A stretch of DNA of 38,235 bases from Guillardia theta CCMP2712. Taxonomy: Eukaryota; Protista; Cryptophyta. Below the pieces are notes generated by a model that searched no databases, had not been told where the DNA came from, and saw only the letters and a list, made by a program, of their open reading frames with translations. Below are positions 1-38,235 of the stretch, piece after piece. Numbering within the stretch: the first letter of the stretch is position 1; each line of letters opens with the position of its first letter. The translations under genes were made by a program, and so were the position numbers. The DNA lies in NCBI RefSeq assembly GCF_000315625.1, contig NW_005434588.1:139729-177963 (forward strand), written 5' to 3'.

Positions 1-259
1 AGGAGGAAGAAGGAGGAGGACCAACAGGAGGAGGAGCAACAGGAAGAGGAAGGAGGAGGAAAGAAGACGTTGAGAAGGAGGAGGACCAAGGGCGATAACA
101 GAGGTGCGTGAGGACCAAGACAAGGAGACAAAGAGGAAGATGAGAACGGCGTCAAGGATGATGATGATGACGATGACGATGACAAGGCTGAGGCTGAGGA
201 GGAGGAGAAGGAGGAGGAGGAAGACAAGGAGGAGGAGGAGGAGGAGGAGGAGACGAACC

Positions 260-1115
260 TACTCTTCCCATCCTCCCTGAGGCTCTGCTGTGCTTCTCCT
301 CTCCCTCCCAGCTTGTCAGCCCCGGAAGGGCTCGCAGGAGACATCCGGAACCCATGCGTGTCCGCCTCGACCTCCCCCCGCCTCAACACGCTGCTGTGCT
401 GCTTCTCTTGCGAGGGGAGAAGAGGAGGGGGGGGAGGAGGAGGAAGAGGAGGAGCAGCCTTTGAGGGCGACCACTCCAGTGCTTCATGCTGGATGCAGGC
501 AATCAGGAGAAGAAGGAGCGAGAGGAGGAGCGAGAGGAGGAGCGAGAGGAGGAGCGGGAGGAGGATGGAAAAAGTTGGATAGCAGGAGACGAGGACAAAA
601 GAGGTGCAACCTTATACTTTTCTAGCGGTGAGGTATGAGTGAAATTCTGCTCTCTACGTGTCATGCAGAAGCAAGGAGAGGAGGAGGAGGAGGAGGAGGA
701 GGAGGAGGAGGGGAGAAGGAGGAGGAGGAGGAGGAGGAGGAGGAGGAGGAGGAGGAGGAGGAGGAGGAGGAGGAGGAGGAAGATGAGGAGGATAAGGGGG
801 GGAGGGGCAGGAGGAGTTAAGTACCACTGAGGGAATGACGATCGTCACTGGCTCCTTCCTCTTCTGTTTGGACGACGATGCTTCATCATTTCTCGTCCTC
901 CTTGGGCTCGACTGTCCCGCGTTTGCTGACTCCCAGTGGTTTTCATACATTGTGAAGGCGCTTCTGTTGCAGTTCTTGCAAGCCTACCCTAATCTTTTGC
1001 TCCAGCTCGCCTTCAGTCTGTCATCTCCTCCTCTCCTCTCCTTTGCCTCCTCCGACCTCTTGGAGTTGCTCTGCTCGTGCAGTCTGCTCAACTTTCCTTC
1101 GGTCAAGTCGATTTC
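260..1115 (-). CDS. Probable multi-exon hypothetical gene, incomplete (continues off the left edge); boundaries approximate
   Basis: Non-repetitive minus-strand segments read as plausible exons (e.g. QEKQHSSVLRRGEVEADTHGFRMSP ~260-410; YENHWESANAGQSSPRR ~835-950; EIDLTEGKLSRLHEQ ~990-1115), separated by microsatellite-filled intron-like tracts. No family motif recognised. Confidence 0.4.
676..792 (+). repeat. (GGA)n trinucleotide microsatellite
   Basis: Near-perfect GAG/GGA run seen directly. Confidence 0.95.
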
Positions 1116-1136
1116 CTTGCTGCTCCTACTCTTCCA

Positions 1137-1308
1137 TGTCCCAGTTCCAGTCCCTGTCCCTGTCCCAGTCCTGTTCAGTCCCTGTCCCAGCCCCTCTCCC
1201 AGTCCAGTCCAGTCCAGTCCAGTCCAGTCCAGTCCAGTCCAGTCCTGTCCAGTGCTGTGCTGTGCTGTGCTGTGCTGTGCTGTACTGTGCTGTGCTGTGC
1301 TGTGCTGT
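1137..1308 (+). repeat. Compound microsatellite (GTCCCT)-(GTCCA)n-(GTGCT)n
   Basis: Seen directly: hexamers grade into GTCCA pentamers, then GTGCT pentamers. Confidence 0.95.
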
Positions 1309-1802
1309 GGCTGCACTTCTATCCTCCTCCTCTCACTTTCTCCCCGTCTCCGGCCGGCTCGGACAACGGCGGCTGGTTTTGACTAAGGAGAAACGAGGGG
1401 TAGTTTTGGCCAAGATCAGCTTTAAAATAGTAGGTGGGGTAGTACTCACTCCTCTAAGGTGTTCCAGGACAAAAAGGCACCTTTGCTAGGTTCAAGGGAA
1501 ATTTGACCTATGTAGGAGTTAGGAAGGACTGAGCGATCAAGGTGGAAGGAAGGGAGGATGAAGTTGTGGGCAAGGTTGTACGACAGTCAGATCAGTGCGT
1601 GACGAGCAGAGCATGCTTTAGATGTGCACGTGAAAACATTTGAGAGAGGTCTCAGGAAAAGTGAGGGAATAATGAAGAAAGCAGGGAGGAGGAGGATGCA
1701 TATGTGAGAAACAGAATCTCTCGTCGTCATCGTACGTTGAATGTTCGATTTTATAAAAGAATACTGTATTTGTTTGCTATCTATCTACATCTCTACCGAG
1801 GT

Positions 1803-4249
1803 TCATGAGTTGCCGACATTATGATTTCCGACATCTTCATGGTGTAGCTTGAAGTCTAAGTGGTTGGCTGTCTCAAGAAGTTTGTTCAAGCTCTGCCCCA
1901 GGGCATCGTCAGCAACAGACAAGAAACAAGATCCTCGCACAGACAACCATGTCACCACAAGGGATGGTTTCAACAGTTTGGGAGGTTGCCACAACAGTCA
2001 GCAGGAGGGACTGACCTTCTTTGTCTCCCTCAGGCCTTCTATCGTAGTTCGAATGCTGCCTTGCACATGCCTTGTTGCCTCAGCAGCAGCTTTCGCGCCA
2101 GCCTCCTCCTCCTCCCGCCCCCCTCGTTCAATGCCTTGGACACGAACAGGCGCAACACGTCCTTGAAGACGCTGTGCCCGGTGCTTGCGACCGGAAGTTG
2201 AATGTCAACCTGCGCAAGCGGTGAGAGGAAGAGAGAGAGGAGGGGCGAAACAGCAAGAGGTAGAGCGAATCAAGGGTTATGAGGATGATCAGTAGGGATA
2301 GCGAGCTGAGATCAGGATGAGAGACAACAAGGAGGGGTAGAGGGAAGGGAGAGCAGTGGAGGGGGAGGAGGGAGGCAGAGAATGAGGATGAGGGGGAGGA
2401 GAGATGAAGGGGACGGGGAGGACCGGGGTGAAAGGAACGAGAAAGAGAAGAGGAGGAGGTAGGACCTTGTCGGGGATGATGCCTTGCATGTTGTGCAGCA
2501 GATGATCCTTGAAAGTTTGCATCTCCTTCTCAGCTCCTCCGCGGAAAGTGTCGTACTCTACCCTCTGCGGCTCCTTCCTTTCAGAAACGACTGGGTACAT
2601 GCGGCAGGGGGAGGGGGGGATGAAGGAGTCGTAACGCGTCCGCCTGTCACGCACGTTCAGAGGGGAGCGACCTACCACCAGTCTCGTCTTACATCCATAC
2701 AGGAGGCTCTTCCTTGCACTTGGGATGCTTGCGATGCTTCTTCTTGTGAACGTACTTGTGTGACGTGGAGGGAGTCTCAGCCTGAGGAGGAGGAGTTGTC
2801 TCAACATTCGTCTCCTCATGCTCCTCTTCGTGCTCCTGCCCTGCTGTCGTTCCTGGAACGCTCTGTCCCTCCGATTCGGGCTTGGATTCTGAGGAGGAAT
2901 TCGGGGTCGATGACGATTTTGGAGGAGGGGGAGGAGGAGGGGGGGGAGGAGGAGGGGGGGGAGGAGGAGAAGAGGGGGATGTTGATGAGGAAGATGGTGA
3001 CTGCGATGGTGGGGGAGGTGGGGGCGGTGGGGGGGGAGGAGGAGGAGGTGCTGAGGACGGTGGGGGAGAAGGCGGAGGAGCCAAGGGTGTGGATTCTCCT
3101 TTAGATGTCTCTCCCTGAACACCTTGACTTGTCTGTTCCTCCGAACTTCCTTGTTCTCCTTCCCTGTTGAAAGCATGTAAGAAAGGCCCCCCTCAGCCCG
3201 GCGCCCTCACTTGCTCGTGCTTGAGGTTTCTCCCGTCGTTCCTCCTTTGGTTTCTTCCTTGGGCTGAGACGAGACTTCAGGTCTCTCTGCTTCACCTTCG
3301 TCCTCCTCCGTCTTCGGCGCCACCGATCCAGTGGGCACCACATGCTCCTCCTCCTCCGAATGCGACGCTTCATCCCCCTTCCTCGTCCCCTTATTGTCAC
3401 TGAGCGCACAGTGAGCTGCAGGAGCGAGAGGACAAGTTCTGCTTCTCTCTCAACTGACCTTTGTCTCACTGGAGGTCTCTTGTCCTTGACCGGGGAGTGC
3501 TGATAGTGGGGTCGGACAGTTGGCTTGAACTCCTCAGGTTTCCATCTACAAGGCCATCGTAAGGATCAAAGCTCATGGAGCAGAATGGGAAAGCAGGATG
3601 GGAGAGCGGGTTCACCTTTTCTTGTAGCAAGCATATGTTAGTCGTCCTCCCTCGCAGTCGATTCTCTTGCCTTTGTCGTCATAAATGTGGAAATACTACT
3701 TACAAGTCAGTACCGCCTAGAGGCAAAACCTGTGTTGAATCTTTTCCTCTACCTGCGGATAAGTCGTGGGGTCCCAAGGGTATTCTCTTCGGATATGCGA
3801 GTATCTCTGACCATAGGCATCGAAAACCTCTCTCTTGTCCACCCATGGATTCACGTTTCTTGTCGCATGTCATCAGCGCAACTGAAAGAGCTCTGACTGA
3901 CTTACCTCTGGAAGAAATGCCCTTGATCAGCCTTGCCTATGGGACACGGCTTGTCCGTGCCACATGCATAGGTCTGCGCTTGTGACCACATCGGCTCTCT
4001 GTGCTCACCGACGATCCACGAGGTTCCTCCGTCCTCTACCTGCCCGCTGACTTCTGTCGGAAATCTCTCCTCCCCCATCGACGTGATATCAGTCGTCCCG
4101 TCTAGAGAGACTCTCCCAAGTCTGTCTAGATGGTGGGAGAAGAGAGCGAGGACGAGCAGTGAGGACTGGATCAGCAGGGCATGAGCAAGTCGTGCCATAC
4201 TCCTCACCCTCCCGGCCCTCCCCGCTCCTCCCCACGCTCCCTCCGACAT
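1803..4249 (-). CDS. Multi-exon hypothetical protein with N-terminal hydrophobic anchor and Pro/Ser/Glu-rich low-complexity middle
   Basis: Exons with GT-AG-type borders: MSEGAW...LAHALLIQSSLLVLALF...GHFFQR; NPWVDKREVFDAYGQRYSH; YFHIYDDKGKRIDCEGG; WKPEEFKPTVRPH; poly-Pro region 2690-3100; MYPVVSERKEPQ...GIIPDK; VDIQLPVASTGHSVFKDVLRLF; terminal exon ending VGNS*. Start could be 4249 or 4330. Confidence 0.6.
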
Positions 4250-4399
4250 CGAAACAGAGACGAAAGACGAAAGGACAGAATTTGGCCTGAACGGGGATGA
4301 GGGCAGGGATGAGGGTGCTGATGAGGGCATGGGGGTAGAACTACTATGTTCGAATTGACAGGCGGGCCAACCCCTGGTCGGTGAATTAAACAGTACAAA

Positions 4400-7300
4400 T
4401 AATTAGTTAAATACCCCCCCCCCCCCGCTTCGCCTCCATGCGGTCTGTGTGGGGCGCTATGGCAGTTTTTTCAGGGGGTTCTGCATGCCATGGCAGGGTA
4501 TCACAACAAAATTCAAATCCGATTTTTGGCGGGCAAACCTGTGACCCCCCTCGCCATGGGCAAGCCGAAGGTGCGGAAGACCGAAACATGCCAATCATGC
4601 CAAAAACCAAGAAAGAAGGCCAGTGTTCGAAGATGGCAAGGTGTGCCTGTTTGCACAACTTGTGTACATTTATTCAAAACCCAAAAGGATGAGTGTGGTT
4701 CTAAGCGGATTTTGCTCTCGAAGTGGGATGATACCTTGGTTTTCAAGCTGTTGGATTTCTTGCAATGTCAAGATCATGCAACTTTGTCTTTGGAGTGTGA
4801 AGACAACAATCTTCTCACTTCAGCGACCCAGCATCTGAAGTTAAGTCTTCGTTCTGTATCCTTGTTTGAAGTCCAAAAGAAGCTAAAAGTCCTTGGAGAT
4901 GTTTACGGACATACATCAGAAGGGTTTGCGAAATGCTTTCTCTACTATTACACCAAGGTTTTCGAAAAACAAGCATCTGGAAATCCACATGCAGGAACCA
5001 CTGCTATGTATGAGCATTTAAATCGACTTCGTACACAGCTTGGTAATATGCACAGAAAGCATCGAACTCTTTTTTCCCGAATCGAAAAGTGGTCTACCTC
5101 ACATTTCGAAGATTTGAATTCATTACAATCCACGATTCACGATTACTTTTTGCGGTAAGTCTGTGATGTTGCTTTCTTCCCCTCTCTGTAGTGTGATCAT
5201 TCTGCAGATATGCAAAATTGTCGGATGAGCATGTTGATCCATGTCCCCCAAAGAAGCACACCAAGGCAGACTCCGAGCTGTTCATTCAGACAGTTTGTGA
5301 AACGTTCAGAACCCTTGATGGCAACACCCGATGTGAAATCATCCGAAGGATTCTGAGTGAGCACGACTCTCTGTGTCAAGCACAAAAGAAAACATCGGAG
5401 CATGAGTTCTCTGCGATATGCAATGTCGAAAGAGCAGTTTCAAACTTACATGCTTGTGGATTGCCAGATGTAGTTTCTGAATTGGTGATGTTTGCCAGTA
5501 ATGATATCGACGCTTTCAGAACAACACACAAAATCATGCCGTACTTGGTAATGGATTGGTGTCGTCAAAGTTTTAGAGCGAAAGATTCGAGGGGCATGAG
5601 ATTCTCCCCGGAGATTATCAGTTTCGCATCAACACTCAAAAACCTTGGCAATGCGACAATGTTGCGGTTCCTGTCAGGGCCAGGGAACAAGTTTACAGAC
5701 AATTTCCATTCTGATCAGGCTTTACATAACTTGCCTCTGCCATGCATCTCTACTCTTTGCAAGCATCAAAGTGCTGACATGAAAACACGAGATGTGAAAA
5801 GGTCAAGAATATGTAGCGAAATTTTGGACAATTACAGCGAAATGATGAGTACTAACCTTGTAGATGGTATCCACGTGTTGGCGATGGACAAGACGATGAT
5901 CAATGCTGGTTTTTGTAAAGAATTCGAAGATTGCGAAGCAGATTTAGGCGGTGTCACTGAAAGAAAGATGGATTTGACGGAACGGCTTGCACTGCGAAAG
6001 GAACGTTTGGCACAGCTTTGTCTGGAAGGGACGACAGTTGCATCGATTCAGGAACGAGTCATAGCCTTGTTGACCGACGACTTGGAGAAAATTAATGAAA
6101 GGAAAGCAACGGCTGAACGGGATTACAAGAAAATTCGAGACAAGTATGTCGCAAAAATGACGAGCAACAATGCTGTGGCGAGGTCAGACACGAGAAGAAA
6201 TTCCTCCAATGAAGTCAGATTTACTCCACATCAATTGTACTTGACTGGGGTGATTGAGGGGTGTTGTCAAATTCAGATTCAAGTGCCGAACCTGATTGAA
6301 CGACTGAATAACTACATGAGTAGTGCCGCACCAGAGGAGCAACGTCAACTGCAAGATGAATTGAATTTGTACAATGACTTGTACTATAAGACGGCAATAG
6401 CAGAACTTGGAGAGGATGCCATCTGTGTTGTTGCGCAGGATGGACAAAAGGAGATGCCTCCAGCACCTGTGTACATTGGATTTGCACAAAAAAGTTTATG
6501 TTCGAGAGATGGACAGGATATTTTCTCAGCTGTCACCAGGGAAGCTTGGGAGAGAGGAGTGAACTTCAATGTGTGGTCGTTTGATGGAGAATTTGCCTGT
6601 ATACATCGGTATTTCTACAAAGACAAGCCCAGTACATTCATCCAGGAGGTGAAAGCAATCTGCAAAACGGCAACCAGTATGGATGATCGAACTCTATGTT
6701 CCTCTATTGCTGCATACATTTCAGGGCTATTCAAGTTCGAGCCTCCAATTTCAGAGCACGACATTGAGAGTGAGTGCACCTTGAACAATGCCGATGAATA
6801 CGATGGGGAAGACCTGTCGTCATTGTCAGTCACACCTCAGTCGGGAATGGTACACATGGATGTGCCGGAGATGAGAGATATCAAAAATTTTGTTTTGCAA
6901 TTGCGACGCAACCAGGCCATATGGCAGGTTCAGAATGAGAAGACGCTAAGATGTAGCACGAGCAAGAGGCCAAGATTGACCTTGAAAGACATGTTCTGTA
7001 GGCTGAAAATATTTTGCCGAAGGTATGGATACGAAGAAGTTCTGTCATTAGCCAATGACAATCAAGATGAGGAAGAAACATACACTCCATGGGAGATGGA
7101 GCGAAGGATAGCAGATGGGCTAAATGAGCTGGATGAAAACAAGATCCGCTTTAAATTTGACGAATGGCTGTCCAATCCCGTCATCTCTCCTACCACCAAG
7201 AAGTTGTTATTCTTCTCACCGTGCATTAACCACTTGTTGAAGAATGTCAGGCATTCGATTGGATCAGGGAAGTCACAATCGTCTTCACCGGAAGCCAAGA

Positions 7301-8640
7301 TATGGCATAAAGCTTACAGTGATATCGCCAAGAAGAATCCATCATGGATGTCTCAGATGGAGGTCGATGGAACCGCCGATCCACAATCTGTGGATATCAT
7401 GCTGAAGATGTTCAGTGAAAAAGCCATCAGTCTACTGAAGGCAGAAGGGCATGAAGCGACAGCCAGAATGGCAGAAAGTATGTCTGGCCTTCACAAAGCA
7501 TTCGATCAAAGAGGTCTGACAGTTTCAGAGAGGATACGTCTAGTACGCGAAGCTCGGAGTTGGTTGTTGGAAGGGATCGACTGGACCACGGTCAGCCAGA
7601 AACACGTGAAAGGATTATCTTCTGTCGCGTTTGAAGGTTTCATAGTGGCAATTGATACTCATCTGCAAGTACAGCAGTACGTGAAAAATAAGAGACATGT
7701 GCTTGGAGACGGAGACTATGACTTCAACTCACGAACTCTCTGCACCGATAGTGTGGAGAATCTGTGGTCATTGATTGGCCATCTGAACAAGAAGGATTTC
7801 TTGAGAAAATTCAATCAGGCTTGCACAGAGTTATGTAAAAAGGTGGACCCTGACCTGCCCTTTGTGTACGAGCATTCGAAAAAACGAATTGTCCTCAGCC
7901 AACCGCATGAACGGGACACTTTCAACGTACGGAATGGATCAGATAATGACGGGGAAGCTGAGAACAGCACACATAAGAACAAGCGAAGACGAATTTATGC
8001 TAAATCAGCACAATGGGATGGAGGCCTCAATGGTAACATGCCCGGGTTTCGGGGATTACGTGACATTGCTGGTTGCAAGTCGAAAAAGAGGTATACGAAA
8101 AGTAGAAAACATTAAAAAGAGCGATAGTGACATCCGAATCATTGGTATCATGAGATAGAACTCACATTTCTCTGATAGACTGTGAGGTTTTGACAATTGT
8201 CATCATCGCGCTTTTTGCTTTAATCATCCTTAAACCTGGTCGCGGCCTGGCTGCCATTGCGATTTCCTGCAAACTTACCCACCCCCTCCCCATCAACATA
8301 CCCTCTATCATTGAGGGAAAGACACCGGTCCTAGACCCTTTTATCGCGAGTTCCACCCCCGTGATGAGGGTGCATGTTTCATGGGTTGAGTGGGGATGTG
8401 GTTTCGATCGTTTCCTGTCGATTTGGCTGGCATATTTCATGTCTAGTGTAAATCTTGAAAATTTAGAGCAAAATATTCTCCAATCTAAGTCCATTTTCGT
8501 TGAGCCGCAGAGCCCGGGTACCCCTTCCTAGGGACCCCCTGGCACTTGGGCCTTTTGGTCGAAGTCCTGGGACCCCTCATGGGAAAGTCATATGGAAACT
8601 AGTACTTCCACCGGTGAAAGGGAGGGGTGGGTACTGGTGA
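4400..8640 (+). mobile_element. Putative P-like DNA transposon or domesticated transposase locus; ends not defined
   Basis: Intron-poor, microsatellite-free block carrying an intact transposase ORF between host genes. No convincing TIR or TSD found by eye. Confidence 0.45.
4490..8115 (+). CDS. P-element-superfamily (THAP9/P-like) DDE transposase; two exons (4490 or 4556..5154, 5208..8115), ~1170-1190 aa
   Basis: A 53-bp GTAAGT...TGCAG intron (5155-5207) joins the 222-aa and 965-aa ORFs in frame. P-transposase-like motifs occur in order: GMRFSPE..NLPLPCISTL; VLAMDKTMI (D at 5887); ADLGG; WSFDGE (D at 6583); FFSPCINHLLKNVRH (C/DxxH at 7222-7233); DPQSVDIMLKMFS; SRTLCTDSVENLWS (E at 7756). Confidence 0.8.
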
Positions 8641-9111
8641 CCAAACCTCGGCCCACCGGGACGGTTACACGCCGCTGCATGCCGAGTTGGCTGAGGGGTC
8701 GCAGGAATCGGCGGCATAGGGAGTGGGGGATATGGGCAGACGGACAGTACTATGATGCTGGCATGCGCTGACAGAGGAAGAGGAGTAGCGGAGTCTGAAG
8801 GAAGAGGTCAGTGATGGTTGAAGGCTGGCTGGAGAGATCCTGACAGTCACTTGCTGAGAGGGTGGAGAGAATGGAGAGAGGGAGAGGGAGAGAGGGGGTT
8901 GAAGAGGGTGATAGAATAGGAGAATGTGATACTAGTGGGAAGAGAGAATGAGAATAAGTTGTAGAATATTTGAGCAGTCATTTGCAACAGAAAACAATTG
9001 CTGGCTCCGAAGAGCTGAGGTATGAGTTGGATCAGTCGTCGTCAAGATAAGGATGAATGGAGGAAACGGATCTTGATCCTGCTTGTCTTGAGGCTGACGT
9101 CTTTGCATCAG

Positions 9112-10560
9112 ATGACAGGTAAAGCGGATGCCAGCAACACTCCTCAAGGTCAAGACACTTTCCATCCAATCTCCTTAGGTACTAGCAGGGACAAGCTCTT
9201 GAGACCTTGAAGGTGACGGAGAGACTCAGGTGAAGTCCCCGAGATCAGCACATGCCCGCCTTTGAAGTTGTGCTTTGCGGACGAAAGCTCGAGTTCCTAC
9301 CTCATGGATGGTCGCGAATATTGCTTCACAGCCGAGTCTCCCTCTTCACCAACAGAATATGCTGTTGACGGTGACGATGAAGACAACAACGAAGAAGATC
9401 TAGCAGCGACGTTGAATGGCTTGGGTGCTCCAATATCACCCATCGTCTCTGAGGTCTCGGTCTCAAAGTTGGCAGCAACGAATATTTCGTTTCCCTTGAA
9501 TATGGAAGAAGACGGGATGCTTCAAACAACTTGGCAATCAAGCATGATTGCTAAGTTTGGTTCAGAAGTAGACTCCTCTTCATCGGATGGAGAACAAGAC
9601 GTCAAGATATCTACATCAAAACTCTCTGCGCGGAGTCTTGACACCTCTCATGATGACTGGGTTTGTGCTTGGGGAAAGGCCTGGGGTCACAACACAAGTG
9701 TACAAGAGCAGAAGAGGTTTGAGAAGCGGAAGATGCTGAAATCAAAGGGGGACCAGGGGCTGCGCGGAAGGAGCTTCACGAGATCGAATGCGACAGACTT
9801 GCAGACGAAAAGCGCGTCAGATCATCAGAAAGACAGGATCAAGACGATCAAGTCTCAGCTGCGCAAACAAATTCATGACACGTCAATATCGTTGGACGTC
9901 TCAGACATGAAAACACCACGTTCAATCAGGTCTGCTGCAGCATAATTGTCCATGGAGACTGATCTATGTTACATAGCCTTGAAGACAGTATGGCTAGCAG
10001 TCGCTCCACCATCCGTCGACAAGTGAGAAGGCGAGTGAGAGGTATCAATCAGTCCATGAGCTGACTATCACTACGGCAGCATGATGAGTGACAACTCTGA
10101 TGATAGCGAGCTTGAGCATGATTCTCTTGTGCTTCAAAGAAAGAGCACACCCGTGAAGAGTGCGGTGGTCGAACCGTCTGTCATACAGCTCAACAGGGAC
10201 ACATCGAAAACAAAAGTAGCAACGTGGTCTGTCGAAGCTAGGGTCAAATCTGTGAGCTGTCTTGTGAGTTTGCTTTGAGGATGATTGATTGGTATCAGAT
10301 ACTTTCGTTTGACGACGACGACAACGACGACGACTATTTCAACAGAAAGAGGCTACAGAGGAGACACTATCGCAGAATCCTTGTCAGTCTCCAGTCTCAA
10401 AGCCACACATGCCCTGACAGGTGCTTGCAGGAAGCTGTAAGAAATGACAGCGACGAAGACTTGAGCAGCAAATTTCAGAGGTGAGGCACAGCCATGTTAC
10501 TCAGTTTTCCCAGTTCATAGATGTGGCAGGAAATACTTTGCAATCGGGGCTTGGATTTGA
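9112..10560 (+). CDS. Multi-exon hypothetical protein (Ser/acidic-rich); boundaries approximate
   Basis: 227-aa ORF 9262-9945 plus further open segments (10081-10278, ~10300-10484) with short intron-like breaks. No motif recognised. Confidence 0.5.
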
Positions 10561-10637
10561 AGCTGCTTGTGCCAGTATTCTTCTGCATTTTCTTCATTTA
10601 TGAGATCTCTTTACCGTGATGTGACTTCACATCGTAT

Positions 10638-11500
10638 CTAATCTGTTTCGTATCCCAATTGTTGCATCATTTCCTTTCCATCGTCGTATTCGAACTTGTT
10701 CAGCTCCTCGTCCAGCTCCTCGTTCAGCTCCTCGTGCAGCGTCATCTTCCATTCATATCGGAGCTCCTTGCTCAATTCATACTTTACCTCTGCCTTGATC
10801 TCGTCTTTGAGTTCTCCCCACAGCTCGTTCGACAGGTCCTCCCATGACTCATCTTTCCTTCAGGATACCTACCTCCTCCCCTTCTCGTACGAACATGTCC
10901 TTAGGGTGGGGAAGGAGATAGAAGGGAGGGGAAGTAGCAGGGATGGGAAGGAGATAGTTGGAGTGTTTTGGCCTACCGCTCCCGAGTATGACAGGCCAGT
11001 GGGTATGTGGCACGGGAGCAGCGCATGTCTGAAACCGCCTCTTTTCACGTACACCCCCGGAAACAGTCGCACGGACGCTGGGTTCGATATGTATCCTTCC
11101 ATCCGCACCTCCTGCAAGGCTTCAAGAGCTCCTCGCCCTCAGTACCCCCTCAAGCCCATTGACGCTAACACCATCATGCCATGCTCCGTTACCCTCCTCG
11201 ACCTGACCCTCTCTCGCGCCCTCCCCTCCTCTCCCTCCCGCCCCTCCCTCAAGCTCTCCCCCGCACAGCAGGCCTTCCTCGACGCCTCCCAGTCTTCCCG
11301 ACGCAGGAGCGCGACCGAGCTCCCGCCAGGAGCTGTCAGAGTCAAGTCGGAGGGCGAGGATGTGATAGCGGCAGTGCTGGCGGCGAGGGGGCGAGGAGCG
11401 AGGCTGCTGGAGGCCCGGAAAGCAGGAAGGATACTAGTGCGAGGAGGGCTGAGGCGGACGACGGAGGACGGAGACGTGTAGGGGCATGTGAGGTGTTGTA
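10638..11500 (-). CDS. Probable multi-exon gene with an acidic helical terminal exon; its upstream exon(s) are partly duplicated in the tandem array
   Basis: Minus frame ~10860-10638 reads KDESWEDLSNELWGELKDEIKAEVKYELSKELRYEWKMTLHEELNEELDEELNKFEYDDGKEMMQQLGYETD*. An intron-like CT tract lies at ~10900-10970. Frame of the upstream exons not resolved. Confidence 0.45.
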
Positions 11501-12629
11501 TAGTAGGATACTTTACGATGTGTAAAGAGCGACGACACTAGATTTAGGAGAGCCACACGCTCGCGCACATGCACTTCACTCTCTTCCAAGCTCAGACTAC
11601 TACTACCTCTGCTCTGCCGCTCAGCCCTGCTCCTACCCGTCACCCTCCTCCTTCCGCAGCCTCAATACTGATCTTGCTGCTTCTTGCTCACATGTCTGCC
11701 TTCTCCCGCCTGCTTCCCGCTGTCTGGGTCGCCAGCGGTATCGCTCCTCGCTCCCCCCGGTCTCTAGCCTACCGCTGGCGATACTTGATGCCGCTGCTGA
11801 CGGTGACAGGCTGCAGCCGACAAGAGGACTCAGGCCGATCAGCTTGAGGGCTGGCGTTCACAAAGTTTCACTGGCAGTCGTTTTTAGGACGCTGAGGGCT
11901 TGCTGTACGGCCGTGGGCCGCCTACCGTGCCGCCACCGTAGCACTGATACTAGGCTTTGACTCGGCACTAGGGTCATTGACGCCGCCGCCCGCCGGGGCC
12001 TCAGTAAGCAAGCCTGGACAGCCCGGTCTCGGCCTCAAGCAACTTAGTTTGATGTGACTCAGCGGTGCTCGCCCTCTGCCAATGCCCGGCCGCGCTCATC
12101 GTGGTTGAGAGTCATCCGGGCATCAGACATGATGGGACCGTGGTACTGGTACTGCCTTTACAGCCTCCTAAGCCTCGGAGTTGTCGCTCTCCTGGTTCAC
12201 GGTTGTAATTTCTATCTGTCTCGTAATGGCCACGAGGTCTTGCCTGTAGCCTGCAGCCCCCGCAGTCGAAAGTCCAACAACTCTCTCAACCACCTTAACA
12301 CGCACCTCTTCATATCATCACGGACACCACCAACTCTTTTGACTGTCCGAATGCTTCAGCGCTGCCCGCCACTACTGCTACTTAGTTTAACTTAACTTTG
12401 AGTAAAGAACTGACGGTTGACCTGGTACTGGTTCTCTGCGATCATTTGCGAGTCTACCGGCTAAGCTCGTCGCTCCGAGCCGGTGACCTTGGTTCGCAGA
12501 CCACCCCCTTCAAGCCCCTTCAAACGACCGGGTCATCGTTCAACATTTTCCCCGTTCAGTCAATAAAAGAGATACAAGAGCAGGCGACCCGCACTCCCCT
12601 CCCACCCCTCAGCCAGCGCGACGTCTCCC

Positions 12630-13010
12630 ATGGAAGTCAAAGCCGCTTCCGTCAGAGTCTGCCCCCGCCCTCGAGGAAGCCTCCTGACCTACTCCCCTCC
12701 TCCGCCTGTCAGCCTAGACCAAGCCCTCGTCAAGTCGCTCTTTCACCTCACCCAGTGCGAGGCGGCTCAGACCGTCGGGATCTCTCTGTCCTCCCTCAAG
12801 CTAGCTTGCCGTCGCATGGGCATCCGGAAGTGGCCCTACAACCGACGCTGCTCCTCCAAGAGGACCGACGCCTCCAGCATCCCCGGCAGACACGACGACG
12901 ACGAGGAGGCCATGCGCGCTAGTGCTCGAGGAAGACCGTACTGGCTGGACTCGAGCTTGGAGGAGCTGCTGGACGAGAGCCTGCTGCATGTGACAGGGAA
13001 GGGGCTATAG
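12630..13010 (+). CDS. Small RWP-RK domain transcription factor, copy 1 (126 aa)
   Basis: SLDQALVKSLFHLTQCEAAQTVGISLSSLKLACRRMGIRKWPYNRR matches the RWP-RK consensus (F..p..eAA..lG...t.LK..CR..GI.rWP). Confidence 0.9.
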   Translation: MEVKAASVRVCPRPRGSLLTYSPPPPVSLDQALVKSLFHLTQCEAAQTVGISLSSLKLACRRMGIRKWPYNRRCSSKRTDASSIPGRHDDDEEAMRASARGRPYWLDSSLEELLDESLLHVTGKGL

Positions 13011-14768
13011 AGGAGGGAGCTAGAACGTGTAGAGTATGTGAATGAAGCTTGTTGGTATGATGCGGGGCAAGAGAGGTCTTGGGCTGGGCACATTTCGCGT
13101 CTCAACCCTAGGACTGCCACGTCGTCTCCTTGGGTCGCCACGACACTCAGACCCCACATGGCCTGTACCGAGCAAGGAGGCAGAGCAAGACATCTTACGT
13201 GGACGAATCCTGTCAGATGATCGGAGGGGCAAGGCTGAAGGGCCTCTGTCCCTTGGGTAGCTGGACTATCCTTGGTACGTCTTTCCCCCCTCTCCACCTC
13301 CCGGCTTTCTGTGTGTGCCCTCCTCTCTCCGCTGCTTCCGGTAAGGGACAGCAATCAAGCCTAGGCGCTTAGCCTTGACCGATATCAAAGTCAGACAAAG
13401 GACCCTAGAAGGGCTAGTAGAACCCGGTTCGCTCGTCTTGTATACTACAGCAAAACCCTTGCGAACAGTGAAGGATCAAATCAAGGTGTACGTGGTTGGT
13501 AACGATGGGTGTGTTGATGTAGATTCTACGTGCAGATGGCTTCCTTCACTCCAGTAGGATGAGCAGCAAAAGCTTGTCAGAAGCGAGAGCTCGCACGAGG
13601 CGAGTCAGTCTGCTCGTGTAGCGAGGAGCCTGCTCTACCTTTATTTCCGATCTGAAGCCTCTTCAGCTACAAGGGTCAGTTCTCGCCTCAAGTTGTACAC
13701 CACGCTTTTCTAGCATCGCTCGTGAAGTAGATCGGGCATCACTGCACGGAAGCTAAAGCGATCCAACAGAGGTGCCTGGAGTATTGGCTGTAGACGTCTA
13801 CAACCTGTAAGTGACTGTAAAATCATGAAGGCACGTCAACTGTCTCCAAGACTGCTCGAAAAAGAGTCAAAACCGGTTGCAAGAGCGCGTTACTGAAACC
13901 GACTCTTTTCAGGTGTGGTTTCCAGGACCGGTCCGACTCCCCTGAAACCACTGCTATGATAGGGGGAAGGGGGGGTACCTAGAGGGGCCATCACATGAGC
14001 ATATCCTCTATTTTACTCCCCCACTAGCAGGCCTTCCTCGACGCCTCCCAGCCTTCCCGACGCAGGAGCACGACCGAGCTCCCGCCAGGAGCTGTCAGAG
14101 TCAAGTCGGAGGGCGAGGATGTGATAGCGGCAGTGCTGGCGGCGAGGGGGCGAGGAGCGAGGCTGCTGGAGGCCCGGACAGCAGGAAGGATACTAGTGCG
14201 AGGAGGGCTGAAGCGGACGGCAGGGGACGGAGACGGGGGAAGGTAGGGCATGGCGGGCGATAGGCGCATGTATGGTGTACAGTAGGCCGACACGAGGATA
14301 CTTTTCGATGTGTAAAGAGCGACGAGACTAGCCTCCGCGAGTCTGAGCCAAAAACACATGTACTTGACTTGAGTAGGCCCAGCATCAAGAAGTCCACCAC
14401 TTGATCGGGTACTCTCCTCCTGTATCTGTATCCTACGCATCCTACCTTCCTCTCCGTGTCCTCTTCTTAACCACCCCTGCTTCCCGCTGTCTGGGTCGCC
14501 GGCAGTGTCGCTGCTCGCTTCCTTGCCTCTAGCCTACCGCTGGCGATCCTCAGCGGCTGCCGAGCAGGCTGCCAACCCCACATGGCTCCTGCTGACGGCG
14601 ACTGCTGGCCGAGTCATGCTCATCGCATTCCTCTGCCGCGGCTGTGGTCCGCCCGCACGGTCGTTCTCTGCAGGAGGGGGAGGTGAGTGCGCTGCCGTCT
14701 GAGCTCTCGGGTCAGCTGAGAGTCTCGGCTGAGAGCTTCAGGGACTATGCAGGGCAGAGGGGGATGAC

Positions 14769-14804
<36 letters not shown>

Positions 14805-15280
14805 AGACGATCTGCGTTTGTGATGTCACATTGTGCGGCAGCACAAGGTTGGGACATAGACTGCTGATTTTCAATGACCGGTCCTTTCGGGGATGAGATG
14901 CCGAAGGCGTCAAGATGAGTCGGTCAGTATCTTTCTATATCCGGTTTGACTGGTTGCTGACCAGTAGCCCTCTTACACTGAGAGACAAAGGGCGAAATCT
15001 TAATCACCTTAACACGCACCTCTTCATATCATCACGGATACCAGGCTCCAACTCTTTTGCCTGTATCAACTCCTACGACTGGACAGGTGGCCAATGACTA
15101 CCCCTCTGATCATGCCGCCAGCACCGGGTCCTCCATATCTTCTCGGAGTCTATTTGTTATCGCAGACCACCCCCTTCAAGCCCCTACAAACGACCGGGTC
15201 ATCGCTCAACCTTTTCCCCGATACAAGAGAGCAGGCGACCCGCACTCCCCTCCCACCCCTCAGCCAGCGCGACGTCTCCC

Positions 15281-15664
15281 ATGGAAGTCAAAGCCGCTTC
15301 CGTCAGAGTCTGCCCCCGCCCTCGAGGAAGCCTCCTGACCTACTCCCCTCCTCCGCCTGTCAGCCTAGACCAAGCCCTCGTCAAGTCGCTCTTTCACCTC
15401 ACCCAGGGCGAGGCGGCTCAGACCGTCGGGATCTCTCTGTCCTCCCTCAAGCTAGCTTGCCGTCGCATGGGCATCCGGAAGTGGCCCTACAACCGACGCT
15501 GCTCCTCCAAGAGGACCGACGCCTCCAGCATCCCCGGCAGACACGACGACGACGACGAGGCCATGCGCGCTAGTGCTCGAGGAAGACCGTACTGGCTGGA
15601 CTCGAGCTTGGAGGAGCTGCTGGACGAGAGCCTGCTGCATGTGACGACAGGGAAGGGGCTATAG
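15281..15664 (+). CDS. Small RWP-RK domain transcription factor, copy 2 (127 aa)
   Basis: Same domain as copy 1; differs by TQGEAA, DDDDEAM and C-terminus VTTGKGL. Confidence 0.9.
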   Translation: MEVKAASVRVCPRPRGSLLTYSPPPPVSLDQALVKSLFHLTQGEAAQTVGISLSSLKLACRRMGIRKWPYNRRCSSKRTDASSIPGRHDDDDEAMRASARGRPYWLDSSLEELLDESLLHVTTGKGL

Positions 15665-15848
15665 AGGAGGGAGCTAGAACGTGTAGAGTATGTGAATGAA
15701 GCTTGTTGGTATGATGCGGGGCAAGAGAGGTCTTGGGCTGGGCACAAGCTGCTTTTACGATGTCCGCTCCTCTCCTCCCCTGGTGCAGGGAAGCAGACCA
15801 TTTCTCTCACGAAGCATGTGGGTCCAAGGGGTGATGGCAGCAAGCAGG

Positions 15849-15978
15849 AGATCAACCGGGTCTCAAGCCGCTCAAGATCAACCGGGTCTCAAGCCGCTCA
15901 AGATCAACCGGGTCTCAAGCCGCTCAAGATCAACCGGGTCTCAAGCCGCTCAAGATCAACCGGGTCTCAAGCCGCTCA
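15849..15978 (+). repeat. Minisatellite: 5 perfect copies of 26-bp AGATCAACCGGGTCTCAAGCCGCTCA
   Basis: Units start at 15849, 15875, 15901, 15927 and 15953 with no spacers. Confidence 0.95.
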
Positions 15979-17585
15979 AGGACCCTCTGAAGGACCTCTC
16001 GAGAACTGCCGCGTCGTCTCCTTGGGTCGCAACGACACTCAGACCCCCACATGGCCTGTACCGAGCAAGGAGGCAGAGCAAGACATCTTACGTGGACGAA
16101 TCCTCTAAGATGGTCGGAGAGGCAAGGCTGAAGGGCCTCTGTCCCTTGGGTAGCTGGACTATCCTTGGTAGCTGGATTATCCTTGGTACGTCTTTCCCCC
16201 CTCTCCCTTAGCCTTGACCGACATCAAAGTCAGACAAAGGACCCTAGAAGGGCTAGTAGAACCCGGTTCGCTCGTCTTGTATACTACAGCAAAACCCTTG
16301 CGAACAGTGAAGGATCAAATCAAGGTGTACGTGGTTGGTAACGATGGGTGTGGGGATGTAGATTCTACGTGCAGATGGCTTCCTTCACTCCAGTAGGATG
16401 AGCAGCAGAAGCTTGTCAGAAGCGCGAGCTCGCACGAGGCGAGTCAGTCTGCTCGTGTAGCGAGGAGCCTGCTCTACCTTTATTTCCGATCTGAAGCCTC
16501 TTCAGCTACAAGGGTCTGTTCTCGCCTCAAGTTGTACGCCACGCTTTTCTAGCATCGCTCGTGAAGTAGATCGGGCATCACTGCACGGAAGCTAAAGCGA
16601 TCCAACAGAGGTGCCTGGAGTATTGGCTGTAGACGTCTACAACCTGTCAGTGACTGTAAAACCATCAAGGCACGTCAACTGTCTCTGAGACTCTAAGACT
16701 GCTCGAAAAAGAGTCAAAACCGGTTGCAAGAGCGCGTTACTGAAACTGACTCTTTTCAGGTGTGGTTTCCAGGACCGGTCCGACTCCCCTGAAACCACTG
16801 CTATGATAGGGGGAAGGGGGGGTACCTAGAGGGGCCATCACATGAGCATATCCTCTATTTTACTCCCCCACTCTATCATTTCAGCAGTCAGGCTACCCCT
16901 TCTTTGATGCATAGAAGCACCGGTCCTCCGTATCAAGTCTACCCGGTCCTTCATACTACTGGCCTACCCTTGACTCGGCAGACAGATCCTCCCGCCACAC
17001 CATGCCATGCTCCGTTACCCTCCTCGACCTGACCCTCTCTCGCGCCCTCCCCTCCTCTCCCTCCCGCCCCTCCCTCAAGCTCTCCCCCGCACAGCAGGCC
17101 TTCCTCGACGCCTCCCAGCCTTCCCGACGCAGGAGCGCGACCGAGCTCCCGCCAGGAGCTGTCAGAGTCAAGTCGGAGGGCGGGGATGTGATAGCGGCGG
17201 TGCTGGCAGCGAGGGGGCGAGGAGCGAGGCTGCTGGAGGCCCGGACAGCAGGAAGGATACGAGTGCGAGGAGGGCTGAAGCGGACGGCAGGGGACGGAGA
17301 CGGGGGAAGGTAGGGCATGGCGGGCGATAGGCGCATGTGGGGTGTACAGTAGGCCGACACGAGGATACTTGACGATGTGTAAAGAGCGACGAGACTATTT
17401 GCCTCCCATGGCTCCTGCTGACGGCGACTGCTGGCCGAGTCATGCTCATCGCATTCCTCTGCCGCGGCTGTGGTCCGCCCACACGGTCGTTCTGTGCAGG
17501 AGGGGAGGAGAGTGCGCTGCCGTCTGAGCTCTCGGGTCAGCTGAGAGTCTCGGCTGAGAGCTTCAGGGACTATGCAGGGCAGAGC

Positions 17586-17616
<31 letters not shown>

Positions 17617-17985
17617 CGATGATGACCATGATGATGATAGACGATCTGCGTTTGTGATGTCACATTGTACGGCAGCTCAAGGTCTGCTGATTTTTGAATG
17701 ACCGGTCCTTTCGGGGATGAGATGCCGAAACGTTTCAAGATGAGTCGGTCAGTATCTTTCTATATCCTGTTTGACTGGTTGCTGACGCCAGTAGCCCGCT
17801 TACCCCCCCCCTTTTTAGAGACAAAGGGCGAAACTCTTAACCACGTTAAAATGCATCGATTCATATCATCACGGATACCACCAACTCTTTTGCCTGTGTT
17901 TTATCTGGTTTAAAACTTTTCCCCGATACAAGAGAGCAGGCGACCCGCACTCCCCTCCCACCCCTGAGCCAGCGCGACGTCTCCC

Positions 17986-18369
17986 ATGGAAGTCAAAGCC
18001 GCTTCCGTCAGAGTCTGCCCCCGCCCTCGAGGAAGCCTCCTGACCTACTCCCCTCCTCCGCCTGTCAGCCTAGACCAAGCCCTCGTCAAGTCGCTCTTTC
18101 ACCTCACCCAGGGCGAGGCGGCTCAGACCGTCGGGATCTCTCTGTCCTCCCTCAAGCTAGCTTGCCGTCGCATGGGCATCCGGAAGTGGCCCTACAACCG
18201 ACGCTGCTCCTCCAAGAGGACCGACGCCTCCAGCATCCCCGGCAGACACGACGACGACGACGAGGCCATGCGCGCTAGTGCTCGAGGAAGACCGTACTGG
18301 CTGGACTCGAGCTTGGAGGAGCTGCTGGACGAGAGCCTGCTGCATGTGACGAGAGGGAAGGGGCAATAG
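17986..18369 (+). CDS. Small RWP-RK domain transcription factor, copy 3 (127 aa)
   Basis: Same domain; identical to copy 2 except C-terminus VTRGKGQ. Confidence 0.9.
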   Translation: MEVKAASVRVCPRPRGSLLTYSPPPPVSLDQALVKSLFHLTQGEAAQTVGISLSSLKLACRRMGIRKWPYNRRCSSKRTDASSIPGRHDDDDEAMRASARGRPYWLDSSLEELLDESLLHVTRGKGQ

Positions 18370-19339
18370 AGGATGCAGCTAGAACTTGTAGAGTATGTGA
18401 ATGAAGCTTGTTGGTATGATGCGGGGCAAGAATGTTGTGTCAATGCCTGGATGGAAAAATGTCTTGATTTGCTACGCCCATACGAAGGTCTAAACGAGGC
18501 TTGGCAATGTCTTGCACTTGGAGTAAGATTCTTGAGACCCTGTTGTTCTTCTGCTTGCTCGCATTATCTCTTTCTACAGCAAGATCTGCTCTAAAATCTG
18601 ATCGTCCTCCGAAAGGCTCAACTGTATCTTAACGAGCAGTCAACACCGCCGACGGACTGCCGGCGCGGTTCTTTTCAAGTTTCCTCACTGGCATTTCGCT
18701 GGCTTCCTGAGTCCGGAAGCCGCCCCCGCTCAAGGACAGCGTTACTGCCGCATAGCCTACTCTCCGCCGGCCGGTCAAGGTCATTGGTAAGTGGATAAGT
18801 TTCAAGTTTAGGACTCGCCTGCCCTACACCAATCCGATCATTATCATCATTAGACTGGGAAGCCTTGAAGTTCAACTCCGGCGTGACGCATGACTACTAT
18901 CATATAGTCATCGTCAGTCACTCAAGTTGGATCATGCAGCTGGTCCGGATCATCAGCGTGTATTAAAGCACGGGGACCATGACCCCCACCCCCTAATCTC
19001 CGTTCTCAGCAGATGTCTCCCTCCCTACCCCCATGGCAAAATGCCAGAGTCACAGTACCCCTCCTTACCCCTCAATTTCCTGGGAAACCGCCGGGTTATA
19101 ATCTTGTGGAAACTACAAAATGAGGGGTACTTGGATGGACTAAGGGGTGTGTGCTTGTTGGAAAGGAAAAAACGGGGTCCAATTGTCCTTGAGAAGCTGA
19201 TATTTTGATAGGTGGGGTGCGATTGCAGGGGTGGGGGTACACAATTGATGGGTAGTGCTCTTAGTCGAGTAGGGTAGGGTCCTCCCTCCCTAAGGCAAGT
19301 GTTGGCGGGAAGTACCAGGTGCGAGGATGAGCGATAGGG

Positions 19340-19408
19340 AGAGGAGGAGGAGGAGGAGGAGGAGGAGGAGGAGGAGGAGGAGGAGGAGGAGGAGGAGGAG
19401 GAGGAGGC
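19340..19408 (+). repeat. (GAG)n microsatellite
   Basis: Seen directly. Confidence 0.95.
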
Positions 19409-19893
19409 GCAAGAGAGAAGGAGGAGGAGCAATAGAGGAGAAGATTTTTTTCCTGAAGTAGGGATGACGGGACTCATGTGGAGCAGGAGGGAGGAAGGAG
19501 GCGGGGGAGGAAACAAGTGAAGTTCTGCACATTTTTTGCGAATTGGCACATAGGTTAGATGAGAATATGGACCAGGCAAAGATGTAGAAATACTCTTGAT
19601 CAAGTTTAGCTGCTGCTGCTGCTGCTGCTGCTGCAAGCATGAAATGATACGGGAGATGCTGCGATGTTTGAAAGAGGTAGAGTGAATCCGAAGGATTGGA
19701 AGAGCCGAAGGAGTATCTAACGTGTCTTCGAGACCGGGGGAGAGGTCCAGGGGTCGATAACTGAAAGAAAGGATGTGCAGAATAACAAGACATGTTTCCA
19801 ATGGTAGAAACATAAAGAAACATGCAGTGAGAGAGAGGGAGAGAGTGGGAGGGAGGGAGATGCGAAGGTATAGGATTCCAAATTCAATCTAAT

Positions 19894-22800
19894 ATGGGTG
19901 GACCAGGGATGCCTCCAAGGCGACAGGGTACCCAACAGCAGAAGAGTGTTGAAGCACCTGCTGTGAGCAATGGCAAGCATGTGGGCAAGAGCGTAAAAGT
20001 GAAGGTAAGAGAGGCAGAGGAAGGGGAGAATGGGAGAAGTATGAGGTGGTATTGGTCGGCTGCCTTGGGGTCGCTCTTGGTGTGCTCTTGATACGTGCCG
20101 CAGTGTACGGATGGGAACTTTTACATGGGAAAGGTGATGGAATGGAGTGAGAAGGAGAAAGTCTACAAGATCTTGCTGGAGGATGGCGACGAGGTCGTGA
20201 CGACACTTGAGGACAGGTGAAGGGGAAAGAACATGCAGTGTGACAGCTGAGATGATTGCAGTGATGAAGAAGTTGAGTTGTTTGATGATGAAAAGGAGGT
20301 GAGAGGAGGAGGAGGAGGAGGAGGGAGGGGGGGGGGGAGAAGGAGGAAAGGCAGAGAGTAGGAGCAGAGGGGAAACAGGTAACGTCGAGGTTGCAAATGT
20401 GACGTGAGAACAGGTGCAGGAGGAGTCGGAGGAAGATTCCTCTTGGTCTGCAGAGGAAGCAGATGAGAGCAGAAGGGAGGAGAGCGACGTGGAGGTGAAG
20501 GGGCGGCAGAGGACGAAGGGGGCAGGGAGGGGCAGGGGAGGCAGGTCGTCAGGAGGAGATCGATCGTGGAGCTGTGCCGAGGGTCCGTCGAGAGGAGCCA
20601 AGGGGAAGAAAAGTCTGGAGGCAGACGACGACGACTTTGAAGGGGAGCAGCCAAAGGTGCCGACGAAGAGGAAGGGAGGGGCAGGGGGAGGGGGCAGGAA
20701 GGCGCAGCCCAAGAAGCCGAGGGGAGAGTATGTGTGCGAGAGAGGATGCGGGTTTGAGGGAGACTTCAAGACGGTAGAGGCACATGAGAACGTGTGCGGG
20801 TACGTGCGAGGTGACCAATGGGAGTCGGACATGGACTCGGAGGAGGAGGAGACGTTCCTGCAGAAGTGGGAGCTGAGTGTGGAGAGGAGGATGGAAAAGA
20901 AGATGCAGGCACCTGAAGGGCTGCTCGTCTCCCTGCTCCCCTTTCAGATGGAGAGCCTCGCCTGGATGTGCGACCAGGAGGCTTCTGCGTACAGGGGAGG
21001 AATCCTTGCAGACGAGATGGGGATGGGAAAGACGCTGCAAGCAATCTCCTTGATCATGGCGAACAAGCGGCAAGGAGGAGGAGGAGGAGGAGGAGGCGGC
21101 GGCGAGAGCAACAGCACTCTCGTGATCTGCCCTGTGGTGGCGATGGTGCAGTGGAGGGGGAGATCGAGCGCTACTGCAGGGCAGGCTCTCTCTCCCTCAT
21201 CATGTACCATGGCCCCAAGAGGTGCATGGACACCGAGGAGCTGAAAAAGTTTGACGTCGTGCTGACGACCTACTCGATTGTTCAGGGGGAGTACTCCTCC
21301 TCAATCCGCGACGCCAAAGTCGCGTGCAAGTACTGCGGGAAGAAGTACCTTCCTCCCCAGCTGAAGGTCCACCACAAGTTCTTCTGCGGACCGGAGGCGA
21401 AGAAGTCGGAGAAGCTGGCGAAGCAGGAGAAGAAAGCTTCTTCTGCTAGCGCTGCATCCTCCTCGAGGAGAAGGTATGAGGACGACTCGTCCTACTCGGA
21501 TGAGGAGAGTGAGGAGGAGGAGATGGAGGAGGAGATGGAGGAGGAGCGAGGTGGNNNNNNNNNNNNNNNNNNNNNNNNNNNNNNNNNNNNNNNNNNNNNN
21601 NNNNNNNNNNNNNNNNNNNNNNNNNNNNNNNNNNNNNNNNNNNNNNNNNNNNNNNNNNNNNNNNNNNNNNNNNNNNNNNNNNNNNNNNNNNNNNNNNNNN
21701 NNNNNNNNNNNNNNNNNNNNNNNNNNNNNNNNNNNNNNNNNNNNNNNNNNNNNNNNNNNNNNNNNNNNNNNNNNNNNNNNNNNNNNNNNNNNNNNNNNNN
21801 NNNNNNNNNNNNNNNNNNNNNNNNNNNNNNNNNNNNNNNNNNNNNNNNNNNNNNNNNNNNNNNNNNNNNNNNNNNNNNNNNNNNNNNNNNNNNNNNNNNN
21901 NNNNNNNNNNNNNNNNNNNNNNNNNNNNNNNNNNNNNNNNNNNNNNNNNNNNNNNNNNNNNNNNNNNNNNNNNNNNNNNNNNNNNNNNNNNNNNNNNNNN
22001 NNNNNNNNNNNNNNNNNNNNNNNNNNNNNNNNNNNNNNNNAGGGGGGGGAGGCGAGAGAGAGGGGAAGGAGAGGAGGAACAGGAGGAACAGGAGGAACAG
22101 GAGGAACAGGAGGAACAGGAGGAACTTCCGAGTTAACCTGCTCCTCCAGGTCCTCGATCGTATCCTGCTGAGGAGGACGAAGCTAGGTCGGGCAGAAGAC
22201 ATCGTCCTGCCCCCCAAGGTGATCATCTTGCGCAAGGACTTCTTCGACCCCTTCGAGTCGGACTTCTACCAGAGCCTCTACACTCAGAGTCAGACTCAGT
22301 TCAACGCCTATGTCCAACAAGGCACCATCCTCAACAACTACGCGCACATCTTCGACTTGCTCATCCGCCTCCGTCAGGTTCAGAGCACACTAGTGTTCCC
22401 CTCCCGGCTCGTTCCATCCTTTTCCTCTTCGCTCACATCTCCTCTTCCCTCGAACTTCCTTCCTGTCCCCGCTCTCCCCTTCATTCCCCTTCGTCCCTCT
22501 CTCCTCTACTCTCTTCCCCTCCCCTTCGTTCCTCTCCCTTCCCCTCCCCTCCCAACTCTCCTCTCTGCTCCTCTCCTCACCTCACCACCTCTCCGCAGGC
22601 CGTCAACCATCCTTACCTTGTCCAGTACTCCGAGAAGAACTACCTCGCATCACAGGCGGCTGCAGCAGCAGGAGCAGCAGCAGGAGCTGACAGCCAGGAC
22701 TCGGAGCAGTGCGGATTGTGCAAGGACGAGGCCGAGGACAAAGTCGTGTCAGCCTGCAAACACTGCTTCTGCCGCTCCTGCATAGAAGAGTACGTCGCCT

Positions 22801-23049
22801 CTGCTCCATGCTCCCCAGTCACCTGCCCTACCTGCGAGCAAGTCCTCTCCGTCGACCTCTCCCCGAAGGAAGCTCCTCCTACCCCCACTGCTCCTCCTCC
22901 TGCCCCCAGCAGGTCTGGCAAGGCCCCGAGGATAATGCAGAGGTTCTCAAGGTTGGACGATTTCAAGAGCAGCACCAAGATTGAGGTAACTCCTCCTCCT
23001 CGTCCTCCTCGTCCTCCTCGTCCTCCTCGTCCTCCTCGTCCTCCTTGTC

Positions 23050-23091
<42 letters not shown>

Positions 23092-24388
23092 CTCGTCCTC
23101 CTCCTCACTCTCTCCCTTCCGCCTTCTCCCCTTCCCTCCCTCCCGCTTTGTACTTCCCCTTTCCTCTTCCTCTGCCTCATTCTCCTTCTCTTGCATCTTT
23201 GGCTCCTCCTCGCCCTCCTCCTCTCCTCTCCTCCTCACTCACTCGCAGGCTCTGATGGAGGAGCTCGAGCTTCTGGTTGAGAACGACTCCTCCGCTAAGG
23301 CAATCGTCTTCTCTCAGTTCGTCTCCATGCTCGACCTCATCGCTTACCGCCTCGAGGTATCCCCGCGTTTCTTCTCCTCCTCCCCCTCCCTTCCTCCTCC
23401 TGCCTCCTCCTGCCTCCTCCTGCCTCCCTCTTCCTCCTCTCTCCCTCCTCCCCTCCTCCTCTCTCCCTCCTCCCCTCCTCCTCTCTCCTCCTCCTCCTCC
23501 TCCTCCTCCTCCTCCTCACTCTTCTCCTTCTCCTACCTGCTCCTGCTCGTCCTCCTCATCATCTTCACTCTTGTCCTCCTCCCTCTCTCCTCCCCCAGCA
23601 ACAGCTGCTGCCTCCTCCTCACTCTTCTCAGCTCGCTGGCATCCGCGTCGTCAAGCTCGACGGTCGCATGACCTTCGACGCTCGGGATCGTCACATCGCT
23701 TCCTTCTGCGAGGACGCGGATACCCGTGTCTTTCTTATCTCCCTCAAGGTCCCCCACCCCCTCCTCTTCTCCCCTCCTCTCAACTCGACTCCCGGCACTG
23801 CCCCCTTCCCCCCCTCTCCTCCTGGACTCTCAGCTGGACTCCAGCTGGGTCCTCGGATTCCCCAAGTTGCTGACAGCTGAGAACAGGCTGGGGGTGTGGC
23901 GCTGAACCTGACGGTGGCGAGTGCTGTGTACATCATGGACCCTTGGTGGAACCCGGCGGTCGAGTTCCAGGCCATGGACCGGATCCACAGGCTCGGGCAG
24001 TACAAGCCGATCAAAGTTGTGAGATTCGTGATCGAGGTAGGAGGAGGGAGGAGGAGAGGAGCGGGGGGGGGAGGGGGGGGGAGAGGGAAGAGAGAGGAGG
24101 AGGAAGACAAAGAGGAGAAGGACAAGGGTGAGGATGACCAAGAGGACGAGGACAGTTAGGGAGGGGGAGAAGGCAACAACAGGAGGAGGGAAAAGTTGTG
24201 GTTGGAGCGGTTGAGGAAGCAGGAGAGGTGGGAAGAGAGGGACTGACGTATTCGGGCAGGACACAATCGAGGATCGCATCCTGAGGCTGCAGGAGAAGAA
24301 GCGACTGGTCTTCGAGAGCACCGTAGGCAGAAGTTCGGAAGCGCTAGCAAAGCTCACAGAGGCAGATATGAAATTTCTCTTCTCCTAA
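19894..24388 (+). CDS. RAD16: RAD16-type SNF2 helicase with RING finger (nucleotide excision repair); multi-exon, spans an assembly gap
   Basis: Motifs: LLPFQ..SLAWM; [13 protein letters not shown]; VVLTTYSIV; LLRRTK; [24 protein letters not shown]; RING CGLC..CKHCFC..C..CPTC; SSTKIEAL; IVFSQF; [17 protein letters not shown]; [21 protein letters not shown]. Exons: 19894-20004, 20104-20216, 20262-20298, ~20420-gap, 22150-22377, 22599-22985, 23249-23356, 23632-23748, 23887-24036, 24260-24388. One apparent 1-nt frameshift at ~21156-21160. Confidence 0.9.
21555..22040. other. Assembly gap (486 N)
   Basis: N run inside the RAD16 gene; the DEAH-containing exon is presumably hidden in it. Confidence 1.
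22072..22125 (+). repeat. (AGGAGGAAC) x6 intronic tandem repeat
   Basis: Seen directly. Confidence 0.9.
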
Positions 24389-24579
24389 AATCATGCACGT
24401 TTGTCACTTCTTACTCCCTCTTGCCCTGTATCCTTCCGTCTTCTTCCTCCTCCGTTCTTGTCCTCGTTGCCCCCCCGCTGCCCCATTTCTCCCCCTCCCT
24501 CCTCCCTTTTCTTCTTCCCTCAAGCTTGCAATGACTTTTTCTCTTCGCACTCTGTTTATTCGACTACCTCACTGCAAGT

Positions 24580-26548
24580 TTATCCGAGGGGTCCCTTGCC
24601 GGTGATGAGGGTGTGGTGGACGATGCCTGCAGTACTCGTCACTACCCCCCTTCTCCCCACCATTTCAACCCCTCCTGCCTCCTCTCTCCCCTCCCTCCTC
24701 TCACCGGAGACGGCGAGCATAGCAAGGCGGCCGTTCTTGATCTCAGAGAGCTGCTTGCGAGCCATGCTGCCCTTGCCGAGGCCGAGGGGGTCAAAGCCGA
24801 AGTCTCCGGGGATACGCTTGGAGGAGGGGTCGTTCAACATCTCGTTCATGGCAGGCCAGCCGATGACCATCTCGAGGAAGCCGGTCCAGAGGAGGATCTG
24901 GCCCATGGAGCCCTGGAGGAGCAAGTGAGGTTGGCGCAGGGAGGAGGAAGAGGAGTGGAGTGGGGGGAGCAGGGAGAGGATCAGCAGCAGGAGTGTAGGA
25001 GGAGGGTGATTGAGGCTAGGGGAGCAGAGAGGACGAGGGAGAGCGGACCTTCTCGACAGCGAGGTTGTGGATCTCAAAGATGTCCTGCGAACTAAAATCA
25101 GCCTCCCCCTTCCCCTCCTCTTCCTCCTCAAGAACAAGTTCACCCCCCACTCATCCTCCTCCTCCACCCTCCCCTCCTCTACCTTGGTGGGTCCGAAGAC
25201 AGACTCGACTCCGGGGGCCTTGATGCCGGCAGCCTCGACCATGATGCCGGCGAAGGCGAGCATGGCGATACGGCCGTGCTTGATCTCAGCCTCCCTGACG
25301 AACTTCATGTTGACCCAGGACGAGAAGCCGAAGGGATCGAAGCCTTGGTCTCCGACAGCAGTTCCGTCGAGGGAGGCGGGGCGGGGGAAGATGGGGATGA
25401 TGTTAACACCCTTGCCCTGGAGGGAGCCGTCCTTGTACAACTGCATGGAGGGTCCGGTGGCACGAGCAGCACCTGAGGAGAGGGTGAGGAAGAGGAAGAG
25501 CGGGAGGAGGAGGAGGAGCAAGTGGAGGTACAAACGAGGAGAAGGCTGATTGAAAGGAGGAGCTGGACGGGGAACAAGAGGGGAGGGAGGAAGGACATCA
25601 GTTCATCACTCACGGGTAGCCCTGGGGAGCATAGCAGATGGTGCGAAGGCAGCGGCCGAAGCCAAGCATGACAACAAAGCGACGGCTCTGCAAAGAAACA
25701 AAGTAAGGAGGCAAAAGATTTTTGTCGGTGTTAGGGAAACAAGCAGCAAGATGCAAACACGAGTCAGAAGATAATGGCTTCACACAAGTGCACTGATAAG
25801 AAAACTAGGTAGTTTGTGATGTCTGAACGTGTCAACATAACATTTATGAGAGGAAAAAGAAGGAAGTAACATAACTTGTATCCAAAACAATCTTTCAGCA
25901 AAACAAGCACTCATCCTGAACTACAATCATAGATATCGCCCATCTCATCCAAGTTGAGACCACAAGAAAAAATACTACAATTCACATTGCTCTATGCAGA
26001 AAACAAGACTTCATAGGTGACGCACTTCCAAGGGCCAACTCTGTTTACAGCTCTATAAAGATCGAAACCATTTCCCTCGTTATCCTCAGAGTCTGCGCTG
26101 ATCTGAAGAATTCTTTCCCTTCTCGATTCCAATATCGTCACAATCACGATCTCGTTCATAGCGTGCACAATATTCAGCTCAAAACTCATGTTTCATGTCA
26201 AGTCATCGTAAGTTCGTTCCTCTAATCTGACGTCTTGCTATCTGCCTCCAGCTTCTTCGCTTCAATATCCACATCATCACAACATCAGATACTGTCGTTT
26301 TTGCTAACATCCTCCCTCCCTCCCTCTCTACATCCTCCAATCCATCCCGTACCTCTGATCCTTGGCAGGCACAACATATCGTCCCTGATACACTCATCCT
26401 CCTGCTCCTGTTCATTCCCATTTCATCTACACATTGTGCTCGTTCTCTGCCATGTTCTCTTCTCCCACCATCTTTCTCCTCCTCCTCCTCCTCCTCCTCC
26501 TCCTATTCCTCCTCCTCCTCCTCGTCTCATCGCATCTCACCTCAGCAT
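24580..26548 (-). CDS. Chlorophyll a/c-binding light-harvesting complex protein with bipartite plastid presequence; 6 exons
   Basis: Exons 26548-26541, 25687-25614, 25472-25183, 25084-25049, 24912-24705 and 24626-24580 give [28 protein letters not shown]...[10 protein letters not shown]...[14 protein letters not shown]...[11 protein letters not shown]...[18 protein letters not shown]. Contains both LHC ExxH/NxR motifs and an AFAP cleavage motif. Confidence 0.95.
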
Positions 26549-26639
26549 GATTTTCGTCTCGTCCTTGAGCCTTTGAAACTCGTAATTAATCCTTCCTTGG
26601 GTGAATGGAGGTGGTGGGGGTACACAACCTGGTATCTGA

Positions 26640-26765
26640 GGGAGGGTGGTGGGATATCGGGGGGTGAGAGGGGGGAAATGAGGGGGTGAGGTAGTAAATT
26701 ACTACTTTTACTACCTCACCCCCTCATATCACCTCTCCCACCCCCCAATTTCCGACCACCCCTCC
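26640..26765. repeat. Long inverted repeat (palindrome): perfect 21-bp core arms, 8-nt loop, imperfect extension to ~60 bp per arm
   Basis: ATGAGGGGGTGAGGTAGTAAA (26678-26698) is the exact reverse complement of 26707-26727, and the flanks continue to pair with mismatches. Confidence 0.9.
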
Positions 26766-28512
26766 TCCCTGAGCTTCAGCGATCCGAACTTTAGCTCTGC
26801 TCTCAAACTTTGAAAGCTTCAAAGTTTGCAACAACCGATCGTAAAAACTTTCCGAAGTTCACGTCATTCATCAAGTTTCAGTGACTCGGACCGTCCGACG
26901 ATCCGATCCGATCGGCCCGCCTGACGATCCGATGATCGCCGTGTGGCCCGTGACCGTTATAGACCGCCAGATCGGACCCGGACGGGATGCTCAGACTGAG
27001 AGTCACCGACCGTACACTGGAGTCCGGCACCGGCTGGGAGCACGGTCGGATGAAAAGAGCACTGCCAGACGGGCCGTGGCCCGGCCGCGGCGGCACTGCG
27101 CCGCGTGACTGACCGGGCCCCGGGCGCCGCGGGCCGAGTCCGAAGCAGTGTGCCGCCGCGGCCGAAACTGAACTCAGAAATGCCGTTACATCAGATGTAA
27201 CCGTATTTGCTACGCACCTCTTGCGGAGGCTACCCACCAGTAGATCAGATCTAGGGTCAGTACCCCTACCCCCTTTTATACCTTTTAGTACCTACCTTTT
27301 TGACACGCACTAGTCCAACTAATGGTCAATGACCCCCTCATCGATGTCAACCCTATCACAAATCATGGAGGACCACCCTGTCTCATTAAGTCTTAGTACC
27401 CCACCATATCTTTTCAGAGTGGGTTGCAGACTCAGGAGGGGTCTGAAAATACACACTACCCCACACTTTAATAAATGATGACCTATGCACTTTCTACCCT
27501 ACCCTGTGAGAAATGATCCCCACAACAAATCGCACCTACCCCCCATGACTGACAATTTTTCTATCTGAAATCCAACTCAGTACCCTCATCTGAATGTACC
27601 CCCACCCAGTTCGAGGCTACCCCTACCCCCGGCCTTGGTTCATCATCTCAACTTCAAATGGAAATGCTTCGAAGCGAACAAACGAAAGATAAAAAGGGGA
27701 GCAGAGCAGAGCAGAGCAGAGCAGAGCAGAACATAGAAGCAACAAGGCGGGTCCATCAGAGGACAGCACAGCACAGCACAGCACATGGCAAGATAAAGCT
27801 GATAGAGAAGGAATCAAACGTCAGGAGAGGATAGGAAAGGGCAAAATTGGTCAAGTCAAGAAAAGGGAGGGCAAGAGAGAAGACAAGGCCATGAAATTCC
27901 AGATGATACACGTTCAGGCATGTAGGACATTGAGAAGAGGATTTAAGAGACGAAGACGGGCTTTTCTGAAGGGCAAGATAGGCTTTGAGGCTCTAAAGTT
28001 CTGTTCTTTGACAAGGGAGGATGGAGGAAGTGAGAATCTAGAAACAAGCTAGAGTGAGAAATGATGAAGATAACTGCCAGTGGAATTTACTATATGAGCA
28101 GCTCCACAATTGTACATAGCATCCGGTTGGTAAAAGTGCAAATCGTTGTTAGAGGATGTTTCCAGGATTCGGTGGATGAGAGGAGAGGAGACCATTCGAT
28201 GTTCTCTTCCACATTTAGCTTCTTGCATGCATTATACACATTGTTCATCAAAGTTGTCTATCTGTCATGCATCTCTCATTCCTGATCAGCTGCATGCAGG
28301 CTATCGACTTTGGGTATCAACAAGGGCATCTAAAGGCGCATGTCCATTAGGAGCTGAAGTTGTCGGACGCCATCGGCGAGGAAACCATGTCTTCGTGAAG
28401 TTTGATCGAGAAGTTTTCATCTACAGGCTATCGCTCCTCCTCCTCCTCCTCCTCCTCCTCCTCCTCCTCCTCCTCCTCCTCTGCTCTCGTTTGAAACTCT
28501 CGGTTGGACGGG

Positions 28513-29209
28513 ATGGGTATCCTTCAGAAGATCCTGGACGCCCTGGGGTTCATCAAGCCGCAATGCAAAGTCTTGTGTGTCGGGTTAGACAACAGCGGGA
28601 AGTCGACGGTCATTCAGCACCTGAAGCCAACCTCACACAAGACAGAAGTGACGCCCACTGTCGGCTTCAACGTGGAGCAGTTCTCGCGCTCCAACATCAA
28701 CTTCACGGTGTTCGACATGTCCGGGGCCGGCAAGTACCGCTCGCTGTGGGAGCACTACTACAAGGACGCACAGGCGATCATCTTCGTCATCGACTGCAGT
28801 GACAAGCTGAGGATGTGCGTGGTGAAGGAGGAGCTGCATGCGCTGCTCAACCATAAGGACACCAAGAGCCTGCCCACCCTCTTCTTCGCCAACAAGATCG
28901 ACATCTCCGACCACCTCACCCCCGTCGAGTGTGTCCAGTACCTGGAGCTGGACGGGGTGAAGGATCGGCCATGGCATATTACACCGAGCAATGCCCTCAC
29001 AGGTACTGTCAAGAGGGAGGGGGGGGGCAGCAGGGGAAATAGAAACACGAGGAGGAGAAAAGGGGAGGAGAATTGTTAGAGGGGGGCTGGGAGAGGCGGA
29101 GGGAGACGGGGGGAGAAGGAAGTGGAGTATGATGATGCTTTTCTTGTCAGGTTATGGTCTTGACGAGGGAGTGAACTGGATATCGGAACATCTTACACAG
29201 CGATCTTGA
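28513..29209 (+). CDS. ARL6: ADP-ribosylation factor-like GTPase 6 (BBS3); exons 28513-29002 and 29151-29209
   Basis: MG myristoylation start, GLDNSGKS (P-loop), PTVGF, FDMSG (ARL6-type G3), YRSLWEHYY, FFANK.D, SNALTG.GL.EG. Confidence 0.92.
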
Positions 29210-29767
29210 GAGGTGAGCGAGGGCGAGGGAAGTGGAGGAGAGAGGGAGGGAGGGAGGGAGTGAACGAAAGTGAGAGGTGGAGGAAAGCAGTGGGAGAGAA
29301 GGGAGGGGGTCCGGCCCAAGTCCAGCTGCCTGACTGACCTTTTCCTTTAACTGCAGTGACCCGCTGCCATCAACTTGTTTTGTACTTTAAGAGTAGAGGG
29401 TGGAAGAAGAGGCTAGCAAGTCGTCCTGACTCGATTTGAAAACAATCACGAGAATTAAATTTTGAGCTCCTCACTCTTCTCCCCTCCCGTCTGCCATCTC
29501 TCCTGCACTCCTCTTCTCTCTCTTTGCTCCCTCCCTTCCTCGCTTCTCCTCTCCTCCCCTCTCCCTCCTTCTCTCCCCTTTCTCCTCTTCCCCCTCTTCT
29601 TTCCCTCTCCCTCTCCGATACATTCCCCCCTCCCTCCCCACACGTCCCTCCATTCTTTTTCACTTCTTCCTGTCTGCTCGTATGTGCAATCTCCTTCCTC
29701 TTCCTTCCTCTCTGCCCTTTTCATCTCCCATTGCTCGCTTATTTCCTCCTGCACACGCTCCTCCTCA

Positions 29768-30975
29768 TGGTACGAAAGTGCTGATGTTATTACGATCTAC
29801 AGGGTTGCTTCTATTTCTCTGTGTACAAGAAACTTTTCGGATGCAGCCTAAAGTTGTTCGAGGTGCCCGCAGCTTTTTCCGAAGCCTGTTGACCTCTCAG
29901 CACTCCTCCCCTCCCAGCAAGACAAGCACCAGCTGCAGCTGAGCTGGAGGGATGGTCGGCGAGAGAGCAGGCGAGTTCCCAGCCGATTTCAGGCCCATCC
30001 AAGAGCTGGGGAGATGGTGAGTTTAGCGCAAGATCATAAGAGATTTCTCACGGGGATGGAAACTGCGCCTTGATGGCTGCGAACATGCTAGGAGATGTGG
30101 AAGAAGCAAGAGAGGTTCCGACATCTGACACTCGTCACGAGGAGGAGAGGAGGAGAGGAGGAGAGGAGGAGAGGAGGAGAGGAGGAGAGGAGGAGAGGAG
30201 GAGAGGAGGAGAGGAGGAGAGGAGGAGAGAAGGAGAGGAGGAGGATCAGGGGCAGGACGCTGACATACCCGACGGGAAAGTCATTCCTTGCCTCTGAGCA
30301 GGAGCTGAAGTATCGTTTTCAGTCTGACGATCGACGTCTCGCAAGCTGGGATGGGACAAGTATTGCTGCAGGCAGCGATCAGCTGCTTGCAATCAGCGCA
30401 GCTCACCTTACGTTCACTTCACCAGATGAGCTCGGGGTCTGTTCACTGGTCAGAGTAGCGCAAGGAATCAGTGCAGCAGGGCTCACGTAGGAAGGAGGAG
30501 ATCTGTCGAACTGTGAGTGGTATGAGTCGAACGAGTACTCCGTCCTGTTGCACAACAACTTTCAGCTTCTGAGTTTGAGGGGTCGCCCAGTCACCGTTCA
30601 AGGTTCAGTGAGTTGTGAGAGTCGTAAGACGTGTACCCCATCTTGCTAGTCACGCTGCCCCAGTCTATCGCCACCCTGATCCTCCTATTACAAACTTCGA
30701 GCAAGCGCTGGGAACAGACCTTGCGTCTTGACTGATATCACTCTCAGAATTGCTGATGTCCCGCTCGCTCAAGATTTTGGGTGGAGGGAGGAAGCTCTCG
30801 TTCAAGGATGGGTCCACCGAGCTCGGCTCCTGCAGCTCCTCAGTTGCAACTCGAGAGAAAGAGGAGACAAGGACGCACATCTTTGTGTTCTAACATCCCA
30901 AGACCAAAGGTCTGTACAGAAGAATACTTCTTCCTCCCGTCCTGTTGCCTCATCATCAGGGCCTTGAAGAGTTGA
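29768..30975 (+). CDS. Possible multi-exon hypothetical gene
   Basis: A series of short open segments bounded by GT/GC..AG sites (e.g. ELKYRFQSDDRRLASWDG; YRHPDPPITNFEQ). Gene model not resolved. Confidence 0.35.
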
Positions 30976-33900
30976 TATCATCAACGGAGGGAACCTGCAA
31001 GGCTCTATTCCGCTGATCGTCTATCCATGACTCCCCCGTAATCATGTCGTCATCCTTTCTGCCTGAAGGTTGTTGACTTGGGTTTTGCATTGGAACTTTG
31101 CTCTCAGAGTTTTCATGTCCTTCTATCATGCTGACAACGGGCCTCTGAACAAGAAGCAGCTCAGAAAATATGCTTGCAATTCCACTTGATGTTACCTGCA
31201 GCCCTTGAGGGGTTCTGTTGTCTCTCCTGAAAGAAAAACGTCAAACTCCTGCTTGACACCCTTGGCATCTCTCACATTTTTTGACTGCGGAGAAGATTCA
31301 CTTTCTCTGGGGAAAAATCCTCTTGGTGGCCCAAAAGCTCTACGGAACGACAAGTGAGATCATGTAGAGACTCAAGCCTCGCCTCGCCTTCGCTTCTCTG
31401 CATCCTTTCTATTCGCTCTTCTTCCTCTTCGATCGCAGCTGCTTTTGCTAGACTGTTCCAACCGTTCAGCCAACGCAGTCATGAACATCCCAGCAGCACC
31501 TCAGCTGTAGCTGTCTCGTGTACAAGGGTCTTCGCCAGTTTGCGAGCACGAGCTTCAGGTACTGGATCGCGATAGTGACGGTGAGACTCTCGACGTTCTC
31601 GTCGCATGTCATGATCTGCAACAAGAGTCACTGTTGACATCTCGAGCCCTCGCTGACCTTGTTCTGAAGGAACTCGTTGTCGTGCTTCAGCCTCCTGACT
31701 TCTTGCAGGCATGTGCTTGCTGGTGCACCACTCAGTCAATCAAGGCGCAGGGCCCGCCAGCCGACATTCACCTATCCATTCAGAATCTGGATGTGCATTC
31801 AAGAGGCTATGCCATACGCTTCGCAGCTTGTATAATTCGCCATCTTTCTTCGAGACTATTCTCAGAAGTCTTGCGATTTGCTTGTCCTAGGATGAGAAGA
31901 TGGTAAAACGTTTGACTCGTCTATGTTCCATGTTTCTGCAACCTTTACTTTCTTCGCTTCAAGAACCTCTTTTTCGAAGTCAGAAGTAATTTCCTACCGA
32001 AAGGTTCAGTTTCAGTCACGATTGACTCATGGTGTACCTGGAGTTTGAGAGGGAATTCTTTCGTGTGCAAGTAGATCTGTTTGCGGTACCTCTCATTCTC
32101 GGTGAGTAACCCCTCGTTCTGGGCTTCTAGAGTCTGAATTCTTTGCGCTGAAGTCAATCGAGTCAAACCTTGCACGAACTTCTCAAATCCAATGGAATAC
32201 TTACACAAACGTTTCTCCGTGGCCTCCTTGGTAACAATCAAATCCTGACAAAAACAAATCTATGAATTCTTGTTTTCCATCGAACTCTGAATGTTTCTGA
32301 CCTTCACCATTTGTAGTGCAAACTCCAAGTCCTGTACATGGTTGGTGAGACTACCGCTTGTGATAGATACCACGGATGTCTTCAAAGCTCACCTCCTGAA
32401 CTACGCTCAGATCGGATGAAGCTCTCTCAATGTTTTTAAACTTCCAAGTTGTCACTCAAGCAGCCGTTTGAATCAGAGCATCTCTCACCAACTCATGTAC
32501 AACATTGGACAAGACGGTGTTATGCATCTTCAATTGCTTGCCAACCTACAAACATCTGAGATCTTGTTGATGATGCAAACGCTTCATGGACCTCTTGTAA
32601 CTTCCGAATATCTTTATCTTTTTCCTGATTTTCGCTAATCAAGACCGCAATCTTCTGCCCCATTCTCTGATTGCTTTCAGAGATTTCGTTCATTTCATCT
32701 TTCAGACTGTAACAAGATCTCATCAAAGTCGTCCACGAATGCAACACAAAGTCATCGACCTTGCTATTTCATTTGAGAATTCTGTCTCTTGCTTTTCGTA
32801 TTCATGAAGTACAACCTTGGAATCGAAGAAGTCCGCTTTGATCTGGCACAGAATAGCGTCATCTGTCAATATTGCGCTTGGATTGAAGCAAACAACACCT
32901 TTTCCAATTCAGCTGCAAGATATTTGTTTTCGTGCTTTTGAGTTAGAAGTTCCTCCTTTACAGAATCATGGTCGACGAGACTCTTCTCTAATCTTTCCTT
33001 CTCTTCCTTCAGCTGATGTATTCGCTCTTGCATTGCTTCGTCGTCTGCTTGTTTTTCCCTTTCCAACGTCTCGATCGTCTCATTTAGTTGCTTGATTTCA
33101 TTGTCTTTCGCGGTGTTTGACTTTCTGCAGAATTTCATCACGGTGAGCAAGGAAAGCATCTGCAAACCTCAAGGCGATGATTTCTTGACATGTAACTTTC
33201 AACTGCTGCTGCATGACATTGAGCTCCTTTTGGGCGGCATTGTCCACTTGGGTGGTCGAACGAGGTGTAGGGTAAACATCCAGCCCTTGCACGAGTCAGG
33301 CAGCTAAACTCCCCAAGCAATCACCTACCAGATTTGTTTCTCATGTTTTTACGCAAGTCTTTGAGCTCTTGTTCGATTCTTTCCTTGTCCTTCATCAAGG
33401 ACAGATTCTCCGAGACCATCTCTTCGTACATGATCTGAGAAACCTTCAACCTGTTATGAAGTGACCTCAGTCTGTCCTTCACTCTCTGCTCTGAGCCCTC
33501 CATCGACATCTCAGTCTGATTCGGAACCTCGTGCTCTGGCACCAGCATCTTTGATGTGTATGTCTTTTCCAGCACATCTACATCCAGACTTGGTTCGTTG
33601 TCGACCCTCCTCACACTTCCCTTCTCGACTTCTCTCCCACCATTCTGATGCACCTTCTCGTTTTCATGCTGCTCGTCGCCTGGAGAACCATTGGCAGGCG
33701 CATGGATGAATGAAAGCTCTGACGCTTGGAAAGAGGTCGAAGGGGACAAGAGATTGAAGTCTTGCTTCCCGGGAGAAGGAGAATGGTGTTGAGATACCGG
33801 GGTCTGCATGCCAACTGTGTCTTCTCCTTCTCCGTGAAGAATTTTGTTGGGTTGCGGTGAAATTCGAAGAGGGAACTGGACTGGAGAGCTTGCAGAAGGA

Positions 33901-34018
33901 GGGGAGAGAGGGGAGCTAGAGGAAGCAGCGGCAGGGGAGCGGGAGAGGAGGGAGGGAGGAACGGAGGAGACGCCTGCAGCATGTCGATCCGCGACTGCAA
34001 GGAGGACAACGAAGCCAT
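30956..34018 (-). CDS. Multi-exon coiled-coil hypothetical protein; 3' end approximate
   Basis: MASLSSLQSRIDMLQ|FPLRISP..MQTPVSQHH.. followed by many E/K/L heptad-rich exons (e.g. KDNEIKQLNETIETLEREKQ, RIQTLEAQNEGLLTENERYRKQ) separated by ~40-60 bp introns. Confidence 0.7.
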
Positions 34019-34496
34019 GAAAGCAGCAGGGGAGGGGGGGGGCGGGCCGATGTGAGGGAATCCAGCCGGTACTAGCGAATACCCGCCCAAGTCACTACTA
34101 TGGAGGGGGTAGGGGTGATGACCCATCGTGACCCAGATGAAATGAGGGGTATTTCGTGAGGAATGGAGGGGTATATAATGGACTACCTGGGTCATATATA
34201 TATAACAGGGGGGTGGGGTGGGTGGTATTGGAAATCCCGAAGTCACAGTCCTTCTGGTCCTCATCCCCACTCATTCCCCTCTCAGTCTCTGAGCCTCCTG
34301 CTGAGCCTCAGCGGAGGAGTACTACGCCCGGGCCTGCTACGGCCCAGCTACGGCCGGGCAGACTACCGGGCCTCAGTCAGTCCGAATACCGCGGCCAGCT
34401 AAACGATTACTGTTACTTCTTTACTCAAAGTTAATTCAAAAATCAGTATGAGGACATTCAGGCTAGTACACAAGTTGCCATTTCAACACTCGTCAC

Positions 34497-37400
34497 CTAC
34501 CTCCTAGCCCTGACCGTAACTCGAGCCCCGCTCGGCTTCAGCGTCATGGCGAAAATTTGTGTCGGCTCCTGGTAGACGATAAAGGATGTGAGAAGCGGCA
34601 GGAAGCTGATGAGCCGGAGAGGAGACAGAAGGCAAAGGGCAGAGGGCAAGGGGCAACTTTCAAGAGGAGAACAACCTTGACGAGGGTGAACTCGTATTTC
34701 TGGAGCATGTAGGCAAGCACCTGCCACGTCATCAGCGACCAGACTCTTCGACGTCAAACACCCGGACCAGCTTGAGCTCCAACATCGCCAGGTTCTCCCC
34801 TATGCACCTACGGAGACGACTCAGGGACTCTTCCTCCCATCGTGTGAAAAGGAGGAGGAAGAGGTGGTGGTGGTGGTGATGGTGTTGTTGTTGTTGGAGG
34901 AGAGAACCTTCGTAACCCCTTGCTAAATGGACGGAAAATCTTCTTCAACTGCCTTCATGTCAAGGTCGGGGGGTCAAGGTCGGGGACTCGCCTGCTGAAT
35001 CTCGGGATCCGTCTCGAACCACCTGGGGGTCAGGTGGAGGTGAGATGAGGAGGGAGGGAAAGAGATGGGGTCACCTCTCTGGGATGAACTCGTCCGGTCG
35101 TGAGATTCCTGCGATCAAGAATCGAGGATCAAGAGGATGGAGGAGGGAGGAGGAAGGAGGAAAAGGAAGGTAGGGAGGAGGGAGGAGGGAAGAAAGAGAG
35201 ACGAGACAGTTGAAAGGAAGTAGAGAGGGAGAAGGGAGGGAGCAGCGAAGCAAGGAGGGGGGAGGGAGGCGATGGAGGCGGGTAGAATGTAGAGGACCAT
35301 GGCGGTGGAGCGAGTAGTTCGAAATTGCACAGACGGAGCCTTTAGGGATGACAACTGTCACGACGTCAAGCTTGATATCAGGGGGTTGCTCATGAAGACA
35401 TTTGCCAAAATCCAAGTCGGCGATGGCGACGCGGATCGACGAGGTAGGAGCAACCTGTGGGGATTTGTAAGGCTGGAAGGAGGAGGGGGAGAGGAGAGAA
35501 GAAGGAGTAGTAGGAGGAGGAGGAGGTGGAGACGGAAGGGCAGGGGCAGGGGCAGGGGAAGGACCAGGGTGAAGATGAGTACGAGGAAGACGAGGGGGAG
35601 CGGGAGCAGGCAGGCAGGGGAAGTAGAAGGAGAAGGGGAAGGACAGACCGGATGTAACCGCATCCCTTCCTTGACTACACAGTCAAGGTAGTGCAGCGAG
35701 CTTTGAGGCACGACGATTACGACGAAGATGACAATGACAATGACAATGATTGATGTGTTGTCGGAAAAGGTGAAGGAGGAGAGAAATTCAGGATGAGGAA
35801 TGGGATGAGTGGAAAAATGGTTCACAGTGGGGAGGAGTGAATAGTGAGGAGGATGAGGATGAGGATGACAGGAGCAAACCAGGGAGGCAGGAGGAACGGG
35901 AAAATAAGCGAAAGATTGAGATGTCAGTCACCGGTCACAGAACAGCAGAGGTCGAGGTCTCACCTCAGCTTCTCCTTGTGCATGAAACCGTTCTCGGGGT
36001 TCGCTTTGTTGAGCTCCTCCTGAAGGAGACTGGTTGAGAGGAGGAAGACAGGAGGAGATCGAGCAGACAAGGAGGAAGGAGAGGAGGAGAGCGGGGGAGG
36101 AGTGAGGGAGGAGGAGCAAGAGACGAGGAGCGGGAGAAGAGAAGTAGGAAGGAGAAGAGACGGGCTGGAGGGTCTAGCGAGAAAGTTGATCCTCACCACC
36201 ACCAAGGAGGCGACTCGAGGGTTTTTCGCCACCTCGACGAGAATCCAGCTGAGCTGAGAAGCGCAAAGTAGCGATCAGCCACGAGCTCGGGGACTGCAGG
36301 AAGGATGATCACGCTGAATGCGGTGGTGTCGTGGCCGGCCAGGAGAAAGATCATGACGTCGGTGCATCGCTCCCTGCCAGCACACGAGGGTCATGCTGCC
36401 GTTTCAAGAGCTGCAACTGCCGTTGCCTGCTCGAGTAGTAGGGGGCCCGCACGAGATGGCCTGCGGGCAGTCAAAACTTTCCTCGCTGATCCCAAAGCAC
36501 CCCACCTATGATAGAGTGATCGTCTCTCTTGGTCCCGGATTTGCTGAACTTGTCCAAAATTTTCTTGCCATCACATGTCAGGTCGGAGTGCGATCGGACC
36601 TACAGTAGCACCATCCCGATATCAGCGATGTGTTTACGCGCCTCCAGGCTTTCTCTCATTGATTTGCTGAAATATGACAAAAACGAAATCTGTGGCCCAA
36701 TCTGCAGCACCAATCAGGTGACATTGCGGTCTGAGGATCATACACATAAACAATGTCTCTTACGTAATTTCTCGTTCTCTCGCGTATCACTGTCTGAAAG
36801 GCTCGAAGAAACTTCGTTCCATCAGCTTTATCTCCACCGAACACCTGGAAGTTTGCTGAGTTCATAAAACATCATAACCTTGCGCGTTTGGTATCAATCA
36901 CCTCGTCCAAACTATTGAGATCAAAATCAAACATACTGGAGCAGATAAAGTCCAGCGTCAATCTCAACTGATCACGAACAAAGCTTTCATCAGCAACTCA
37001 TGACATAACACCAATCTCTTCATGATCACCAGAAACTCGCTCAGATCCATATCCTGCCCCAACTCATCATACTTGTCCAGGCAAAGCTTTGCCTTCTTCA
37101 TCGTTCTATCAAGGCACTCCAGCTTCTCCGACAGGTAGTTGGTAGCAAACGCTGGAGCCATAGCCTTTCTCGCCCAGTACCAGCCGTTGACAGGCCCTTC
37201 GCTGTATGTTGCCTTGCTGATCATGGAGGGAGTAGGAAGGAACGACTCAAAGAAGCTCTGGTAGACAGGAAGGAATTTGTCTGATTCTGGAATGTTCTTC
37301 TGCGGATCCCCCTCCGTGACAACTTTGGCGACGTCTGGGTCTGAGATGACAACGAGAAGTCTGGGTATGACGAAAGGTATAATGATCACTGGGCCGTACT

Positions 37401-37705
37401 TCTTGAAGTACTCATATTGCTGCGTGACATGTCATGTGCTGATCTATACAAGATCATCTGCAAGAGCTTACATAGAGTGGAAATCGAGCTTCCTTGCTCA
37501 GATGCCGCAGCGATTCAAACCTTCCCACAGGCACCACAGGAGGAAGATTGTACCTGTGGGGAAATAGAATGAACCTGCCTTGCCCGAAAACAATCCATCT
37601 GCCAATCTGCAAGATTTTCCAACTTGCGTATGCAACGAGAGTCGTTGAGAGTAATCTCACTATCTTGACGCTCGTCCTTGAGTCGCCGAGGACAAGTTGC
37701 AACAT
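34497..37705 (-). CDS. Cytochrome P450, multi-exon
   Basis: N-terminal anchor, KKYGPV, I-helix FLLAGHDTTA, K-helix KEGMRLHP (ExxR), FIPERW (PERF), and heme motif PFSKGLR-RCIG split by an intron. Ends TLKPSGARVTVRARR*. Confidence 0.93.
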
Positions 37706-38072
37706 TGCAAAGTAGTCAGAGAAAGAGCAATGCTTGCTCCTGTGATGAAATGTCAAAGTGAGAAAAAGCGGATGAAATGCCTGAAATTCCTTTGATCTGG
37801 TGAAGAGGGGGGAACATGAATTGGAACGGGAAGATGAATTGGAATCGCTTGACAGTTACAGTCAGAAATCAACAGGGCGATGTGAGGAGAATTGGCGTGA
37901 ACGCCAGGTGAGGAAACATTGGACAATGCAGAAGATGACTGCAATTCGAGATAATGCCGAAGATGAAAATGATCGATGTGAGGATGGGAAAAAGAGATAT
38001 TGATGACGGCAGTGGCTGTGGGAGAGGCGACGATGAGGAGAAAGTCGATTGAAAGGAGATGATAATGAAAAT

Positions 38073-38235
<163 letters not shown>

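What the first reader, a model, noticed from the sequence alone, without database searches (positions are those of the whole stretch)
4490..8115. Intact, highly divergent P-element-like transposase in an algal (cryptophyte-like) genome
Seen: two ORFs join in frame through a canonical 53-bp intron into a ~1170-1190 aa protein with no stops. It carries, in order, LP..TL, hhhhD (5887), DLG, hhDG (6583), C-x2-H-LLK-x2-R (7222-7251), Q-x-V...FS (7384-7416) and D-x2-E-N-x-(F/W)S (7747-7770). Established: this motif order is characteristic of P-element/THAP9 transposases (RNase H DDE core, (D/C)xxH motif, GTP-binding insertion), which are best characterised in animals. Inference: this is a distinct P-superfamily lineage with an intact catalytic triad that may be active. 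It is the best candidate for an undescribed system in this window.
Basis: partly seen in the sequence, partly recalled or inferred. Interest (0 to 1): 0.8.

Follow-up and report, generated by a model that had tools for sequence, protein, structure and literature searches.

The report
Intact P-like transposon in cryptophyte alga
A 4-kb stretch of this Guillardia-type algal genome is a complete cut-and-paste jumping gene whose spliced 1,190-residue enzyme is predicted to fold like the fruit-fly P-element transposase, although sequence databases do not recognise it; this puts an unusual form of that transposon family in cryptophyte algae.

Summary
ORFs 4490-5158 and 5218-8115 join through a GT..AG 53-bp intron into a 1,190-aa protein without stops, and every listed motif sits at the stated coordinate. 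Contigs from two runs that are probably RNA carry the spliced junction; a DNA run carries only the unspliced form.

Pfam, NCBIfam and PDB sequence searches find nothing. An AlphaFold model built on 48 distant relatives matches Drosophila P-element transposase far better than any other solved structure (Z 26.1, 389 residues aligned; next is Transib at 11.1). D224, D456 and E847 (ORF2 numbering) lie on strand 1, just after strand 4 and on the catalytic helix, and are conserved across the family.

The gene sits in a 4,036-bp element (4328-8363). It has 15-bp imperfect terminal inverted repeats (CAYGGGGGTRGAACT) and a 7-bp flanking duplication (ATGAGGG). Five Guillardia theta loci hold non-syntenic copies, three of them with internal deletions.

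It differs from canonical P/THAP9 in three ways: a C4 zinc finger instead of THAP, a ~150-residue helical hairpin between strands 1 and 2, and no Pfam TNP-like hit. In snail and annelid relatives, a YqaJ exonuclease domain occupies the hairpin position. Current mobility is not shown.

The parts
4321..4327 (.). Left copy of the 7-bp target-site duplication ATGAGGG. It would be 8 bp (GATGAGGG, 4320-4327) if the element's last G were counted as flank.
   Evidence: The target lies in a 12-bp-period repeat (ATGAGGG at 4297, 4309, 4321). Removing the element plus one copy restores a regular third unit.
4328..8363 (+). Complete transposon, 4,036 bp
   Evidence: The 3' limit of homology is 8363 in both L001 and L005. 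Other copies in runs X1 and X12 diverge from the window at 4326 and 4331 (table 7). Inverted repeats sit exactly at these limits.
4328..4342 (+). 5' terminal inverted repeat CATGGGGGTAGAACT
   Evidence: It matches the 3' repeat at 13 of 15 positions.
4490..5154 (+). Exon 1 (residues 1-221 plus two bases of codon 222). It holds the N-terminal C4 zinc finger, a helical domain and long C-terminal helices (possible coiled coil).
4589..4663 (+). C-x2-C-x17-C-x2-C zinc finger (C34, C37, C55, C58), in the position where P transposase has THAP
   Evidence: Read from the sequence. All four Cys are kept in the L002 paralogue. No THAP or GATA Pfam hit. The model has low confidence there, showing a beta-hairpin plus a helix.
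5155..5207 (+). 53-bp GT..AG intron
   Evidence: The spliced junction is in contigs of X6 and X12 and absent from DNA run X1.
5208..8115 (+). Exon 2 including the stop codon. It holds the HTH-like region, the split RNase H domain with its alpha-helical insertion domain, and a basic disordered tail.
5887..5889 (+). Catalytic D1 (D224 of ORF2, D449 of the spliced protein), on predicted strand 219-227
   Evidence: Aligned and conserved in the 24 rows of A4 that cover this block, as read from the alignment display. Strand prediction.
5959..6399 (+). Helical-hairpin insertion (ORF2 248-394) between RNase H strand 1 and strand 2. Relatives carry a YqaJ nuclease domain at this position.
   Evidence: The structural matches of this segment alone are only coiled-coil proteins.
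6583..6585 (+). Catalytic D2 (D456 of ORF2, D681 of the spliced protein), immediately after strand 452-455
   Evidence: D456 and G457 are at least 90% conserved in 48 rows. The alignment is shown and the secondary structure.
7222..7251 (+). C669-x2-H672-LLKNVR motif immediately after strand 663-668, at the start of the alpha-helical insertion domain
   Evidence: H672 and R678 are at least 90% conserved. The first position is C in the protist clade and D in the animal clade.
7747..7770 (+). D844-x2-E847-NLWS, with catalytic E847 (E1072 of the spliced protein) on helix 844-853. The spacing is the same as D528-x2-E531 of P transposase.
   Evidence: P transposase residues are from PMC7776569.
8349..8363 (-). 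3' terminal inverted repeat (reverse complement CACGGGGGTGGAACT)
8364..8370 (.). Right copy of the target-site duplication ATGAGGG
6463..8166 (-). Span of six minus-strand (CT..AC on +) spliced junctions, indicating antisense, apparently non-coding transcripts over the 3' half of the gene
   Evidence: table 5: joints 6463-6534, 6709-6780, 6810-6978, 7487-7537, 7799-7855 and 7957-8166. No ORF longer than 107 aa in the spliced antisense sequence.

Best explanation
Window 4328-8363 is a full-length, autonomous cut-and-paste DNA transposon of the P-element (P/THAP9) structural class, sitting in a cryptophyte nuclear genome (Guillardia theta or a very close relative).

Its single two-exon gene encodes a 1,190-aa transposase. 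The domain order is: N-terminal C4 zinc finger, helical and possibly coiled-coil region, HTH-like DNA-binding region, RNase H catalytic domain (D224/D456/E847 in ORF2 numbering), and a basic disordered tail. The RNase H domain is split by an all-alpha insertion domain placed where P transposase has its GTP-binding domain.

Inferred mechanism, by analogy with P transposase: the protein binds the element ends (15-bp terminal repeats starting CA...TG), excises the element with its DDE site, and inserts it with staggered cuts that leave a 7-bp (possibly 8-bp) target duplication. Incomplete gap repair then produces the internally deleted copies seen at other loci.

Shown here: gene structure, splicing, fold class, conservation of the catalytic residues, ends, flanking duplication, and dispersed deleted copies.

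Inferred only: catalysis, any use of GTP, the role of the zinc finger and of the helical hairpin, and present-day mobility.
For: Gene and intron.

Fold: Foldseek puts 6pe2_A and 6p5a_A at the top (E 1.6e-3, probability 1.0, TM by target 0.62). VIA-align gives Z 26.1, rmsd 3.8 A and 389 aligned residues, with model 95-877 matching transposase 130-566. That range covers the HTH, RNase H and insertion domains. The runner-up has Z 11.1. The nearest Atlas clusters that carry a Pfam family are all TNP-like, by shape (TM by row up to 0.72) and by language-model features.

Homology chain: phmmer links the window to 100 proteins. Nine of 48 aligned family members hit Pfam TNP-like_RNaseH_N, one of them above the curated cut-off.

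Catalytic residues: D224 is conserved in the rows that cover it, D456 is at least 90% conserved, and the E847 motif aligns as (N/S)xxxE(N/T)FF(S/G).

Mobile-element hallmarks: 15-bp repeats sit exactly at homology limits that were defined independently. ATGAGGG lies on both flanks. L002, L004 and L005 are internal-deletion derivatives, and L001 is a 5'-truncated copy. All are at non-syntenic G. theta loci. L002 and L004 carry frameshifts and stops.

Selection: dN/dS is 0.15 with dS 0.66 against the L001 copy.

Distant relative: a relative on a marine metagenome scaffold is flanked by 20-nt terminal repeats whose sequence resembles the window's (13 of 20 positions).
Against: No Pfam TNP-like, THAP or Tnp_P_element hit for the window protein itself, and no PDB hit by sequence or profile.

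The model is only moderately confident overall (pLDDT 65.9). Residues 508-583 and 886-965 are unmodelled, and the short segment 231-236 after strand 1 is below pLDDT 50. The distance between the three acidic residues could not be measured.

The target-site duplication rests on one copy, and it lies in a short tandem repeat that already contains ATGAGGG three times, so chance is less remote than 1 in 16,384. The terminal repeats are short and imperfect (13 of 15).

Only one intact copy was seen. Raw stranded RNA reads (X22) cover mainly the 3' half, differ from the window by about 3%, and include a minus-strand splice. They therefore support antisense rather than sense expression.

No empty site or polymorphic insertion was found.
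Confidence: 0.82

Rival explanations
1. The gene is a domesticated transposase-derived host gene, like human THAP9, and is no longer part of a mobile element.
For: The frame is long and intact, with strong purifying selection (dN/dS 0.15). It is spliced and expressed. Only one full-length copy was seen. The scan's note s1-437253 reports another P/THAP9-like gene in this genome 'without visible TIRs' (untested).
Against: Terminal inverted repeats and a flanking duplication sit exactly at the homology limits. Dispersed, non-syntenic, internally deleted and decayed copies exist. PMC7776569 names exactly these features as what human THAP9 lacks. Low dN/dS between subfamilies is also expected for active transposon lineages.
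Confidence: 0.08
2. It is a real transposon, but it belongs to another RNase H transposase superfamily that has an insertion domain and a (C/D)xxH motif and no solved structure, such as Kolobok or an unnamed superfamily. P transposase would then simply be the nearest solved structure.
For: The window protein has no sequence-level match to P/THAP9 models. It has no THAP domain. Identity in the structural alignment is 15%. Kolobok has no Pfam model (PMC5751038) and no solved Kolobok structure appeared among the matches, so it could not be compared directly. No phylogeny with P, Kolobok and hAT was possible.
Against: Kolobok is defined by TTAA targets, termini starting with RR, and THAP plus H2CH motifs (PMC6004289). 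This element has ATGAGGG flanks, CA...TG termini and no THAP. Family members hit Pfam TNP-like_RNaseH_N, one above the cut-off. The gap between Z 26 and Z 9.8-11 separates P from hAT, Transib and RAG1. All Atlas neighbours that carry a Pfam family are TNP-like.
Confidence: 0.1
3. It is a P-like transposon that is structurally intact but currently immobile, either silenced or catalytically dead.
For: The terminal repeats are imperfect (13 of 15). Spliced antisense transcripts cover the 3' half. Sense read depth in raw RNA is near zero over the 5' half. Every other copy examined is deleted or decayed.
Against: There are no stops or frameshifts in 1,190 codons, and the catalytic residues are all present. 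The flanking duplication is still perfect. The spliced sense mRNA is present in two data sets.
Confidence: 0.4

Closest known systems
Drosophila P-element transposase (PDB 6pe2/6p5a) and the P/THAP9 family (Pfam PF12017, PF21787, PF21788, PF21789)
   Same: Best structural match by a wide margin, covering the HTH region, the split RNase H domain and the all-alpha insertion domain between strand 5 and the catalytic helix. The domain order is the same: zinc-binding N-terminus, helical/coiled region, HTH, RNase H with insertion, then a basic C-terminus (PMC7776569). The D-x2-E spacing at the catalytic glutamate matches D528/E531. The ends read CA...TG. Internally deleted non-autonomous copies exist.
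   Different: No detectable sequence match to the Pfam models. A C4 finger replaces the C2CH THAP domain. A ~150-residue helical hairpin is inserted between strands 1 and 2. A further ~150 poorly modelled residues lie between D2 and strand 5. The terminal repeats are 15 bp rather than 31 bp. The duplication is 7 bp (possibly 8) rather than 8 bp. There is one intron rather than three. GTP binding is untested.
Zebrafish Pdre2/THAP9 elements
   Same: One full-length copy plus internally deleted copies, short terminal repeats (13 bp there, 15 bp here), and a flanking duplication (PMC7776569).
   Different: Pdre2 has THAP, 12-bp subterminal repeats and 8-bp duplications, and it is recognised by the Pfam models. 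No subterminal inverted repeats were found here.
Galileo and 1360 (P superfamily, Drosophila)
   Same: They are members of the P superfamily (PMC3688188). From my own knowledge, not checked here, they make 7-bp duplications like the one seen in this element.
   Different: They have long foldback-like terminal repeats and a THAP domain, and they occur in animals only.
Kolobok superfamily
   Same: A eukaryotic DDE transposase with a zinc-binding N-terminus and a (C/D)xxH-type motif. It is found in protists as well.
   Different: Kolobok has TTAA target duplications, RR termini, and THAP plus H2CH motifs (PMC6004289). None of these is seen here.
hAT (Hermes), Transib and RAG1
   Same: RNase H fold interrupted by an alpha-helical insertion domain, with a (C/D)xxH motif.
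   Different: Much weaker structural match (Z 9.8-11.1 against 26.1). No hAT dimerisation domain was found in Pfam.
ISL2EU (PHIS) transposons carrying YqaJ
   Same: The only published link between a YqaJ exonuclease and eukaryotic DNA transposons that I found (PMC4482050). It bears on the animal relatives of this family.
   Different: In ISL2EU the transposase is Harbinger-like. In the animal relatives seen here, YqaJ is a domain inside a P-fold transposase. The window protein has no YqaJ.

Membership tests
P superfamily (P element / THAP9) | RNase H catalytic domain split by a large alpha-helical insertion domain between strand 5 and helix 4, with overall similarity to P transposase | tested here: met
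   VIA-align Z 26.1, rmsd 3.8 A, 389 of 456 residues aligned, model 95-877 against transposase 130-566. Runner-up Z 11.1. Foldseek top hit. Atlas neighbours with a Pfam family are all TNP-like.
P superfamily (P element / THAP9) | Conserved D, D, E catalytic residues on strand 1, after strand 4 and on the catalytic helix | tested here: met
   D224 lies on strand 219-227, D456 follows strand 452-455, and E847 lies on helix 844-853. All are conserved in the family.
P superfamily (P element / THAP9) | Significant match to the Pfam TNP-like models (PF21787, PF21788, PF21789) or Tnp_P_element (PF12017) | tested here: not met
   No hit for the window protein at E<=1. Nine of 48 family members hit PF21787, and one (P0015) scores 25.8 bits against a cut-off of 24.6. 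None hits the GBD or RNaseH_C models.
P superfamily (P element / THAP9) | N-terminal THAP (C2CH) DNA-binding domain | tested here: not met
   No THAP hit. A C-x2-C-x17-C-x2-C finger sits there instead, and it is conserved in the L002 copy.
P superfamily (P element / THAP9) | GTP-binding residues of the insertion domain (K385, K400, V401, S409, F443, D444, N447, D528; PMC7776569) | tested here: inconclusive
   Only D844, three residues before E847, can be equated with D528, and only by spacing. No residue-level structural alignment was available. In the animal YqaJ clade this position is L or another non-acidic residue.
P superfamily (P element / THAP9) | Terminal inverted repeats and a 7-8-bp target-site duplication | tested here: met
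   15-bp repeats matching at 13 of 15 positions, at 4328-4342 and 8349-8363. ATGAGGG at 4321-4327 and 8364-8370. This rests on one copy in a repetitive target.
P superfamily (P element / THAP9) | Internally deleted non-autonomous copies | tested here: met
   L002 lacks window 5067-6849, L004 lacks 5246-6964 and 7642-7731, and L005 lacks 5564-7297.
Kolobok | TTAA target duplication, termini starting RR, and THAP plus H2CH motifs (PMC6004289) | tested here: not met
   Flanks are ATGAGGG, termini are CA...TG, and there is no THAP. The H2CH motif was not examined.
hAT | hAT C-terminal dimerisation domain and a Hermes-like fold as the best match | tested here: not met
   No PF05699 hit. Hermes Z 9.8 against P transposase Z 26.1.

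The most novel reading that the evidence does not exclude
The element may be the first complete, possibly still mobile representative of an unclassified deep branch of P-fold transposases.

The branch is marked by a large insertion between RNase H strands 1 and 2. In the cryptophyte and marine-protist clade the insertion is a helical hairpin. In lophotrochozoan animals (snail Batillaria, annelid Owenia) it also holds a lambda-exonuclease-like YqaJ domain. This suggests a transposase that carries its own 5'-3' resection activity.

The cryptophyte form uses a C4 finger instead of THAP and could be a native transposon tool for Guillardia.
Probability: 0.35. Interest if true: 0.72.

Novelty: new variant of a known kind. 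Interest (0 to 1): 0.55.

Why it matters
P-element and THAP9 transposases are best characterised in animals, with a few fungal reports (PMC5751038). None of my paper searches found one described in cryptophytes.

This copy is complete, with ends, a spliced gene and a catalytic triad. Its family escapes the standard domain models. Repeat and gene annotation of protist genomes therefore probably misses such elements; the Guillardia paralogues are all filed as 'hypothetical protein'.

The element offers an evolutionary outlier for asking which parts of the P transposase are essential, such as THAP or GTP binding. It is also a candidate endogenous cut-and-paste vector for a model alga of secondary endosymbiosis.

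The family also reveals animal proteins in which a YqaJ exonuclease is embedded inside the RNase H domain. I found no description of that architecture.

Tried and rejected
**Searches that found nothing useful**
- Pfam, NCBIfam and PDB phmmer on both ORFs gave only sub-threshold noise.
- Profile searches of PDB with the family alignment (A4) and with block B alone (A5) found only lambda-exonuclease matches to the relatives' YqaJ domain, or designed coiled coils. P transposase was not found.
- The word-indexed protein search with profile A4 added only one more G. theta fragment.
- The Atlas feature search of exon 1 was uninformative.
- The AlphaFold model of exon 1 had too little confidence (pLDDT 57.7) to name the zinc-finger fold, so I did not search with it.

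**Technical dead ends**
- The first inverted-repeat scans missed the terminal repeats, because the longest exact run in them is 6 nt. They were found only after copy boundaries were mapped.
- A MAFFT alignment of separate block fragments (A3) was misaligned in 127 of 143 rows and was discarded. Collinear sub-ranges (A4) were used instead.
- No subterminal inverted repeats were found.
- Yuan & Wessler 2011 could not be read because it is not held.

**Ideas tested and dropped or left weak**
- Synteny with the closest G. theta gene (L001) was tested and is absent.
- The spliced antisense RNA does not encode a protein; its longest ORF is 107 aa.
- A relative on scaffold L007 has clear 20-nt terminal repeats but no flanking duplication.
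- hhalign of the L007 upstream ORF against A4 was not significant (probability 3%). It did pair a YDKS...EADYGG stretch with the window's MDKT...EADLGG, which I treat only as a hint.
Full report
**1. The observation**

The + strand holds ORF 4490-5158 (222 aa, ATG start) and ORF 5218-8115 (965 aa). The sequence reads ...TTGCG|GTAAGT...TTCTGCAG|ATATGC, with GT at 5155-5156 and AG at 5206-5207. Removing 5155-5207 (53 bp) completes a split CGA codon. It puts 5218 in frame and gives 1,190 codons with no stop. An upstream AG at 5190-5191 would break the frame.

In ORF2 numbering (add 225 for the spliced protein):
- D224 at 5887
- D456 at 6583
- C669-x2-H672 at 7222
- Q723...F732-S733 at 7384-7416
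- D844-x2-E847 at 7747-7758

The intron has read support. Contigs of two public runs from two studies (X6, X12) carry a joint '5153->5207, skips 53, GT..AG', with 168 and 255 nt on the shorter side. DNA run X1 has a contig running straight through 4969-5310. The tool labels X6 and X12 as RNA only by guess. A spliced form in them, absent from the DNA run, fits that label.

**2. Identity by sequence**

Pfam, NCBIfam and PDB sequence searches give nothing for either exon. The word-indexed search finds only Guillardia theta proteins: GUITHDRAFT_113559 (845 aa, 81% identity) and an MMETSP transcript product.

The exhaustive phmmer search finds 100 proteins at E<=1e-3. These include several more G. 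theta CCMP2712 fragments at 63-88% identity (GUITHDRAFT_122546, 103516, 119681, 113917) and further MMETSP transcripts. The rest are distant relatives at 23-33% identity, matching mainly ORF2 residues 650-890.

Iterating a profile on these hits shows three collinear blocks:
- Block A, residues ~60-295, with LP..TL and D224.
- Block B, ~330-540, with D456.
- Block C, ~560-960, with CxxH, Q..FS and E847.

In a clean collinear alignment (A4, 48 rows), D224 is conserved in the rows that cover block A. D456, G457, H672, R678, Q723 and F732 are at least 90% conserved. The glutamate sits in an (N/S)xxxE(N/T)FF(S/G) motif.

Nine of the 48 members hit Pfam TNP-like_RNaseH_N with block B. One of them, the snail protein P0015, scores above the curated cut-off. 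The window protein itself does not hit.

**3. Identity by structure**

AlphaFold2 on A4 gives mean pLDDT 65.9 and pTM 0.68. Blocks of residues 400-500 score 80-91 and 650-820 score 86-98.

Foldseek against 350,542 PDB chains ranks the Drosophila P-element transposase strand-transfer complex first (6pe2_A and 6p5a_A: E 1.6e-3, probability 1.0, TM by target 0.62). RAG1, Transib and Hermes follow.

Re-alignment with VIA-align gives Z 26.1, rmsd 3.8 A and 389 of 456 residues aligned at 15% identity. Model 95-877 matches transposase 130-566. [quoted passage not shown] The next families are Transib (11.1), RAG1 (10.0) and Hermes (9.8). The nearest ESM-Atlas clusters that carry any Pfam family all carry TNP-like or Tnp_P_element domains, with TM by row up to 0.72 over 450-470 residues. 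The language-model feature search agrees.

The predicted order of elements is:
- strand 219-227 (D224)
- helical hairpin 248-394
- strands 400-408 and 416-423
- helix 429-445
- strand 452-455 (D456 next)
- a partly disordered region
- strand 663-668, then C669xxH672
- all-alpha domain 670-843
- helix 844-853 (D844, E847)
- short C-terminal elements and a basic disordered tail

The alignment ends agree to within five residues (877-847=30 against 566-531=35). E847 therefore corresponds to E531 and D844 to the GTP-contacting D528 of P transposase (residues from PMC7776569). I could not measure the geometry of the triad because coordinates are not exposed.

**4. It is a transposon, not just a gene**

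BLASTN of the window against five G. theta loci fetched through the paralogous proteins shows no flanking synteny. It does show a characteristic pattern:
- L001 matches window 5434-8363 at 82% identity.
- L005 matches 5248-5563, then jumps to 7298-8363.
- L002 matches 4338-5066, then 6850-8264.
- L004 matches 4432-5245, then 6965-7641 and 7732-7982.
- L003 matches 7099-7889.

Three copies are therefore internal-deletion derivatives, and two independent copies end at the same base as the window, 8363. In the read-laying output, contigs of other copies diverge from the window at 4326 (X1) and 4331 (X12) (table 7).

Exactly at these limits lie CATGGGGGTAGAACT (4328-4342) and the reverse complement of CACGGGGGTGGAACT (8349-8363). 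They match at 13 of 15 positions and are the only two matches to the degenerate pattern in the window. The element is 4,036 bp and reads CA...TG at its tips.

ATGAGGG lies immediately outside both ends, at 4321-4327 and 8364-8370. The terminal G is shared by all three 3' ends, so the duplication is most likely 7 bp; 8 bp (GATGAGGG) cannot be excluded.

There is a caveat. The target is a 12-bp-period micro-repeat that already holds ATGAGGG at 4297 and 4309. Removing the element and one copy restores a regular third unit, which favours a true duplication. It remains one copy's worth of evidence.

L002 and L004 carry frameshifts and stops in the exon-1 region. L002 keeps all four zinc-finger cysteines. 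The window and L001 copies differ by dS 0.66 but dN/dS 0.15. The protein was therefore under selection while the two subfamilies diverged.

PMC7776569 lists terminal repeats and multiple internally deleted copies as the hallmarks that separate mobile P-like elements (Drosophila P, zebrafish Pdre2) from domesticated THAP9. Both hallmarks are present here.

**5. How it differs from canonical P/THAP9**

- There is no THAP domain. Exon 1 has a C-x2-C-x17-C-x2-C finger (4589-4663), with no Pfam THAP or GATA hit. In a low-confidence model it forms a beta-hairpin plus a helix, followed by a helical domain and long helices. This parallels the order 'zinc domain, coiled coil, HTH' of P transposase, but the fold is not established.
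- A ~150-residue helical hairpin is inserted between strand 1 and strand 2 of the RNase H fold.
- About 150 extra, poorly modelled residues lie between D456 and strand 5.
- The Pfam TNP-like models do not see the protein.
- The terminal repeats are 15 bp, the duplication is probably 7 bp, and there is a single intron.

Kolobok, the main unsolved rival superfamily, is defined by TTAA targets, RR termini and THAP/H2CH motifs (PMC6004289). None of these is met. A formal phylogeny against Repbase superfamilies could not be run.

**6. Expression**

Contigs of X6 and X12 tile 4434-8195 with 0-3 differences and include the spliced exon junction. MMETSP transcripts exist for other copies, including the L002 deletion derivative, whose product is P0003/GUITHDRAFT_122546.

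The one raw, stranded RNA run (X22, about 6% of it read) covers mostly 6600-8400. Its reads carry fixed differences of about 3%, so they come from a near-identical copy or strain. Its one joint, 7799->7855, has CT..AC ends. Five further CT..AC joints appear in X12, and two of the six are also in X6. Minus-strand, spliced and apparently non-coding transcripts therefore overlap the 3' half of the gene. Whether they silence the element is unknown.

**7. Wider family**

The closest non-Guillardia relatives (P0010, P0013, P0016, P0017, P0012) come from marine metagenomes. They share the C-type CxxH and the D-x2-E motif, and some carry a helix-hairpin-helix domain. One of them lies on a 5.8-kb scaffold between 20-nt terminal repeats that are 95% complementary. 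Their sequence, CACCGTAGCGAAACTCG..., resembles the window's 3' repeat at 13 of 20 positions. No duplication is visible there.

The more distant relatives are 1,200-1,700-aa animal proteins, for example from the snail Batillaria attramentaria and the annelid Owenia fusiformis. In these, a YqaJ/lambda-exonuclease domain (Pfam PF09588; PDB 3syy and 1avq by profile) lies between block A (D1) and block B (D2). That is the position of the window's hairpin. No paper in the library holds both 'YqaJ' and 'P element'. The only published YqaJ-transposon link I found is ISL2EU, whose transposase is Harbinger-like.

**8. Verdict**

This is an intact, spliced, expressed transposase gene of P-element fold inside a complete transposon with ends, a flanking duplication and deleted relatives, in a cryptophyte genome.

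It fails two of the listed P/THAP9 criteria (Pfam recognition and THAP). It meets the structural, catalytic and element-level ones. I therefore file it as a new variant of a known kind, not as an ordinary member. Present-day mobility, GTP dependence and the roles of the zinc finger and the hairpin remain inferences.

Noticed in passing
window 6463-8166, minus strand: Six spliced junctions have CT..AC ends on the + strand, meaning GT..AG on the minus strand: 6463-6534, 6709-6780, 6810-6978, 7487-7537, 7799-7855 and 7957-8166. They appear in RNA-like contigs, and one is also in raw stranded RNA reads. Together they indicate a multi-intron antisense transcript over the 3' half of the transposase gene, with no ORF longer than 107 aa. 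It may be read-through or a silencing-related RNA.
   Followed up: partly
relatives P0015 (L006:8001-13650, Batillaria attramentaria), P0036 (Owenia fusiformis) and about 20 others: Animal relatives of 1,200-1,700 aa carry a YqaJ/lambda-exonuclease domain between the strand bearing catalytic D1 and the strands leading to D2 of a P-fold RNase H domain. I found no paper that mentions YqaJ together with the P element.
   Followed up: partly
L007:445-5725 (marine metagenome scaffold encoding P0013): A 5.3-kb unit is bounded by 20-nt inverted repeats that are 95% complementary (445-464 and 5706-5725). Their first 17 nt resemble the window element's 3' terminal repeat. Two consecutive ORFs (580-2262, 2467-4653) probably form one split transposase. 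No target duplication is visible.
   Followed up: partly
L002:5997-8123 (G. theta JH993321.1, GUITHDRAFT_122546) and MMETSP transcripts P0003, P0113: An internally deleted copy is transcribed. It would encode a protein that joins the end of exon 1 to the C-terminal 40% of the transposase, with no D1 or D2. This resembles truncated P-element products, but no function was tested.
   Followed up: no
window 13659-13726 and 16498-16565; L002:13367-13434: A 68-bp sequence occurs twice in the window and, inverted, in another G. theta scaffold at 81-84% identity. It is a small dispersed repeat unrelated to the transposon.
   Followed up: no
window 24580-25533, minus strand: This ORF has a strong chlorophyll a/b-binding (light-harvesting) Pfam hit (E 1e-34), which fits a nuclear algal genome.
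   Followed up: no
window 21555-22040: A run of N marks a scaffold gap. ORFs listed across it (for example 20968-22785) are artefacts.
   Followed up: no
window 4283-4327 against X12 contig (table 7): The 5' flank of another transcribed copy contains ...AACGGGATGAGGGC..., which closely resembles the window's flank 40 nt upstream of the element. Either the family prefers GATGAGGG-type micro-repeats as targets, or a flank was duplicated along with a copy.
   Followed up: no
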